In this document: positions 1 through 42,798 of the stretch, piece by piece | Layout of the letters: each line of letters begins with the position of its first letter | Numbering within the stretch: position 1 is the first letter of the stretch | IMG/VR virus record: IMGVR_UViG_3300045988_053235 | Location: 1-42,798 of that record | Source: a virus | Reading direction: 5' to 3' (one strand) | Length of the DNA stretch: 42,798 bases | Program-made: the position numbers and the translations under genes | The notes under the pieces: model-generated | Seen by the model: only the letters and a program-made list of their open reading frames with translations | Databases searched by the model: none | What the model was told of the DNA's origin: nothing

Positions 1-141
1 CGCAGTTGCGTTTTCGATGGAACGCCGTGGACGTGCTATCTGTGCGAGAGCTGTCAGAAAGCGTCTTCTGAGTTAGGATGGCAAGACGAGTATGGATTTG
101 GGGACTTGCGCGAACGTTCGCTCGAGATTGAGAGGGAGGCA
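1..141. repeat. Terminal direct repeat, copy 1 (identical to 42658..42798)
   Basis: Exact match by eye between the first 141 bases and the last 141 bases. Confidence 0.95.
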
Positions 142-165
142 TTCCATGCTGGCAATCACGATTAA
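1..165 (+). CDS. 3' part of junction-spanning zinc-ribbon protein (continuation of 42565..42798)
   Basis: Frame 1 is open from base 1 to TAA 163-165. It is in frame with ATG 42565 through the repeat. Contains CxxC motifs (GCFGC, CYLCESC). Confidence 0.7.
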   Translation, partial: RSCVFDGTPWTCYLCESCQKASSELGWQDEYGFGDLRERSLEIEREAFHAGNHD

Positions 166-310
166 AGCCAACGTCCCCGCCGCTGATGCGCAGGGCATCA
201 AGGAGCGCATCGCCATGGACATTGAGCAATACGGCGACTGCAAGGTCGTGAGTATCGTGAGCGACAGAGGACGAGAAGAACAGCTACGAATGAAAGGAGC
301 CAAATTATGA
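146..310 (+). CDS. Small hypothetical protein (54 aa)
   Basis: ATG 146 is preceded by GAGGGAGG. The ORF-track start at 92 lies inside the upstream gene. Confidence 0.5.
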   Translation: MLAITIKANVPAADAQGIKERIAMDIEQYGDCKVVSIVSDRGREEQLRMKGAKL

Positions 311-780
311 GCATCAACATCAAGAAGTACACCAAAGACCAGATGGCGAAGATGGTGGAGGAAGCCGCCGAAAGGCTCAAATCGCAGAAAAAAGAAAATG
401 AAGAGCTGGCTGAACAACTGAAATCCCAAACGGCAAAAACGATTGCGCTGCGAAATGATTTGATGGCAAAGATGCATTCGAATGTCGCTTTGACCGAGCA
501 TCTTGAGCAGATGAACGGCGAGGCCATCAACAAGGCAAACGAGATCGCAAGCCTGAAAGCGGACGCGGATGCACTGCGAAATAAGCTCGCTGATACCGAG
601 GCGGCGCTTGGGCGGGCGAATGGTGAGTGCGCTTTTAAGCAAGAGACCATTAATGTAATGCGGGACAGGCGATACAACGCCGAGCAGCGCGCCAATTACG
701 CAGAATCTCACCCGTGGCGAAACCTGTGGGCGTGGGTCAAAAGAAAGCTCGGTGGTGAGAGGAATGAGCACGTTTCCTGA
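307..780 (+). CDS. Coiled-coil protein, unknown function
   Basis: ATGA overlap with the upstream stop. Heptad-like, K/E/A/L-rich sequence. Confidence 0.6.
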   Translation: MSINIKKYTKDQMAKMVEEAAERLKSQKKENEELAEQLKSQTAKTIALRNDLMAKMHSNVALTEHLEQMNGEAINKANEIASLKADADALRNKLADTEAALGRANGECAFKQETINVMRDRRYNAEQRANYAESHPWRNLWAWVKRKLGGERNEHVS

Positions 781-982
781 CCGGCTGCGCAGATTGCGCG
801 AACGCCATCAGCTAAAGCGCTGCGTGCTGTCCGAGCTGTGCGGGCTGAATCGCAACACCATCAAGCGGTATGAGATGGGGACGCAGAAACCGTCAATGGA
901 CGCGCTGATAAGCATTGCTGACTATTTTGGCGTGTCTATTGATTATTTGCTCGGGCGGTCGGACTACCCAAAAAGTTTATAA
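764..982 (+). CDS. XRE-family helix-turn-helix regulator
   Basis: ATG 764 follows GGTGAGAGG. Sequence RLRRLRERHQLKRCVLSELCGLNRNTIKRYEMG...LISIADYFGVSIDYLLGR is a classic HTH_3 pattern. Confidence 0.8.
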   Translation: MSTFPDRLRRLRERHQLKRCVLSELCGLNRNTIKRYEMGTQKPSMDALISIADYFGVSIDYLLGRSDYPKSL

Positions 983-1747
983 AAATATTTTGCAAAACTC
1001 ACTTATAAGTGAGTCAGGGCATTGCAATTATGGGAGAATTGAGCCGCAGAGGTGTAAAAGCCTTTGCGGTTCTCTCATTTATGGCGTCCACCTCCTGCGC
1101 CATAGCGGGGCGCGGTGCTTTTCATCTTTTCGCACCGCCCCCGCGATCTGCCGCACGCACAATGCAGCCCATGATCAGGGCCGAGAGGTCGCCCCCTCCC
1201 ATGCGGCACAGGACCCCGCGCACCTCTCAACGATGTGGCCCAGCGGGGACATATGCGGCATAGGTGCCCCGTAAGGGGAGACCACAGCGAGTGACGGGGA
1301 CTTTCCCTGAAGCGCTAAAGCAGGGCAGGACTGCAATGCCGTACCAGATGTATGCTACCGCATTGCGGCACGGAAGGGTAAGACCGCTACAAGGGGCTTG
1401 CATGTGCGCTGTACGAAAGCGGCATGCCGAAGAATATTTATTGGGCTGGCACCGGCTTGTGTAAAAGAAACGGATGCGACCGACGTACCGGCGCAGGGCT
1501 GAAAAGTTCCGTGGTTATCCGGCGGTGCTGTCTTTGCGAGGAGGCTGAGGCGGCAAATGGATGAGGTGCGGTGACGGCAATCGAGAGATTAGGCCGTTGT
1601 GTAGGCCGGGCCGAACAGAGCGCAGCGCCGGAGACTGTGTGAGTATCACGCCCCTTGCGGGCATAGAGTAGCCCTTCGGGGTGGGTAAAGTCTGCTATGT
1701 AAGGCCAAGGGGTGGGGGCCGGTAGCAAAACGAAAGGGAGTGAGCGT
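983..1747 (+). ncRNA. 765-nt ORF-free, hairpin-dense leader; candidate large structured RNA upstream of terS
   Basis: Only junk-composition ORFs are present. Many stable hairpins occur, including cUUCGg (1672-1681), CCCC-GUAA-GGGG (1267-1278), and long helices at 1034-1074 and 1107-1141. No internal T-run terminator. Confidence 0.45.
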
Positions 1748-2161
1748 ATGGCTGGCGGAGCGCCAAGAAAATGGAAAAGCGTAAGCGCGATGCAGAAAGC
1801 TATTGACGTTTACTTCAAAAAGTGCGAAGGCGAACCGTTTATCGGAGATGACGGCTGCGCTGTGTGCGATAAGTACGGCATGCCGATTATCATCAATGCA
1901 AAGCCCCCGACAATCACTGGGCTTGCATTGGCGCTTGGATTCACAGGGAGACAAGCGCTGCTGGACTATCAAGCAAGGCCTGAGTTTGCGGACACGGTTA
2001 CGCGCGCGAAGTCCCGCTGCGAGGAATATGCCGAATCCCGTCTGTACGATAAGGACGGTGCCAATGGGGCGAAATTCTCCCTTGGCTGCAATTTTGGGTG
2101 GCGTGAAGTGAACGAGACAAAAATAAGCACGGATTCCGTCAAGGTGGTTATTGATGTCTGA
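1748..2161 (+). CDS. terS: Terminase small subunit
   Basis: RBS GGGAG, then ATG 1748. Sequence PPTITGLALALGFTGRQALLDYQ...FGWRE is typical of Terminase_2-type small subunits. Lies directly upstream of terL. Confidence 0.85.
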   Translation: MAGGAPRKWKSVSAMQKAIDVYFKKCEGEPFIGDDGCAVCDKYGMPIIINAKPPTITGLALALGFTGRQALLDYQARPEFADTVTRAKSRCEEYAESRLYDKDGANGAKFSLGCNFGWREVNETKISTDSVKVVIDV

Positions 2162-3392
2162 TATTCTATTGTCAGAAAAAATCGGCTCGGCTTTTTACGA
2201 TGTGGCTCACGATGTGTTCCATCATGGGCACACGCATTACGATTTCAGCGGCGGGCGCGGCTCATTAAAGTCGTCCACGGTGTCTGTACTCGTCCCCCTT
2301 CTGCTGATAAATAATCCGGGTACGCACGCGCTTGTGCTGCGCAAGGTAGCAAACACGATCCGCGATAGCGTTTATGCACAGTATATCTGGGCAATCGGCG
2401 AGTTGGGCATGGCGGCGTATTGGGAAGCCAAGGTTTCCCCGATGGAGCTGATCTACAAGCCGACAGGACAGAAGATCATGTTTCGCGGCGCTGATGACCC
2501 GATGAAGATCAAGTCTATCAAAGTCCCATTTGGCTATATCGCCGTGACGCACTTTGAAGAAAAAGATCAGTTTGCCGGACGGGCGGAAATCCGAAACATT
2601 TTGCAGTCGACCATGCGCGGTGGCTCGAAGTATTGGAACTTCGAGAGCTATAACCCGCCTATCTCGCGTGACAACTGGGCGAACAAGGACAGTTTGGAGG
2701 AACGCACCGACCGCTTTTGCCACAAGTCAACGTATCTTGAAGCACCGCCAGAGTGGCTGGGAGAACAGTTTTTAGCGGAGGCGGAACATCTCAAGGCCAC
2801 GGACGAGCGCGCGTATCAGCACGAATACCTCGGCATTCCGGTCGGAACGGGCGGCAATGTGTTTGACAAGCTGGAACTGCGGGGGATTACCGATGAAGAA
2901 GTCAAAAGTTTTGACCGAATCTATCAGGGGGTGGACTTCGGATGGTTCCCAGACCCGTTAGCTTTTATCCGGCTACATTACGACAAGGCAAGGGAAACGA
3001 TTTACCTGCTTGACGAGATATACCAGAATAAGCTTTCGAACGAGCAGAGCGCGACTATAATCAAACAGCGCGGATATGGCAATGTGCGCGTCATCTGTGA
3101 CAGCGCGGAGCCAAAGAGCGTGGCTGACCTACGGGCAATGGGATTGCCTGCGTATGAGGCGGTCAAGGGACCCGGCTCGGTCGAATACGGTATGAAGTTC
3201 TTGCAGAGAAGAACGATTGTCATTGATAGAAAACGGACGCCACATGCCTACGATGAGTTCGTGGGATACGAATATGAGAGAAACAAAGACGGCGACATTA
3301 TTAGCGGCTACCCTGACGCGAACAACCACCTGATTGACGCGACGAGGTATGCGTTAGAGCCTGTCAGCCGCAGAATGGGAGTTATTGCATGA
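2154..3392 (+). CDS. terL: Terminase large subunit (PBSX/Terminase_3-like)
   Basis: About 410 aa with ATPase N-terminal and nuclease C-terminal regions (ICDSAEPKS...DANNHLIDATRYAL). RBS AAGGTGG precedes ATG 2154. Confidence 0.93.
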   Translation: MSDILLSEKIGSAFYDVAHDVFHHGHTHYDFSGGRGSLKSSTVSVLVPLLLINNPGTHALVLRKVANTIRDSVYAQYIWAIGELGMAAYWEAKVSPMELIYKPTGQKIMFRGADDPMKIKSIKVPFGYIAVTHFEEKDQFAGRAEIRNILQSTMRGGSKYWNFESYNPPISRDNWANKDSLEERTDRFCHKSTYLEAPPEWLGEQFLAEAEHLKATDERAYQHEYLGIPVGTGGNVFDKLELRGITDEEVKSFDRIYQGVDFGWFPDPLAFIRLHYDKARETIYLLDEIYQNKLSNEQSATIIKQRGYGNVRVICDSAEPKSVADLRAMGLPAYEAVKGPGSVEYGMKFLQRRTIVIDRKRTPHAYDEFVGYEYERNKDGDIISGYPDANNHLIDATRYALEPVSRRMGVIA

Positions 3393-4819
3393 GCAGTGCA
3401 GTTATCCAAAAGTTAAAAGAACTTGGCTATACGACAATCCCGGAAGATTTTTACAGCCAAGTTGACCTCTGGAAGTCCTGGTATGTTGGGAAAGTAAAGG
3501 ATTTTCACAGATACAGAGAATATAACGGGCATGAGTGGGTGAAAAAGAAGCGGGCTTCGCTCGGAATGGGAAAGAAAGTCTGCGAAGATTGGGCAAATCT
3601 GCTCATGAACGAAAAGGTTAAAATCACGCTTGAAGGCAAAAAAGAACAGGAATTTATTGATCGCATTTTGGAAGAAAACAACTTTACTGTAAAAGCAAAC
3701 GAAATGCAGGAAATGAAGTCCGCGCTCGGAACGGTTGCATATGTACCGCGCGTCATTGGACAGAAAGTAAACGACTACGACGCTCCGATTCCCGGAAGTG
3801 CGGAAGACATTGCAATCGACTATGTGACGATGGAGCACATTTACCCGCTTTCGTGGCGAAATGGCGTGATTACAGAGTGCGCATTTGATAGCGTTGTAAC
3901 ACGGCTCGGACATAAGTATTTGTTCCTGCAAATCTTTAAAAAAGAGCGGAATGGAAAATACACAATCGAAAACAGCATTTATTTGTACGAGAATGAAACG
4001 CTGTCGGAAGTTAGCCTTGCATCCGTTGATGGCTTTGAGCATATCCCGAGTGTCGTTCATACAGGGAGCGCAGAAAAGCAATTTGTGATTGATCGACCGA
4101 ACATCGCAAACAATTTTGATTACCTCTTGCCAGTCGGTGTTCCTGTTTATGCAAATGCTCTTGATGTGCTGGAAAGTGTAGACAAGGCGTTTAACTGCTA
4201 TGGCAACGAGTTTGACAATGGCGCGTTGCTGCTGATGGTAAAAATGCCAGCAACAAGGTATGAGGACGGGAAACCGACTTTGAACAATAACGATAGTAGG
4301 TTTTACCTTCTCCCAGAGGACACGCAGCAAGGGAACGTTGTCGAACCAATTTCCCCACAGTTAAGGACCCAGCAGTTAAATATCGGGTTGCAAGACCAGC
4401 TCAATATTCTTTCAAGCAAGTGCGGGTTTGGCGAGACCTATTATCGGTTTAGTGGAGATAGCATTGCTACGGCTACGCAGGTCATCAGCGAGAACAGCAC
4501 CATGTTCCGCACGATCAAAAAGCATGAAATTATCCTCGAGCAGGCGCTCGTGGAGCTGTGCCGTGTTCTTCTCCGGCTCGGGAATACTGCAATGAATGCA
4601 GGGCTTGACGAAAACGTTGAAATCTCCATCGACTTTGACGATTCAATCATCGAGGACAAGCAGACGGACTTTGCCCGAGATCTCCAGCTCCTGAACGCCA
4701 ACATCATGAACGACTGGGAGTTCCGGGCAAAGTGGATGAACGAGGATGAGGCCACCGCAAAGGCAGCACTGCCAAAGATGCAGGACATGGTGGACGAAGA
4801 GCAGAACGAGGTCGAATAA
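3389..4819 (+). CDS. Portal protein (SPP1 gp6-like)
   Basis: 476 aa, immediately after terL with an ATGA overlap. Size and sequence style fit siphoviral portals. Confidence 0.88.
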   Translation: MSSAVIQKLKELGYTTIPEDFYSQVDLWKSWYVGKVKDFHRYREYNGHEWVKKKRASLGMGKKVCEDWANLLMNEKVKITLEGKKEQEFIDRILEENNFTVKANEMQEMKSALGTVAYVPRVIGQKVNDYDAPIPGSAEDIAIDYVTMEHIYPLSWRNGVITECAFDSVVTRLGHKYLFLQIFKKERNGKYTIENSIYLYENETLSEVSLASVDGFEHIPSVVHTGSAEKQFVIDRPNIANNFDYLLPVGVPVYANALDVLESVDKAFNCYGNEFDNGALLLMVKMPATRYEDGKPTLNNNDSRFYLLPEDTQQGNVVEPISPQLRTQQLNIGLQDQLNILSSKCGFGETYYRFSGDSIATATQVISENSTMFRTIKKHEIILEQALVELCRVLLRLGNTAMNAGLDENVEISIDFDDSIIEDKQTDFARDLQLLNANIMNDWEFRAKWMNEDEATAKAALPKMQDMVDEEQNEVE

Positions 4820-5211
4820 TGGGCGGACGCGGCGCAAGCAGCGGAATGAGCGAAAAGGGCAAGCATTACGGGAGCGAGTTTAGATCGGTCTTGCAGGATG
4901 GAAATATTAAATTCGTCAAGCCAAAAAGCGGTTCTGCAACTGCACCATTGGAAACAATGACACGCGGGCGGGTGTATGTAACAGTTAATGCGGCTGATGA
5001 ATTGAAATTCATTTCGTACTACGACAATCAGAACAAGCGCACAAAGACTATTGATTTGACAAAGCCGCACAAAGGAGTTTTGCCACATACCCACCACGGG
5101 TACGAACACTTTGAAAATGACAGCAAAAAGGGATTTGCAAACCTGACAACCGAAGAAAAGGCAATGGTTGCAAGGGTTCGCAAACTATGGTACAATCGGC
5201 ATAGCAAGTAG
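4819..5211 (+). CDS. MGGRG-leader protein 1 (130 aa)
   Basis: TAATG overlap with portal. N-terminus is MGGRGASSG. The body (NIKFVKPKSGSATAPLETMTRGRVYVTVN...HTHHGYEH) resembles domains I recall at the C-termini of MuF-type proteins. Confidence 0.75.
   Translation: MGGRGASSGMSEKGKHYGSEFRSVLQDGNIKFVKPKSGSATAPLETMTRGRVYVTVNAADELKFISYYDNQNKRTKTIDLTKPHKGVLPHTHHGYEHFENDSKKGFANLTTEEKAMVARVRKLWYNRHSK
5168..5196 (+). promoter_or_regulatory. Near-consensus sigma-A type promoter with extended -10
   Basis: TTGCAA (5168-5173), 17-nt spacer, TGgTACAAT (5188-5196). Predicted start is about 5203-5204. Confidence 0.6.
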
Positions 5212-5270
5212 TAATGTAAGCGGAGCATTCGGGGGAACCCGTTGTCCCGGTTCAAATCCGGGCGCTTGCT
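5204..5270 (+). ncRNA. tRNA-like RNA lacking an anticodon loop
   Basis: Acceptor 5204-5210 pairs with 5263-5269. D arm is AATG/CATT with a GG-containing loop. T arm is CCCGG-TTCAAAT-CCGGG (5246-5262). The anticodon arm is replaced by CGGG-GGAA-CCCG (5230-5241). Confidence 0.55.
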
Positions 5271-5313
5271 ATGCCGTAAGGTACAGAAATGTATCTTGCG
5301 GCATTTTTATTTT
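5271..5313 (+). terminator. Rho-independent terminator
   Basis: 14-bp stem ATGCCGTAAGGTAC / GTATCTTGCGGCAT (two G-U pairs), loop AGAAAT, then TTTTATTTT. Confidence 0.8.
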
Positions 5314-5331
5314 GCGGGAGGTGTTTACATT

Positions 5332-5685
5332 ATGGGTGGTAGAGGTGGGGCTGGCGGCGGCAATAGCCGTAGAATCTTGGCCTTTGACGTTGATATGGAC
5401 GGAGCAGTAGTGAACTACGTCTTGAGAAACGGAAAGGTTTACCGAAATGATGGGGAGCCTATTGCGCTCCAGCCGCAAAAAGTGATCGAAAACGCCAAAA
5501 AACTCGGGTACTCCGTGAAAACGTATAACAAAAAGGAATATGAAGAGCGGGAAAAATCCCGAAAAGAGGACCGGCGGATAACTGATGAATTTTTGAACGG
5601 GATGGACACGCAAATTGGCGGGAATAGGCGCGACCAGCGGATGGAGCTTATCGGAAACAGGGCAGCAAAGAGGAGGCGGAGATAA
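5332..5685 (+). CDS. MGGRG-leader protein 2 (117 aa), very basic C-terminus
   Basis: RBS GGGAGG, then ATG 5332. N-terminus MGGRGGAGGG. C-terminus NRAAKRRRR. Confidence 0.7.
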   Translation: MGGRGGAGGGNSRRILAFDVDMDGAVVNYVLRNGKVYRNDGEPIALQPQKVIENAKKLGYSVKTYNKKEYEEREKSRKEDRRITDEFLNGMDTQIGGNRRDQRMELIGNRAAKRRRR

Positions 5686-6360
5686 GTGGTAAACTTCGAG
5701 AACCTCGACAAGTTTGCTTTCCCTGGCGCGGGAAAATACAACATCCCCCAAATCGAGCCAGTAACCGAATACCCGCATGGTGAGTTTATCCCTGTCAACT
5801 ACCATTACACCGAAAAGGACCCAGGGAGTAAAAACGTCCACTTTTTTGTAGACGATTATCAGTTTGTCCGCCACTGGAATGCCCCGGACAAATACATACC
5901 GAAGCTGTCACAGTTTGCGGCGGTATGTGCGCCGGACTTCTCGACCTACACCGATATGCCCCTAGCGATGCAGATATACAACCATTACCGCAAGCATTGG
6001 TTGGCGGCGTACTGGCAGCTGCATGGTATGACCGTCTACCCGACCATATCGTGGAGTGACGAGGATAGCTATAGCTGGTGCTTCGACGGTGAGCCTGTTG
6101 GCAGCATTGTGGCCGTATCATCCGTAGGGACACAGGTCAGCAAGGAGAGCAAACGCCTATTTTTGCGTGGCTATGATGAGATGATGCGGCGGCTAGAGCC
6201 GTCGTGGGTCATATTTCACGGCAAGGTGCCGGAAGAATGCGACTGGAACGTGATACGGGTGCAGCCGCACTACAAAAGTATAAGAGAGAGGGTGAGCAAA
6301 AAATGGGAGGTCGTGGCGGACAAGGAGGGGCCTATGATGGATACAGTGTCGATTACCTAA
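5686..6360 (+). CDS. DUF4417-like protein
   Basis: GTG start after AGGAGG. Sequence VHFFVDDYQFVRHWNAPDKY...PDFSTYTDMPLAMQIYNHYRKHW matches my memory of DUF4417. Confidence 0.65.
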   Translation: MVNFENLDKFAFPGAGKYNIPQIEPVTEYPHGEFIPVNYHYTEKDPGSKNVHFFVDDYQFVRHWNAPDKYIPKLSQFAAVCAPDFSTYTDMPLAMQIYNHYRKHWLAAYWQLHGMTVYPTISWSDEDSYSWCFDGEPVGSIVAVSSVGTQVSKESKRLFLRGYDEMMRRLEPSWVIFHGKVPEECDWNVIRVQPHYKSIRERVSKKWEVVADKEGPMMDTVSIT

Positions 6361-6560
6361 ACAGGATAAGAGATCGCTATGTGGCCGTCGTTGAACAAAA
6401 CAAGATACACGCAATGTTTAACGAAAACTCAGAGTCCAAAATCATACGTCAGAAAGCAAGAACCGCGAAAAAGGCGAGAGAAAAAGCCTTTGACAAGATC
6501 GATGAAATCGATAAAGCCATAGAAAAGGCTAAACGCCGAAAGAACATCATCCCGTTTTAA
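6303..6560 (+). CDS. MGGRG-leader protein 3 (85 aa), basic coiled C-terminus
   Basis: ATG 6303. N-terminus MGGRGGQGG. Overlaps the DUF4417 3' end out of frame. Ends in a TAATG junction with MuF. Confidence 0.65.
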   Translation: MGGRGGQGGAYDGYSVDYLNRIRDRYVAVVEQNKIHAMFNENSESKIIRQKARTAKKAREKAFDKIDEIDKAIEKAKRRKNIIPF

Positions 6561-7744
6561 TGCCTATGAAATACCCATTTACCCCTGAAATCATCGATGC
6601 TCTCCCTGAAGAGCTTGCGGACCTTTACCGCAACCTGGAGGATACGTTGCTGATCGAGATATGCTCCAGACTCAAGGCCAAAGACCAGTTTAACGAGGTG
6701 ACGGTGCAAGATATCCGGGCGCTTCGCTCCCACGGTATACCATTGGAGGACATCGAGAAGGCTATCCGCAAGGCAACCGGAATCAGCGAGAAAAAACTGA
6801 AGGAGCTGCTGGACGATGTGGTGGAGCGAAATCAGAAATATTACACTGACATCATCGACCTGGCCCACCTAACCCAGCCGGAAACCCTTTTGAGCATCGA
6901 GGACACCTGGGCCATCTACGAGCAGACCCGGCAAGAGATGCGCAACATCACCCGTTCCATGGGCTTTTTGGTGGACGGTGGGCGGACGATGCTTCCCGCG
7001 GCGAAAGCGTACCAGTGGGCACTTGATAACGCGGAGATGCAGGTGCAGAGCGGGGCCATCAGTTACAACCAGGCTATCCGGTCGGCGGTGCGGCAGCTTG
7101 CCCAAAGCGGCCTGAAAATCGTCGATTATGAGAGCGGGCACCGCGATCAGATCGACGTGGCCGCCCGCCGGGCTGTCATGACAGGGGTATCTCAGCTCTG
7201 TGCAAAGTACACGGAGCAATCCGCCGACTACCTCAACACCCCGTATTTTGAGGTATCCGCCCACGCTGGGGCGCGGGATAAGCCTGGGAAGTCCCCGTGG
7301 TCCTCCCACAAGGCATGGCAGGGCCGTGTGTACTCCATCAGGGCCGGTGGCATCTATCCCAACATCTACGACGTGTGCGGCCTGGGGGCAGTTGACGGGC
7401 TGGAAGGAGCCAACTGCCGCCACCGGCGCTATCCCTGGGTAGAGGGCATTATGGAGCGCACCTATACCGATGAACAACTTGCCCACATCGACGATGGGCT
7501 GGGCTGCACTTACGACGGCAAGAGCTACACGGCCTATGAGGCCACGCAGATGCAGCGCCGCTTAGAGCGGCAAATCAGGGCGGTGAAACGCCTGAAAATC
7601 AGCAATAAGGCATCTGGACTGGACGATGAGGCACGGACCGCAAACATCAAACTGCGCCGCCTGAACGCCAAATACAGGGCTTTCAGCGCAGCGGCGGGGC
7701 TGACACCGCAATGGGAAAGGACGAAAGTGCTATATGATCGATGA
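6560..7744 (+). CDS. Head morphogenesis / minor capsid protein (Phage_Mu_F, SPP1 gp7-like)
   Basis: 394 aa in the usual position. Sequence SAHAGARDKPGKSPWSSHKAWQGRVYS...GANCRHRRYPW is typical of the MuF family. Confidence 0.85.
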   Translation: MPMKYPFTPEIIDALPEELADLYRNLEDTLLIEICSRLKAKDQFNEVTVQDIRALRSHGIPLEDIEKAIRKATGISEKKLKELLDDVVERNQKYYTDIIDLAHLTQPETLLSIEDTWAIYEQTRQEMRNITRSMGFLVDGGRTMLPAAKAYQWALDNAEMQVQSGAISYNQAIRSAVRQLAQSGLKIVDYESGHRDQIDVAARRAVMTGVSQLCAKYTEQSADYLNTPYFEVSAHAGARDKPGKSPWSSHKAWQGRVYSIRAGGIYPNIYDVCGLGAVDGLEGANCRHRRYPWVEGIMERTYTDEQLAHIDDGLGCTYDGKSYTAYEATQMQRRLERQIRAVKRLKISNKASGLDDEARTANIKLRRLNAKYRAFSAAAGLTPQWERTKVLYDR

Positions 7745-7862
7745 AAAACTCAAATTTGCCATTGAACGGGCGCTTGAATCTGGGGCGCGCGTGCAGCTAA
7801 AGCAAATGAAAGACGGAAGCGTAAAAGCGCAAATTATCGAAGCAAAAGAGCTAAAAAAGTGA
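7734..7862 (+). CDS. Small hypothetical protein (42 aa)
   Basis: ATG 7734 overlaps the MuF stop. Encodes MIDEKLKFAIERALESGARVQLKQMKDGSVKAQIIEAKELKK. Below the ORF-track cutoff. Confidence 0.35.
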   Translation: MIDEKLKFAIERALESGARVQLKQMKDGSVKAQIIEAKELKK

Positions 7863-7924
7863 TATTCTTCTTCCCTTTCGCACGGTGATGTGGTAAAATA
7901 ATCACAAATAAATAAGCGCCCATA

Positions 7925-7996
7925 GTGCAATCGAGCACGTGGAAGTGGCACGAAGAGCCAACTGACTATGTTTGTAGTCGGTTGGCTCTTTTTTAT
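7925..7996 (+). promoter_or_regulatory. Conserved element copy A: AATCGA-loop hairpin + GAAGTGGCA box + terminator
   Basis: Hairpin GTGC-AATCGA-GCAC (7925-7938), GAAGTGGCA box, stem AAGAGCCAAC (7953-7962) / GTTGGCTCTT (7981-7990), then a T-run. Confidence 0.6.
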
Positions 7997-8022
7997 TTTT
8001 CGACAAGGAGCGTTGGCTTGGT

Positions 8023-8883
8023 ATGGCAGACGAAGGTGGAGTTTGGCGCACGATTGGCGGTCGCCGCGTGTTTATTAAAGACGGACAAAGTCTGACGGAT
8101 GCAATGCGCGAGAGCGGGAAATTTGGAGATCTCAAAAAGAAATCAACGGCGACCTCCAAAAAGCAGACCGTCGATACCGAAGCAAGTGCCGAATACGGGG
8201 TCGAACACAAAGTTTGGGGGAAGGCGACCGGAACAAGCTACGAGGCATTAAAAGATGACCAGTACAAACTTACTGGAGAAAAAACCGGTGAAACGCTTCA
8301 AATCCCAAAAAATGAAAGTGGAGAATTTGAAGTGTACAAAGCGCCTAAAGTATCTGGATTTCTAAATGGGAAATATGTCGGCGACGAAAATGTGAACGCA
8401 ATTTTATCTGATGGCCGAATTGTCTTAAGAGACCACGATTTTAATAATGATACATATTACAAGATAAGCGGCATTATTGAAGCGGAGACACTTAGACTTG
8501 CTGGCTATCAAAAGGACGGGCAGTTTTACCGAGGAACCGATAACCCTAAAGAGATTGAATATCTCAAGAATGGGACTATGCGCGTGTCCACCAACCACAT
8601 GACGGGGGAAAAAGGAGATGGCGTATCCGTTTGGGAAAGCCCTAAGTACCCGTTCAAGTATCAATATCGAGTAACCGGTAAGGTTTCCGGAGTGGGTAGC
8701 GATGGAGAGCCGCTGCTTGATCCCGCGTCCATTAAACTTGTTAGCGCAAAGTCCTATTCTGTTAAAGACTACAATGCTGCGATGGAAAAGGGGAAGCCCT
8801 TGTTTTGTAAGGCGTACGGATGGACAGAAGAACAATACGACGCGGCAAAAAAGGGAAGCATTAAAAACAGAAAGCGACTGTAA
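8023..8883 (+). CDS. Hypothetical protein (286 aa), moron-like insert in the head module
   Basis: ATG 8023. N-terminus GGVWRTIGGRRVFIKDGQSL. Bracketed by element copies A and B. Visibly more AT-rich than its neighbours. Confidence 0.7.
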   Translation: MADEGGVWRTIGGRRVFIKDGQSLTDAMRESGKFGDLKKKSTATSKKQTVDTEASAEYGVEHKVWGKATGTSYEALKDDQYKLTGEKTGETLQIPKNESGEFEVYKAPKVSGFLNGKYVGDENVNAILSDGRIVLRDHDFNNDTYYKISGIIEAETLRLAGYQKDGQFYRGTDNPKEIEYLKNGTMRVSTNHMTGEKGDGVSVWESPKYPFKYQYRVTGKVSGVGSDGEPLLDPASIKLVSAKSYSVKDYNAAMEKGKPLFCKAYGWTEEQYDAAKKGSIKNRKRL

Positions 8884-8897
8884 TTAAATATATCCGT

Positions 8898-8970
8898 TTG
8901 CCAATCGAGGCAAAAGAAGTGGCAATTTGAGCCAAACATTACGCGAAAGCGTGTTGTTTGGCTCTTTTTT
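8898..8970 (+). promoter_or_regulatory. Conserved element copy B: AATCGA-loop hairpin + GAAGTGGCA box + terminator
   Basis: Hairpin TTGCC-AATCGA-GGCAA (8898-8913), GAAGTGGCA box, stem GAGCCAAAC (8929-8937) / GTTTGGCTC (8956-8964) with an inner ACGC-GAAA-GCGT, then TTTTTT. Confidence 0.6.
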
Positions 8971-9018
8971 GTAATACGCAGCGGGGAATGACGCTGTGGA
9001 AATAAAAGGAGAGTAAAA

Positions 9019-9516
9019 ATGGCAGACGAAATTATGACTTTTGATGAAATACTGGCTGACCCCACCTACAAGGCGGAGTTTGACAGGCGAATCACAAAGG
9101 CGCTTTCGACTGTCCAGAGCAAGCTGGACGCGGAAGTGGAGAAGAACAAGCAGTTTGCGGCAAATGGCAGCGCGGAAACGGAAGCGCTCAAAAAGGAAAT
9201 CGAGGGCTACAAGTCCAAGATTGCCGATTATGACTACGCAGATGTTATCCGCAAAACGCTTTCCGAAAAAGGCGTGAAATTCAGCTCTAAGGCTGCTGAA
9301 AAGGCATATTTGGCAGACCTGAAAGCAAAGCACCTTGAAATCAAGGACGGTGCGCTTGATGGGTTTGACGAATGGCACAAGGCGCAAGTCAGCGCCGATC
9401 CGTCCGCGTTTCAAGACGGCGTAAAAATCGACTGGTCTGCCGCTGTTGGCGGCGGCGAAAAGAAAACAGATACCAATGCCGCGATGAACAATCTGATCCG
9501 CGGCGCACTCAAGTAA
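9019..9516 (+). CDS. Scaffolding protein
   Basis: Strong RBS AAAGGAGAG. 165-aa helical K/E/A-rich protein directly upstream of the major capsid gene. Confidence 0.75.
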   Translation: MADEIMTFDEILADPTYKAEFDRRITKALSTVQSKLDAEVEKNKQFAANGSAETEALKKEIEGYKSKIADYDYADVIRKTLSEKGVKFSSKAAEKAYLADLKAKHLEIKDGALDGFDEWHKAQVSADPSAFQDGVKIDWSAAVGGGEKKTDTNAAMNNLIRGALK

Positions 9517-9534
9517 CGAAAAGGAGATTACAAC

Positions 9535-10749
9535 ATGGCAAGTATTGATCGTTCCGCACTTTCCGGCCTTATCCCGGAACCCGTAACCCGCGAGATCATG
9601 CAGGGCGCTATCGCGGAATCCGCTGTCCTGCGCATGGGTCGACGTCTGGCAAATATGTCCAGCAAGACGCAGACCATCAACGTGCTCGACGCGCTGCCCT
9701 CTGCGTACTTCGTGAACGGCGAGGCCACCGACAGTGGCGCAGGCGAGGCATTTAAGCAGACCACCAAGATGGCGTGGGACAAGAAGAAGCTGTATGCCGA
9801 GGAAATCGCAGTTATCGTCCCCATTCCCGAGGCTGCACTCGATGATGCGGACTATGACATTTGGGGCGAGGTCAAGCCGCGTCTGACCGAGGCTTTCGGC
9901 AAGGTCATTGACGCCGCTATTCTGTTTGGCACGAACAAACCCGGCACTTGGCGCGAGGGCGTTGTGCCTACCGCTATTGCCGCTGGCAACGGCGTTCCCG
10001 TCAGTTCTGATGTTTACGCCGACATCATGGGCGATGGCGGCCTGATTTCCAAGGTCGAGTTGGACGGCTTCAACCCCAATGGCGTTATGTCCGCTATCCA
10101 GATGCGCGGTAAGCTGCGCGGCCTTCGCGACACTTCCGGTCAGCCTATTTTCAAGACCGATATGCAGGGCGCTACCCGCTATGGTCTTGACGGCATGGAT
10201 ATGTACTTCCCCATGAACGGCGCGTTCGACCCTGCGCAGGCGCAGATGATCGTCGGCGATTGGAGCCAGCTTGTCTATGCCATTCGTCAGGATATGACCT
10301 TCAAGGTCTTTACCGAGGGCGTGATCCAGGACCCTGCCACGAAGGACATCGTTTACAACCTCATGCAGAACGATATGGTCGCGCTTCGTGCCGTCATGCG
10401 TCTTGGCTGGGAGATCGCGAACCCCATCAACGCGTATAATGCAGAAAAGGCAAATCCGTTCCCGTTCTCCGTTTACGGCAAGGGCGGCGCCATTTCCACC
10501 GTCGCCGTGACCCCTGCTACCGCCACCGTAAAGAAGGGCGAGAGCAAGCTGTTTACCGCCAAGGTTGACGGTGAGGGCATCATCAACGGTGAGGTCGAAT
10601 GGTCTCAGGACGGTACGAAGAGCAAGATCAGCGATGAGGGTGTTCTGACCGTTTCTGCTACCGAAACCAAGAGCAGCATCACCGTTACCGCGAAGTCCAA
10701 GCAGGACGGGACCAAGACCGGCACTGCCACCGTTACCGTTTCTGCCTGA
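9535..10749 (+). CDS. Major capsid protein (HK97 fold) with C-terminal Ig-like (Big_2-like) domain
   Basis: 404 aa with RBS AAAGGAG. Capsid-like body, then VAVTPATATVKKGESKLFTAKV...TATVTVSA. Confidence 0.88.
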   Translation: MASIDRSALSGLIPEPVTREIMQGAIAESAVLRMGRRLANMSSKTQTINVLDALPSAYFVNGEATDSGAGEAFKQTTKMAWDKKKLYAEEIAVIVPIPEAALDDADYDIWGEVKPRLTEAFGKVIDAAILFGTNKPGTWREGVVPTAIAAGNGVPVSSDVYADIMGDGGLISKVELDGFNPNGVMSAIQMRGKLRGLRDTSGQPIFKTDMQGATRYGLDGMDMYFPMNGAFDPAQAQMIVGDWSQLVYAIRQDMTFKVFTEGVIQDPATKDIVYNLMQNDMVALRAVMRLGWEIANPINAYNAEKANPFPFSVYGKGGAISTVAVTPATATVKKGESKLFTAKVDGEGIINGEVEWSQDGTKSKISDEGVLTVSATETKSSITVTAKSKQDGTKTGTATVTVSA

Positions 10750-10769
10750 TCTGAAAGGAGCTGACCCGT

Positions 10770-11207
10770 ATGACTTACGCAGACTTTGAATACTACTCCG
10801 GCACTTATATGGGCGCTGTGAGCGAAAATGACTTCCCGCGTCTTGTTGTCCGCGCCAGCTCCTTCCTCGACTATTACACGCGCAACAAAGCCAAAGACAA
10901 CGCCGATCTGGACGCGGTAAAGATGTGCTGCTGCGCGCTGGTTGACAAGTATGCAGTCATCGAAGCGGCGCAGGCGCTTGCCGTGAAAAACCTTGCAAAC
11001 GCCGCGGCGAATGCCGCGGAAGTCAAAAGCGAAACGGTAGGCAGCTATTCCAGAATGCTTGCAACGGGCGGGGAATCCGCGCTGTCTGCGCTCAATGCGA
11101 CGGACGGAGCAAAGAAAATGCTTGCGGAAACGTGCATGGAATACCTTGCACATACCGGGCTGCTGTATCGCGGAGGTGGTTGTAGATGTACGCTCCCCAC
11201 ACTGTAA
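10770..11207 (+). CDS. Head-tail connector / head completion protein
   Basis: Assigned from position after the capsid gene, size and RBS GAAAGGAG. Confidence 0.55.
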   Translation: MTYADFEYYSGTYMGAVSENDFPRLVVRASSFLDYYTRNKAKDNADLDAVKMCCCALVDKYAVIEAAQALAVKNLANAAANAAEVKSETVGSYSRMLATGGESALSALNATDGAKKMLAETCMEYLAHTGLLYRGGGCRCTLPTL

Positions 11208-11641
11208 CGATTTACAACATCGTGCAGGAGATCGACCCGACAACGCTTGATGAGGTCACGCATGTTTATATTACTATCCTGTGCGGCGTGATGCTGCAAG
11301 CAAGCAAGGGCGCGAACGTGCGTGAAAGCGGACTTGAAGGGGCTGACGCAGCGAATCTGTATATTCCGTTTACGGTGGAAGCCGTTGATGGTAAGACGGG
11401 CGCGGCAAAGACCTATGCAAAGCCGCAAGAGTTTGTTAAAGCCGCAGATCGCAGCGGACTATGGACGCTCTCATATGACGGAAACGGCGGAGAAACGCTG
11501 TTTATCAAGGGAGAGTTTGTGTTTGATGGCACAAATTTGAACGTCGTTCGATATCACGATGATTGCTACAATGTAACGAAGGTTGACGCTATGGACTACG
11601 GTAGCCCTGATATGCAGCACTGGGAAGTCGGAGGTTCGTAA
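11186..11641 (+). CDS. Head-tail joining protein (minor capsid-like)
   Basis: Assigned by synteny. Overlapping start follows GGAGGTGG. Confidence 0.5.
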   Translation: MYAPHTVTIYNIVQEIDPTTLDEVTHVYITILCGVMLQASKGANVRESGLEGADAANLYIPFTVEAVDGKTGAAKTYAKPQEFVKAADRSGLWTLSYDGNGGETLFIKGEFVFDGTNLNVVRYHDDCYNVTKVDAMDYGSPDMQHWEVGGS

Positions 11642-12093
11642 TGGGCATCAAGTTTTCCGTGCATACCGATGGAATGGATGCGCTTAGGGAAAAGATGTCG
11701 CAAGGTTGCAGCAAGGCCGAACATGCTCTTGCTCAGCAAATACGGGCGGATACAGACCCGTTTGTCCCTGCGTTAACCGGTAGTTTGGCGAACAGGACGC
11801 GAATTGAGGGATATACCGCTGGGGACTATGGACCATCTGGCGGAAACGTTATCGTTTACCCCGGCCCGTATGCTCGGTTTTTGTATTACGGGAAAGTAAT
11901 GGTCGACCCAAACACGGGCAGCACATACGCCCCGAAGGGCGGAACAAAAGTGGTTACAGATCGCAACTTGGTATTTAACAAGGCGATGCATCCGCAGGCG
12001 CAGGCGCATTGGTTTGAAGCATCTAAGGCACAAAATCTTGATAAGTGGTTGCGTGTAGCAGAAAAGGCGGTGAAGAAGTACGGAACAGGTTAA
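11641..12093 (+). CDS. Head-tail joining protein (minor capsid / HK97 gp10-like)
   Basis: TAATG coupling. Sequence DPFVPALTGSLANRT...YPGPYARFLYYGK is typical of this family as I recall it. Confidence 0.6.
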   Translation: MGIKFSVHTDGMDALREKMSQGCSKAEHALAQQIRADTDPFVPALTGSLANRTRIEGYTAGDYGPSGGNVIVYPGPYARFLYYGKVMVDPNTGSTYAPKGGTKVVTDRNLVFNKAMHPQAQAHWFEASKAQNLDKWLRVAEKAVKKYGTG

Positions 12094-12136
12094 AAAGACG
12101 GTCTCGGCCGCGGAAGAGGATCAAGTCTCCCGAAAG

Positions 12137-12535
12137 TTGCTTGCGTGGTTAAACACATTCCCTGACAAGCCGGTTGATTTGATTCGGTTTGAATTTCTTC
12201 CCGCCGATACTGCGGCGATGGCGCTGTCCACAATTCAGGCAGCGTACATTGTCAAAAAATACATTCTCGGCGGATATCAGGCGGAATACCAATTTAAGGT
12301 CATCTACCGCATGAAACCGGGGAATAGCAATGATAAACGGCTCAAAGCCGACGAGATGCTTAACGCCTTGGGCGATTGGGCAACAAGCGAGACGCCGCCT
12401 GACATTGGCGATGGTCGCCGCGTCATTCGCATTGAGCCGACACCGCGATCCTCTCTTTTTGCCGTGTATGAAAACGGCGATGAGGATCACCAAATCCTTA
12501 TGAAAATGAACTACGAGGTGATTAAAAATGGCTGA
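12137..12535 (+). CDS. Head-tail joining / tail terminator-like protein
   Basis: Assigned by synteny. The only available start is TTG 12137, with no clear SD. Confidence 0.5.
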   Translation: MLAWLNTFPDKPVDLIRFEFLPADTAAMALSTIQAAYIVKKYILGGYQAEYQFKVIYRMKPGNSNDKRLKADEMLNALGDWATSETPPDIGDGRRVIRIEPTPRSSLFAVYENGDEDHQILMKMNYEVIKNG

Positions 12536-13052
12536 TATGACCTTTAACACCACGGCGGGGCAGACCGTAGACCGAGAACTTCTGATTGCGTATCTCAACA
12601 CGGGCGAAACTGGAACCCCCACGTGGTCGCCCCTCGGTACGCGCGTTACGGATTCCAGCATGGAATACGACTGGCAGGAGGATTCTTCGAAGGATATTCT
12701 CGGCACGACGCGCACGACCATGAAGAAACCCATCATCACGCAGACCTTTGACCCGTCTGATCTGGACGCTGGCGACCCTGCCATCGTCAAGGTTTGGAAT
12801 CTTGCGGTCAAGGAGCAAAACGCGGCGGCGCTGGCGAATCAGGACGTGCTGATTGTCCACGCTTATGCAGGAACGGCAAAGACCGCAGTATTTGCGGAGC
12901 GCTATTCGTCCTGCATGGTCAAGCCCTCTTCCCTCGGCGGCGAGGGTGGCGGCTTTATCGGTATGCCTATCGACGTGACGCTTGGCGGCGCGCGCACTGT
13001 CGGCACTGCCGCTATCTCTGGCAATACGGTTACGTTTACCGAGGGTGAATAA
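12528..13052 (+). CDS. Major tail protein
   Basis: 174 aa in the usual position. Sequence style (NTTAGQTVDRELLIAYLNTGETGTPTWSPLG) matches TP901-1/phi13-type major tail proteins. Confidence 0.8.
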   Translation: MADMTFNTTAGQTVDRELLIAYLNTGETGTPTWSPLGTRVTDSSMEYDWQEDSSKDILGTTRTTMKKPIITQTFDPSDLDAGDPAIVKVWNLAVKEQNAAALANQDVLIVHAYAGTAKTAVFAERYSSCMVKPSSLGGEGGGFIGMPIDVTLGGARTVGTAAISGNTVTFTEGE

Positions 13053-13063
13053 GGAGGAACATC

Positions 13064-13486
13064 ATGCAGGAACTTAATTTTGGCGACGGCCTTGTAACTT
13101 ACACCGTAAATGGAAAGTGCGAGGTGTCGTTTAACCCTACCGACAGCAACTTTGTCGAAAGGCTCTACCTTGCCTTTGAAGACCTCGACAAAAAGCAGGA
13201 AGGGTACAAAACGCAGATTGAAAAGATGGGAGACAAAAAGCTCATCTTTGAATTTGCTCGTGAGCGCGACAAAGAGATGCGCGAGATCATTGACTCCGTT
13301 TTCGGGGCGCATATTGCAGATAATCTTTTTGGCGGAATGAACGTTTATGCGCTGGCAGAGGGAGTTCCTGTGTGGTGTAACTTCCTGCTTGCTGTAATGG
13401 ACGAAATCGACAATACGTTCTCCCGTGAACAGAAATTCACGAATCCGAGAATCAAAAAGTATCTCGATAAAGTTCAGAAGCATTAA
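13064..13486 (+). CDS. Tail assembly chaperone
   Basis: RBS TAAGGAGG. Acidic 140-aa protein lying between the major tail and tape measure genes. Confidence 0.65.
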   Translation: MQELNFGDGLVTYTVNGKCEVSFNPTDSNFVERLYLAFEDLDKKQEGYKTQIEKMGDKKLIFEFARERDKEMREIIDSVFGAHIADNLFGGMNVYALAEGVPVWCNFLLAVMDEIDNTFSREQKFTNPRIKKYLDKVQKH

Positions 13487-13498
13487 ACGGAGGGCGGT

Positions 13499-14104
13499 AT
13501 GGGCTACGGACTTCCTAAAAGCGTAGAAATCAACGACCAGAACTTTTCTATTCGATATGACTTTCGAGTTATTTTGACGATTTTTGAAGTTTTGGACGAT
13601 GAAGAACTAAGCGATGAAGAACGGGCTTATACCGCCCTTAAACTCTTCTTCGTTGATTTTGATAATATCCCCGACTATGATTCTGCCATTGAAAGAATGT
13701 TTTGGTTTATCAACGGCGGGAAAACGCCCGATGACAAGAAAAAAGAGCCAGAACTTGTAGAATGGAAGAAGGATTTTCAACTCATCGTGTCTCCTATCAA
13801 CCGCGTCCTTGGGAGAGAAATTAGAGAAAGCGAATATGACGCGGATACAAACTCTGGTGGGGTTCACTGGTTTACGTTTTTGTCTGCGTATATGGAAATC
13901 GGGGATTGCTTATTTGCACAGGTCATTCGCATTCGCGAGTTAAAAGCAAAAGGGCGTGCGTTAGATAAGTCGGACAGGGAGTTTTACCGGCGTAATAAAG
14001 ACGTTGTCGATATTCCAAAAAGAATATCGAGAGAAGAGGCGGACACGCTAAGTGCGTGGTTAGGCAAAAAAGAACCGGCCCATGAGAGAGCCGATTCGGA
14101 TTAA
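13499..14104 (+). CDS. Gp15-like tail assembly protein
   Basis: Sequence LPKSVEINDQNFSIRYDFRVILTIFEVLDDEELSDEER resembles the Phage_Gp15 family. Confidence 0.6.
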   Translation: MGYGLPKSVEINDQNFSIRYDFRVILTIFEVLDDEELSDEERAYTALKLFFVDFDNIPDYDSAIERMFWFINGGKTPDDKKKEPELVEWKKDFQLIVSPINRVLGREIRESEYDADTNSGGVHWFTFLSAYMEIGDCLFAQVIRIRELKAKGRALDKSDREFYRRNKDVVDIPKRISREEADTLSAWLGKKEPAHERADSD

Positions 14105-14739
14105 AGCGTTATTCGTTTATTCTCGTTTTTCTTTAGATGCGCGTAAATCTTGCTGATCCTCTTGCCGTTTTGCGGAGCAGCGGTTACGTCAAAGACAATG
14201 TATTTCACATCGTAATCGCTTTGGTACGCGAAAATAAGGTACTGTCGTACAATCTTTGACTTCTTTTTCTGTGCTGACCCGCCAAGAGCTGCGCCAATTG
14301 GGCCGAGTAAAATTCCTCCCGCAATTGCACCTCCAATACTCGAAACGTATTGAGTTTGAATTTCCTGCGGTGTCATAACAGAAACATCGATAAGCTTGCT
14401 TGGCGAAAGGGTGAATGTTTGCCCGCTCGCTGAAAATGAAATTGATTCCGGGGAACAAACGGCGGAGCAAATAGACCCCGCTGCAAGATCAAGTCCACCG
14501 ACAAGTTGAAGCTTACACTTTACCGTTTGCATCTTTATTTTCTCTTCATACGTTGTGGGGAACACTTTATTCATGGTTAACACACCTAATGGGATTGGGA
14601 TTGCTATAAGGGCGATTCCAACCCAAACGGGCATGGTTTCTTGACCTTCTGGTGTTGTAATTGCACCAACAATCAAAACCAGAAGAAATGACGCAAAGAA
14701 CACAACAAGAAATAGTATTGCTTTTTTCGCCGTTTTCAT
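14101..14739 (-). CDS. Membrane protein moron (2 N-terminal TM helices + soluble domain + glycine zipper)
   Basis: Opposite strand inside the tail operon, with its own promoter and RBS AGGGGGG. TM segments AILFLVVFFASFLLVLIVGAI and VWVGIALIAIPIPLGVL. Glycine zipper GGAIAGGILLGPIGAALGG. Confidence 0.75.
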   Translation of the reverse strand: MKTAKKAILFLVVFFASFLLVLIVGAITTPEGQETMPVWVGIALIAIPIPLGVLTMNKVFPTTYEEKIKMQTVKCKLQLVGGLDLAAGSICSAVCSPESISFSASGQTFTLSPSKLIDVSVMTPQEIQTQYVSSIGGAIAGGILLGPIGAALGGSAQKKKSKIVRQYLIFAYQSDYDVKYIVFDVTAAPQNGKRISKIYAHLKKNENKRITL

Positions 14740-14771
14740 TTGTTTTCCCCCCTATTAGATACGATCTTATT

Positions 14772-14800
14772 ACCATAGCACAACAAAAAACTAAAAGCAA
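14772..14800 (-). promoter_or_regulatory. Promoter for the reverse-strand membrane moron
   Basis: On the minus strand: TTGCTT, 17-nt spacer, TGcTATGGT (extended -10). Confidence 0.55.
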
Positions 14801-14812
14801 GGTGGTGATTTT

Positions 14813-16999
14813 ATGGCGGCTGATGGTTCCGTAGTTTTTAGCGCAAAGTTGGACGATAAAGATGCGCAAAAAGAGCTAAACAAGCTTGTCAAAAAGATCG
14901 ACACTCTAAACGATAAAATCTATCAAAAACAGCAGCAAAAAATGCCGCTTGCAAAACAATCGGAAGAGCTTGCGGTAAGTCTTGACCAAGCAAAAGCAAC
15001 CCTTGAATCTATGCGCAGTGGCAATGAGTTTTTCACCGCTGATTCCGTGAAGGAGCAAGAGCGCACTGTTAAATCCTTGCAACGGGAATATGATTTTGTA
15101 ACTTCTAAAGTTGAGAAAATGGACGCGGCTATTCGCGCAGATACTCGAAGCCTTGACAAGATGAAAACAGACGCAGGGGCGCTTTCTGAAAAAATTTCTG
15201 GCGCAGGAACTCGCATGGTGGCAATGGGGGAAGCTACAAAGAAAGCAGACGCATTTCTTGCGCGGTTTTCCAACAGAGTTAAGCGGCTGGCGCTCAGGGC
15301 GTTTGTCTTTACGATTATTGCAAGAGCTTTATCTGTTGTTCGTGATTATGTTTGGAAGGTTATCCAGACAAACGATGAAGCGGTTGCGGCCATTGGGAAC
15401 TTAAAGGGGGCGCTTCTCACTTTGGCGCAGCCTCTTCTTGGTGTAGTCGTTCCGGCTTTTATTGCGCTTGTGAATATCTTAAATTCAGTTGTTAGTGCAA
15501 TTGCAAATATCGTCTCTATGATTTTTGGGACTACGGCAAAAAAATCGGAGGCAGCAGCAAAGAGCCTTTATAAAGAGGCAAATGCTGTTGAAAAAGTCGG
15601 CGCGGCGGCAAAGGACGCACAAGCAAATCTTGCAAGTTTTGATGAGATCAACACTCTGTCGAGTTCGAGTGGAGGCGGTGGCGCGGCATCTGCGCTTGCA
15701 GACCGTTTATCCCCTGTATTTGAGCAATTCAAGAGCGATGCGTATAAAGCAAAGATTGACGAAATCACGGCTTATCTTTGCGGTGCGCTTTTGGCTCTTG
15801 GCGCGATCCTCTGCTTTTCCGGTGCAAATATTCCGCTTGGTATTGCGCTTATGGCCGCTGGTGCGGTGGGACTTGTAACGCTTATTAAAGAGAATTGGGA
15901 CTGTATGCCAAACAAGTTAAGGGCGGCGATTACCAACGTACTTATGATTCTTGGCGTATCTGCCCTTGCGATTGGCGCGGTTCTTTGCTTTTCTGGGGCG
16001 AATATTCCCCTCGGCATTGGGCTAATGATTGCAGGAGCGGCTATGCTGGGAACGGCAGTCGCCTTGAACTGGAACGCGGTCGCAGACAAAACGAAGGAAA
16101 CCCTTGAGACGCTTCTTGTTTACATTGGGCTTGCGGCGCTTGCAATCGGCGTAATTCTCTGTCTGTCCGGTGCTCATATCGCACTCGGAATTGGACTTAT
16201 CATTATCGGGGCGGCTTCCCTTGCAAGTGCTGTTGCTCTGGATTGGAACAGTACAACGGAAAAGACAAAAAGCAAGTTAACGGAAATCCTGCTTTTTGCC
16301 GCAAAGAGTTTGCTTGCACTTGGTATCATGCTTGCAATTTTTTGCCCGGCGGCTTGGCCTATTGCATTCGGAATGATGCTTGCAGGCGGCGCTTCTCTAG
16401 TTACCGCGGCGGCACTCAATTGGGACGCAATCCTTGAGAAGCTCAAAGGCGTGTGGAATAACATTAAGCAGTGGTGGAAGAACAGTGTTGCTAAATATGT
16501 TGGAGTTTCCCATTGGAAAGAGACAGGGAAGAAGATGATTAACGGTTTCCTTTCGGGCGTAAAATCCGCATGGGAAACTGTAAAAACGTGGGTGGCTAAT
16601 GCCGTTAGCTGGTTCGGGAAAAAATTTGTTGAAGCGCAGAATTCTATTGCAAGATCGAATTCTGGCCGCAGCGGAGGATTTGGAACTCGAAGTGGTGGCT
16701 TTGGCAGCCCTTCTCGCGCTCCATCGATTAGCCGTATCTCCGCTCCTGCATTGGCTCGCGGTGCAGTCATTCCGCCCAACAAAGAATTTCTCGCCGTGCT
16801 GGGCGACCAGAAGAGCGGAACGAATATCGAAACGCCGCTTGCAACGATGGTTGATGCATTTAAACAGGCAATGGCGGAATCCGGCGGCGGTGCAACTACG
16901 GTTATTATCCAGCTCGACGGTAAAGAAATCGCACGCAGCACCGTGAAGAACATTAACAACATGACGCGCGCGGCGGGTAAGCCCGTGTTGCTGTACTAA
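14813..16999 (+). CDS. Tape measure protein
   Basis: 728 aa. Coiled-coil N-terminus, four hydrophobic repeats, and the usual position. Confidence 0.9.
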   Translation: MAADGSVVFSAKLDDKDAQKELNKLVKKIDTLNDKIYQKQQQKMPLAKQSEELAVSLDQAKATLESMRSGNEFFTADSVKEQERTVKSLQREYDFVTSKVEKMDAAIRADTRSLDKMKTDAGALSEKISGAGTRMVAMGEATKKADAFLARFSNRVKRLALRAFVFTIIARALSVVRDYVWKVIQTNDEAVAAIGNLKGALLTLAQPLLGVVVPAFIALVNILNSVVSAIANIVSMIFGTTAKKSEAAAKSLYKEANAVEKVGAAAKDAQANLASFDEINTLSSSSGGGGAASALADRLSPVFEQFKSDAYKAKIDEITAYLCGALLALGAILCFSGANIPLGIALMAAGAVGLVTLIKENWDCMPNKLRAAITNVLMILGVSALAIGAVLCFSGANIPLGIGLMIAGAAMLGTAVALNWNAVADKTKETLETLLVYIGLAALAIGVILCLSGAHIALGIGLIIIGAASLASAVALDWNSTTEKTKSKLTEILLFAAKSLLALGIMLAIFCPAAWPIAFGMMLAGGASLVTAAALNWDAILEKLKGVWNNIKQWWKNSVAKYVGVSHWKETGKKMINGFLSGVKSAWETVKTWVANAVSWFGKKFVEAQNSIARSNSGRSGGFGTRSGGFGSPSRAPSISRISAPALARGAVIPPNKEFLAVLGDQKSGTNIETPLATMVDAFKQAMAESGGGATTVIIQLDGKEIARSTVKNINNMTRAAGKPVLLY
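15773..16450 (+). repeat. Four tandem ~58-aa hydrophobic repeats inside the tape measure
   Basis: LCFSGANIPLGIALMAAGA...NWD, LCFSGANIPLGIGLMIAGA...NWN, LCLSGAHIALGIGLIIIGA...DWN, IFCPAAWPIAFGMMLAGGA...NWD. Confidence 0.85.
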
Positions 17000-17009
17000 G
17001 GGGGTCAAC

Positions 17010-17369
17010 ATGGAAGTCCTTATTATCAACGGCACGGACTACTCGTCCGCAATCGCAACTAAGGGCTACGGGTGGAGCAGAAACGACCTCGACAGCGACA
17101 AGACCACCCGTACCAAAGATGGCAAGATGCGCCGCGACAAGATCACCACCAAGCGGAAACTGAGCTATACAACGCGCTCCGTCAAGCGTGACGTGCTGGC
17201 AAAACTTGATGACGATCTGAACAAAACCACATGCACCGTACAATACCTTGACCTGCATGGCGTCAGAACCAGCACGTTTTACTGCTCGTCGATGGAATGC
17301 ACGCTTGAAGAAGCGGCGGACGATAACGAGGTGTGGGGCGGCGCGACGTTTAACCTGATCGAGGTGTGA
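17010..17369 (+). CDS. Distal tail / tail component protein
   Basis: Assigned by synteny immediately after the tape measure. RBS GGGGG. Confidence 0.5.
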   Translation: MEVLIINGTDYSSAIATKGYGWSRNDLDSDKTTRTKDGKMRRDKITTKRKLSYTTRSVKRDVLAKLDDDLNKTTCTVQYLDLHGVRTSTFYCSSMECTLEEAADDNEVWGGATFNLIEV

Positions 17370-17370
17370 T

Positions 17371-18048
17371 ATGGGGCAGACAACAAGTGCGCTGTGGCGC
17401 GAGCTGCTTCACAAGCCCGGCACAGAACGAGAGTACAAATTTGACGTTGCGGGCACGGAATATGGCAAAGACGCGGAAGTGTCGCACTCTGTCGAATCGC
17501 AGTTGTTTGAAGAATTTGGCATTGGAAACGCCTGCTGCGCAACATTAAAACTGGCACTGTATGCGGACAACATACCGCGCGCCGCAACGATCAAGCGGTA
17601 TCTCAGGCTTGTTAATGGCGGTCAGGCGACGGACTGGATCCCAAAAGGCGTGTTTTTTACCAACCGCCGTTCCTGCGATGGGGATTATTGGGAACTCGAA
17701 GCATACGACGCTATGAGAAAGGCTGACGTTGTATGGGAGCCAGCCCAGTCGCTTATCTTCCCGATGACTATGCCTGACGCCGTAAACATCTTTTGCCAGT
17801 TGATGGGCGTAGAGTTGGACAGCCGAACAGTGCTCAATAGCTCATATACCATCGACTATCCCGCAAATGATTATACCATCCGCAATGAGCTATGTTTTAT
17901 CGCAGCGGCGCACGGCGGGAATTGGATTATCACCGACGCAGGGAAACTGTTGCTTATCCCGTTGTTGTCTATGCCTACCGAGACAAACTATCTCATTACA
18001 GAAGCGGGCAACGCTATCACATTTGGAGGGGTGAGGATTCTTGTCTGA
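17371..18048 (+). CDS. Tail / baseplate component
   Basis: Assigned by synteny. RBS GAGGTG. Confidence 0.5.
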   Translation: MGQTTSALWRELLHKPGTEREYKFDVAGTEYGKDAEVSHSVESQLFEEFGIGNACCATLKLALYADNIPRAATIKRYLRLVNGGQATDWIPKGVFFTNRRSCDGDYWELEAYDAMRKADVVWEPAQSLIFPMTMPDAVNIFCQLMGVELDSRTVLNSSYTIDYPANDYTIRNELCFIAAAHGGNWIITDAGKLLLIPLLSMPTETNYLITEAGNAITFGGVRILV

Positions 18049-19390
18049 AAAGTATTATGTCGGCAAAGACGTTACAAGTTTTTCCGACAAGGGCAAGTAC
18101 AAGCCTATCTCTCGTGTGACGCTGCTTGTGGACGATGAAAACAGCCTGACGGCGGGCGATGATACCGGAATGGAGGTCATTGCAAGTTGTCCACACGCCA
18201 CGCAGCCAATGGTAAATGCTTTACTGCAAACCATGAAAGGCTACCAGTATCAGGCATACGAAGCAGGTGCGGCAAACATCGATCCAGCGGCAGAGCTGGG
18301 CGACGGCGTGACGGTTGGTGGCATTTATTCGCCGCTGTCTAAACTCTCTGATGATGGACGCGGATACGCGGGTATTTCATCCCCCGGTGAAGCGGAGATG
18401 GAAGACGAATATCCGTCCGATGGGTACATCACGCAGGAATTTAATCGCAAGATTGCCGAAACACGCTCGACTATTACCAAGACCAGCGAGGAGATCAACC
18501 TCAAGGTGGAGGGCATCGACGGGCGGGTGTCGGACATCAATCAAACGGTCGATGGGATCAGCCTATCCGTCACATCAGCGTCCAGCCCGGATGGCCAGAC
18601 GACCGCGACGATCACGCTCAAGGTCGGGCCAAACAACTACACGGGCTACATCAAGCTCGACGGCAACGTGGATGTGTCAGGGCAGCTTTCGGCGGACGCG
18701 CTTTACGCTGCTTTCGGCGAGATCGCGGACTTGAGCGTCAACCGGCTGTCGACCTCTCGCCGGGTGGTCAAGTATCTTGCTAAAGACACAACGGACGACA
18801 ATTTCATCCGCGTGGAGGGGCAGAGCCTTGAGTTTGTGGCGGGCATCGCCAAGAGCACGACGGAGCAGGCCAAAAACCCAAACGGGGAGCTGATCTACTG
18901 GGAGGCAGACCCCGCGGGCGCGTCGATCGGCTCAGACGGATACCCCTATGCAAACGGCGAGCGCATTTTTACCACCACCAAGCAGACGAGCTGGCCGGTG
19001 ATGGTCTATCAGTACGAGGAGCAGGTCAAGCGCGCAATCTCGTTTGAGTCGGACGGCCAATACTACTACCCTGTGGACGTCTTCGGCGCGGGCGACAATA
19101 ACGGCAAGCAGCGCGGCTACCTCGTCAAGAGGCAGAACTCGCTGGAGCTGACGTACGAGACGAGCACGGGAAAACAGCTCGGCCTCGCCGCGCGGGACGA
19201 GGGATATTTGGACCTGATGGGGGTGAGGAAAACCGTTGGACTCAACTTTTCCGGATGGGACAAGGGAAGTTGGGGTGTCCTGCTGGAAGGTGTTAAGGAA
19301 ATGCTGGATTACGGCGTCACGTTGAACAGTGCGGGAGTCCCGGTGAAGATCACATACCCGGATGGGACGGACTGCCCCATTATCTGGTAG
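18041..19390 (+). CDS. Tail-associated minor structural protein
   Basis: 449 aa with TTG start after GGAGGGGTGAGG. The central EEINLKVEGIDGRVSDINQTVDGISLSV segment is typical of prophage tail proteins. Confidence 0.6.
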   Translation: MSEKYYVGKDVTSFSDKGKYKPISRVTLLVDDENSLTAGDDTGMEVIASCPHATQPMVNALLQTMKGYQYQAYEAGAANIDPAAELGDGVTVGGIYSPLSKLSDDGRGYAGISSPGEAEMEDEYPSDGYITQEFNRKIAETRSTITKTSEEINLKVEGIDGRVSDINQTVDGISLSVTSASSPDGQTTATITLKVGPNNYTGYIKLDGNVDVSGQLSADALYAAFGEIADLSVNRLSTSRRVVKYLAKDTTDDNFIRVEGQSLEFVAGIAKSTTEQAKNPNGELIYWEADPAGASIGSDGYPYANGERIFTTTKQTSWPVMVYQYEEQVKRAISFESDGQYYYPVDVFGAGDNNGKQRGYLVKRQNSLELTYETSTGKQLGLAARDEGYLDLMGVRKTVGLNFSGWDKGSWGVLLEGVKEMLDYGVTLNSAGVPVKITYPDGTDCPIIW

Positions 19391-19399
19391 GAGGCGGCA

Positions 19400-20881
19400 A
19401 TGGCGATCAAACACAAAAAGAGCTTTTTAACAGGATATCTGACCGGGCAGGCAATCAAGCGCGGGGTCAACAGCACGTTTGACGCGCACCGCCCGGACGG
19501 CAGCGGCACGCTGCGCGGCTATGATGCAGCCAGCTTTAAGGCGGGGCTGGCGGCAGGGCTGTGCGGAGACGGCTATTTGCTGCCGTATACGCCACCAAAG
19601 AAAAAACCGGGGATATTTGACGTCGAGGTCAACTGTGATGAGGTCATCATCGACCTGTATCTGCGCAATGCCCGCGGCGAGGCGACCGCGCCGAGTATCT
19701 ACGGATTGCAAGACATGGGGAGGTGGCTGCGGGACAATAATGTCAAGACTATCAGTGACTTCTATGCCTTCTGCGAGAGCGCAGCGCCGCACTTTGGCGG
19801 GGTATTCAGTAAGAAGAATGCAGCACGGGTCACGGCGTTGTTTTATAACCGCTCTTATTTGCACGAGATATGTGCAAAAAAAACGCTCCCCTTCTCCTAT
19901 CTCATTCGCGATGCTTATATGGCCGGCAAGATGACATGGGAGCAATTCATGGACAACAAGCTTTCCGTGGATTCCCGTCTGGACAACTGGACATTCACGC
20001 TGACACAACATGTAAAAGCGAACTGCGGAGCAAGTGGCACGGCAGCTTTGACGCCGGTATATGTCATTAAGACCTATGTTCTCTGCCCGGGGAGGTACAG
20101 GTTTTCATTCGTTGAGACAGTGTCTCCTCCGTTTGACGACGACGACACTTCCAAGGCATGGGTAGCAGTTGCTGTCCCTGGAGTATTTGGCAATACGAGC
20201 AACCTTAAAACGAAACACAGCCAAGGTGACCTTTACTATCTTGCATCCGGAGAGAGCCTTGAGTTTGAAGTCCCAGTGGGGTCACTAGAGCATTCGCATC
20301 TCTTCATCAACCTGTGGCCGTGGCCACCCTTTAAGGTGGACGGATATAATGCTATGACGGATCAGGCGCACCGCAGCTACTATGCGGGGATGACCCACGT
20401 TCAGACGCTCGCCATGGATCTGCAGCTTGTTGAGATCTATCCGATGCGCACACCGAACAAAAACGCGAATTTGACAAGCCTGCTCCGGGCGGTCGACGCG
20501 CTCGATGATTACAAGATCAAAAACGAGGAGCTCGACAGGCTTGAAGACCTTACGCTGGTGGACGAATACAGGCTGATGGTCAGCGGTTCGCCGCACGATC
20601 CAAAGGCATATCGGGCGACCGCAGCAAAAACGAAGCACAGTGTCGGAGAGGACGACTTGCCGAAAGCACAGATCACCGCTCTTGCAACGGTTGAAAGCGG
20701 CATGAACGAGGTAAACGCCAACGGAGTGGAGACGCCGGTCGACGCGGTATCTCTCAGCCTCGTTCTGGGAGAGGCTGCACCGGGGCTGTCTTACCAGAAA
20801 CACCAGATCGCGGGAGAAAAACTGAATTTGATCAATTCGTGGACTGCTCCGATCGTACGGAGGAGGGATGAGGAGAAGTGA
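19400..20881 (+). CDS. Putative tail fibre / receptor-binding protein
   Basis: 493 aa. Assigned from position and RBS AGGAGG. Confidence 0.45.
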   Translation: MAIKHKKSFLTGYLTGQAIKRGVNSTFDAHRPDGSGTLRGYDAASFKAGLAAGLCGDGYLLPYTPPKKKPGIFDVEVNCDEVIIDLYLRNARGEATAPSIYGLQDMGRWLRDNNVKTISDFYAFCESAAPHFGGVFSKKNAARVTALFYNRSYLHEICAKKTLPFSYLIRDAYMAGKMTWEQFMDNKLSVDSRLDNWTFTLTQHVKANCGASGTAALTPVYVIKTYVLCPGRYRFSFVETVSPPFDDDDTSKAWVAVAVPGVFGNTSNLKTKHSQGDLYYLASGESLEFEVPVGSLEHSHLFINLWPWPPFKVDGYNAMTDQAHRSYYAGMTHVQTLAMDLQLVEIYPMRTPNKNANLTSLLRAVDALDDYKIKNEELDRLEDLTLVDEYRLMVSGSPHDPKAYRATAAKTKHSVGEDDLPKAQITALATVESGMNEVNANGVETPVDAVSLSLVLGEAAPGLSYQKHQIAGEKLNLINSWTAPIVRRRDEEK

Positions 20882-21156
20882 GAAAGGCGAAAGAGACGCG
20901 CGGGGCGGTCATCGCTTACGCGCTCAACCTGATCGACCTGTCGTGCACGCTCTGGGCGCTGCGGCGCGGAGCGGTGGAGCTTAATCCCCTGATGCGCTCC
21001 GTCCCGGTCATGGTGGGCTACAAGGTCGTCATCGTGTGGGCGCTGCTGTGGTGGCTCTCTACCCGGAGGGAGAGGGCGGCGCGGTATGCGCTATACGTTG
21101 CTGCCGTGGTCTACGGGGCGGTGGATGTGTACCATATGATCAACATTTTATGCTAA
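20878..21156 (+). CDS. Small multi-pass membrane protein (DUF5658-like)
   Basis: GTGA overlap. Three hydrophobic segments and an ELNPLM motif. Confidence 0.55.
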   Translation: MRKAKETRGAVIAYALNLIDLSCTLWALRRGAVELNPLMRSVPVMVGYKVVIVWALLWWLSTRRERAARYALYVAAVVYGAVDVYHMINILC

Positions 21157-21167
21157 AGGAGGGCTTT

Positions 21168-21827
21168 ATGGAAAAAGCCATCATAGACCAAACAATTGAC
21201 GATCTGATTGCGGCGGAAGCTGTGACGGCGGATGATCTCTTTGTGGTGCAGCAAAATGCGACGGCAAAAAAGGTGTCCGGTGACACTTTGCGCAGATACT
21301 TGGGGGCGGAATCCGGGGTACCAAAGCCTGATGGCGCGGAAGAAGGCGCTTTTCTCCGCATACGGAATAAAAAATGGGTGGCGGAAAAATCGCCTGTTCT
21401 TATCGACCTGTATTCCGCAGGTGTAAATGCAGACCCAGCGCAGTCTGGGAAATCCCTCTCATTCGACTTATCTACAGATATCGGGACTCAGCTTGTGGCT
21501 GCCGCCAAAAACGGTGGAGCGTTGCTTAAATTCGGGTTCTTGGATAATCAAGATCGCTTGCCGGTACAGGCATATTTCGTTGGGATCACAATCGAAGGAG
21601 TGGAAGCGTACCAGTTCTATGGCAAGGCGTTTTACGAATCGTGGGGCGTCAATATTTTTTTCAATGCGAATTTGCAAAATAGCAGTGCCACAATATCCTC
21701 TTTCTGCACAATCGACCAACCGCGGCTACCGGAAGCGGCTGACGACGGGGCGTTTCTGCGATGGAGCATTGAGCAGCAAGAGTGGGTGGCGGAAGCCTTG
21801 CCCGCGGCGGAAGGAGGGACATTTTAA
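21168..21827 (+). CDS. Tail fibre-associated protein
   Basis: RBS AAAGGAGGG, then ATG 21168. The motif GAFLR...WVAE occurs near both ends of the protein. Confidence 0.5.
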   Translation: MEKAIIDQTIDDLIAAEAVTADDLFVVQQNATAKKVSGDTLRRYLGAESGVPKPDGAEEGAFLRIRNKKWVAEKSPVLIDLYSAGVNADPAQSGKSLSFDLSTDIGTQLVAAAKNGGALLKFGFLDNQDRLPVQAYFVGITIEGVEAYQFYGKAFYESWGVNIFFNANLQNSSATISSFCTIDQPRLPEAADDGAFLRWSIEQQEWVAEALPAAEGGTF

Positions 21828-22495
21828 TGGCGGAATATCTGGTACAAAGCGAAAGCATTACGGCGGTCGCCGACGCCATTCGCGAGAAGGGCGGCACGAC
21901 TGAGCCCTTGAGCTTTCCGGCGGGGATGGCTGAGGCGGTGAGAGATATCCCGTCTGGCGGGACTGATATCTCCCTCGGCCTAACCGCCGCCACAGTGGGC
22001 CAGACTATTAAAGTCAAGGCCGTTGACGCTGACGGCAAGCCCACCGCGTGGGAAGCAGTGGATATGGCGGGGGGCGAGACGGAGGTAATTGCGCTATCGG
22101 AGGATGTAAATGCTGTAACATTTGACCTTAAAGGGTGCGATTCATTTGCGATAGTATTAGATGCCCCGCCAGTCGATACAGAGATGACCTATGTATTCCC
22201 GACATTCAACTCTATCGTAGGGACATTTATTACGCTCAATTTTGCATATAAGGCAAATCGGAGAATATCAGTATTGCAAATCAATAAAATCGTCGATGAA
22301 TTATGGTTTTTCTCATTTAAGCCAGGGAATGCTGTGACTTTGAAAGATGCGACTTTGTCAAAGGTTGGAGACATTTCTGTCCTGAACAACACAATCCCAA
22401 TGGATATTACATCGATGGGCCTTAATGCATACACCGGGCAGCGTTTCCCGAAAGGCACAAAAATATACGTAGTCAGGGGGAAAACAGTTGTATGA
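21827..22495 (+). CDS. Tail fibre-associated protein
   Basis: TAATG coupling. The N-terminus ITAVADAIREKGGTTEPLSFPAGMAEAV recurs in fibre-cluster proteins as I recall. Confidence 0.5.
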   Translation: MAEYLVQSESITAVADAIREKGGTTEPLSFPAGMAEAVRDIPSGGTDISLGLTAATVGQTIKVKAVDADGKPTAWEAVDMAGGETEVIALSEDVNAVTFDLKGCDSFAIVLDAPPVDTEMTYVFPTFNSIVGTFITLNFAYKANRRISVLQINKIVDELWFFSFKPGNAVTLKDATLSKVGDISVLNNTIPMDITSMGLNAYTGQRFPKGTKIYVVRGKTVV

Positions 22496-22683
22496 GAATT
22501 TGTGAGAATGGCATAATCCGCGACATGAGCGCCGAGGAAGTCGCGGAGCTTGAAAAGCTGGCGGCAGAAGCACCCGCACCCGCGCCTGAACCTACGCCAG
22601 AGGAACGCATTGCGGCGCTGGAAAAGGACAACGCCGAGTTACGCGAGGCAATGGAGGCACTGCTTACGGGGGTGACGGCATGA
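22492..22683 (+). CDS. Small coiled-coil protein (XkdW-position)
   Basis: ATGA overlap. Contains a PAPAPEPTPEE linker. Confidence 0.45.
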   Translation: MRICENGIIRDMSAEEVAELEKLAAEAPAPAPEPTPEERIAALEKDNAELREAMEALLTGVTA

Positions 22684-22841
22684 GCGAGATGAGAGAGCGC
22701 ATCATCGCGTACAACAAGGAGGTCAAGGCCGCCTTGCAGGAGGTCTACAACGACCTCAACCACGGCCAGCGCAAAAAGCTGCTGCGTAACCCTGCCATCC
22801 GCGCGATGTTTGAGCGGTATGGCGTTAAAATCGAAGAGTAA
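22680..22841 (+). CDS. Small protein (53 aa, XkdX-position)
   Basis: ATGA overlap at 22680. Encodes MSEMRERIIAYNKEVKAALQEVYNDLNHGQRKKLLRNPAIRAMFERYGVKIEE. Below the ORF-track cutoff. Confidence 0.4.
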   Translation: MSEMRERIIAYNKEVKAALQEVYNDLNHGQRKKLLRNPAIRAMFERYGVKIEE

Positions 22842-22860
22842 AGGAGAAAGGGAGCGGGAT

Positions 22861-23163
22861 ATGGATAATTCAAAGCACTACGATGGCGCAGAGATTGCGC
22901 TGATCGAAAGCCGATGCAAGAGCAATACGCACCGCATCAACGAGTTGCAGGAGCATCAAACGGTGCTTGACAGGCTGGCAACTTCGGTCGAGGTGCTGGC
23001 GACCAAGCAGGAGACCGTCGAGGGCGATGTCAAGGAGATCAAAGAGGACGTGAAAGACATCACTGGCAAAGCAGGGAAGCGCTGGGACAGTCTGGTCGAC
23101 AAGGCTCTCGCGGCGCTGGCAGGCGCGTTTATCGCGTGGCTGCTGTCGGGTGTGGCCTTATGA
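22861..23163 (+). CDS. XhlA-like lysis-associated membrane protein
   Basis: RBS AAAGGAGAAAGGGAG. Coiled coil followed by a single C-terminal TM (ALAALAGAFIAWLLSGVAL). First gene of the lysis cassette. Confidence 0.65.
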   Translation: MDNSKHYDGAEIALIESRCKSNTHRINELQEHQTVLDRLATSVEVLATKQETVEGDVKEIKEDVKDITGKAGKRWDSLVDKALAALAGAFIAWLLSGVAL

Positions 23164-23354
23164 GGAATCTGAGAAAGCGGGATAAGTACGTCATCGCAGC
23201 AGTGCTCAACCTCTGCTGGTACTGCATTGCGGTGCTCGTATTGACCGCGCATGACAAGGTAGTGCCGGACAGCCTGACCGTCGCGTGGTTCGCCGCGTGG
23301 ACGGCAGAGCTCGGCCTGCTGGCTGGAATCAAAATCAAGGGAAAGGACGAATAA
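23160..23354 (+). CDS. Holin (2 TM)
   Basis: ATGA overlap. 64 aa with two hydrophobic helices and a charged C-terminus. Confidence 0.65.
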   Translation: MRNLRKRDKYVIAAVLNLCWYCIAVLVLTAHDKVVPDSLTVAWFAAWTAELGLLAGIKIKGKDE

Positions 23355-23355
23355 C

Positions 23356-23577
23356 ATGAACGAAAGAATCATCAAGCGTATCGCAAACCTTATGAGCGTC
23401 AAGAGCATCGTGACGCTGGTGCTGACGGGCGTATTTGCGTACATGGCCGTCACGGGCAACATCTCGCAGGACTTTATGACGATCTATGCGGTCATCATTG
23501 CGTTTTACTTCGGCACGCAGAGCCAGAAGACGCAGGACGTGATCGACAGCAAGGGTGACAGCGATGTATCACAGTAG
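23356..23577 (+). CDS. Holin (2 TM)
   Basis: 73 aa with two TM helices and an acidic tail. Lies directly upstream of the endolysin. Confidence 0.65.
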   Translation: MNERIIKRIANLMSVKSIVTLVLTGVFAYMAVTGNISQDFMTIYAVIIAFYFGTQSQKTQDVIDSKGDSDVSQ

Positions 23578-24172
23578 GGACATTGCCGACCTGCGGGCGG
23601 ACGTGCACGCAAACTGTGTCATCTTCCTCGACCTCTGCAAGGAGGCGGGGCTTCCGGTGCTCGTGACCGAGACAGTACGAGATGACGAGTACCAGCGCTA
23701 TCTTGCCGCGAACGGCTACGCGGCAAAGACCGCGACGCGCCCGACGTTTCACGGCGTCAAGGCTGGGCTGGCGTTTGACATCTGCAAAAACGTCAAGGGG
23801 CATGAGTACGACGATCCGTTGTTCTTCGCTCGCTGCGGGCAGATTGGCAAGCAGGTTGGCTTTTCGTGGGGCGGCGACTGGAAGAAATTTCCCGACAAGC
23901 CGCATTTTCAATGGGACGACCATATGCGGTACACAGGGAGCATGATTTTGGCGGGCAAGTATCCGCCGGAAATGGAGGAGTACATGGATCAGGCAACGTT
24001 TAACAAGATGATGGACGCTTACCTTGCGCAGCTCGGCACCAAGCCCGTCTCTCCATGGGCGGCAAAGGACTGGGCGGCGGCAAAGGCGGCGGGCATCACG
24101 GACGGCAGCGCCCCGCAGAGATTCATCACGCGTCAGGAGGCCGTGATGATGATCCAGAGAGCGGCAAAATAA
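23564..24172 (+). CDS. Endolysin, M15 (VanY / L-Ala-D-Glu peptidase-like) with C-terminal wall-binding-like motif
   Basis: Sequence VTETVRDDEYQRYL...FHGVKAGLAFDI...GGDWKKFPDKPHFQW. The C-terminal ITDGSAPQRFITRQEAVMMI looks SLH-like. Confidence 0.8.
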   Translation: MYHSRDIADLRADVHANCVIFLDLCKEAGLPVLVTETVRDDEYQRYLAANGYAAKTATRPTFHGVKAGLAFDICKNVKGHEYDDPLFFARCGQIGKQVGFSWGGDWKKFPDKPHFQWDDHMRYTGSMILAGKYPPEMEEYMDQATFNKMMDAYLAQLGTKPVSPWAAKDWAAAKAAGITDGSAPQRFITRQEAVMMIQRAAK

Positions 24173-24249
24173 CGGTGTCCGATTTGGGCACGGGAAGGAG
24201 CGGGCGGCGAAAGCCCACGCGCAAGCGCCTCTGCAAGCCCTACACGGGC

Positions 24250-24495
24250 ATGAACAGTCAGCACAGGTCAATCCGCGCGCAATTATCCCCTATGGCCCCC
24301 AAGCGGGCCGTAGCGTATATCTTATCGTTTGAGCTGCCGGCGGACGAGGCGGCGTGCCTTATCGAGTGTGACGTGCGGCGCAAGAGCTACGCACAAGTGT
24401 GTGCAGCGCTGCACCTGTCGCCGGAGGCGGTCAACCGCTGCCGCAGGCGAGCATATCAAAAAATAGCAGATGGACAAAGAGAGCACCGAGGTTAA
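24250..24495 (+). CDS. Sigma-70 region-4-like HTH protein (possible late regulator); start uncertain
   Basis: Sequence KSYAQVCAALHLSPEAVNRCRRRAYQKIA. There is no good RBS, and alternative starts exist at 24175 and 24292. Confidence 0.4.
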   Translation: MNSQHRSIRAQLSPMAPKRAVAYILSFELPADEAACLIECDVRRKSYAQVCAALHLSPEAVNRCRRRAYQKIADGQREHRG

Positions 24496-24510
24496 TCGGT
24501 GCTCTCTTTG
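24475..24510. terminator. Bidirectional hairpin between convergent genes
   Basis: Perfect 14-bp inverted repeat CAAAGAGAGCACCG / CGGTGCTCTCTTTG. Both stop codons lie in or near the loop. Confidence 0.7.
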
Positions 24511-25163
24511 TATTCGTTCGATCCAAGTTGGATGACCGTCCATCCGTGCCACCGACAGTGATTGTATGACGCGTCATACAGCATCTTGGCCGTACGCTTG
24601 GCCTCATACTTATCCTCTGGGTCAACGCCAAACAGCTCCACATGATCTCTGACAAATTTCGATAAGTTTTTGATCTCCCACTCACGAGCACCGTTTGATA
24701 CTCGATACCATTTTGCGCGGATATTGGTCTCATATGGCCCTGTCAACGGGGATTCCAGCAGCGCCTTAACTCGAGCGGCTGGGGATTGCTGGGCCTCTGC
24801 CATAGCACAGCCGCAGGACGTGGTATGCCCGGTCATAAGATTCCTGCCCGATACGTCGGTCTTTTTGCCGCAATCACAACGGCACCGCCATATTGAGCTA
24901 TTCGCGGTCGAAGAATAGCGCACATAACGCGTCACAGTCAACCGCCCAAAGCGTTGTCCAATCAGATTCTTTCGGTGATTTTCGCCCCTGGTATGGCCGC
25001 ATGACGTACTGACACCCCGACGAAGATTGCTGGCAGTCACGACGCGTTCCTCGCCGCAATCGCATCGGCAGAGCCATTTTGCCCGACCGTATTTATCCGG
25101 CTCCGCAGGCTCAAGCACAGTCCAGTGCCCAAAAGTCTGCCCTGTTAGGTCATACGTGCCCAT
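24492..25163 (-). CDS. Protein with two zinc-ribbon repeats plus a C-terminal domain
   Basis: The repeat G(Q)xFGxxTV...W(L/R)CRCDCG...SCG(H/C) occurs twice. Third gene of the minus-strand cassette. Confidence 0.75.
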   Translation of the reverse strand: MGTYDLTGQTFGHWTVLEPAEPDKYGRAKWLCRCDCGEERVVTASNLRRGVSTSCGHTRGENHRKNLIGQRFGRLTVTRYVRYSSTANSSIWRCRCDCGKKTDVSGRNLMTGHTTSCGCAMAEAQQSPAARVKALLESPLTGPYETNIRAKWYRVSNGAREWEIKNLSKFVRDHVELFGVDPEDKYEAKRTAKMLYDASYNHCRWHGWTVIQLGSNEYKESTD

Positions 25164-25618
25164 TACAGCAGCTCACTTATATCCACACCCAGCGCGTCGG
25201 CGAGCGCAAATAAGGTTTTTGCAGCCATATTGCCCGTCTCGATTTCGCCGGATTCCACTTTCTGGATCTGCCGGATATAGATGCCGGATTTTTTCGATAA
25301 CTCGGCCTGTGTCATGCCGCTTTTGAGACGGTAATACAGCAGCCACGTTGTTGTGGGATAGCCTTTGTATATCTCGTCATCCCCCAGCTTTTTAGCGTCT
25401 GCAACCGGCATACAGCCGACGTTGCTGATCGTTCGTCCCTCTTGGATGCACCCTTCGATGCATTTGCGCCCGCGCGCGCAAGCGTCCTTGATGCTGTCGG
25501 CACAGATGATGGCCTTAACGCGGCCAAGATAGATTTTTGCGCGGGGGACGCCGATCTCCTTTGCCTCTTGCTCCGTCGGCGCACGGTCAAGATCTGCGGT
25601 CACGTAATAAGTCGTCAT
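25163..25618 (-). CDS. Protein with unknown N-terminal domain and C-terminal XRE HTH
   Basis: Sequence LKSGMTQAELSKKSGIYIRQIQKVESGEIETGNMAAKTLFALADALGVDISELL. Confidence 0.8.
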   Translation of the reverse strand: MTTYYVTADLDRAPTEQEAKEIGVPRAKIYLGRVKAIICADSIKDACARGRKCIEGCIQEGRTISNVGCMPVADAKKLGDDEIYKGYPTTTWLLYYRLKSGMTQAELSKKSGIYIRQIQKVESGEIETGNMAAKTLFALADALGVDISELL

Positions 25619-25636
25619 GATTGGTCTCCTCTCTTA

Positions 25637-25987
25637 TCAGCAAAAATACTCAGCGACCTTGCGGTCAGCAGTGAACCAGTTTTTGGATTCCGGATCCCAG
25701 CGGAAGCCTGCGGCCTTGAGCTCCTTGCGGGCGGCGTAGGTCTTGCCGGTCACGATCCAGCCCATCGTATAGTCAGCGGCGATAGTGCGGATGAGGCCGA
25801 GGCGAGAACCGTTGATGACCTTCATGCAGCCGTTAGACATCAGCTTCTTGGTGTTCTCGATGGACTTCTTGGCGGCGTTCCAAGCGCAGCGGAGGCACTC
25901 GGAGAAAGCGAGGGAATCGGCCCACTTCTGAGACATCTTAAAAAGGTTCCATGCGCTCTTCATGATCTCACTCTTGTTGTACTTCAT
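25637..25987 (-). CDS. Hypothetical protein (116 aa)
   Basis: ATG at 25987 (minus strand) follows GGGAGGAAAC. C-terminal motif GKTYAARKELKAAGFRWDPESKNWF. Confidence 0.7.
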   Translation of the reverse strand: MKYNKSEIMKSAWNLFKMSQKWADSLAFSECLRCAWNAAKKSIENTKKLMSNGCMKVINGSRLGLIRTIAADYTMGWIVTGKTYAARKELKAAGFRWDPESKNWFTADRKVAEYFC

Positions 25988-26029
25988 TTTTGTTTCCTCC
26001 CGAGGGTTTCCCTCTTGCTTTATGTGCTT

Positions 26030-26058
26030 AGTATACGCCAATATTGGCGTAAAGTCAA
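26030..26058 (-). promoter_or_regulatory. Strong promoter with 16-bp palindromic operator in the spacer
   Basis: On the minus strand: TTGACT, 17-nt spacer, TATACT. The spacer contains the perfect palindrome ACGCCAATATTGGCGT (26035-26050). Confidence 0.65.
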
Positions 26059-26170
26059 GAGCTTTTTGAGCTTTTTGCAAAATATTTTTTGACCAAATAT
26101 TGACCAAACGATGACCATTTGCAGGGCGCGAACCACGGTATGATAAAGGCAACAAAAGGAGGTGCGCGCG

Positions 26171-26311
26171 ATGTACGACCGACTTTTAGCTTTGGGATTT
26201 ACCGAGCAGATGGCAATGGACATTTTGACGCTGTTCCCCGCCCCTGACGAGTTAAGACGGTACGTGTATTTTGCCGAGCTGTTCCACGCCTGCCGAGAAA
26301 GGACGGAGTGA
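26171..26311 (+). CDS. Small hypothetical protein (46 aa)
   Basis: Strong RBS AAAGGAGG, then ATG 26171. Encodes MYDRLLALGFTEQMAMDILTLFPAPDELRRYVYFAELFHACRERTE. Confidence 0.5.
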   Translation: MYDRLLALGFTEQMAMDILTLFPAPDELRRYVYFAELFHACRERTE

Positions 26312-26312
26312 T

Positions 26313-26705
26313 ATGCCTTATCCGTATTATCAGACCCCGTATCAGCCGATGGGCTACGGGTACAACAATTATGCCCCTGTAAGCGCGCAGAACGCCGCAG
26401 GAGCGCAGCAGATATACAGCGGCCAAATTACCCGCGTGAATGGGAGAAACGGTGCAGACGCGCTCAGGCTCGCGCCGAACAGCTCCGTTTTGCTGATGGA
26501 CGAGAACGACCCAATCGTGTGGCTCAAAGTGACGGACGGCGCGGGATATGCAACGGTCACGCCGTACAGCATCGCGCCGTATCAGGTGGCGGCTCCGGTT
26601 GACGTTAACAGTCTTGAGGAACGCGTAAAGAGATTGGAGGAAAAGCTCAATGCCAAATCCGATGATGCAAATGCTGATGGGCGGCGGAAGCAGAAGACCG
26701 AATAA
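26313..26705 (+). CDS. Hypothetical protein with Tyr/Pro-rich N-terminus
   Basis: Starts MPYPYYQTPYQPMGYGYNNYAP, followed by a globular region and a coiled C-terminus. Confidence 0.65.
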   Translation: MPYPYYQTPYQPMGYGYNNYAPVSAQNAAGAQQIYSGQITRVNGRNGADALRLAPNSSVLLMDENDPIVWLKVTDGAGYATVTPYSIAPYQVAAPVDVNSLEERVKRLEEKLNAKSDDANADGRRKQKTE

Positions 26706-26868
26706 TCCCCTTGCGATGATGGCAGAGTTTCGCAAATTCGCAGCGGGCATGACGCCGCAGAAAGCACAGCAGGAGATCGAGCAGCTTTTGGCGTCAGGGA
26801 AAATGTCGCAGGAGCAGTTTCAGCAGCTCCAACAGCAGGCAAAGGACTTTATGCAATTTTTGAAATAA
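26650..26868 (+). CDS. Small Met/Gln-rich protein (72 aa)
   Basis: RBS GGAGGA, 8 nt, then ATG 26650. Overlaps the upstream gene by 56 nt in another frame. Confidence 0.55.
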   Translation: MPNPMMQMLMGGGSRRPNNPLAMMAEFRKFAAGMTPQKAQQEIEQLLASGKMSQEQFQQLQQQAKDFMQFLK

Positions 26869-26900
26869 GCCGGGTCGACACGGTTTATTGATAAATTATT

Positions 26901-27557
26901 TTGAAAGGAGTGTTTCCCATAGATAATTACTCTTTGAGCGATCTCGCGGCAGTGACCCGCGATAACGACGGTAACGGCTGGGGCTCCGGTTGGTTCCTCA
27001 TCGTCGTGCTGTTCCTGTTCATGTTTGGCTTCGGTGGCAACGGCTGGAACCGTCAGGGCGAATTCGGCCAGTATGCCACGGCTGCGAGCCAGCAGGAAAT
27101 TTTGTTTGGCCAGCAGTTCGGGCAGATCAACGACCGCCTGACTAACATCGGCAACGGCATCTGCAATCTCGGCTACGAGATGCAGGGCAACATCGGTCAG
27201 CTTGGCAAGGAGGTTGCGCTTGCGCAGGCAGGCACCAACACCACCATCATGCAGACCGGCAACAGCATCCAGAGCCAGATCGCGTCTTGCTGCTGCGAGC
27301 AGCGCCTTGCGACGGCCAATCTGTCCGCGCAGATGGATCGTCAGACCTGCGACATCACCACGGCTATCCACGCCGAGGGCGAAGCTACCCGCGCGATGAT
27401 GCAGGCCAATGAGATGCAGGCTCTCCGCGACAAGGTGGCAAGCCTTGAAATGGACAACCGTATGTGTGGCGTCGTCCGCTATCCGAGCGGCTACACGTAC
27501 AACGCGGGCTCGTCCCCCTTCTGTGGCTGCAATAGCGGCTGCAACGGCAATATCTAA
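26901..27557 (+). CDS. Membrane-anchored Cys/Gly/Asn-rich protein; true start probably ATA 26919
   Basis: TM segment WFLIVVLFLFMFGF. Cysteine clusters CCCEQR and CGCNSGCNGNI. The TTG 26901 called by the ORF finder lies inside the RBS TTGAAAGGAG. Confidence 0.6.
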   Translation: MKGVFPIDNYSLSDLAAVTRDNDGNGWGSGWFLIVVLFLFMFGFGGNGWNRQGEFGQYATAASQQEILFGQQFGQINDRLTNIGNGICNLGYEMQGNIGQLGKEVALAQAGTNTTIMQTGNSIQSQIASCCCEQRLATANLSAQMDRQTCDITTAIHAEGEATRAMMQANEMQALRDKVASLEMDNRMCGVVRYPSGYTYNAGSSPFCGCNSGCNGNI

Positions 27558-27657
27558 ACGATTTTGTTGATGTCAACAAAATCATAGGCCCTCTTTGGCC
27601 GGGTAAATGGGCGAGGGCTTATCCCCTCGCCCTTATATTTTGAAAGGAGACTTTACT

Positions 27658-28059
27658 ATGTCTTGTAAATCCGCTCTTTACACCGCCATGCAGACGCCGA
27701 CTGCGGTTGCCGTCGATGGCGTTATCCCCCTCGGCAGCCTGATCCGTCGCTACGGCTGCGATATTACGCTCAACGGCAATGCCGTCAACATCGTCGGCAA
27801 GGGCTACTACGACGTCGACGCGTCCATCACTGTCGCACCGACGGCTGCGGGCACAGTCACGGCGACGCTCTACAAGGACGGCGTTGCCGTTCCCGGCGCG
27901 ACCGCTTCTGCTGCGGGCGCTGCCGGTGCTCCTGTTGTGCTGGAATTCCCCGCGCTGGTGCGTCAGGCGTGCTGCGCGTCCGGCGCTGCGCTGACGCTGG
28001 TGCTGACCGGCGCGGCATCGACCGTCAGCAACGTTGCCCTGCGCGTACAGCGCATTTGA
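27658..28059 (+). CDS. Small beta-rich protein, pattern reminiscent of BclA-CTD/BxpB (C1q/TNF-like)
   Basis: RBS TTGAAAGGAG, then ATG 27658. Pattern GKGYYDVDASITVAP...ATLYKDGVAVPGA...LTLVL...NVALRVQRI. The family assignment is from memory only. Confidence 0.6.
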   Translation: MSCKSALYTAMQTPTAVAVDGVIPLGSLIRRYGCDITLNGNAVNIVGKGYYDVDASITVAPTAAGTVTATLYKDGVAVPGATASAAGAAGAPVVLEFPALVRQACCASGAALTLVLTGAASTVSNVALRVQRI

Positions 28060-28072
28060 AAGGAGAACAGCT

Positions 28073-28381
28073 ATGAAGCTGATTGAAAAACTCTCCGAGA
28101 TGATCGAAGAAGAGATCGAAGATGCTAAAAAGTACGCCAAGTGCGCGCTGAAGTACAAGGATACCGACAGCACTCTTGCAAAGACTTTTTACGATCTTTC
28201 GACTGATGAGATGCGGCACATGAATCTGCTGCATGATGAGGTCACGCGCATCATTACCCAGTACCGCAAGGAGAACGGCGAGCCGCCTACCGCGATGCTG
28301 GCCGTATATGACTATCTGCACGAAAAGCAGATCGAAAAAGCGAAAGAGGCCAAAGACTATCAGGCGATGTATCGCGGGTGA
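28073..28381 (+). CDS. Small helical protein (ferritin-like/rubrerythrin-like pattern, uncertain)
   Basis: RBS TTTGAAAGGAG. Sequence EEEIEDAKKYAKCAL...LSTDEMRHMNLLHDEV. Confidence 0.6.
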   Translation: MKLIEKLSEMIEEEIEDAKKYAKCALKYKDTDSTLAKTFYDLSTDEMRHMNLLHDEVTRIITQYRKENGEPPTAMLAVYDYLHEKQIEKAKEAKDYQAMYRG

Positions 28382-28386
28382 CGCCC

Positions 28387-28689
28387 ATGATCGACTTTGA
28401 CGAGATCGAGAAAGAGATCATCAACATGGAAGCAAACCGCGACACGTCTTATGCCACGATGGAACGATTAGCCCCTCTCTATGCCGCTATGATCTATAAG
28501 CGGCTTTGTGCCAATCCAGAAGTGTACGAGCCGCGGGCCGTATCCGCGGTTGGTGACAGTGCATTTTTGCTTGCCGTCAGCGGCATGGACAGCGTCAAGG
28601 CGTGGGAGATCATGGACGAGCTGATGGACAGCTTGAAAATTGTGAACGAGCGCGTCTATAATAGCGTCATGCGGAAACTGGAAAAATAA
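28387..28689 (+). CDS. Hypothetical protein (100 aa)
   Basis: ATG 28387 follows GGGTGA, with an alternative GTG at 28378. Last gene before attP. Confidence 0.55.
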   Translation: MIDFDEIEKEIINMEANRDTSYATMERLAPLYAAMIYKRLCANPEVYEPRAVSAVGDSAFLLAVSGMDSVKAWEIMDELMDSLKIVNERVYNSVMRKLEK

Positions 28690-28711
28690 ATTGCAGATGG
28701 AATTACAGATG
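28690..28711 (+). repeat. attP arm-type repeats (left), 2 units
   Basis: TTGCAGATGG and AATTACAGATG units, in the same orientation as the right-arm units. Confidence 0.55.
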
Positions 28712-28742
28712 CGAGTCAAAAAACCGTGTAATATCAATGCTT

Positions 28743-28784
28743 TTGCGGTTTCGGTTGCGGGTTCGACTCCCGCCGCCTCCACCA
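28743..28784 (+). other. attP core: 3' end of a host tmRNA (ssrA)-like or tRNA gene
   Basis: Sequence TTTCGGTT-GCGGG-TTCGACT-CCCGC-CGCCTCC-A-CCA. It has a T arm, a 7-nt acceptor strand with U at position 70, and CCA. It closely resembles tmRNA 3' ends as I recall them. Confidence 0.6.
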
Positions 28785-28793
28785 TATGAAAAA

Positions 28794-28833
28794 ACCTCGC
28801 AGTCTCAACGGCTGCGGGGTTTTTCTTGTATTT
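28794..28833 (+). terminator. Rho-independent terminator downstream of the tmRNA/tRNA fragment
   Basis: CCTCGCAG ... CTGCGGGG stem followed by TTTTT. Confidence 0.65.
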
Positions 28834-28908
28834 GCAAAGGTTTTCTGGCTTACCTGTTTACGCATTACTTTCGATATTTGCAAGTTTGTTCCCGTTAAAA
28901 CAACACTT

Positions 28909-28954
28909 TTGCAGATAAATTGCAGATAAATTGCAGATGAAATTACAGATGAAA
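28909..28954 (+). repeat. attP arm-type repeats (right), 4 tandem units
   Basis: TTGCAGATAAA, TTGCAGATAAA, TTGCAGATGAAA, TTACAGATGAAA. These overlap the 3' end of int. Confidence 0.6.
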
Positions 28955-29956
28955 TTCGGATTCAAAAAAGCCGTCGACGGCATCTGCCACTGCTACGGCT
29001 TTATCATCCATGGTGTGCTGATATACGTTTTTTAGCATGTTGTTTGTGGAGTGCCCCATGCGCTCCATTGCGTATTTATCGGGGACATTGAGCCTGAGCA
29101 TGACCGATGCGTTTACATGGCGCAGGTCGTGGAAGCGGAACGGCTGAACTCCGCAGCGGGCACACGCGCGTTGCAGATGCTTATACAGGACATTTCTGGT
29201 TGCGTGGACAATAAACTCATCTGTGCGCGGTGTTGCGTCAAGCAGCCCCATAATATACGGCGGCACTTTTAGTTTTCTGTTGCCGCTGTAGGTTTTTGGC
29301 TGCTTGAGCTGCGGGCCCGTCTCACCGTCTACCATTGCTTGTTTGATCGCCAGGATATCGTCGTCAAGGCAATCCCATGTTAGACCTCTGATCTCCGATG
29401 TACGGAGGCCGAGCCAGACGGCCAGAAGAAAAGGCAATTCAAACGCTGTGCCTCTGCAGTCTTCGTGTAAGGTTCTGATCTCTTCCATGGTAGGGATTTT
29501 GATTTTAGGTGCTTCCTTCTGCGGCAAAGATATGCGGAACACTTTATCCGGGCATTCCTCCGACATTGCCGCCGTGAATAGGCCGTAAGCGTTGCGGACG
29601 TACTTAGGGGACTTTTCCCGCGCCATCTTATTCACGGCACGCTGCACGCGATCCTGCGTCAACGCGGAGCACTTAACGCTCATCAGCTCCGGGAAAACCA
29701 CCTTGCGGAGTTTTCTGTATCCGTTGACGGTGGAGGGGGAGAGTATCGCGTCCTTGCTGTCGATGTATCGGTCGATAGCGTCTCCGACTGTGCGCTCAGA
29801 CGCACGCGCGGCAGACTTCGCGCCGGACTTCAACGCGGCAGCTTCATTCTCCGCTTGCCGCTTGGTAGGCGCTGTGACGGACACGCGCTTTCCGTCTACC
29901 ATGACGCTGACATTCCAATTGCCGGACGGTAATAGTTTTGCTTTTGGTATTTTCAT
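28943..29956 (-). CDS. int: Tyrosine integrase
   Basis: Start is MKIPKAKLLPSGNW after GGAGGGGG. C-terminal sequence FRFHDLRHVNASVMLRLNVPDKYAMERMGHSTNNMLKNVYQH carries the HxxR...Y catalytic pattern. Confidence 0.92.
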   Translation of the reverse strand: MKIPKAKLLPSGNWNVSVMVDGKRVSVTAPTKRQAENEAAALKSGAKSAARASERTVGDAIDRYIDSKDAILSPSTVNGYRKLRKVVFPELMSVKCSALTQDRVQRAVNKMAREKSPKYVRNAYGLFTAAMSEECPDKVFRISLPQKEAPKIKIPTMEEIRTLHEDCRGTAFELPFLLAVWLGLRTSEIRGLTWDCLDDDILAIKQAMVDGETGPQLKQPKTYSGNRKLKVPPYIMGLLDATPRTDEFIVHATRNVLYKHLQRACARCGVQPFRFHDLRHVNASVMLRLNVPDKYAMERMGHSTNNMLKNVYQHTMDDKAVAVADAVDGFFESEFHL

Positions 29957-30372
29957 CAAATCCCCCTCCAAAATCCATAATCTATACAATGAAAATCAAT
30001 GTACACGCACCACACAGTGAGAAAGGCGATGATGAGGAACATTATAGCAATTACGCCGTTGCGAATACGCACTCCACGCCGCATGATCTCGATCATGTCG
30101 GCTTTCGCGTCAACATGGCGTTCCAGCTCGTCATTCCGCGCTTGCAAGGTTTCCTCGGTTGGCGTCAAGTGTTCGGAAATTCCGAACGCTTCATCAAGCG
30201 ATATTCCAAGCGCTTTGCAGATCGGCGCGACGGTGTAGATCGACGGAGACTTGGAAAACTTAGAAAAGAAATTCTGCACGGTGGACAGCGGCACGCCGGA
30301 AGCATCGGAAATGTCCTGATATGTTAGCTTTAGTTCTTCTTTACGGATTCTGCACACTTCTTGAATGTTCAT
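29956..30372 (-). CDS. XRE-family HTH protein with coiled coil and C-terminal transmembrane anchor
   Basis: HTH LTYQDISDASGVPLSTVQNFFSK. TM segment VIAIMFLIIAFLTVWCVYI. The stop overlaps the int start (TGATGA). Confidence 0.8.
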   Translation of the reverse strand: MNIQEVCRIRKEELKLTYQDISDASGVPLSTVQNFFSKFSKSPSIYTVAPICKALGISLDEAFGISEHLTPTEETLQARNDELERHVDAKADMIEIMRRGVRIRNGVIAIMFLIIAFLTVWCVYIDFHCIDYGFWRGI

Positions 30373-30536
30373 TTATGCTACCTTAATTTCTCCGATTTTT
30401 GCGCCGCGAAGTCGCAAGATGAGGGCTTGTCGAACTGCGTCGAGCGCTGTCTTATTGCAATGTTTCGGGATTGAATTGCCAAGGTAAAGCGGAGTACGGT
30501 GAAGATAAGCAGCGGCGACCGCTCCCCGCTGGCTGC

Positions 30537-30580
30537 AAAAAGGCCCCGCCGTTTGTTGCAGAGGGCGGCGGGGCCTTTAG
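30537..30580 (-). terminator. Rho-independent terminator after the lipoprotein gene
   Basis: AGGCCCCGCC (30541-30550) pairs with GGCGGGGCCT (30567-30576), flanked by A/T runs. Confidence 0.7.
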
Positions 30581-30584
30581 TTAC

Positions 30585-31019
30585 TTATTGCTTCTCAAGT
30601 TTTACGGTCTGCGTAACTCCCATAGCAGACACTTCGTAGCTAATTACGCCGTCCTGATAGGTAAACATCTTGGTGTCATCGCCGCTGGCGAGAATTGCCG
30701 TATCGGTCTGGTCTTTATCGTTTTTTGATTCCCAAGTGTACGGCTCATCCGCCGTGGTAGGGGCATCAAAAGAGCCGGCCCAATAGAGGGCTTTGGTATC
30801 TCCGTTATCAGATACCCAATACACCTCAATGGAATCTTCGGCAATGGTAGCGGCCTGCCATGCGTCCTCTGCATCGCTGTTTGTCTGCTTCCACTCTCCA
30901 ACGAGATCGGGCGGAGTTACCGGCTCGTTTTCTGGCTCGTCCTGATTCGGCCCCCCGCAGGCGGTTAACATGCCGAGCGCGAGAACCAAAGACATCGCGA
31001 TAAGCAAAAACTTTTTCAT
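30585..31019 (-). CDS. Secreted lipoprotein (candidate superinfection-exclusion / lysogenic conversion)
   Basis: MKKFLLIAMSLVLALGMLTAC is a signal peptide with a lipobox. The gene has its own terminator. Confidence 0.8.
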   Translation of the reverse strand: MKKFLLIAMSLVLALGMLTACGGPNQDEPENEPVTPPDLVGEWKQTNSDAEDAWQAATIAEDSIEVYWVSDNGDTKALYWAGSFDAPTTADEPYTWESKNDKDQTDTAILASGDDTKMFTYQDGVISYEVSAMGVTQTVKLEKQ

Positions 31020-31110
31020 CTCAACTCTCCATTTTCTTATATTTTCGACTGCACAAAGTGCAATAATCGACATATAGCCCCGTTACTATAATTATTGGGA
31101 GGGACGCAAG

Positions 31111-31269
31111 ATGTTGTATAATGACGCGAAATGTGATACAATAAACAGAGCAGATGTTGAAATGCTGCGCGAAAAACTGGTATGCGCCGCGCTGGCGCTT
31201 CCGTATGAAGCAAAGCTTGAGCTTTTGAAACTTATTGAGGGGGAAGAGAAAAATGAAAGAGGCCGCTAA
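31111..31269 (+). CDS. Small hypothetical protein (52 aa)
   Basis: RBS GGGAGGG, then ATG 31111. Below the ORF-track cutoff. Confidence 0.4.
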   Translation: MLYNDAKCDTINRADVEMLREKLVCAALALPYEAKLELLKLIEGEEKNERGR

Positions 31270-31507
31270 GTTATGGTACATCGACTCCAAAATGGTTGAC
31301 GCGGTAAATCGGTGCATGGACGCCATTTCGGCCTGCGGGCTTTCCGCGGACAGCGCGGAATATCTCCCCTTTTGCTTAGATCGTGCGATCAAGGCAAGCA
31401 ATCAGATTTCCGCGCAAAGCATCCCGTTTCGCGCAACGCCCGTAAAGGTCAATGAGGGAAACGGGGGCTGTGATGTCACGCCTTTGGCGCTATTATTTGT
31501 TCAATAG
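31253..31507 (+). CDS. Small hypothetical protein (84 aa)
   Basis: ATG 31253 follows GAGGGGGAAGAG. Confidence 0.45.
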   Translation: MKEAAKLWYIDSKMVDAVNRCMDAISACGLSADSAEYLPFCLDRAIKASNQISAQSIPFRATPVKVNEGNGGCDVTPLALLFVQ

Positions 31508-31919
31508 CCGCTGATGCAATCCCTTTTGAGATCGTTTCGATCACCGTTAAAGACACGGAGCCAAATGACCGCAGCAATTTTGATGTTTTTTCCCATTGCG
31601 TTTTCCCCTCAATCGCTGCGATAAACTCATGCCCCTTTGGTGTGACATAGTAAACAGACGGCAGATTGTTGTGTCTGAAGTTTGTGATGGGGTCGAAGTG
31701 AAAATCTGTTGCCAGATACCCGCTTTCGGAAAGCTGGATGATGTGATAAATCAAAGCCCCCGTGTCGTACTTATTCAGCGGCGGGACACGCCGCATGGAG
31801 TCGACATATAAAACATGGTAGCTCGCGCAAGTAAAATTGCCGACCTCTTCCGCTTTGATGTAGGTATGTTCCTCGCAGAACAGCATTAGATCACGGATGC
31901 ACTCAGGATCCAGCTTCAC
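31476..31919 (-). CDS. DUF2513-like winged-helix protein
   Basis: Sequence IRDLMLFCEE...ALIYHIIQLSESGYLAT...VTPKGHEFIAAIEGKTQWEKT matches my memory of DUF2513. Confidence 0.7.
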   Translation of the reverse strand: MKLDPECIRDLMLFCEEHTYIKAEEVGNFTCASYHVLYVDSMRRVPPLNKYDTGALIYHIIQLSESGYLATDFHFDPITNFRHNNLPSVYYVTPKGHEFIAAIEGKTQWEKTSKLLRSFGSVSLTVIETISKGIASAAIEQIIAPKA

Positions 31920-32362
31920 GGTTTTTCCCTCTTGCTTTCCAAAAAATCAATATAGCGTAAAATCTCCGTCAATTCCTCCGCAGATGCGGAGCGGATAAAC
32001 TGTGCGATTTTATCGTCCACACCCTCGGTCTTCGGATCGGGGGCTTCTTTTTTCCCCTCGGACTCGACCAGCTTCCGTACCGTCTCAATATCTTTTAAGC
32101 ACTTTTCGGTTTCTTCCGGGGTCTTTCCCTCGTGCAGGAGGATGTCATCGGGGGAGACGTTGAGCGTTAAACACATTTGCACAGCAAGTTCTTTTGATGG
32201 CAAATTCAAATTTTTGCTTCTGCGTAAGTCAGATACCCATCTATTGTTTTTCCCAAATTTTCGAGAAAACGAAGCTTCACTAATATCTTTTCTTTTGCAA
32301 TAAGCCTCGATAAATTTAACGCAATTATTACCGAGAGTAACGCTATTTAATGTTTTCGGCAT
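31916..32362 (-). CDS. XRE-family HTH protein, probable CI-type repressor
   Basis: HTH region ISEASFSRKFGKNNRWVSDLRRSKN. Lies in the operon divergent from the Cro-like gene. Confidence 0.7.
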   Translation of the reverse strand: MPKTLNSVTLGNNCVKFIEAYCKRKDISEASFSRKFGKNNRWVSDLRRSKNLNLPSKELAVQMCLTLNVSPDDILLHEGKTPEETEKCLKDIETVRKLVESEGKKEAPDPKTEGVDDKIAQFIRSASAEELTEILRYIDFLESKREKP

Positions 32363-32373
32363 ATTAAATTCCT

Positions 32374-33039
32374 TTAAATTATATCTATTCCGTATAATGC
32401 CGCTTGGGCTAATATTTTTTGATAGGCTTTAGAATTAGAGTTTTTCATTCTGGAGTATCCAGATAATGATTTTGGGCACAACGCAGGAAGATATTCTTGC
32501 AATCGATAATATTCATGTCGGATAGAACGCTTTCTAATTCGTTCTTCTTCCATTTCTTTAATTAAGCGCTTCCATTTAAAATATGCAAATACGTTTGGGA
32601 AATCTCTTATAGAGAGATGCGGGTATATTCCAACTTTTTGAAAATAGGAATCAACTCGCGCTTCTTCTTCCCATGCTTGCTTATGTGCACCTAAATTGTG
32701 CAAATGCGTTATGTCAGATATGTAAGCATCGTACTTCCAAATCATATCTGATATAAACATTAAGCTATGTGCTTTTCTTACACATTCTACGGCAAGTGCA
32801 ATATTTTTCTCTTTGTAGTATTTTGCGAAGCACTGACCGCGCAAGTAATATTCTACACGGCCTGTAGGGGAATCCCCGTTTACCTCTGTACATGGGACAG
32901 GAATATTTCTTATCCCATCAACGGTTGAAAAATCATAAAAGCTTCTCAATCTAACGACCTCTTGTTCTCTTATTTGAGAATAAGCGTCGTTTTTTTCTTC
33001 GAGCGTTTTAGATCCGTCATCAAAAATATTGTAAGCCAT
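32374..33039 (-). CDS. Hypothetical protein (221 aa), first gene of the AT-rich cassette
   Basis: Long clean ORF in a strongly AT-rich segment. I recognise no family. Confidence 0.7.
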   Translation of the reverse strand: MAYNIFDDGSKTLEEKNDAYSQIREQEVVRLRSFYDFSTVDGIRNIPVPCTEVNGDSPTGRVEYYLRGQCFAKYYKEKNIALAVECVRKAHSLMFISDMIWKYDAYISDITHLHNLGAHKQAWEEEARVDSYFQKVGIYPHLSIRDFPNVFAYFKWKRLIKEMEEERIRKRSIRHEYYRLQEYLPALCPKSLSGYSRMKNSNSKAYQKILAQAALYGIDII

Positions 33040-33116
33040 ACTTTAATAATAACTGCCAAATCCAACGACATGTGTTTGTCCATTCTGCTAAATCCTACAT
33101 TTTGTTGTCAAAGGCG

Positions 33117-33145
33117 TTGACATCCACCGTTATGTAGGCTATAAT
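33117..33145 (+). promoter_or_regulatory. Consensus sigma-A promoter (early rightward)
   Basis: TTGACA (33117-33122), exactly 17 nt, then TATAAT (33140-33145). Confidence 0.7.
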
Positions 33146-33272
33146 AGCCTTACAGAACTTAATCAAGGCAACAAAAACCAAGCCCCCAACGGATTTTCCG
33201 TTTTTGCGGACTTATAACCGATATTTTGTTGGCTGACACTTACATAATAGCGGTGTTGGTTGCGTTTGTCAA

Positions 33273-33293
33273 TATAAAGTTCTGAACTTTATA
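33273..33293. promoter_or_regulatory. 21-bp palindrome, candidate operator
   Basis: TATAAAGTTC-T-GAACTTTATA, immediately upstream of the Cro-like RBS. Confidence 0.5.
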
Positions 33294-33308
33294 AGGAGGG
33301 GAGAACGC

Positions 33309-33533
33309 TTGGAATTAAAGGCAATCCGAGAAAATGCCGGTTTGCGGCAGGAAGACGTAGCGAAGAAGCTGCGTGTAAGAGTTTCCGCGGTGTCGAACTG
33401 GGAACGCGGTGTGAATGGTATCGCAAGCAAGTACATTAGATCGCTGACCAGATTGTACGGCGTGACCGAAACGGAAATCAGAGCGGCATCGGAAGCCGCG
33501 CAGGCCGCAAGGGCGGGCAAGGAGGGCAAATGA
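33309..33533 (+). CDS. Cro-like XRE HTH protein
   Basis: TTG start after AGGAGGGG. Sequence LRQEDVAKKLRVRVSAVSNWERGVNG. Confidence 0.75.
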   Translation: MELKAIRENAGLRQEDVAKKLRVRVSAVSNWERGVNGIASKYIRSLTRLYGVTETEIRAASEAAQAARAGKEGK

Positions 33534-33724
33534 AACGATTTATTAAATTGTTTTTGCTTCTCTGTTCATGGGCTCTGGTCGCTATTGTAGCCGCCACTAT
33601 TTTAATGCTTGTTTCAGCGTGGATTGCAGGATCGACGGAAAGCGTTTTGTTTAGCGCCGTTTTTTGGGTCTTGGTCATTTTGGTTTGCGCTGCGATTTTG
33701 GCGATAAGCGGGGCGGACATATGA
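33530..33724 (+). CDS. Small 2-TM membrane protein
   Basis: ATGA overlap. Almost entirely hydrophobic. Confidence 0.6.
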   Translation: MKRFIKLFLLLCSWALVAIVAATILMLVSAWIAGSTESVLFSAVFWVLVILVCAAILAISGADI

Positions 33725-34086
33725 AGGCAATAAAAAATGCCCCGCCCAATGTTGCAACATCGGGCAGGGCGGCGGAACAAATCTCACCACAAGATATTGT
33801 GTCCGTGCTTATTGTAGCACGGAAGAAAGGAAAAGGCAAGATGCTAAAGCCACAACAGTTAACGCGACGGCGAAATGACCTTGAGCGAGCCGTGCGCGGC
33901 GCGATGGGACGGGCGTTGATTCGCACCGGCAAGGAGCTGGGCGAGGAAATCGGACTATCGGAAACGCAAATCTGTAACAGAATGGCGGGGCGTTCCCGCT
34001 GGACGTTAGATGAAATTTGGGAGCTTGACCGAGTTTTGCAATTTACGGACGCGGAAAAGCTCATGCTAATCGGAGGCGCGAAATGA
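33721..34086 (+). CDS. Putative DNA-binding protein (start uncertain)
   Basis: HTH-like segment EEIGLSETQICNRMAGRSRWTLDEIWELDRVL. An alternative start exists at 33841. Confidence 0.5.
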   Translation: MKAIKNAPPNVATSGRAAEQISPQDIVSVLIVARKKGKGKMLKPQQLTRRRNDLERAVRGAMGRALIRTGKELGEEIGLSETQICNRMAGRSRWTLDEIWELDRVLQFTDAEKLMLIGGAK

Positions 34087-34238
34087 CTGACACACTGATT
34101 TTCGGCAGCATCGCCGCTACGGTGATCGTGTTCAACGGCTGCAACTTCACCACGAGCCTTGCCGTCATCGGCGTGTGCGCGGTGGGCGAGGTGCTGTATG
34201 ATCTGCTGCCGTATATCGACAGGGGGTGCAGACGATGA
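34083..34238 (+). CDS. Tiny membrane protein (51 aa)
   Basis: Overlaps the upstream stop. Hydrophobic. Below the ORF-track cutoff. Confidence 0.4.
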   Translation: MTDTLIFGSIAATVIVFNGCNFTTSLAVIGVCAVGEVLYDLLPYIDRGCRR

Positions 34239-34351
34239 GACGGCACGACAAGCGCACGAGAGAGCAGCGCAAGGCGGACGAGGCGATGCTTTTTGCCGGT
34301 ATCTGCCTGCTGCTGGCGGCGGTGCTCATCGCGGTCTCGGCGATGATGTGA
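34235..34351 (+). CDS. Tiny basic/TM protein (38 aa)
   Basis: ATGA overlap. Encodes MRRHDKRTREQRKADEAMLFAGICLLLAAVLIAVSAMM. Confidence 0.35.
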   Translation: MRRHDKRTREQRKADEAMLFAGICLLLAAVLIAVSAMM

Positions 34352-34551
34352 TGTACATTTGCGAATGGTGCGGGCTGACCTTTGACATGCCCGACGTCTT
34401 ACGCAGGCGCGAGAACCTTGACGGTGAGCGCGGCGTGGAGACGCAAACGATACTATGCTGCCCCTTCTGCGGGGTGGAAGACATCGAGGTAAAAAAAGAT
34501 GAAGATGCAGAAGATATCGACGCGCGGGATGAGCCGCGAGGAGTGGCTTAA
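34351..34551 (+). CDS. Zinc-ribbon protein (66 aa)
   Basis: TGATG coupling. Contains CEWC...CPFC. Confidence 0.55.
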   Translation: MYICEWCGLTFDMPDVLRRRENLDGERGVETQTILCCPFCGVEDIEVKKDEDAEDIDARDEPRGVA

Positions 34552-35485
34552 AGAGCGCAAGAAGAGCCTCGGCGGCAGCGACATGGGCGCGGTGCTGGGT
34601 CTGAATAAATACCGTTCGCCCTACACGGTGTGGGCGGAGAAGACCGGCAGGATCGGCGAAGAGCCGGAAAACGAGGCGATGAGGCAGGGGCGAGACCTCG
34701 AGCAGTATGTCGCGAGCCGCTTTGAAGAAGCGAGCCGCCTGCCGGTGCGCCGGATGAACTACATCCTGCGCAATGGGGGCTGCCCGTGCCTGCACGCGAA
34801 CATCGACCGCAGGGTCATCGGGCGAGACGCTGGCCTTGAATGCAAGACCGCGAATGCACTGAACATGAAGCGCTACGCGGGCGGTGAGTTCCCTGCGAGC
34901 TATTACGCACAGTGCGTGACGTATCTTGCCGTGACCGGCTGGCAACGCTGGTATCTGGCGGCGCTGGTGCTGGGCAAGGGATTCTATTGCTACCAGATCA
35001 CGACCGTCCCCGACGATGACGCGCCGGAATGGTGCGAGAGCAGCGTGTATGTCAGCCCGGAAGAGATCGAGGCTCTGAAGCGCTGCGCCGCGGATTTCTG
35101 GCACGACTACGTGGAGACTGACAGCCCGCCGCCGATGGACGGTGACGCGAGCACGACTGAGGCGCTTGAAAGCATCTACGAGGGCGGCGGCGGTGACGTG
35201 GAGCTGTTCGGGCGCGAAAGCCTTGTTGAGCAGTACCAGTCCTTGATGAGCCGCAAGAAAGCCATCGAGAAGGACGCGGACGCCATCAAGCAGCAGCTGA
35301 TGAACGACCTCGGCGACAACGAGCGCGGCTACTGCGGGCGATTCACGGTCGACTGGAAGGGGCAGAGCCGTGCGACGTTTGATGCAAAAGCATTTGCCAA
35401 GGATCACCCCGAAATGGATTTGAGCGGCTACTACAAAACGACAAATTTCCGCAAATTTGCGGTGAAGGAGGACAAAGAAAGATGA
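34499..35485 (+). CDS. YqaJ-like recombination exonuclease
   Basis: Sequence EEWLKERKKSLGGSDMGAVLGLNKYRSPYTVWAEKTG is the YqaJ N-terminal signature. Paired with RecT. Confidence 0.88.
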   Translation: MKMQKISTRGMSREEWLKERKKSLGGSDMGAVLGLNKYRSPYTVWAEKTGRIGEEPENEAMRQGRDLEQYVASRFEEASRLPVRRMNYILRNGGCPCLHANIDRRVIGRDAGLECKTANALNMKRYAGGEFPASYYAQCVTYLAVTGWQRWYLAALVLGKGFYCYQITTVPDDDAPEWCESSVYVSPEEIEALKRCAADFWHDYVETDSPPPMDGDASTTEALESIYEGGGGDVELFGRESLVEQYQSLMSRKKAIEKDADAIKQQLMNDLGDNERGYCGRFTVDWKGQSRATFDAKAFAKDHPEMDLSGYYKTTNFRKFAVKEDKER

Positions 35486-36300
35486 AGGAAGGATTGATTC
35501 AGAACGCGCAGGGTGCGCAGGCCGTAAAGAAAGGCAATCCCACGATGCAGCAGTACATCAAGCAGATGGAGGGTGAGATCGCCAAGGCGCTGCCGAGCGT
35601 CATCACGCCGGAGCGCTTCACGCGCATCACGCTTTCTGCGTTGAGCGCAAACAAGCAGCTCGCGCAGACCACGCCGCAAAGCTTCCTCGGCGCGATGATG
35701 ACGGCGGCACAGCTCGGCATGGAGCCGAACACGCCGCTCGGGCAGGCGTACCTGATTCCGTACCGCAACCATGGTCAACTGGAATGTCAATTCCAACTGG
35801 GGTATAAGGGGCTTATTGACCTTGCGTACCGCAGCGGTGAGGTCAGCATCATTCAAGCGCAGGTCGTTTACGAAAACGACGAGTTTGAATATTCCTTCGG
35901 CCTTGAGCCGAAGCTCAACCACAAGCCCGCCTGCGGCGAGCGCGGCGAGCCGAAGTTCATCTACGCGATGTTCCGCACAAAGGACGGCGGCTTTGGCTAT
36001 GACGTGATGAGCGTTGAGGACGTTCGCAACCACGCGAAGCGCTTTTCCAAGGCCTACAGCAACGGGCCGTGGCAAACGAATTTCGAGGAGATGGCGAAGA
36101 AGACTGTGCTCAAGCGCGTGCTCAAGTATGCGCCGCTTAAGAGTGACTTTGTTCGCGCGGTGGCGCAGGACGAGACCATCAAAACGAAGATCAGCGAGGA
36201 CATGTATTCTGTGAGCGATGACACGGTCATCGAGGCGGAGAACTTCACCGTGGACGATACGACCGGCGAGGTCATCGAAAGCGACGGTGACACACAGTGA
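35482..36300 (+). CDS. recT: RecT single-strand annealing protein
   Basis: Sequence TPQSFLGAMMTAAQLGMEPNTPLGQAYLIPY...FQLGYKGLIDLAYRSG. Confidence 0.9.
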   Translation: MKEGLIQNAQGAQAVKKGNPTMQQYIKQMEGEIAKALPSVITPERFTRITLSALSANKQLAQTTPQSFLGAMMTAAQLGMEPNTPLGQAYLIPYRNHGQLECQFQLGYKGLIDLAYRSGEVSIIQAQVVYENDEFEYSFGLEPKLNHKPACGERGEPKFIYAMFRTKDGGFGYDVMSVEDVRNHAKRFSKAYSNGPWQTNFEEMAKKTVLKRVLKYAPLKSDFVRAVAQDETIKTKISEDMYSVSDDTVIEAENFTVDDTTGEVIESDGDTQ

Positions 36301-36302
36301 GC

Positions 36303-36707
36303 ATGAACCGCGTGTGCCTGATGGGACGCATCGGGCGTGACTTGGAGCTGAAAAAGACGAACAGCGGGGTATCCGTTGTGTCGTTCCCTCTTGCCGTTGA
36401 TCGCAACGGCAAAGAGGGCGGCACGGACTGGATCGACGTTGTCGCATGGCGCGGCACGGCAGAAGTGCTCTGCAACTACGCCGGACGCGGGCGGTTGATC
36501 GCCGTCGAGGGGCGCTTGCAGATGCGCGACTGGACGGACAAGAACGGAAATAAGCGCAGGAGCTACGAGGTGCAGGTTGACAGCGTGTATTTCGCGGACA
36601 ACAGGCGCTCGGAGGATAACAACACCGCCGCACCGCAATACGCCACAGAGAGCGCCGCAGGAGGCTTTGCAGAGGTCAGCGAGGACGACGGCGAGCTGCC
36701 GTTTTAA
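36303..36707 (+). CDS. ssb: Single-stranded DNA-binding protein
   Basis: Sequence MNRVCLMGRIGRDLELKKT...DWIDVVAWRGTAE...AVEGRLQMRDW, with acidic tail DDGELPF. Confidence 0.9.
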   Translation: MNRVCLMGRIGRDLELKKTNSGVSVVSFPLAVDRNGKEGGTDWIDVVAWRGTAEVLCNYAGRGRLIAVEGRLQMRDWTDKNGNKRRSYEVQVDSVYFADNRRSEDNNTAAPQYATESAAGGFAEVSEDDGELPF

Positions 36708-36719
36708 GGCGGTGGGCAG

Positions 36720-37469
36720 ATGCCGAATAGAATCATCAAAGAGAGTTTATGCTCAAGCGAGAAAATAGCATCGCTTTCGGATTTCGAGTTTCGGCTATGG
36801 GTTGGATTGATTACGCAAGTAGATGATGCTGGGCGCGGAGATGCCCGCCCAGCGATTATAAAAGGACGAGTTTTCCCGTTCAGGGAAAGGCTATCCATCA
36901 AAGACATCGATGCTGCGCTCCAAGCTTTGGCGGCAAAAGGCTGCGTTTCCCTCTATACGGTAGACGGGAAGCCCTACTTTTTGTTCCCCGGGTGGGTCAA
37001 GCATCAACGTGTCAGAGATTGCAAGCCGAAATATCCCGAACCGCCGGAAAATCTCAATCTGCCGCAATCTGCGGCGAGTTGCGGCGAGCTGCCGCAATCT
37101 GCGGCCTTAATCCAATCCGAATCCGAATCCAATCCGAATCCAGAATCCAATCCGAAAGAATATTGCGCTGAGCCGCAAGCGGCTGACGCGCCGCCGGTGA
37201 TTTCTTTGCCACTGAATGACGGGACTTTTTTCGACGTGTCGGAGAACGACAGGGCCAAATGGTCGCAGCTCTATCCGAGCGTTGACGTTATGCAACAGCT
37301 CAGAAACATGGCGGGGTGGTGCGATGCAAACCCTGCAAAGCGCAAAACTCGCGGAGGGATTAAGCGTTTCATCACCGCTTGGCTTGCCAGAGAGCAGGAT
37401 AAGGGAGGCAAAGCACCGCAGAATAGGCCGTTTGTCTACGACTACGGCAACACGGAGGGAAGCCTATGA
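36720..37469 (+). CDS. Replisome organiser / replication initiator (DnaD-like N-terminal region)
   Basis: Sequence SDFEFRLWVGLITQVDDAGRGDARPAIIKGRVFP, internal DNA repeats, and a position upstream of the helicase loader. Confidence 0.75.
   Translation: MPNRIIKESLCSSEKIASLSDFEFRLWVGLITQVDDAGRGDARPAIIKGRVFPFRERLSIKDIDAALQALAAKGCVSLYTVDGKPYFLFPGWVKHQRVRDCKPKYPEPPENLNLPQSAASCGELPQSAALIQSESESNPNPESNPKEYCAEPQAADAPPVISLPLNDGTFFDVSENDRAKWSQLYPSVDVMQQLRNMAGWCDANPAKRKTRGGIKRFITAWLAREQDKGGKAPQNRPFVYDYGNTEGSL
37059..37156. repeat. Candidate origin iterons inside the replisome organiser gene
   Basis: CTGCCGCAATCTGCGGC occurs twice (37059-37075, 37089-37105). GCGGCGAG occurs twice. About 8 tandem AATCC(G/A) units occupy 37108-37156. 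Confidence 0.6.
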
Positions 37470-38293
37470 ACGTTGACGCATTGATCGACAGCATCGCGAA
37501 AAAGGCCGAGCTTGTTCGTGATCTGGTCGACTACGAGAAAGACGGGCTGCTGTACTGCGGCCATTGCAACACGCCGAAGCAGTGCCGCATCCCCATCGGC
37601 GGGAATGTCCGCCTTGTCGGGTGCCAGTGTGCTTGCGCGGCGCGAGAGTACGAGGCCGAGAAAAAAGCTCGCGCTGACCGCGAAAAGCGACTGCGCATCG
37701 AAACGCTGCGTGCTGACGGAATTCGCGACAAGAGCCTGACGGCGTGCCGGTTCGACAAGGCGACGATGAGTGACGAGATCGTCAAATGCAAGCGCTATGC
37801 CGACGCATGGGACGATATGCGGCGCGAGAACAATGGGCTTCTGCTGTGGGGCAACACCGGCAACGGCAAGACCTTCGCGGCGGCGTGCATCGCCAACGAG
37901 CTGATTGATCGCGGAATTCCGGCGATGATTACGAGCTTTCCGCGCATCCTCAACGCTGGATACGACAAGCAGGAGATCATCGCGCAGGTGCGATATTACC
38001 CGTTGTTGGTAATTGACGATCTCGGCGCAGAGCGCAGCAGTGAGTATGCGATGGAAACGGTTTACACGGTCATTGACGAGCGATACAAGGCCAAAAAGCC
38101 GCTGATTGTTACGACTAACCTGACGCTGGACGAGCTGTGCAAGCCGAAAAACATGGACTATCAGCGCATCTATGATCGCGTGATCGAGATGTGCACGCCG
38201 CTTGTGTTCAAGGGCGACAACCTGCGACGCGAAAAGGCGAATAAGCGCCTGCGGTATGTCAAGTCGGTGTTGGAGGGCAGCAATGGGCATTGA
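37466..38293 (+). CDS. DnaC/IstB-like helicase loader ATPase
   Basis: Walker A is GNTGNGKT. Walker B is LLVIDDLG. ATGA-type coupling to the organiser gene. Confidence 0.88.
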   Translation: MNVDALIDSIAKKAELVRDLVDYEKDGLLYCGHCNTPKQCRIPIGGNVRLVGCQCACAAREYEAEKKARADREKRLRIETLRADGIRDKSLTACRFDKATMSDEIVKCKRYADAWDDMRRENNGLLLWGNTGNGKTFAAACIANELIDRGIPAMITSFPRILNAGYDKQEIIAQVRYYPLLVIDDLGAERSSEYAMETVYTVIDERYKAKKPLIVTTNLTLDELCKPKNMDYQRIYDRVIEMCTPLVFKGDNLRREKANKRLRYVKSVLEGSNGH

Positions 38294-38720
38294 TATTTCT
38301 CAGCTGGGCAAGGACGCTCAAGCCCAAGTCATGGCAAAGATGGCCGTGCAGGAAGTCAAGAAGCGCAGTAAGTACGGAAACCGCAAGGTCGTGTGCGATG
38401 GCATCAAGTTTGATTCCGAGCGTGAGGCGGCGCGGTTCGGCGAGCTGAAAGTGCTGCGATCGATGGGCAAGATTCGCGATTTGCGGCTGCAAGCGAATTT
38501 TACCCTCGTGGAGGGCTACACGACCATCGAGGGCGAGAGGATCAAGCCGATGGTCTACCGTGCGGATTTTACCTACGAGCGGGCAGCCGAGCCGGACCGC
38601 AACGGCACAGTGTATTGGCTGCGAGAGGTTGAGGACGCGAAGGGCATGAAAACGAAGAACTACCTGCTCAAAAAGAAGCTGATGCAGGACAAATACGGCA
38701 TCACGATCCGCGAGGTGTGA
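38283..38720 (+). CDS. DUF1064-like protein (putative nuclease / resolvase-like)
   Basis: Sequence KYGNRKVVCDGIKFDSEREAARFGELKVL...YRADFTY matches my memory of DUF1064. Confidence 0.7.
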   Translation: MGIDISQLGKDAQAQVMAKMAVQEVKKRSKYGNRKVVCDGIKFDSEREAARFGELKVLRSMGKIRDLRLQANFTLVEGYTTIEGERIKPMVYRADFTYERAAEPDRNGTVYWLREVEDAKGMKTKNYLLKKKLMQDKYGITIREV

Positions 38721-38721
38721 G

Positions 38722-38919
38722 ATGAGTTTTGAGCATTGCCACTTCTGAAAGCCGCCAACGCGGCACGTAGGCTGTCACAGCGATTGCCCGTACTACGCGG
38801 CGGATATCGCCGCGCGGAGTGCGGCGAAGGACGAAAAGCGCCGCCTGACGGACGCAAAATGCGACTGGCTGTGCGCGCGCCAATTCAAAACGCGGTGTGG
38901 CCAAAAGCTGAGAAAATAA
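38722..38919 (+). pseudogene. Small Cys-rich ORF interrupted by an in-frame TGA at codon 9 (nonsense, or candidate recoding)
   Basis: RBS GAGGTG, then ATG 38722. Encodes MSFEHCHF-TGA-KPPTRHVGCHSDCPYY...KCDWLCARQFKTRCGQKLRK-TAA. It fills an otherwise empty 214-nt gap. Confidence 0.35.
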
Positions 38920-38934
38920 AGGGAGCAAGAAAAG

Positions 38935-39381
38935 ATGTTGACAGAAAAAGAGCTGGGCGAACGGCTCAAAAACTTTCGCGAAGTGCGCCGCATCAGCCAG
39001 TTCCGGCTTGGCGAAATGGTGGAATGCGGGCAGGGGCATATCGGGAAGCTGGAAAAGGGAGAGCACTACCCGAAGCTGCCGACGTTGTACAAGATCAGCG
39101 AAGCGCTGAATATTTCCGTAAGTGATATTTTGGCGGAATCTCCGCCCTCAAAGGATGGGATGCTTTCACCGGAGGAAGTCGGCGCAAACATCCGCAAGTG
39201 GAGGACGCTGCGGGGGCTTGGCGTGAAGAAACTGGCGGAAAAGTCGGGCGTATCGCGCAACAGTATCCGAAACCTTGAGACCGGCAAGTGCATGAGCTTC
39301 CTGCTGACGTATCAGTACATTGCCGAAGCGCTGGGCGTGACCGTCGGGACGCTGCTCGGAGAGGTTCAGGAAAATGAGTGA
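38935..39381 (+). CDS. Tandem double-HTH XRE-family protein
   Basis: Two HTH_3-like units (LKNFREVRRISQFRLGEMVECGQGHIGKLEKGE and IRKWRTLRGLGVKKLAEKSGVSRNSIRNLETGK). Confidence 0.8.
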   Translation: MLTEKELGERLKNFREVRRISQFRLGEMVECGQGHIGKLEKGEHYPKLPTLYKISEALNISVSDILAESPPSKDGMLSPEEVGANIRKWRTLRGLGVKKLAEKSGVSRNSIRNLETGKCMSFLLTYQYIAEALGVTVGTLLGEVQENE

Positions 39382-39610
39382 GAACACGAACCACGTGCCG
39401 TTTAAGACGGTCGTATACCCGCGGCTCAGGGAAGCGTTGCAGGCATCCGGTATTACGCCGCCGGAGTTGAGCAAGAAGCTCGGAGTTTCACCGCTCTGCG
39501 TGTGGCGATGGACAACGGGGAAGAACGAATTCAGCATCGGCGTTATCAAGGCAATTCTTGCGGTGACGGGGCTGACATTTGAAGAGGCTTTCGGGGAGGT
39601 GCACGCATGA
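39374..39610 (+). CDS. Small HTH-like protein, paralog A
   Basis: Sequence YPRLREALQASGITPPELSKKLGVSPLCVWRWTTGK...LTFEEAFGE. Confidence 0.65.
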   Translation: MSENTNHVPFKTVVYPRLREALQASGITPPELSKKLGVSPLCVWRWTTGKNEFSIGVIKAILAVTGLTFEEAFGEVHA

Positions 39611-39852
39611 GCAAGATCATGAGACCGAAAACGCCATTTGAGTTCCGCGCTTATCCGGTGCTCAAGGAAGCACTGGAAAAGACGAACTACAATCAAACAG
39701 AACTGGCGCAATTCCTCGGCACATCGCAGTTTACGGTGTCGGCGTGGGTGCGAGGAGACCGCGATACAACGGTGCGGCTGCTGCTGGCGCTGGAAGACTT
39801 GACGGGACTGACGTTCCGGGAACTGTTTTGGGAATGCGAGGGGAGAAGATGA
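39607..39852 (+). CDS. Small HTH-like protein, paralog B
   Basis: Sequence YPVLKEALEKTNYNQTELAQFLGTSQFTVSAWVRGD...LTFRELFWE. Clearly a paralog of the preceding gene. Confidence 0.65.
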   Translation: MSKIMRPKTPFEFRAYPVLKEALEKTNYNQTELAQFLGTSQFTVSAWVRGDRDTTVRLLLALEDLTGLTFRELFWECEGRR

Positions 39853-40517
39853 AGGTTCTATTGGCCTGCGAGGAATCACAAGAAGAGTGTAAGGCTTTCC
39901 GGGCATTGGGGCACGAGGCATATTCATGCGACATTCAGGAGCCGTCCGGCGGACACCCAGAGTGGCATATTCTGGGCGATGCGCTCAAGGCCATCGAGGG
40001 GGGGCAAGTGACCACAATGGACGGGCAGACGCATGACGTTGGCAAATGGGATATGATTATTGCTTTCCCGCCCTGCACCAAAACCAGCAACGCCGGAGCG
40101 CGGCACTTGTATAGGGGCGGCAAGCTCAATATTAAGCGGTATTATGAGGGCTTGTGCGGCAAAGCGCTGTTTTTAGCTATTTGGGCAGCGGATTGTGAAA
40201 AAGTTGTGATTGAAAATCCGACGCCGAGTAAAGTCTTTGAGTATCCAGAGCCAACCCAAGCCATACAGCCCTATCAATACGGGCACCCGTTTAGCAAAAA
40301 AACCTTGCTGTGGGAGCGTGGTGTCCAACCGTTGGAGCCGACACACATCGTTGAACCGACAGCAACATGGTGCCCGAGTGGCAGTTACAGCCATAAGCAT
40401 GGTGAACAGCATAAAGGCATGTTTACCACGGATAGAGCAAAAAACCGCGCAAAGACCTTCCCCGGCATTGCCAGAGCTATGGCGGAGCAATGGGGCGGAG
40501 ACATTAGGGAGGAATGA
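39849..40517 (+). CDS. DNA C5-cytosine methyltransferase-like protein with non-canonical motif I
   Basis: FPPC (PC catalytic motif) and VIENP (ENV-like motif) are present. The N-terminus VLLACEESQ sits where FxGxG is expected. 222 aa. Confidence 0.6.
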   Translation: MKVLLACEESQEECKAFRALGHEAYSCDIQEPSGGHPEWHILGDALKAIEGGQVTTMDGQTHDVGKWDMIIAFPPCTKTSNAGARHLYRGGKLNIKRYYEGLCGKALFLAIWAADCEKVVIENPTPSKVFEYPEPTQAIQPYQYGHPFSKKTLLWERGVQPLEPTHIVEPTATWCPSGSYSHKHGEQHKGMFTTDRAKNRAKTFPGIARAMAEQWGGDIREE

Positions 40518-40519
40518 CC

Positions 40520-41017
40520 ATGCACATCGGCGAACCATTTAGCTGGAAGCCTGCCGCATTTGAGGGCAGCAACGGCATTATGAGCGTGACCACGAAAGAG
40601 ACGACTGCGCACGGGCGCGTCGTCTACATCAACGAGGCGCACCGCTACTTTACGGCGGAGGATATCAATGGGAAGAAGCTCAGAGAGAGCTTTAAAATTT
40701 TAACAAAAATCAGGAGGTATTTCATCATGAACAACAAACAGGACTACATCATTCGCTGCGACCGCGCAGGCGTGTTTTTCGGCAAGATAAAGGAAAGAAC
40801 CGGCTCCGAGGTCACCATGACCGAGGTCCGTAAGATTTGGAGCTGGGACGGCGCGTGCGCCGTGGAGCAGTTGGCGCAGGATGGCACAAAAGCACCTGGC
40901 AACTGTCGTTTTACCGTGACGATTCCCGAAATGACCGTGCTGGGCGCGATTCAGATCATCCCGTGCACAGATGCCGCGTCGGCATCTCTCCGCGGCGTAA
41001 AGGAGTGGAAGAGATGA
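40520..41017 (+). CDS. Hypothetical protein; contains an in-frame internal RBS+ATG (40727), suggesting two products or a fused gene pair
   Basis: ATG 40520 follows GGGAGGA. An internal AGGAGG, 8 nt, then ATG lies at 40727 within an AT-rich linker. Confidence 0.55.
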   Translation: MHIGEPFSWKPAAFEGSNGIMSVTTKETTAHGRVVYINEAHRYFTAEDINGKKLRESFKILTKIRRYFIMNNKQDYIIRCDRAGVFFGKIKERTGSEVTMTEVRKIWSWDGACAVEQLAQDGTKAPGNCRFTVTIPEMTVLGAIQIIPCTDAASASLRGVKEWKR

Positions 41018-41787
41018 CGCTTGATGCTAGGGTCAAGGCATTCCTGTCAGTGAACTCCGGCTCCGGCGACGGCTCCGGCTACGGCTCCGGCGACGGCTCC
41101 GGCTCCGGCTACGGCTCCGGCTCCGGCTCCGGCGACGGCTCCGGCTACGGCTCCGGCGACGGCTCCGGCTCCGGCTACGGCTACGGCTCCGGCTCCGGCG
41201 ACGGCTACGGCTACGGCTCCGGCTACGGCTCCGGCTACGGCTCCGGCTCCGGCTCCGGCTACGGCTACGGCTCCGGCTACGGCTCCGGCTACGGCTACGG
41301 CTCCGGCTACGGCGACGGCATTAAACGCTTCAACCGGGAAACAGTCTATCAAATTGACGGCGTAAATACGCTGATTCGTTCCGTGCGCGGCAACACTGCG
41401 CACGGGGCAATCGTGAACAATGATTTGACGCTCACGCCGAGCTACATCGTCAAGCAGGACAATGTTTTTGCGCACGGAGAAACGTTGCGCGAAGCAATGG
41501 AGGCGTTGCGAGACAAGCTTTTCGAGGATATGCCAAAAGAGGAGCGCATTGATGCGTTCCTGCGCGAGACAGACCGCGAAAAAACGTATCCGACACAGTA
41601 TTTTTACGACTGGCATCACCGCCTGACCGGCTCGTGCGACATGGGTCGAAAGCGGTTTGCCCATGACCACGGTGTTGACCTTGAACACGGCATGATGACG
41701 ATTACGGAGTTTTTGGAGCTGACGAAAAATGCTTACGGCGGCGATGTGATTCGAAAAGTAATCAGTAAGATGCAGGAGGTGGAGTGA
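41014..41787 (+). CDS. Protein with ~88-aa Gly-(Ser/Tyr/Asp) dipeptide-repeat N-terminal region and a conserved C-terminal domain
   Basis: ATGA overlap. SGSGDGSGYGSG... repeat followed by a globular domain (FAHGETLREAMEALRDKL...). Confidence 0.8.
   Translation: MTLDARVKAFLSVNSGSGDGSGYGSGDGSGSGYGSGSGSGDGSGYGSGDGSGSGYGYGSGSGDGYGYGSGYGSGYGSGSGSGYGYGSGYGSGYGYGSGYGDGIKRFNRETVYQIDGVNTLIRSVRGNTAHGAIVNNDLTLTPSYIVKQDNVFAHGETLREAMEALRDKLFEDMPKEERIDAFLRETDREKTYPTQYFYDWHHRLTGSCDMGRKRFAHDHGVDLEHGMMTITEFLELTKNAYGGDVIRKVISKMQEVE
41056..41318 (+). repeat. Hexanucleotide tandem repeat GGC-(TCC/TAC/GAC)
   Basis: About 43 consecutive 6-nt units with invariant codon choice (GGC, TCC, TAC, GAC). Confidence 0.9.
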
Positions 41788-42248
41788 TGGTTTCGGACGA
41801 AGCATTGAAAAAGCTGCAAGAGCAAATTGCGGCATGGCCGATGACGCAGCGATTCGTGGTGCAGCAACTCATCGAGGACTACCGGATGGATAGAGAGGAC
41901 TTGCGCGCCTACAAGGCGACGGGCCTGACGCCGGAGGAAGTTGAAAGGTCTAAACTGGAAATCGAAGCCGGATGCGTTAAAGCAATAGCCAGAACGTACG
42001 GAATTGACATCAATCGCCTACGGAAATTGGCCGAGGCCGACAAGGACGGTCGGCTGGTGGGGCTGCCGTGCAAGGTTGGAACCGCGACATATTATATCCA
42101 TTATCCGATTGCGGTTTACCCAGATGAAAGCGAACCGGAAATTAAGAGGGGTATCTTTACTTTGTGCGATTTGGATCGTGTTGGGCACTCCGTTTTTCTC
42201 ACCCGCGAGGAGGCGGAGAAAGCATTGGAGGCAAAACAGAATGGCTGA
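41784..42248 (+). CDS. Hypothetical protein (154 aa)
   Basis: ATGA overlap. Clean ORF. Confidence 0.6.
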   Translation: MMVSDEALKKLQEQIAAWPMTQRFVVQQLIEDYRMDREDLRAYKATGLTPEEVERSKLEIEAGCVKAIARTYGIDINRLRKLAEADKDGRLVGLPCKVGTATYYIHYPIAVYPDESEPEIKRGIFTLCDLDRVGHSVFLTREEAEKALEAKQNG

Positions 42249-42561
42249 GTACATTGAGCGAGAAGCTGTGATTGATCTAATCACACGTCGGTACGAGAAT
42301 CCAGAAATCTGCACGCAGGAAATCAACAGTATTCCCGACGCTGACGTTGCGCCGGTGGTACATGGGCGGTGGGAGCATCTTGGCGGGGACGAGTGGCTTT
42401 GCACGGCGTGTGGCTTTGTCATTACCACTGAGGGCAGTTGGGATAAGCCTACTAAAAAATACTGTGAGGATTGCGGCGCGAAGATGGACGGAGGTGACGG
42501 CGATGCGGTGTGTGTAGAGCCGGACGATTTTTGCAGCTACGGCGAGCCGAAGGAGGGGTAA
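42241..42561 (+). CDS. Zinc-ribbon protein (106 aa)
   Basis: ATG 42241 overlaps the upstream stop. Contains CTAC...CEDC. Confidence 0.6.
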   Translation: MAEYIEREAVIDLITRRYENPEICTQEINSIPDADVAPVVHGRWEHLGGDEWLCTACGFVITTEGSWDKPTKKYCEDCGAKMDGGDGDAVCVEPDDFCSYGEPKEG

Positions 42562-42564
42562 CAC

Positions 42565-42798
42565 ATGGACGTTGTTGGGCGAAAAGTTGTTAAAACGCGG
42601 GCGTCTCATGGGTGCTTCGGCTGCGGGAGAAAATTCGAGCAAGGGGCTATGATGGAGCGCAGTTGCGTTTTCGATGGAACGCCGTGGACGTGCTATCTGT
42701 GCGAGAGCTGTCAGAAAGCGTCTTCTGAGTTAGGATGGCAAGACGAGTATGGATTTGGGGACTTGCGCGAACGTTCGCTCGAGATTGAGAGGGAGGCA
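42565..42798 (+). CDS. 5' part of junction-spanning zinc-ribbon protein (continues at 1..165)
   Basis: RBS AAGGAGGGG, then ATG 42565. The frame stays open to the window end and continues through the terminal repeat. Confidence 0.7.
   Translation, partial: MDVVGRKVVKTRASHGCFGCGRKFEQGAMMERSCVFDGTPWTCYLCESCQKASSELGWQDEYGFGDLRERSLEIEREA
42658..42798. repeat. Terminal direct repeat, copy 2 (identical to 1..141)
   Basis: Exact match to the window start. Confidence 0.95.

Follow-up and report, generated by a model that had tools for sequence, protein, structure and literature searches.

ROOL is a large structured RNA of Bacillota phages and prophages from rumen and gut habitats, and both GOLLD and ROOL, the two large RNAs known from phage tRNA islands, were recently shown to form RNA-only cages. 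In the tRNA cluster of the virulent coliphage T4, the stable RNAs 'species 1 and 2' (rnaC and rnaD; approximately 120-140 nt) share a transcript with the tRNAs, from which they are freed by tRNA-processing enzymes. GOLLD and ROOL have been described near tRNA islands in phages, and GOLLD, which is encoded in phages and prophages, has a conserved 3' part, a 5' part that varies and, in some cases, tRNAs within its sequence (PMC12286853, PMC5737381). The abiF motif RNA is the RNA antitoxin of AbiF/Abi_2 toxins; it precedes the Abi_2/AbiF toxin gene, usually in tandem (PMC12373285).

The window analyzed here is a stretch of viral DNA of 42,798 nt (IMG/VR record IMGVR_UViG_3300045988_053235). It contains a non-coding gap of 765 nt (positions 983-1747) between the end of an HTH_3 gene (982) and the ATG of terS (1748). 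A preliminary description had named this gap as the longest in the window, and crude ORF tiling indeed revealed no other gap of more than ~320 nt. As a whole, the gap is probably best explained as a series of RNA modules in the same orientation, each conserved independently, such as occurs in phage tRNA islands; in this series, segment 1347-1648 is a structured RNA of an uncatalogued family. The phage itself would probably be a temperate gut phage of the Oscillospiraceae type, with the gap as the untranslated head of its late (packaging) operon. The features are compiled in Table 1. A decayed or unrecognized protein-coding gene, e.g., for an HNH endonuclease, is extremely improbable at this place: the gap does contain ORFs of 66-119 aa, but none of them has a Pfam match, in line with their initial dismissal as genes. 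Moreover, this place is taken in homologous phages by tRNAs or by different RNA modules and not by a gene, and substitutions are paired instead of codon-patterned and are accompanied by indels that alter loop lengths.

Table 1. Features of the gap upstream of terS and of the two genes that delimit it (positions refer to the window).
Feature	Position	Strand	Evidence or remarks
XRE-type HTH regulator gene	752-982	+	Pfam HTH_3/HTH_31, E 2e-11; sets left edge of the gap
Perfect 16-bp palindrome CTCACTTATAAGTGAG	998-1013	.	Read from the sequence, directly behind the HTH gene; identical in L001
Very stable 17-pair hairpin with U-rich tail, terminator-like	1034-1083	+	z = -7.6; stability equaled by 0/200 shuffles
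Second very stable hairpin GGGGCGCGGUGC / GCACCGCCCC	1105-1144	+	z = -5.5; inverted repeat I7
Small hairpin G(A/G)GAGG-UCGCN-CCUC(U/C)C	1183-1200	+	Compensatory A-U to G-C change, L001 vs L084
abiF-motif-like hairpin, invariant loop CCUCUCAACGAUG, covarying 6-bp stem	1211-1251	+	RF03085 17 bits, 13/13 loop identity
tRNA-like cloverleaf of 92 nt with an acceptor-like stem of 7 bp, three arms and a 3'-terminal encoded ACCA	1255-1346	+	MFE cloverleaf
Structured RNA of ~300 nt (main finding)	1347-1648	+	At least 101 members; model R1; covariation; arm test; G·U excess
5'-domain hairpin GCGG/CCGC (other type CGCAG/CUGCG), loop with conserved G(S)GUAAG	1365-1387	+	G-C to A-U compensation between the two types
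5'-domain hairpin GCAUG-U-GCGC ... GCG-G-CAUGC	1400-1427	+	RNAalifold columns 91-101/109-120, compensatory changes
Small conserved hairpin GGCUG-GCAC-CGGCU	1444-1457	+	RNAalifold columns 140-153; closing pair GU/AU/GC
Y-core ACGGA [UGCG·CCG-loop-CGG·CGCA] GG [GCU-GAAA-AGU] UCCGU	1470-1512	+	~45 nt, invariant in almost all members
GAGGCG box, apex of long helix, unpaired in model	1547-1552	+	Nearly invariant in A4/A5
3'-domain internal hairpin (ACGGC/GCCGU 1574-1597 of the preliminary description), GAGA loop in the window	1572-1599	+	Helix 9
Short hairpin GCCC(C)-UUGC-GGGC, between 300-nt RNA and leader	1650-1662	+	Variant stem ACGCCC...GGGCG in related loci
Leader element of ~65 nt, GCCC-YUCG-GGGY hairpin and second hairpin	1668-1730	+	33 distinct homologues
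terS	1748-2161	+	Pfam GP3_package, E 2e-19; RBS GGGAG 1736-1740; sets right edge of the gap

Segment 1347-1648 belongs to an RNA family with a defined secondary structure and strand and a near-constant place directly 3' of a tRNA or tRNA-like gene. In a scan of IMG/VR with at least 120 matches, its core is carried by at least 101 loci, and those listed form 27 clusters at 90% identity. Members were also found in MAGs of Oscillospiraceae, Oscillibacter, Clostridiales and Eubacteriales. Model R1 scored 52-218 bits on all 25 representatives. Variant-biased scans of IMG/VR and a metagenome collection yielded only three core variants and did not reach distant relatives. Given the narrow distribution and the close relationship of most members, the invariance of the core may in part be due to recent shared descent. 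An inter-tRNA element of the L003 type shares a similar 17-mer; with only 3.7 bits for model R1, it was not accepted as a member.

A T-loop tRNA or tRNA-like module ends at the 5' end of the 300-nt RNA in 70 of the 96 evaluable members among the matches listed, and a downstream tRNA starts 135-225 nt after the motif in 20 of these 96. By eye, most 5' neighbors of the remaining members look like tRNAs, too. Neighboring tRNAs of listed members are located on the same strand without exception (60/60). The window lacks a downstream tRNA that would define the 3' end of the 300-nt RNA. Its position within the terS 5' untranslated region, next to an element (1668-1730) that always directly precedes the first ORF and downstream of two strong terminator-like hairpins, would be compatible with a cis-regulatory leader of terS or the late operon (attenuator, antiterminator, translational control) instead of a trans-acting RNA. 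In many loci, however, the RNA has tRNAs on both sides and lies hundreds of bases from any ORF, and the downstream genes are mutually unrelated, which makes a cis-acting leader unlikely.

The 300-nt RNA starts with a variable 5' domain (1347-1466), which is followed by an invariant Y-shaped core of three helices with a GAAA tetraloop at positions 1501-1504. A long irregular helix (1513-1546 with 1604-1636) closes the 3' domain, and the 3' box CUGUG is located at 1635-1639. The model of core and 3' domain comprises two branch points, and at least three types of 5' domain occur in front of them. Rare variants of the Y-core are compensated (ACGGC/GCCGU in L032; inner CCG/CGG changed to CAG/CUG in L132), and its pair 10-28 is G-C, A-U or C-G across members. 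Pairing of the 5' end with the 3' tail in a terminal helix was not supported (cognate -4.3 vs non-cognate -4.5 kcal/mol).

Covariation in homologous phages, which the preliminary description had proposed as a check, was strongly positive for this segment. In the model alignment, 94.1% of the cells were paired, compared with 75.5% in shuffles and 37-45% when partners were slid; both sides had changed in 31 of 49 pairs, and the covariation score (0.479 vs 0.153) was reached by none of 500 shuffles. For helix 9, 98.4% of the cells were paired and both sides had changed in 6 of 11 pairs. These values come from an alignment fitted to the model, which is partly offset by an alignment-free test and by RNAalifold on a MAFFT alignment. 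RNAalifold detected compensatory changes in 19 of 38 pairs, and in the alignment-free arm test of the long helix cognate arms reached a mean of -33.3 kcal/mol, as opposed to -19.7 ± 7.6 for non-cognate arms. G·U cells (134) by far outnumbered A·C cells (17), which indicates selection at the RNA level and fixes the plus strand. The MFE of the 300-nt RNA was -111 kcal/mol on the plus strand vs -79 on the minus strand; its thermodynamic stability was no better than that of shuffles (z = -0.5).

The assignment to the plus strand, based initially on strand-specific tetraloops, was thus borne out by G·U pairs and by co-orientation with tRNAs, whereas the argument from tetraloop identity did not stand. 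The cUUCGg loop (1672-1681) is not kept as UNCG in related loci, where CUCG, GUUA, AUCG, UUUG and GCAU occur. Every hairpin listed initially is present in the sequence, but hairpin density did not hold up as a trait of the whole region: the z-score of the 765-nt fold was -1.8 on the plus and -2.3 on the minus strand, i.e., weak and not strand-specific by energy. Thermodynamics of the entire region was therefore rejected as evidence.

It is quite unlikely that the modules are selfish or neutral DNA, made up of spacers and decayed tRNA-array remnants spread by recombination without any RNA function. Such an origin would fit the mosaic distribution, the loss of all canonical tRNAs from the window according to ARAGORN, the degenerate look of several tRNAs at the cloverleaf position, and the close relationship of most members. 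On the other hand, the ~45-nt core stays invariant while flanking helices change in sequence and yet keep pairing, the asymmetry between G·U and A·C speaks for selection on RNA, and the 300-nt RNA is retained in phages without tRNA.

Directly upstream of the 300-nt RNA, the MFE structure of segment 1255-1346 is a clean cloverleaf (z = -2.9 on the plus strand vs -0.2 on the minus strand). The CCCC-GUAA-GGGG hairpin seen initially at 1267-1278 turned out to be one of its arms. The cloverleaf is conserved in ~28 loci, with G·U, A-U or G-C as first pair and with compensated arms in L081. Like a tRNA, it has an acceptor stem of 7 bp, three arms, the third of which carries a loop of 7 nt, and an encoded ACCA; it differs in that the T-loop consensus (the third-arm loop is GGCAGGA) and the D-loop GG are missing and in that the 'anticodon' arm is elongated and has no 7-nt anticodon loop. 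ARAGORN called nothing in region 1200-1400 in the standard, intron, low-threshold and tmRNA modes, nor did the Rfam tRNA model (RF00005) make a call on 1255-1346. In sister phages the same slot is occupied by a genuine tRNA, for example by tRNA-Gly in L001 (in place of window positions 1256-1346). Twelve such slot tRNAs share one acceptor/D/T body but differ in the anticodon arm, and six of them now escape tRNA calling.

The hairpin at 1211-1251 has the size of the abiF motif RNA (RF03085), a G/C-rich 6-bp stem and a 13-nt loop identical to the RF03085 consensus at every position. Its Rfam score of 17 bits was below the gathering threshold of 37 (E 6.6), and it was absent from the listing of the larger search. 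The hairpin is present in 12 loci with an invariant loop and three fully compensated stem variants, and the first gene for a tRNA or tRNA-like RNA invariably follows it at a distance of 4-6 nt. It thus differs from the abiF motif RNA in preceding tRNA-type genes instead of a toxin gene and in being single-copy here (RCd22 has two). No Abi_2 gene was found adjacent to it, and no Abi_2 domain in the 29 window ORFs scanned, which are a subset of all ORFs. The likeness suggests that some phages may carry antitoxin RNA look-alikes which disarm AbiF-type abortive-infection toxins.

Comparison with related phages revealed that the gap is a same-strand chain of separately conserved RNA modules which recombine between these phages. 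Region 1-1731 of the window is ~83-85% identical to L001 (two blastn pieces, 1-749 and 761-1731); despite this shared upstream region, terS and terL of L001 differ from those of the window. L002 and L003 have one module each in common with the window, in both cases between tRNAs. Among the matches listed, 5-7 loci cover segment 983-1250, ~30 cover 1250-1380 and up to 95 cover 1460-1516. The first genes behind the arrays are of at least six different kinds, including two terS families, a methylase and a Tad2-like protein; Terminase_2, a ParB-N6/N4 methylase and a Tad2-like anti-Thoeris protein are among the products encoded after the array.

This diversity does not agree with the initial proposal of a terS-specific leader that might contain the pac site. 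The location directly upstream of terS and the perfect palindrome (998-1013) could be accounted for by a pac or cos site or another packaging signal at the DNA level. However, the same modules precede genes of two terS families as well as a methylase gene and others, and hence do not change in concert with the terminase; moreover, the compensatory changes and their G·U pairs speak for RNA and not for DNA. A packaging signal is therefore highly improbable.

The gap had further been regarded as a candidate for a single large structured RNA resembling ROOL and GOLLD. A structured RNA on the plus strand was confirmed; a single RNA of 765 nt was not, because at least five modules recur independently of each other. 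The whole gap as one ornate ROOL/GOLLD-class RNA is very unlikely, even though the setting is the same (a phage, with adjoining tRNA-type genes), many hairpins of the region are real, and GOLLD, too, has conserved 3' and variable 5' parts and sometimes embedded tRNAs (PMC12286853). The conserved unit is only ~300 nt long and in many loci is bounded by tRNAs on both sides. In addition, neither the window nor 17 related loci were matched by the ROOL, GOLLD and HEARO models, against which a search had been suggested at the outset, be it with gathering thresholds or with E<=10. Membership in the ROOL or GOLLD class was hence not upheld, while the likeness to them holds for the phage tRNA-island setting.

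For comparison with known RNA families, the window and 11 loci were searched with the 4227 covariance models of Rfam 15 at gathering thresholds; for the gap and six additional loci, the limit was E<=10. Only tRNAs, hammerheads (L025) and chance-level matches were obtained. Segment 1347-1648 matched no Rfam 15 model, including HEARO, tmRNA, RNase P RNA, group I/II introns and T-box. With GOLLD (RF01998) it shares the setting and the succession of a variable 5' and a conserved 3' part, and the resemblance is confined to this layout; GOLLD is usually longer than 800 nt, and its self-assembly into cages has been demonstrated. Location in phages or prophages, often near tRNAs, is common to ROOL (RF03087) and the 300-nt RNA, which has half the size of ROOL and a simpler architecture (two branch points in core and 3' domain). 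The T4 RNAs rnaC and rnaD are comparable as non-tRNA small RNAs within a phage tRNA cluster; no sequence relation to them is expected. The core sequence string was absent from full texts of the literature, where no closer precedent was found, and from the first 200 of the 408 files of one candidate-RNA study. The family may already be present, unnamed, in the catalog of 10,006 candidate viral RNAs that was compiled automatically from IMG/VR (PMC10690425).

The most likely scenario is that the array is transcribed together with the late operon and that the tRNA or tRNA-like cloverleaf (1255-1346) serves as 'punctuation' at which RNase P and 3'-end tRNA-processing enzymes would cut. Cutting would free the 300-nt RNA as a discrete stable molecule, which would act in trans via its invariant core, either through a conserved partner from the host or the phage or by assembling with itself, as has been suggested for GOLLD and ROOL. 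Its role would probably be accessory or in counter-defense, tied to translation or tRNA biology. A more far-reaching interpretation, which we put forward only tentatively, is that the RNA represents a third class of large structured tRNA-island RNAs, unrelated in sequence to GOLLD and ROOL, that its Y-core has a specific biochemical job (binding of a conserved translation- or tRNA-related partner, self-assembly or catalysis), and that the array is an RNA-based counter-defense island heading the late operon. If so, this island would include the abiF-antitoxin-like hairpin as an orphan and tRNA look-alikes whose anticodon arms are free-running. With its ~300 nt, an additional RNA beside tRNAs that is smaller than GOLLD and ROOL and unrelated to them would be easier to handle in studies of why structured RNAs are located among phage tRNAs; it offers over 100 natural variants, a compact core that is invariant, and clear helices. 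It would also suggest that the placement next to tRNA genes follows a general principle, in which elements of the tRNA type punctuate the transcript for processing, and is not peculiar to two families. In the annotation of gut Clostridia phages, long 'empty' leaders before terS should be read as RNA gene arrays.

Pairing of the loop CACGGAA in the 5' domain with UUCCGUG in the core was considered as a possible pseudoknot. It competes with the ACGGA/UCCGU helix, for which L032 shows compensation, and is absent from the other 5'-domain types. By eye, the core GCUGAAAAGUUCCGUGG looks like part of the specificity domain of E. coli RNase P RNA, and CCGAGG/UGUAGG resemble tmRNA; both resemblances were dropped because the RNase P and tmRNA models gave no match at all.

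At the 3' end of the gap, the 1672-1681 hairpin is part of the conserved leader module. The second hairpin of this element has an outer stem CUGCUAU/GGUAGC, which covaries (CUGUUAC/GGUGAC), an inner stem GGCC/GGCY and a purine-rich loop AAGGGGYGGG. Among the RNA modules the element invariably comes last, and the first late ORF starts 8-30 nt further downstream; most likely, the element acts in cis as the leader of whichever gene opens the late operon.

At the 5' end, the palindrome is likely to be a protein-binding (operator-type) DNA site, as judged from its sequence. No sigma-70 promoter was found on the plus strand of the gap. The two hairpins noticed initially at 1034-1074 and 1107-1141 proved exceptionally stable (Table 1). 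The initial statement that a T-run terminator is absent is doubtful, as a scan listed terminator-like sites at 1041-1072 and 1095-1115, in numbers no higher than in shuffles. The former site belongs to the hairpin of 1034-1083, whose tail UCUCAUUUAU is weak for an intrinsic terminator. Most likely, the hairpins within 1034-1144 would terminate or gate transcription from the upstream regulatory operon. Segment 1028-1144 recurs on its own in L004, and segment 1145-1211, which holds the 1183-1200 hairpin, recurs separately and is common to L047, L015 and L018.

The non-coding gap at 983-1747 is the longest in the window, as described previously; no other exceeds about 320 nt according to a crude ORF tiling. 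ORFs within it gave no Pfam match. TerL and then an SPP1-type portal follow downstream of terS, and the remainder of the window has the look of a temperate siphovirus (integrase, YqaJ/RecT, DnaC-like loader). In a blastn search against phage records, three unannotated human-gut 'Bacteriophage sp.' contigs were matched. Contig L001 (MT835513) is about 83-85% identical to window 1-1731 in two pieces (1-749 and 761-1731), runs past this match into different terS/terL genes, and carries a tRNA-Gly in place of window ~1256-1346. The matches of the other two, L002 and L003, were limited to 1365-1516 and 1251-1346, respectively, and both sit between tRNA genes. With more loci added, homologous segments proved to cover the window stepwise, as a mosaic. 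Separable modules are thus strung together in the gap, which is not the single 765-nt RNA proposed in the preliminary description.

Features of the gap and its surroundings, with the number of homologous loci per segment (window coordinates unless a locus is named)
Feature	Position	Remarks
XRE-type HTH gene	end at 982	upstream edge of gap
Homologue coverage	983-1250	5-7 loci
Homologue coverage	1250-1380	~30 loci
Homologue coverage	1380-1516	64-95 loci
Homologue coverage	1520-1740	~30 loci
Homologue coverage	terS	11 loci
abiF-like hairpin copies	1211-1251; L001 4228-4268; L015 ~3296-3336; L084 ~575-615	eight more loci
tRNA slot element	1255-1346	92-nt cloverleaf
Variable 5' domain hairpin	1365-1387	stem GCGG/CCGC or CGCAG/CUGCG, loop with conserved G(S)GUAAG
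5'-domain hairpin	1400-1427	
Small conserved hairpin	1444-1457	
A-rich linker	between hairpin 1444-1457 and Y-core	
Invariant Y-core	1470-1512	ACGGA [UGCG·CCG-loop-CGG·CGCA] GG [GCU-GAAA-AGU] UCCGU
Long irregular helix	1513-1546 with 1604-1636	
GAGGCG box	1547-1552	apex of long helix
Other apex elements of long helix		optional variable hairpin, GGAUGYGG box, hairpin 1572-1599, GUAGG box
terS (small terminase, Pfam GP3_package)	start ATG 1748	downstream edge of gap

The module at 1347-1648 on the + strand, termed here the 300-nt RNA, represents a well-supported and apparently uncatalogued family. IMG/VR was scanned with the 17-mer GCTGAAAASTKCCGTGG, which yielded at least 120 matches. Among those listed, at least 101 loci have the full core context (AACGGAUGCGACCGAYRYACCGGCGCAGGGCUGAAAAGUUCCGUGG, a variable arm, then GAGGCG), and clustering at 90% identity sorts the listed family members into 27 groups; the remaining listed matches are unrelated coding sequence or chance. 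IMG/VR loci L030, L033, L040, L043, L061, L067 and about ten more, which carry the 17-mer within unrelated protein-coding sequence (…GAYGGTCGTTGGAGT GCTGAAAAGTTCCGTGG…), are false positives for the family. When one genome per species was scanned, true members were found only in MAGs of Oscillospiraceae, Oscillibacter, Clostridiales and Eubacteriales. The RNA begins directly after the CCA of the upstream tRNA and ends at a box (A/C)(C/U)UGUG; a downstream tRNA, if any, follows 7-15 nt further.

From 22 representatives aligned with MAFFT alone, RNAalifold predicted 38 pairs with compensatory changes in 19, but missed the long helix because MAFFT shifts its arms between subfamilies. A covariance model of the core and 3' domain (R1; 177 positions, 49 pairs) matched 25 of 25 representatives end to end with 52-218 bits. 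In the resulting alignment 94.1% of cells are paired, against 75.5% for shuffles and 37-45% after sliding of partners; both sides have changed in 31 of the 49 pairs, and the covariation score was 0.479 versus 0.153. None of five such measures was reached by any of 500 shuffles. As this alignment is fitted to the model, an alignment-free test matters: the 5' arm of the long helix pairs far better with its own 3' arm (mean -33.3 kcal/mol) than with those of other subfamilies (-19.7 ± 7.6), with a margin of 10-17 kcal/mol over any non-cognate arm in the divergent subfamilies. Rare variants validate the near-invariant core: locus L032 has ACGGC/GCCGU; pair 10-28, G-C in most members, is C-G in L032 and A-U in both L025 and L132; and the inner CCG/CGG is CAG/CUG in L132.

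That the gap encodes a real structured RNA on the + strand, in a ROOL/GOLLD-like setting, had been proposed before and is borne out by covariation, by 134 G·U versus 17 A·C helix cells and by tRNA co-orientation, with 60 of 60 ARAGORN tRNAs within ±400 nt of the 300-nt RNA in the same orientation. Pairing on the opposite strand would drop from 94.1% to 84.2%, and the fold is -111 kcal/mol on the + strand versus -79 on the - strand. All hairpins listed earlier are present in the gap; hairpin density as a bulk property is weak (765-nt fold, z = -1.8 on the + and -2.3 on the - strand).

Nowhere in the window did an Rfam 15 family reach its gathering score, and ARAGORN found no tRNA or tmRNA. At E<=10, positions 800-1900 gave only six chance-level matches, none of them to ROOL, GOLLD or HEARO. 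Membership in ROOL or GOLLD fails by both covariance model and size. Stable RNAs within the tRNA cluster of phage T4 provide an older functional analogy. Among known systems GOLLD and ROOL come closest: both share the genomic setting, and GOLLD likewise combines a conserved 3' part with a variable 5' part (PMC12286853, PMC5737381). No description of the 300-nt family was found in the searchable literature; an automated catalogue of candidate viral RNAs may list it without a name.

The position directly 5' of the 300-nt RNA is a tRNA slot. In 70 of 96 evaluable listed members a tRNA-type element ends exactly at the 5' end of the RNA (a T-loop-bearing tRNA in 56, a tRNA-like module in 14), and most of the remaining 26 look tRNA-bearing by eye. 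The cloverleaf in the window combines three arms with a 7-bp acceptor-like stem (GCGGCAU/AUGCCGU), encodes its ACCA and folds with z = -2.9 on the + and -0.2 on the - strand; it is called by no tRNA detector (Rfam at E<=10; ARAGORN). The module is kept in about 28 loci, with a first pair of G·U, A-U or G-C and compensated arms in its most diverged copy. Twelve genuine-looking slot tRNAs share an acceptor/D/T body (GCAGACG...CGUCUGCACCA; GCAGACGUAGCUCAG...CCGUCUGCACCA) and have very different anticodon arms (L001 4272-4353, L013, L035, L054, L080, L122 and others). Their anticodon types include Gly-CCC, Cys, Met, Thr and Ile-AAU, and in six of them the anticodon stem is disrupted and ARAGORN rejects the tRNA. 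This combination suggests that the slot conserves the part recognised by tRNA-processing enzymes, not necessarily decoding ability. Elsewhere in the arrays, unusually long tRNAs (82-93 nt; among them the 93-nt tRNA-Ala-CGC of L003 4388-4480, L017, L059 and L104), A34 anticodons (Ile-AAU, Ser-AGA, His-AUG) and several ARAGORN 'tRNA-???' calls with two-base anticodons were seen; these may be non-canonical or decoy tRNAs.

A further conserved module lies at 1668-1730. This leader element comprises two hairpins with a covarying outer stem (33 distinct sequences) and is always the last RNA module, followed 8-30 nt downstream by an RBS and the first ORF. The latter varies by locus: (i) GP3_package terS; (ii) Terminase_2 terS; (iii) a ParB-N6/N4 methylase; (iv) a small unknown protein; (v) a Tad2-like anti-Thoeris protein. 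The modules are independent of terminase type, often lie between tRNAs and evolve by paired substitutions, all of which disfavours reading the gap as a pac site, as had been considered, as a terS leader or as a decayed gene. The model with the best support places an array of RNA genes at the start of the late operon, where accessory and anti-defence genes have a hotspot. From sequence we infer the array's transcription, processing, stability and function: tRNA or tRNA-like elements would punctuate the transcript and release the 300-nt RNA as a discrete molecule, which would act in trans. In locus L066 the first ORF after the leader element encodes a 150-aa Tad2-like (Thoeris anti-defence 2) protein, and L012-type loci have a ParB-N6/N4 DNA methylase in its place; where the RNA array meets the packaging genes, there seems to be a hotspot for anti-defence or accessory genes.

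The hairpin at 1211-1251 occurs in 12 loci with an invariant loop (CCUCUCAACGAUG) and a stem that has three versions, all fully compensated. In each case 4-6 nt separate it from the first tRNA-type gene downstream, and the sequence further upstream is unrelated. Its 13-nt loop is identical to the Rfam abiF motif consensus, but the score, 17 bits, stays below the gathering score of 37. This motif has been shown by experiment to be the RNA antitoxin of AbiF/Abi_2 toxins (PMC12373285). Pfam scans covering 29 window ORFs found no Abi_2 gene near the hairpin, which might hypothetically serve as a phage-borne antitoxin decoy. Hairpins 1034-1083 and 1105-1144, within separately recurring segments, are far above chance stability (z = -7.6 and -5.5); in the simplest reading they act as terminators or gates where the regulatory operon upstream gives way to the late operon. 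The perfect 16-bp palindrome at 998-1013 (CTCACTTATAAGTGAG) lies 16 nt beyond the XRE-type HTH stop codon, has an identical copy in L001 and is probably an operator.

Other RNA elements were observed in related loci. A different inter-tRNA element of about 290 nt follows the same tRNA-like module in L003 (4097-4387; also L011, L024, L036 and L079); it has a similar 17-mer (GCUGAAAACUGCCGUGG), yet the family model gives it only 3.7 bits, and it could be a second class of RNA or else a very remote relative. In L009-type loci (L019, L028, L031, L051, L057, L095, L098, L099, L108) about 160 nt lie between the upstream tRNA-Gly and the 300-nt RNA, and an extra conserved non-tRNA module (…UCUUCGGUCAUGCGCGGCCGAGCACUCUAUCGCAACCACAUGGGUAUUGCGGCGGACCCAGGG…) is inserted there. 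Contig L025, which bears a divergent 300-nt member, has, within 1.2 kb on the - strand, three type II hammerhead ribozymes that exceed the Rfam gathering score (299-395, 1159-1227 and 1380-1448).

Follow-up and report, generated by a model that had tools for sequence, protein, structure and literature searches.

A peptide-level GGRG leader on unrelated phage proteins and its constant partner DUF4417: a candidate module for handling effectors

The three small proteins encoded between the portal and MuF genes of the viral genome analyzed here (IMG/VR record IMGVR_UViG_3300045988_053235; the window, used throughout for its whole length of 42,798 nucleotides) share an N-terminal GGRG tag which, judged from sequence comparison, is genuine and under selection as a peptide, and the constant partner of the tagged genes is DUF4417, neither the portal nor the MuF gene. 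We tentatively read the insert, with a probability of about 0.4, as a two-part module in which the GGRG end would be handled by DUF4417 and the tagged effectors would leave the cell with the phage.

RESULTS

Gene layout and start sites

The portal gene (positions 3389 to 4819; Pfam SPP1_portal, E = 2.3e-13) and the gene for a short MuF-class minor capsid protein, MuF2 (6560 to 7744; Phage_min_cap2, E = 9.3e-86), are separated in the window by four genes and one sRNA-like element, all features lying on the plus strand. The four genes are GGRG cassette 1 (4819 to 5211; protein 1, 130 aa, leader MGGRGASSG, family phrog_9479), cassette 2 (5332 to 5685; protein 2, 117 aa, leader MGGRGGAGGG, with a rare body), the gene for the DUF4417 protein (5686 to 6360; 224 aa; Pfam PF14386, E = 2.9e-56) and cassette 3 (6303 to 6560; protein 3, 85 aa, leader MGGRGGQGG). 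The flanking portal and MuF genes and DUF4417, as described in an earlier note on this DNA, are confirmed by these Pfam matches. Phage_min_cap2, whose family PF06152 constitutes the "MuF2" class (PMC5576092), spans residues 8 to 375 of the 394 residues of the MuF2 protein, which is without a C-terminal toxin extension.

The starts at 4819, 5332, and 6303 hold as originally called, each being an ATG-GGRG behind a Shine-Dalgarno site. For cassette 2 the mechanical ORF opens at TTG 5242, but a GGGAGG Shine-Dalgarno sequence precedes the ATG at 5332; cassette 3 has GAGGG as its Shine-Dalgarno sequence and opens 58 nt inside the DUF4417 ORF. The portal stop and the cassette 1 start overlap as TAATG, by which the module in the window is translationally coupled to the portal gene, and in related loci the first MGGRG start coincides with the end of an upstream ORF of 449 to 476 aa. 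Translating all 42.8 kb of the window in six frames yielded eight GGRG occurrences, of which three stand directly after a start codon, all on the plus strand and within 1.5 kb. The shortness of the motif taken alone might suggest low-complexity starts arising by chance or mis-called gene starts, an explanation of negligible probability that is ruled out by these three of eight occurrences at Shine-Dalgarno-preceded ATGs, by distant homologs, by the 44 families described below, and by the placement of 248 of 264 extended motifs after an ATG (a further 5 follow a GTG).

Leader peptide and protein bodies

The leader is written with different synonymous codons in the three copies, as had been noticed before, and across relatives we counted 69 distinct 15-nt leader strings. 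It is also retained in homologs of all three proteins, even at 37% body identity: protein 1 has 1,092 homologs, with an MGGRG start in 115 of the best 120; GGRG is kept in 7/7 homolog clusters of protein 2; and homologs of protein 3 at 37 to 38% identity have MGGRG at residue 1. Among 212 related sequences we found 257 MGGRG-led ORFs (ATG-MGGR[GS], at least 60 aa) whose bodies belong to 44 unrelated families, and it is these families, together with the 69 DNA strings, that establish the leader as a genuine peptide-level tag on otherwise unrelated proteins. In a profile over the 44 body clusters, positions 1 to 5 are invariant, including the Arg with Gly on both sides, and positions 6 to 9 are rich in G/A/S; the leader is predicted to be disordered (AF2 model of protein 1, residues 1 to 12, pLDDT <50). 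Different cassettes occupy the same slot in related phages, and one locus carries a chimera in which the leader is joined to the C terminus of DUF4417 (L056).

Rare variants carry a pre-sequence immediately before GGRG, such as MLGVDIQLF or MVMNLQYF, and this Prp-like motif was found in P0120, L166, and L171 and is absent from the three proteins of the window. The published Prp cleavage motif is MLxx(D/N)LQ(F/L)F'A, the Prp substrates being ribosomal protein L27 and the capsid and scaffold proteins of 80alpha (PMC9405229, PMC5744158); the M..(D/N)(L/I)Q(L/Y)F of the variant members matches it, and the predicted cleavage would leave GGRG as the new N terminus. Since such pre-sequences exist, the variants suggest that a free GGRG N terminus is what matters, although few GGRG members would take this route and the three proteins of the window would depend on Met removal instead. 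In some members GGRG is internal, behind a conserved 75-aa domain, so a free N terminus would not be universal unless those proteins are cleaved.

Protein 1 matches phrog_9479 over its full length (4.6e-50); its body is beta-rich, carries the invariant His cluster PHTHHGYEH, and closes with a helix at the C terminus, and its predicted fold (AF2, mean pLDDT 75) had no match in the PDB. Protein 2, which matched neither a Pfam nor a PHROG family, has only 7 close homolog clusters and ends in AAKRRRR, and the body of protein 3 is helical and basic. The basic tails pointed out earlier are real (...NRAAKRRRR in protein 2 and ...KAKRRKNIIPF in protein 3); polybasic tails occur in 19 of the 44 body families, and long Gly-rich linkers are also present. 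The three bodies in the window have no recognizable domain (Pfam and PHROG, and for protein 1 also PDB fold), nor do the three GGRG proteins contain a MuF domain by Pfam or PHROG. Toxin domains appear among the bodies of relatives, namely ADPrib_exo_Tox, Gln_amidase, and ATLF-like, corresponding to ADP-ribosyltransferase, glutamine-deamidase, and lethal-factor-like metalloprotease types, and some of the toxin-bearing bodies are encoded by genes that are mis-annotated in mycobacteriophage D29 and in Streptococcus phage Str01. In other phages, VIP2-type ADP-ribosyltransferases are joined to MuF and are predicted virion components. Toxin domains in the relatives, of kinds fused to MuF elsewhere, lend support to the view of the earlier note that the proteins behave as polymorphic cargo or an effector set, and one leader common to 44 exchangeable bodies recalls polymorphic toxin/effector systems in the general sense (Zhang 2012). 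Small ORFs come after the mycobacteriophage toxins; in the window, we saw no obvious candidates for an immunity gene.

DUF4417 and its genomic position

DUF4417 is present in 96 of 101 leader-selected IMG/VR viral loci, and among 80 DUF4417-selected prophage genome loci a leader ORF lies on the same strand in 68 and on the opposite strand in none (0/80). The treatment of DUF4417 as a bystander embedded in the insert is not borne out by these counts (96/101 and 68/80 loci), which make it the constant partner of GGRG genes. The pairing crosses phyla, being found in mycobacteriophages AbbyPaige, Phaded, and D29, in Gordonia phage JSwag, and also in Streptococcus phages Str01, Javan318, and IPP65; of 103 leader genes that come after DUF4417, 55 have their start within its 3' end. 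The lineage of the window has the conserved order portal, cassettes, DUF4417, cassette, MuF2, and the portal-MuF position, to which the tag had been thought to be tied, is specific to this lineage. The usual place of the module in the 80 prophage loci is between the SNF2 helicase and terminase genes, and the downstream neighbor in 61 DUF4417-selected loci is TerL in about 29, MuF2 in 4, and MuF1 in 2. In cluster A mycobacteriophages the leader-DUF4417 pair makes up genes 1 to 3 at the extreme left end of the genome, far from the portal gene. Across the loci surveyed, the module always sits within or adjacent to the genes for packaging and head formation or the cos end; in many prophages it lies upstream of terS, beside replication genes, where its expression may be middle rather than late.

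The DUF4417 protein scores 190.3 bits against PF14386 (gathering cut-off, 28.9 bits) and is predicted to have an alpha/beta barrel-like fold (AF2, pLDDT 83). Residues H52, D56, D57, Y58, F85, S86, D90, N99, Y101, R102, and W123 are invariant from Clostridia to Mycobacterium phages, and by its conserved residues the protein looks like an enzyme; fusions with a ParB-type domain are frequent, and these fusions, like the enzyme-like appearance, would suit an activity directed at nucleic acids more than the role of a simple adaptor. In a BFVD fold search the best matches beyond its own family were phage queuine tRNA-ribosyltransferases (E = 1.5e-3 to 4e-3, TM 0.42 to 0.49). The corresponding PDB fold search, in which PdxJ ranked top and TGT entries recurred, returned nothing at E = 1e-3 or better, and no relative was found in the PDB by sequence.

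SpF41-like RNA behind protein 1

The insert had also been said to contain a tRNA-like RNA; the element is real, but it is not recognized as a tRNA: ARAGORN found 0 genes, and the score against the Rfam tRNA model RF00005 was 25.9 bits (threshold, 29). The RNA (5199 to 5305, plus strand) begins 13 nt ahead of the end of the cassette 1 ORF; its acceptor-like stem is followed by a small hairpin and the T-arm (GGUUCAAAUCC), after which come a 15-bp terminator hairpin and a U-run, and the MFE z-score is -5.2. It aligns over the full length of the Rfam model RF02435 at 36.3 bits, below the 52-bit gathering threshold, and in its alignment and its stem, T-arm, and terminator it appears to be a divergent SpF41 sRNA attached to the protein-1 cassette; it differs in this score from SpF41 proper, which was earlier described as a streptococcal sRNA. 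Directly after protein-1 homologs, RF02435 scores reach 99.6 bits in Str01, 98 bits in Javan318, and 53.3 bits in a related locus (L002), and a core of 52 to 54 nt is identical in >20 loci. In the literature, we found no description of SpF41 as a phage element attached to the protein-1 gene family. A promoter-like site (TTGCAA, 17 nt, TG-TACAAT; 5168 to 5196, plus strand), located by consensus scan only, lies directly upstream of the RNA, and we infer a promoter role for it, such sites showing no enrichment over shuffled sequence.

DISCUSSION

We propose to read the 1.7-kb insert as a single instance of a module of siphophages of Firmicutes and Actinobacteria, which would combine a constant, enzyme-like DUF4417 with one to four exchangeable effector cassettes. 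Each cassette protein would be built of MGGRG, a Gly/Ser/Ala stretch, a variable body, and often a polybasic tail; removal of the initiator Met would give a flexible GGRG N terminus, which rare variants would obtain through cleavage of a Prp-type pre-sequence. We infer that this end would be recognized or processed by DUF4417, a step that would commit the effectors to depart with the phage from the cell that made them; most likely they would enter the capsid together with the DNA and be carried into the next host. The tag would take the part that other phages give to covalent fusion with MuF or portal, and in the present lineage the module would have settled between portal and MuF2. By analogy, GGRG proteins could plausibly be packaged into virions, since other phages have these same toxin domains joined to MuF. 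The one virion proteome that we found for a phage with the module, a shallow LC-MS/MS data set for Str01, speaks weakly against this, as the DUF4417 protein and the protein-1 homolog were absent from the 12 proteins listed (APZ81899 and APZ81907 both missing).

Phages are known to bring effectors into cells by fusion to MuF or portal or by targeting peptides of the T4 type. The capsid-targeting sequence of T4, present on IPI-III and Alt, is an N-terminal signal that sends proteins into the head, binds the scaffolding core, and is cut off by the prohead protease after LxE-type sites, while packaging of the Dar proteins of P1 involves proteins of large size and helpers arranged in a hierarchy. 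If GGRG proteins are packaged, the likeness to both would consist in an N-terminal signal that brings unrelated proteins into the head for ejection with the DNA; neither shares sequence similarity with the GGRG system. A processed signal like that of T4, the analogy first drawn for the leader, is unlikely: the tag already begins at residue 2, and neither the portal-to-capsid genes nor the rest of the window yielded any protease family, a prohead protease included. Cargo-loading peptides of encapsulins have another consensus, usually sit at the C terminus, and attach to the shell protein directly; they resemble the leader, as an analogy only, in being short Gly-rich terminal peptides on unrelated cargo of an HK97-fold shell, and differ in having no DUF4417-like partner.

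Closer parallels are the MuF polymorphic toxins of temperate phages (Jamet et al. 2017, PMC5576092) and the MuF/portal-fused effectors termed "polyvalent proteins" (Iyer et al. 2017, PMC5512222), which likewise have variable effector or toxin domains within the head and packaging cluster behind a constant N-terminal element, with overlapping domain classes (VIP2-type ADP-ribosyltransferases, peptidases, and JAB-like). However, the constant element of the GGRG proteins is roughly 9 residues long in place of a 250-aa MuF domain, and the effectors are separate small genes with a dedicated extra gene, DUF4417. MuF toxins have been delimited by a MuF domain (PF04233, PF06152, MuF3, or MuF4) N-terminal to a variable C-terminal domain in the same polypeptide and by a muf gene at +1 of portal (PMC5576092), whereas in the window the cassettes carry no MuF domain and MuF2 is not at portal +1.

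Several other explanations have to be weighed against our reading. The effectors may remain unpackaged, acting late in the producing cell or being freed at lysis as inter-bacterial toxins, with GGRG as the handle that DUF4417 modifies, inhibits, or stabilizes in a shared activation or immunity step. This is possible but rather doubtful: the toxin domains among the bodies, the small ORFs after mycobacteriophage toxins, which could encode immunity proteins, the non-detection of both the DUF4417 protein and the protein-1 homolog in Str01 virions, and the enzyme-like invariant His, Asp, Ser, and Arg of DUF4417 are consistent with it, whereas the consistent location of the module in or beside packaging and head genes across lineages, the joining of this toxin class to MuF, a virion protein, in other phages, and the polybasic tails (19/44 families) and Gly-rich linkers, which fit DNA-associated, threadable cargo, argue against it. 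It is unlikely that the leader is a capsid-targeting sequence binding portal, MuF, or scaffold directly, with DUF4417 an unrelated passenger. The presence of DUF4417 in 96/101 leader-selected loci speaks against a passenger, the portal/MuF neighborhood is lineage-specific (MuF2 in 4 and MuF1 in 2 versus TerL in about 29 of 61 loci), the cluster A mycobacteriophage pair sits at the genome end far from portal, and the window has no prohead protease to process such a sequence, even though the cassettes lie here between portal and MuF2, translation of the first is coupled to that of portal, and a short Gly-rich terminal peptide resembles those that load cargo into HK97-fold shells.

A further explanation makes DUF4417 a TGT/DpdA-like transglycosylase that joins GGRG covalently to phage nucleic acid, via Arg4 or the N-terminal amine and often guided by the fused ParB, the DNA-tethered effectors being packaged and injected. 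DpdA pairs with the ParB-like DpdB, which the frequent fusion of DUF4417 to a ParB-type domain recalls; the best viral fold matches after its own family are phage queuine tRNA-ribosyltransferases, TGT entries recur in the PDB list, and both the invariant leader Arg flanked by Gly and the invariant Asp residues of DUF4417 would suit such a reaction. We nevertheless regard it as distinctly improbable, since the fold similarity is weak and common to generic TIM-barrel proteins (PdxJ being the top PDB match), no PDB fold match reaches E = 1e-3, and DUF4417 has no sequence relative in the PDB, nor any significant sequence or fold match to DpdA/TGT. No genes for 7-deazaguanine synthesis were found in the window, and to our knowledge the glycosylamine linkage proposed between GGRG and nucleic acid has no precedent; if true, it would represent a novel type of protein-DNA conjugate as well as a novel route of effector delivery.

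To conclude, full-text literature on the leader and on DUF4417/PF14386 yielded no relevant description, and we came across no account of a universal short tag in siphophages that infect Gram-positive bacteria; the tag and DUF4417 together point to an undescribed phage way of handling or delivering effectors. Gene starts were corrected in reference genomes (D29 gp2 and Str01 gp54). If our reading is true, it would give a functional context to DUF4417, which is found in several hundred sequenced phages (among them D29, A25, and pneumococcal prophages), would unite at least 44 phage protein families, mostly without a recognized domain, in one candidate effector class, and would make the roughly 10-residue handle a candidate for loading foreign proteins into phage particles.

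RESULTS

In the window, TerS (GP3_package) and TerL precede an SPP1-type portal gene (3389-4819), and four genes are inserted between the portal gene and that of a short MuF-class protein (Phage_min_cap2; 6560-7744), downstream of which lie genes for a 286-aa protein, a scaffold and a capsid protein of HK97 type that bears an Ig domain. The window also encodes an integrase and repressors of the Cro/CI type, which makes the phage a temperate siphophage; a search of it for a prohead protease came up empty. Defence-system libraries gave no matches with PADLOC and nothing meaningful with NCBIfam. A very strong hairpin (18-bp stem) with a T-run lies within the head operon at 7952-7991, just after MuF2, and after it comes the 286-aa protein (8023-8883), which starts MADEGGVWRTIGGRRVFIKDG, belongs to no recognised family and is present in only some related phages. 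Its start, GGVWRTIGGRRVFI, was considered as a second tag and rejected, as it is confined to one protein family in the loci gathered.

Three of the four inserted genes start with MGGRG, namely those of protein 1 (4819-5211, MGGRGASSG), protein 2 (5332-5685, MGGRGGAGGG) and protein 3 (6303-6560, MGGRGGQGG), each with a Shine-Dalgarno (SD)-like site 7 to 10 nt upstream. The six-frame translation of all 42.8 kb contains eight GGRG occurrences, and only these three follow a start codon. The fourth gene encodes a DUF4417 protein (5686-6360; E = 2.9e-56), and protein 3 starts 58 nt within its 3' end. Starts overlapping upstream genes raised the idea of a programmed frameshift joining portal or DUF4417 to the cassettes, which was set aside, no in-phase slippery heptamer being visible at 4805-4822 or 6290-6306; phages differ in the length of the overlap, with a minimum of 1 and a maximum of about 160 nt, and translational coupling is the simpler account.

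The leader is kept by the homologs of all three proteins, and the starts are right. Protein 1 matches phrog_9479 end to end, and an MGGRG start is found in 115 of the best 120 of its 1092 homologs; in 30 phage records its homologs match from residue 1 without exception, and most of these matches overlap or adjoin a gene for DUF4417 or a ParB-DUF4417 fusion. Protein 2 is rare, with GGRG kept in all seven close homolog clusters, and representative homologs of protein 3 with 37 to 38% identity still carry MGGRG at residue 1. Across the sequences gathered, the first five leader residues are encoded by 69 different 15-nt strings, which rules out a DNA-level repeat or recombination site behind this conservation and places selection on the peptide. 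The earlier note's description of three MGGRG-headed small proteins between portal and MuF, with a leader conserved as peptide rather than as a DNA repeat, holds. Of the refuting conditions set in that note, a leader lost in homologs and wrongly called starts were both checked, and neither applies. In Streptococcus phage Str01 (L205), the GenBank start of the protein-1 homolog STR01_54 (gp54) at 4115 misses an in-frame ATG at 4091 with MGGRGASSG, and in Mycobacterium phage D29 (L207) gp2 is annotated from 1318, whereas an upstream ATG in the same frame, at 1063, gives MGGRGSAGSGG and also adds an approximately 80-aa Gly-rich linker; both GenBank starts appear to be mis-called.

The leader heads a large polymorphic set of proteins. 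Different MGGRG-led proteins occupy the same position in three related faecal phage records, and an IMG/VR search with a degenerate DNA pattern (SD + ATG GGN GGN MGN GGN ...) returned at least 119 stretches. All sequences gathered yielded 257 ATG-MGGR[GS] ORFs with a length of 60 aa or more (207 unique), which fall into 44 body clusters unrelated by BLAST, 19 of them with a polybasic tail at the end. The leader consensus is M-G-G-R-G-[GAS]-[AS]-[GS]-G, and where the extended motif occurs with a downstream ORF (n = 264), it stands directly after ATG in 248 cases and after GTG in 5. Recognisable bodies are effectors or toxins: ADP-ribosyltransferase (ART) exoenzyme, papain-fold glutamine deamidase, lethal-factor-like metalloprotease, DUF6883 and DUF3626; another family has a visible JAB-like HNHPxG...S..D motif. 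One locus (L056:11258-11515, - strand) has a chimeric ORF in which MGGRGGAGGG runs straight into the last third of DUF4417, as if recombination at the leader had left a scar. Directly after the GGRG-led ART and protease toxins of actinobacteriophages lie ORFs of 72 to 101 aa (L203:2236-2541, L204:1894-2112, L211:1982-2281), which are candidates for immunity proteins.

The constant partner of the leader is DUF4417, and the tie to portal and MuF proposed in the earlier note was not borne out. Loci selected by the leader have a near-invariant order (TerL, portal, cassette(s), DUF4417, optional cassette, MuF2, scaffold, capsid), with DUF4417 in 96 of 101. Selection by DUF4417 only gave 80 prophage loci from Oscillospiraceae, Lachnospiraceae, Ruminococcaceae and related groups; 68 have a same-strand ATG-MGGRG ORF and none has one on the opposite strand, the remainder being mostly incomplete loci, variant leaders (e.g., MGGRSAKSG) or GTG starts. 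In these loci the module usually lies between SNF2-type helicase and terminase genes, and MuF or portal neighbours are a minority. DUF4417 also occurs in 504 phage records (385 from Mycobacterium, 57 from Streptococcus and 39 from Gordonia), and in every phage examined that has a DUF4417 gene, a GGRG-type gene begins at or just within the 3' end of the latter. AbbyPaige gp3 (MGGRGSKGG, Gly-rich linker, VIP2-like ART), Phaded gp2 (MGGRGGAGG, linker, HEMAH metalloprotease) JSwag gp2 (ART), D29 gp2 and Str01 gp54 are such genes, and Streptococcus phage Javan318 has two GGRG genes downstream of a ParB-DUF4417 fusion. Variant leaders stand beside divergent DUF4417 genes in mycobacteriophage Lolly9 (L206:4132-4518, MGRGRSPAG; MGRGRS at its start) and, three times, in a prophage (L152:3308-5967, MGGRSAKSG). 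The first five annotated genes of Bxb1 include no DUF4417 annotation and no MGGRG-led gene.

AlphaFold models DUF4417 with confidence (pLDDT 83) as an alternation of beta and alpha elements. The protein has no sequence relative in the PDB, and its model found no significant match among PDB folds; the weak matches are TIM-barrel/TGT-like (PdxJ, PEP-mutase and tRNA-guanine transglycosylase, none with an E value below 0.009). In a comparison with predicted structures of viral proteins, phage queuine tRNA-ribosyltransferases match best after its own family (E = 1.5e-3 to 4e-3; TM 0.42-0.49). Residues H52, D56, D57, Y58, F85, S86, D90, N99, Y101, R102 and W123 are invariant from Clostridia to Mycobacterium phages and look like an active site, and a ParB-type domain is frequently fused to DUF4417. 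Genes of the 7-deazaguanine pathway, which would favour a DpdA-like role, were not found in the window, and a putative TGT/DpdA-like activity is a lead only.

The initiator Met is expected to be removed when position 2 is Gly, which would leave GGRG as the N-terminus of the tagged proteins. A few family members have a Prp-type pre-sequence instead of a bare Met: P0120 (L212:4001-4417), which has a good SD site and lies downstream of a ParB-DUF4417 gene, reads MLGVDIQLF|GGRGASSG, the sequences MVMNLQYF|GGRGSSSG and ..YLQYF|GGRGANSG also occur, and such extensions lie in L166 (about 2150) and L171 (about 1194). These sequences fit the motif MLxx(D/N)LQ(F/L)F'A at which, as published, Prp cleaves L27 as well as the capsid and scaffold proteins of 80alpha (PMC9405229, PMC5744158), and we infer that Prp cleavage would yield the same GGRG end. 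In a further subfamily (L149:8160, L162:8254, L165:6757, L176:7726, L192:7726 and IPP65, L209:3563-4309), an internal GGRG(S/G)xSG directly follows a conserved N-terminal domain of ~75 aa (…FRNPLELY…LDEAL…) and precedes variable bodies. This may be a cleavable pro-domain; either it is removed or a free GGRG end is not always needed.

In the AlphaFold prediction of protein 1, the first 12 residues are disordered and are followed by a beta-rich body and a C-terminal helix; this moderate model found no structural relative in the PDB (no match better than E = 0.7). Its family has invariant H84, P89, H90, H92, H93, G94 and H97 (PHxHHGYxH; residues 84-97), a histidine cluster that suggests a metal site.

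A tRNA-like RNA with a terminator (5199-5305, + strand) overlaps the 3' end of the protein-1 gene. It folds much better than shuffled sequence (z = -5.2) and aligns over the full SpF41_sRNA model (36.3 bits). The tRNA-like element mentioned in the earlier note is real as such; it falls just below the tRNA model threshold, ARAGORN finds no tRNA, and the reading as a true tRNA was rejected. At Rfam gathering thresholds the window has no matches. A TG-extended promoter-like site (5168-5196, + strand) precedes the element, and a 15-bp terminator hairpin ends it. The element scores higher in Str01 (L205:4483-4589, 99.6 bits), Javan318 (L210:4452-4559, 98 bits) and a close relative of the window (L002, 53.3 bits), and more than 20 loci share an identical core. 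It starts about 13 to 16 nt before the end of the protein-1 homolog ORF in Str01, L002 and the window, and lies likewise at the 3' end of this gene in Javan318 and L001; mycobacteriophage loci have no match. This placement assigns the element to the protein-1 cassette and not to the whole module. Published reports of SpF41 are limited to an sRNA specific to certain streptococcal strains and to a candidate for horizontal transfer in mycobacteria; from its position here, SpF41 appears to be carried by phages in association with genes of the phrog_9479 family. The related faecal phage L001 also has a sub-threshold match to the Rfam gut-2 RNA (L001:5224-5270, 34.5 versus 39.8 bits).

DISCUSSION

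We tentatively propose, at a probability of about 0.4, that the leader-tagged effectors would be packaged into virions. The proposal draws on several lines of reasoning: (i) the module lies in or beside packaging and head genes or a cos end; (ii) in other phages, ARTs of this class are fused to MuF and predicted to be carried in the virion; and (iii) flexible leaders, long Gly-rich linkers and polybasic tails fit proteins that travel with DNA. Against packaging stands the Str01 virion proteome, a list of 12 proteins from which both APZ81899 (DUF4417) and APZ81907 (the protein-1 homolog) are absent; this data set has little depth, the tape measure protein being only just detected. A toxin or modification system that is not packaged, with which that proteome would agree, we consider less likely, and the position of the module counts against it. 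Direct binding to portal or MuF, with which the gene order of the window would agree, is an improbable route given how few of the DUF4417-selected loci have such neighbours, and covalent tethering to DNA we would credit slightly less still.

That head gene clusters of phages can encode polymorphic effectors bound to a constant trafficking element is already known as a concept (PMC5576092, PMC5512222). Searches of the literature found nothing on MGGRG/GGRG in phages or on the function of DUF4417 (PF14386), and within the searchable literature the GGRG tag, the range of proteins that bear it and its obligatory pairing with DUF4417 appear to be undescribed. There is a minority chance that these phages carry a categorically new system, and this hinges on how DUF4417 acts.

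What the first reader, a model, noticed from the sequence alone, without database searches (positions are those of the whole stretch)
5168..5313. Self-contained promoter / anticodon-less tRNA-like RNA / terminator unit inside the head module
What the sequence shows:
- A near-consensus promoter: TTGCAA (5168-5173), 17-nt spacer, extended -10 TGgTACAAT (5188-5196).
- The predicted transcription start (about 5203-5204) falls on the first base of a 66-nt cloverleaf-like fold.
- Acceptor stem 5204-5210 / 5263-5269, with 6 of 7 pairs including one G-U.
- D arm AATG (5213-5216) / CATT (5226-5229), with a 9-nt loop containing GG.
- A 4-5 nt variable region.
- A textbook T arm CCCGG-TTCAAAT-CCGGG (5246-5262).
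- Where the anticodon arm should be, only a 4-bp stem capped by a GGAA tetraloop (5230-5241). There is no 7-nt loop and no anticodon.
- An alternative 54-nt fold (acceptor GTAAGCG 5216-5222 / CGCTTGC 5263-5269) keeps the same T arm and stub.
- A strong intrinsic terminator follows immediately: 14-bp stem at 5271-5304, then a T-run to 5313.
- CCA is not encoded.

The alignment of promoter, start site, fold and terminator argues for an expressed small RNA rather than a random tRNA scar.

Hypotheses, all inference:
- A tRNA mimic that titrates or decoys a host tRNA-binding factor, such as a tRNA-targeting defence nuclease, a CCA-adding or repair enzyme, RNase P/Z or EF-Tu.
- A processing punctuation mark within the transcript.
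- A cofactor for the neighbouring MGGRG or DUF4417 proteins.
Basis: partly seen in the sequence, partly recalled or inferred. Interest (0 to 1): 0.8.

Follow-up and report, generated by a model that had tools for sequence, protein, structure and literature searches.

The report
Phage-borne tRNA-shaped small RNA gene
This is a real, self-contained small-RNA gene: a divergent member of the known but functionally unexplained SpF41 family, carried by phages and phage satellites of Firmicutes, which folds like a tRNA without an anticodon and with a sealed acceptor end, so it most likely binds proteins as a tRNA look-alike.

Summary
The promoter, 66-nt cloverleaf-like fold without an anticodon loop, 15-bp terminator and missing CCA all sit at the stated coordinates.

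The element is not an orphan. It matches Rfam RF02435 (SpF41_sRNA) over its full length at 36.3 bits, below the family cut-off of 52. Syntenic relatives pass the cut-off, for example Streptococcus phage A25 at 99.6 bits.

Across 59 distinct relatives, 97.3% of pair cells are standard pairs, against about 40% in slid controls. The tRNA tertiary pairs G19:C56 and R15:Y48 covary. Position -1 pairs with the "discriminator" in 59 of 59, so the acceptor end is sealed.

The stub arm varies in sequence, and some members carry 16-28 nt insertions there. A TG-extended -10 is present in 72 of 75 members and a terminator in 70 of 75.

In phages the gene abuts a small His-rich protein gene (phrog_9479) in 79 of 80 loci found by the protein alone. 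DUF4417 is a frequent neighbour. Streptococcus satellite-like islands carry the RNA without either protein.

Function is unproven. My best reading is an autonomously expressed tRNA-core mimic that binds proteins. It is a new member of a known kind. Its tRNA nature and phage linkage appear undescribed in the literature I could search.

The parts
4819..5211 (+). phrog_9479 gene (130 aa, starts MGGRGASSG, conserved PHTHHGYxHxEND cluster). Its last codons (W-Y-N-R-H-S-K-stop) encode the RNA's -10 box and first 8 nt.
   Evidence: PHROGs hit E=4.6e-50. 1092 homologues, no Pfam family. Alignment A4. 50% identical to Streptococcus phage A25 gp23. 79 of 80 homologue loci carry the RNA abutting the gene end.
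5168..5173 (+). -35 box TTGCAA
   Evidence: TTGnnn is kept 17 nt upstream of the -10 in relatives.
5188..5196 (+). TG-extended -10 box TGgTACAAT
   Evidence: 72 of 75 non-redundant family members have a TG-extended TAnnnT box. The viral scans that found many of them did not require a promoter.
5197..5202 (+). CGGCAU leader. It lies upstream of the predicted start and is identical to the end of the terminator's 3' arm. It can pair with 5271-5276 in transcripts that arrive from upstream.
   Evidence: Sequence. Fold of 5160-5313. 7 of 70 unique members, all of this clade, switch by MFE. Inference only.
5203..5270 (+). tRNA-shaped body, from A-1 to U73. The predicted start (seventh nt after the -10) is A5203.
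   Evidence: Rfam RF02435 full-length match covering 5199-5305. Model R2 hit at 5202-5271. Covariation.
5204..5211 (+). Acceptor 5' strand GCAAGU, bulged A5210, and G5211 (pairs with C5263).
   Evidence: 5 of 6 acceptor pairs show changes on both sides. A:C at 5210/5263 in 58 of 59. The G5211:C5263 pair is my reading of the alignment; G5211 was fixed by my search pattern, and C5263 is nearly invariant.
5214..5228 (+). D arm: stem 5214-5216 with 5226-5228, and a loop containing A14 (5218), A15 (5219) and G19-like G5222.
   Evidence: D stem 99.4% paired with 2 of 3 pairs covarying. G5222 covaries with T-loop C5253 as C:G 29, A:U 11, G:U 11, U:G 7. A5219:U5245 behaves as a Levitt pair, G:C 30 and A:U 10.
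5230..5241 (+). Stub in place of the anticodon arm: CGGG / GGAA / CCCG.
   Evidence: All 4 pairs covary, 99.2% paired. The loop sequence is not conserved. 16-28 nt insertions occur here in L453 and L427.
5246..5262 (+). T arm CCCGG-UUCAAAU-CCGGG.
   Evidence: Four of the five stem pairs were fixed by my search pattern. Phage A25 shows a compensated CAGG/CCUG variant.
5263..5270 (+). Acceptor 3' strand CGCUUGC plus U73, which pairs with A-1.
   Evidence: -1:73 is paired in 59 of 59 members with 5 pair types.
5271..5313 (+). Intrinsic terminator: 15-bp stem at 5271-5304, GAAA loop, U-tract at 5305-5313.
   Evidence: 70 of 75 members have a hairpin plus T-run here, with unrelated sequences.
5332..5685 (+). 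Downstream orf (117 aa, MGGRGGAGG...). No family found. Absent from most relatives, so not part of the conserved unit.
5686..6360 (+). DUF4417 gene (phrog_940 'nuclease'). A frequent but not obligate neighbour.
   Evidence: Pfam E=2.9e-56. 42 of 75 RNA loci have it within 3.5 kb. Only 20 of 80 DUF4417 loci have the RNA.

Best explanation
Window 5168-5313 is an autonomous small-RNA transcription unit, a 'moron' that encodes an RNA instead of a protein. It is a divergent member of the SpF41 family (Rfam RF02435).

**Anatomy**
- A host-type sigma-A promoter lies inside the last codons of the phrog_9479 gene. It would start transcription at about A5203, the first nucleotide of the closing helix.
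- The ~105-nt product folds into the tRNA core: acceptor helix stacked on a T arm, and a D arm whose loop docks on the T loop.
- It has only a 4-bp stub where the anticodon arm should be.
- Its acceptor end is sealed by a -1:73 pair followed directly by the terminator hairpin. No CCA is encoded and no single-stranded discriminator is available.

**Mechanism I commit to**
- It therefore cannot decode, and is unlikely to be aminoacylated.
- I think it works as a stable, poorly processable structural mimic of the tRNA 'top half'. It would be bound by proteins that read tRNA shape rather than sequence.
- Host tRNA end-processing enzymes, RNase Z or RNase P, are the candidate partners with some experimental support.
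- It would be made from the prophage independently of the late operon.

**Secondary feature of this phage's clade**
- Operon transcripts coming from upstream carry CGGCAU (5197-5202).
- This leader can lengthen the acceptor helix at the expense of the terminator's base.
- The unit would then terminate its own transcripts but let head-gene transcripts through.

**Shown:** the anatomy, conservation, covariation, family relationship and gene linkage.
**Inferred:** the start site, expression in this phage, protein binding, and the terminator bypass.
For: **Family**
- Full-length RF02435 match at 36.3 bits, E=3.8e-4.
- Relatives pass the cut-off of 52: PICI-like L203 at 114.3, Javan83 at 105.8, phage A25 at 99.6, and Clostridia members at 57.6-71.4.
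- A25's copy sits after a phrog_9479 gene 50% identical to the window's.

**Fold**
- 97.3% of 1180 cells are paired, against 35-45% when partners are slid.
- 14 of 20 pairs change on both sides; 0 of 500 shuffles reach the observed values.

**tRNA core**
- G19:C56-like pair: C:G 29, A:U 11, G:U 11, U:G 7, other 1.
- Levitt-like pair: G:C 30, A:U 10.

**Not a tRNA**
- No ARAGORN call and no tRNA model match.
- -1:73 is paired in 59 of 59.
- The stub loop is variable and tolerates 16-28 nt insertions. This points to the acceptor/T/D core as the functional part.

**Autonomous unit**
- TG-extended -10 in 72 of 75 members and a terminator in 70 of 75.
- The distance from the -10 tracks the start of the closing helix in three subtypes with different helix lengths (by reading).
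- The window phage is temperate: integrase at 28943-29989.

**Experimental data on the pneumococcal member F41**
- A 103-nt RNA confirmed by Northern blot; its deletion attenuates sepsis progression in mice after intranasal challenge (PMC3395615).
- Present in only 4 of 385 strains (PMC12323649).
- In vitro-transcribed F41 pulls down RNase Z and Cbf1. It is the most enriched ncRNA in Cbf1 CLIP. It peaks in low-molecular-weight gradient fractions (PMC7196914).

**Terminator bypass**
- MFE and centroid of 5160-5313 form a 12-bp extended helix and a 10-bp hairpin 4-5 nt from the U-tract.
- The transcript from 5204 keeps the full 15-bp terminator.
Against: - There is no expression data for this phage.
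- RNase Z was also pulled down by most csRNAs, which are not tRNA-like, so that contact may be unspecific.
- No host factor has been shown to be titrated.
- The near-perfect linkage to phrog_9479 (79 of 80) hints at a phage-encoded partner rather than a host one.
- Tandem copies without an intervening terminator (L380, L456, L344) look like a tRNA operon. They suggest some members may be processed by RNase P or RNase Z rather than resist them.
- The terminator bypass is predicted by MFE in only 7 of 70 unique sequences. Even within the clade it fails where A-3 is G.
Confidence: 0.35

Rival explanations
1. The RNA is the dedicated partner of the phrog_9479 protein, as a ribonucleoprotein, a substrate, or an antitoxin-like inhibitor. 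The cassette phrog_9479 + RNA (often with DUF4417) moves as one functional module. Streptococcus satellite islands would carry the RNA alone to intercept the helper phage's protein.
For: - 79 of 80 loci retrieved by the protein alone have the RNA abutting the gene end.
- The stop codon lies inside the acceptor stem, and the -10 box is the W-Y-N codons.
- The pair is kept from Streptococcus phage A25, where it sits before terS, to gut Clostridia phages, where it sits after the portal gene. The cassette therefore relocates intact.
- PICI-type loci have the RNA without the protein.
Against: - Physical overlap alone forces co-inheritance.
- The RNA is conserved and expressed without phrog_9479 in S. 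pneumoniae and other streptococcal islands.
- The phrog_9479 model (pLDDT 74) matches no RNA-binding or other fold in PDB or BFVD.
- No Pfam, NCBIfam or PADLOC family matches.
Confidence: 0.25
2. It is mainly a cis-acting element. The terminator insulates neighbouring operons. The tRNA-like fold stabilises the 3' end of upstream mRNA, or serves as an RNase P/Z cleavage mark on it ('punctuation'). The small RNA is then a by-product.
For: - It always lies at a module boundary, either the end of the early block before terS or between the portal and head genes.
- A terminator is always present.
- Tandem copies resemble tRNA-type processing sites.
Against: - A plain terminator would suffice for insulation.
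- A consensus promoter positioned exactly at the first paired nucleotide is conserved in 72 of 75 members.
- The tRNA tertiary pairs are kept by covariation.
- The sealed -1:73 pair is expected to hinder RNase P and RNase Z, from general knowledge of their substrates.
- F41 accumulates as an abundant stable RNA.
Confidence: 0.15
3. It is the leader or attenuator of downstream late genes, analogous to lambda PR'-6S RNA-tR'. A constitutive promoter makes a short terminated RNA until a phage antiterminator, perhaps the upstream phrog_9479 or phrog_3511 product, lets polymerase read on into terS or the head genes.
For: - In Streptococcus phages the order is phrog_3511, DUF4417, phrog_9479, promoter-RNA-terminator, then terS-terL-portal.
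- In PICI-type loci phrog_3511 directly precedes the RNA.
- In the window no other promoter-like site lies between the unit and the downstream head genes up to 8420, apart from a 9/12 match at 5422 inside the MGGRG orf.
Against: - In the window, terminase and portal genes lie upstream of the unit, so it cannot be the start of the late operon.
- A leader has no need for a covarying tRNA tertiary core.
- No antiterminator family was detected.
Confidence: 0.08
4. It is a conventional base-pairing regulatory sRNA. The tRNA-like shape only provides stability.
For: - Deleting pneumococcal F41 changed expression of a carbohydrate ABC transporter operon and reduced virulence (PMC3395615).
Against: - No long conserved single-stranded segment exists.
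- The conserved unpaired bases are exactly those of the tRNA tertiary core.
- The only loop free to pair, the stub loop, is hypervariable.
- A later target-prediction study dropped F41.
Confidence: 0.1
5. It is a decaying remnant of a phage tRNA gene with no function.
For: - Clear tRNA ancestry of the fold.
- No anticodon.
Against: - 59 distinct variants across two bacterial classes keep all helices by compensatory change.
- They also keep a promoter and a terminator.
- One member is abundantly expressed.
Confidence: 0.02

Closest known systems
SpF41 / F41 / srn277 sRNA of Streptococcus pneumoniae TIGR4 (Rfam RF02435)
   Same: - Same architecture end to end: closing stem, small hairpin, T-arm hairpin, terminator.
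- Same promoter geometry.
- The two are linked by a continuous series of relatives that pass the family cut-off.
   Different: - The window copy scores only 36.3 bits against the cut-off of 52.
- It has a GGAA-capped stub, a much longer terminator, and a shorter 5' closing helix.
- It sits in the head module of a gut Clostridia phage rather than in a streptococcal island.
- In the papers I could search, F41 is not described as tRNA-like or phage-linked.
Canonical tRNA
   Same: - A 7-bp acceptor helix stacked on a 5-bp T stem with a UUCAAAU loop.
- A D stem and a GG-containing D loop.
- U8/A14, R15:Y48 and G19:C56 equivalents, the last two covarying.
   Different: - No anticodon loop.
- A bulged A in the acceptor stem.
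- -1:73 is always paired.
- No CCA, and a terminator is fused to the 3' end.
- Not detected by ARAGORN or the Rfam tRNA model.
mascRNA / MEN-beta tRNA-like small RNAs of vertebrates (from my own knowledge, not tested here)
   Same: - A non-decoding tRNA-like RNA with a stunted anticodon arm.
- Recognised by tRNA-processing enzymes.
   Different: - Those RNAs are excised from long transcripts by RNase P and RNase Z and receive CCA.
- This one has its own promoter and a sealed acceptor end.
- No homology.
tRNA-like domain of tmRNA, and bacterial Y RNA YrlA (from my own knowledge)
   Same: - They use the acceptor/T-arm/D-loop core of tRNA as a protein-binding module without an anticodon.
   Different: - tmRNA has a G3:U70 pair, a CCA end, a tag reading frame and pseudoknots.
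- YrlA is circularly permuted: its ends emerge from the anticodon-side stem, and it sits next to rsr.
- Neither was detected here.
Phage morons, and the lambda PR'-6S RNA-tR' unit (from my own knowledge)
   Same: - A promoter-product-terminator unit embedded among late genes, expressed independently of them.
- A short constitutive terminated RNA.
   Different: - The product here is a structured RNA rather than a protein.
- No Q-like factor was identified.

Membership tests
Rfam RF02435 SpF41_sRNA | Score at or above the curated gathering threshold (52 bits) with the family covariance model | tested here: not met
   36.3 bits, E=3.8e-4, model positions 1-105 of 105. No gathering-level hit anywhere in the window.
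Rfam RF02435 SpF41_sRNA | Full-length architecture: closing stem, small hairpin, T-arm-like hairpin, intrinsic terminator | tested here: met
   End-to-end alignment to the model. Every helix is supported by covariation.
Rfam RF02435 SpF41_sRNA | Homology to accepted members (intermediate sequences, shared synteny) | tested here: met
   Members found with the same sequence patterns pass the cut-off: L203 114.3, L378 105.8, A25 99.6, L365 71.4, L212 66.2, L205 58.8 bits. All sit after a phrog_9479 homologue or in a PICI-like island.
Rfam RF02435 SpF41_sRNA | Expressed as a discrete RNA of about 100 nt | not testable with these tools
   Shown only for pneumococcal F41 (PMC3395615, PMC7196914).
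tRNA | Anticodon arm with a 7-nt loop | tested here: not met
   A 4-bp stem with a tetraloop at 5230-5241. The loop is variable across the family.
tRNA | Recognised by tRNA detectors | tested here: not met
   ARAGORN finds 0 genes. No RF00005 match at E<=10 in 5000-5500.
tRNA | Unpaired discriminator followed by CCA (encoded or addable) | tested here: not met
   No CCA. -1:73 is paired in 59 of 59 members. The terminator stem starts at position 74.
tRNA | Tertiary core (T loop, G19:C56, R15:Y48, U8/A14) | tested here: met
   Covariation at 5222:5253 and 5219:5245. U8 and A14 are invariant, but both were fixed by my search pattern.
tmRNA | tRNA-like domain plus a tag-peptide reading frame | tested here: not met
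   ARAGORN finds no tmRNA. No Rfam tmRNA match.
Bacterial Y RNA (YrlA) | Ro/Rsr-binding stem formed by the RNA ends, with the tRNA-like module internal | tested here: not met
   The ends emerge from the acceptor helix. No other Rfam family matched 5000-5500 at E<=1. An rsr neighbour was not searched for.
Type III toxin-antitoxin antitoxin RNA | Tandem ~36-nt repeats between a promoter and a terminator, followed by a ToxN-like toxin gene | tested here: not met
   A single 68-nt unit is present. The downstream gene varies. No PADLOC hit for the neighbours.
Phage moron | Own promoter and own terminator, inserted between late genes | tested here: met
   These are predicted signals only.
Phage moron | Expressed from the prophage | not testable with these tools
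   The phage has an integrase. F41 is expressed in uninduced TIGR4.

The most novel reading that the evidence does not exclude
The SpF41 family is a phage- and satellite-borne mimic of the tRNA core that works with, or against, a dedicated small His-rich protein (phrog_9479). That would make it a previously unrecognised RNA-protein module of Firmicutes phages. Satellites would carry the RNA alone to interfere with their helper, or the module would neutralise a tRNA-shape-reading host defence or processing enzyme. In the window's clade the unit would also carry a terminator that stops only transcripts started at its own promoter.
Probability: 0.25. Interest if true: 0.8.

Novelty: new member of a known kind. 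Interest (0 to 1): 0.58.

Why it matters
SpF41/F41 is on record as a virulence-associated pneumococcal sRNA with no mechanism. This analysis adds four points about the family.

- **It is a genuine tRNA-core mimic.** The tertiary pairs are maintained by covariation.
- **It belongs to phages and phage satellites.** Hosts span Streptococcus, Gemella, Peptostreptococcus, Carnobacterium and gut Clostridia. It occurs in cultured phages such as A25, phiNJ2 and Dorea phage DO134P1.
- **Standard Rfam annotation misses the gut-phage branch.**
- **It is welded to an uncharacterised protein family** with more than 1000 members.

If the mimic titrates a tRNA-reading enzyme or partners with phrog_9479, it would be a widespread RNA-based phage function. 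It is directly testable in tractable systems: S. pyogenes phage A25 and S. pneumoniae TIGR4.

Tried and rejected
- **Alternative 54-nt fold** (GUAAGCG/CGCUUGC). It is the single-sequence MFE, but its pairing is lost in the two nearest homologues. Rejected.
- **tRNA or tmRNA gene.** No detector calls one.
- **First collection scan with the bare T arm**. It returned mostly true tRNAs and was uninformative.
- **phrog_9479 structure.** The model has pLDDT 74. No significant match in PDB (best E=0.77) or BFVD (best E=3.6e-3, TM 0.38).
- **DUF4417 structure.** pLDDT 51, too poor to search. No solved relative by sequence.
- **Family libraries.** PADLOC and NCBIfam gave nothing for phrog_9479, DUF4417, the MGGRG orf or the island neighbours. 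Pfam gave nothing for phrog_9479 or the MGGRG orf.
- **RNA as cofactor of DUF4417.** Weakened, because 60 of 80 DUF4417 loci lack the RNA even with the general model.
- **Leader/terminator competition as a family-wide feature.** Rejected. It is confined to the window's clade.
- **attP or integration-site copy of a tRNA 3' half.** Unlikely. The integrase is 24 kb away, the full cloverleaf is present, and G:U pairs mark a strand-specific RNA structure.
- **Literature searches** for a prior description of a phage tRNA-like decoy of this kind found none.
Full report
**1. The observation**

- The promoter scan reports TTGCAA, a 17-nt spacer, then TACAAT preceded by TG, at 5168-5196.
- It also reports a 15-pair terminator at 5271-5304 followed by TTTTTATTTT. 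This is one of the three strongest in the first 20 kb.
- ARAGORN finds no tRNA or tmRNA in the whole window.
- The region from 5204 to 5313 folds with z = -6.4 against shuffles.
- Single promoter-like or terminator-like sites are not enriched in this window: 14 against 16.2 expected, and 32 against 25 expected. The case therefore rests on the combination of features and on conservation.

**2. What it is**

- A scan of 5000-5500 against Rfam at a permissive threshold gives one meaningful hit. It is RF02435 SpF41_sRNA, at 5199-5305, covering model positions 1-105 of 105, at 36.3 bits and E = 3.8e-4. The family cut-off is 52. At gathering thresholds the window has no hit at all, so routine annotation would miss it.
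- Two pattern scans of viral contigs and one of genomes retrieved relatives. The patterns were based on the D-region and T-arm; only the genome scan also required the -10 box.
- After removing true tRNAs, 75 non-redundant members remain.
- Many pass the Rfam cut-off:

| Member | Bits |
|---|---|
| PICI-like island L203 | 114.3 |
| Streptococcus phage Javan83 | 105.8 |
| Streptococcus phage A25 | 99.6 |
| Clostridia member L365 | 71.4 |
| L212 | 66.2 |
| L340 | 64.8 |
| L331 | 63.5 |
| L205 | 58.8 |
| L275 | 57.6 |

  (all)
- The window copy is therefore a divergent member of a known family.
- Hosts named in genome records are many Streptococcus species, Gemella, Peptostreptococcus, Carnobacterium, Oscillospiraceae, Lachnospiraceae, Acetatifactor, Roseburia and Christensenellaceae.
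- Cultured phages that carry it include A25, Str01, A1, phiNJ2, phiST1, SA01, MissD, many Javan prophages and Dorea phage DO134P1.

**3. The fold**

I used a gapless alignment of 59 distinct members (A7; column k corresponds to window position 5201+k).

- The cloverleaf-like structure has 97.3% of 1180 cells as standard pairs. With partners slid by 1-3 columns the figure is 35-45%.
- 14 of 20 pairs show changes on both sides, 178 such cells in all.
- No shuffle out of 500 reaches the observed values. An earlier set of 26 gave the same picture.
- The acceptor stem, the D stem (AUG/CAU, GUG/CAC, GUA/UAC) and all four stub pairs covary.
- Four of the five T-stem pairs were fixed by my search pattern and say nothing. 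Phage A25 has a compensated CAGG/CCUG T stem.
- The alternative 54-nt fold is the MFE of the single sequence, but it is not kept in the closest homologues.

- **Tertiary pairs.** T-loop position 3 (5253) and a D-loop G (5222) covary as C:G 29, A:U 11, G:U 11, U:G 7, with one exception. This is the G19:C56 elbow pair of tRNA. Position 5219 and the base just before the T stem (5245) covary as G:C 30 and A:U 10, with U:U 18 in the streptococcal subtype. This is the R15:Y48 Levitt pair. The RNA almost certainly adopts the tRNA L-shape.
- **Sealed acceptor end.** The nucleotide before position 1 pairs with the 'discriminator' in 59 of 59 members, using five pair types. In streptococcal prophage copies the helix continues for about ten more nucleotides. 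The terminator follows immediately. The acceptor end is sealed and no CCA is encoded.
- **Variable stub.** The stub loop is variable. Some members have a 16- or 28-nt insertion there that forms an extra hairpin. Selection acts on the acceptor/T/D core, not on anything resembling an anticodon.

**4. Transcription signals**

- 72 of 75 members have a TG-extended TAnnnT box, and 70 of 75 have a hairpin plus T-run after the fold. The terminator sequences are unrelated between clades.
- Two of the five exceptions, L344 and L349, are tandem copies.
- The viral scans did not require a promoter, yet every phage-type hit has one at a fixed distance.
- The seventh nucleotide after the -10 box is the first nucleotide of the closing helix in three subtypes: the gut type, the streptococcal prophage type with its long extension, and the island type (by reading).
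- The start site itself is an inference.

**5. Surroundings**

- The window is a temperate siphovirus genome. It encodes TerS (1712-2161), TerL, an SPP1-type portal, minor head protein 2 and an integrase at 28943-29989.
- The unit lies between phrog_9479 (4819-5211) and an orf without relatives (5332-5685). DUF4417 (5686-6360) follows.
- The phrog_9479 stop codon (5209-5211) lies inside the acceptor stem. The -10 box is its W-Y-N codons.
- Of 80 viral loci retrieved by the phrog_9479 protein alone, 79 have the RNA abutting the gene end. L442 has none.
- Of 75 non-redundant RNA loci:
  - 51 have a detectable phrog_9479 homologue immediately upstream;
  - 42 have DUF4417 within 3.5 kb;
  - 9 streptococcal island-type loci have neither, and instead follow a phrog_3511 orf.
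- Several of the loci with 'none detected' still encode a ...WYN C-terminus upstream (by reading).
- DUF4417 is not obligate. Only 20 of 80 DUF4417 loci carry the RNA.
- The cassette relocates as a unit:
  - In phage A25 and the Javan phages the order is phrog_3511, DUF4417, phrog_9479, RNA, terS, terL, portal.
  - In gut phages it is portal, phrog_9479, RNA, DUF4417, minor head protein, or DUF4417, phrog_9479, RNA.
- phrog_9479 has more than 1000 homologues, no Pfam family, and an invariant His cluster. Its model (pLDDT 74) has no structural match.
- DUF4417 is known only as a frequent fusion partner of the ParB-CTPase fold in phages (bioRxiv 10.1101/2025.10.10.680097).

**6. What is known experimentally about the family**

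- Pneumococcal F41 (srn277) is a 103-nt RNA between SP1142 and SP1143, confirmed by Northern blot.
- Its deletion attenuated progression to sepsis in mice after intranasal challenge. Tn-seq showed reduced fitness in the nasopharynx and blood (PMC3395615).
- It occurs in 4 of 385 strains (PMC12323649).
- In S. agalactiae it lies in strain-exclusive regions (PMC6064168).
- In vitro-transcribed F41 pulled down RNase Z and Cbf1/YhaM.
- It is the most enriched ncRNA in Cbf1 CLIP and runs more slowly on gels in a cbf1 mutant.
- It peaks in low-molecular-weight gradient fractions (PMC7196914).
- None of these papers, as far as the text searches show, calls it tRNA-like or phage-borne.

**7. How it most likely works**

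*Shown:* an independent-looking transcription unit; a tRNA core kept by secondary and tertiary covariation; a sealed acceptor end; a dispensable and variable stub; carriage by phages and satellites.

*Inferred:*
- The RNA is made from the prophage by host polymerase.
- It is stable, because both ends are base-paired.
- It acts as a protein-binding mimic of the tRNA top half.
- It cannot decode. It is unlikely to be charged, since it has no CCA, no free discriminator and no constant identity elements in the acceptor stem.
- The candidate partners are enzymes that read tRNA shape. RNase Z has the only, and weak, experimental support.

I put this at 0.35.

*Main rival (0.25):* the partner is phrog_9479, given the 79 of 80 linkage. 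Copies in islands without the protein argue against it, and the physical overlap makes co-inheritance automatic.

*Other rivals:*
- a cis-acting insulator or processing mark (0.15);
- a base-pairing sRNA (0.10);
- a lambda PR'-6S-tR'-like leader of late genes (0.08);
- a dead tRNA gene (0.02, effectively excluded by covariation).

**8. A clade-specific feature**

- In the window, CGGCAU (5197-5202) lies just upstream of the predicted start. It is identical to the end of the terminator's 3' arm, and both complement AUGCCG (5271-5276).
- Folding 5160-5313 gives, in both MFE and centroid, a 12-bp extended acceptor helix. The terminator is cut down to 10 bp and separated from the U-tract by 4-5 nt.
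- The RNA starting at 5204 keeps the full 15-bp terminator.
- Transcripts from the unit's own promoter would therefore terminate. Operon transcripts from upstream could read through into the head genes, which have no strong promoter-like site of their own before 8420.
- By MFE this switch appears in 7 of 70 unique members, all of this clade. It is a hypothesis that needs a reporter test.
- In this clade the T arm, acceptor 3' strand and terminator are identical among the three aligned phages, while the 5' half of the RNA differs (column identity in the alignment) and the flanking 1.6 kb is only 72-74% identical.
- The same 3' sequence runs on into the DUF4417 ribosome-binding site. This fits recent exchange of a DUF4417 cassette whose left boundary lies inside the RNA gene (inference).

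**9. Verdict**

- The interpretation as an expressed tRNA-like RNA is supported. The specific functions proposed are untested, and the proposed protein partners were the wrong neighbours.
- It is a new, divergent member of a known family.
- The family's tRNA-core nature, its phage and satellite distribution, and its welding to phrog_9479 are, as far as I could find, new and directly testable.

Noticed in passing
window 4819-4845 and 5332-5360; L110, L123, L124, L127, L178, L186 just upstream of position 3001: Several unrelated small proteins after the portal gene start with the same motif, MGGRG(A/G)SSG. These are phrog_9479, the 5332 orf, and truncated orfs. In many loci the DUF4417 gene begins right after a remnant ATGGGCGGACACGGCGCAAGCAGCGG... 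The DUF4417 start (ATGATTAACTTT) is constant while the upstream context changes completely. This looks like a mobile, homing-type DUF4417 cassette that lands next to this motif.
   Followed up: partly
window 7863-8000: A second possible promoter-RNA-terminator unit lies in the head module. It has a TG-extended -10-like TGTGGTAAAAT at about 7886-7896, about 55 nt of non-coding sequence, then an 18-bp terminator at 7952-7991 with a T-run. No Rfam match at E<=1.
   Followed up: partly
L212, L226, L221, L259, L268, L344, L349, L380, L381, L456, L458, L453: Tandem copies of the tRNA-like unit occur. Some are only 1-3 nt apart with no terminator between them, like a tRNA operon. The upstream copy in L212 has a different T loop (UGCAAUU).
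   Followed up: partly
L427 1924-1953; L453: Some members carry a 28-nt or 16-nt insertion in the stub loop. In L427 it forms an 8-bp hairpin with a 7-nt loop, ACAAAAC. The arm is rebuilt, but without a U33-type anticodon loop.
   Followed up: partly
L377 (phage A25) 4540-4575; L342, L357, L281, L291, L309, L311 downstream of the RNA: A conserved CCCCTCTTT motif lies between the RNA's terminator and terS in streptococcal prophages. It may be a packaging or late-regulation site.
   Followed up: no
L206 4701-5082: Three CRISPR-DR22 repeats (Rfam gathering-level hits) lie about 2 kb upstream of the SpF41-type RNA, on a streptococcal island-like viral contig.
   Followed up: no
L331 6218-6314 and 7002-7073; L205 2479-2646; L340 1368-1441: A skipping-rope RNA and true tRNA genes lie within a few kb of the SpF41-type RNA in some Clostridia phage loci.
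   Followed up: no
L203 7046-7447; L377 2946-3326: A phrog_3511 orf of unknown function directly precedes the RNA in streptococcal islands. In streptococcal phages it precedes the DUF4417-phrog_9479-RNA block. This is the position usually held by late regulators.
   Followed up: partly
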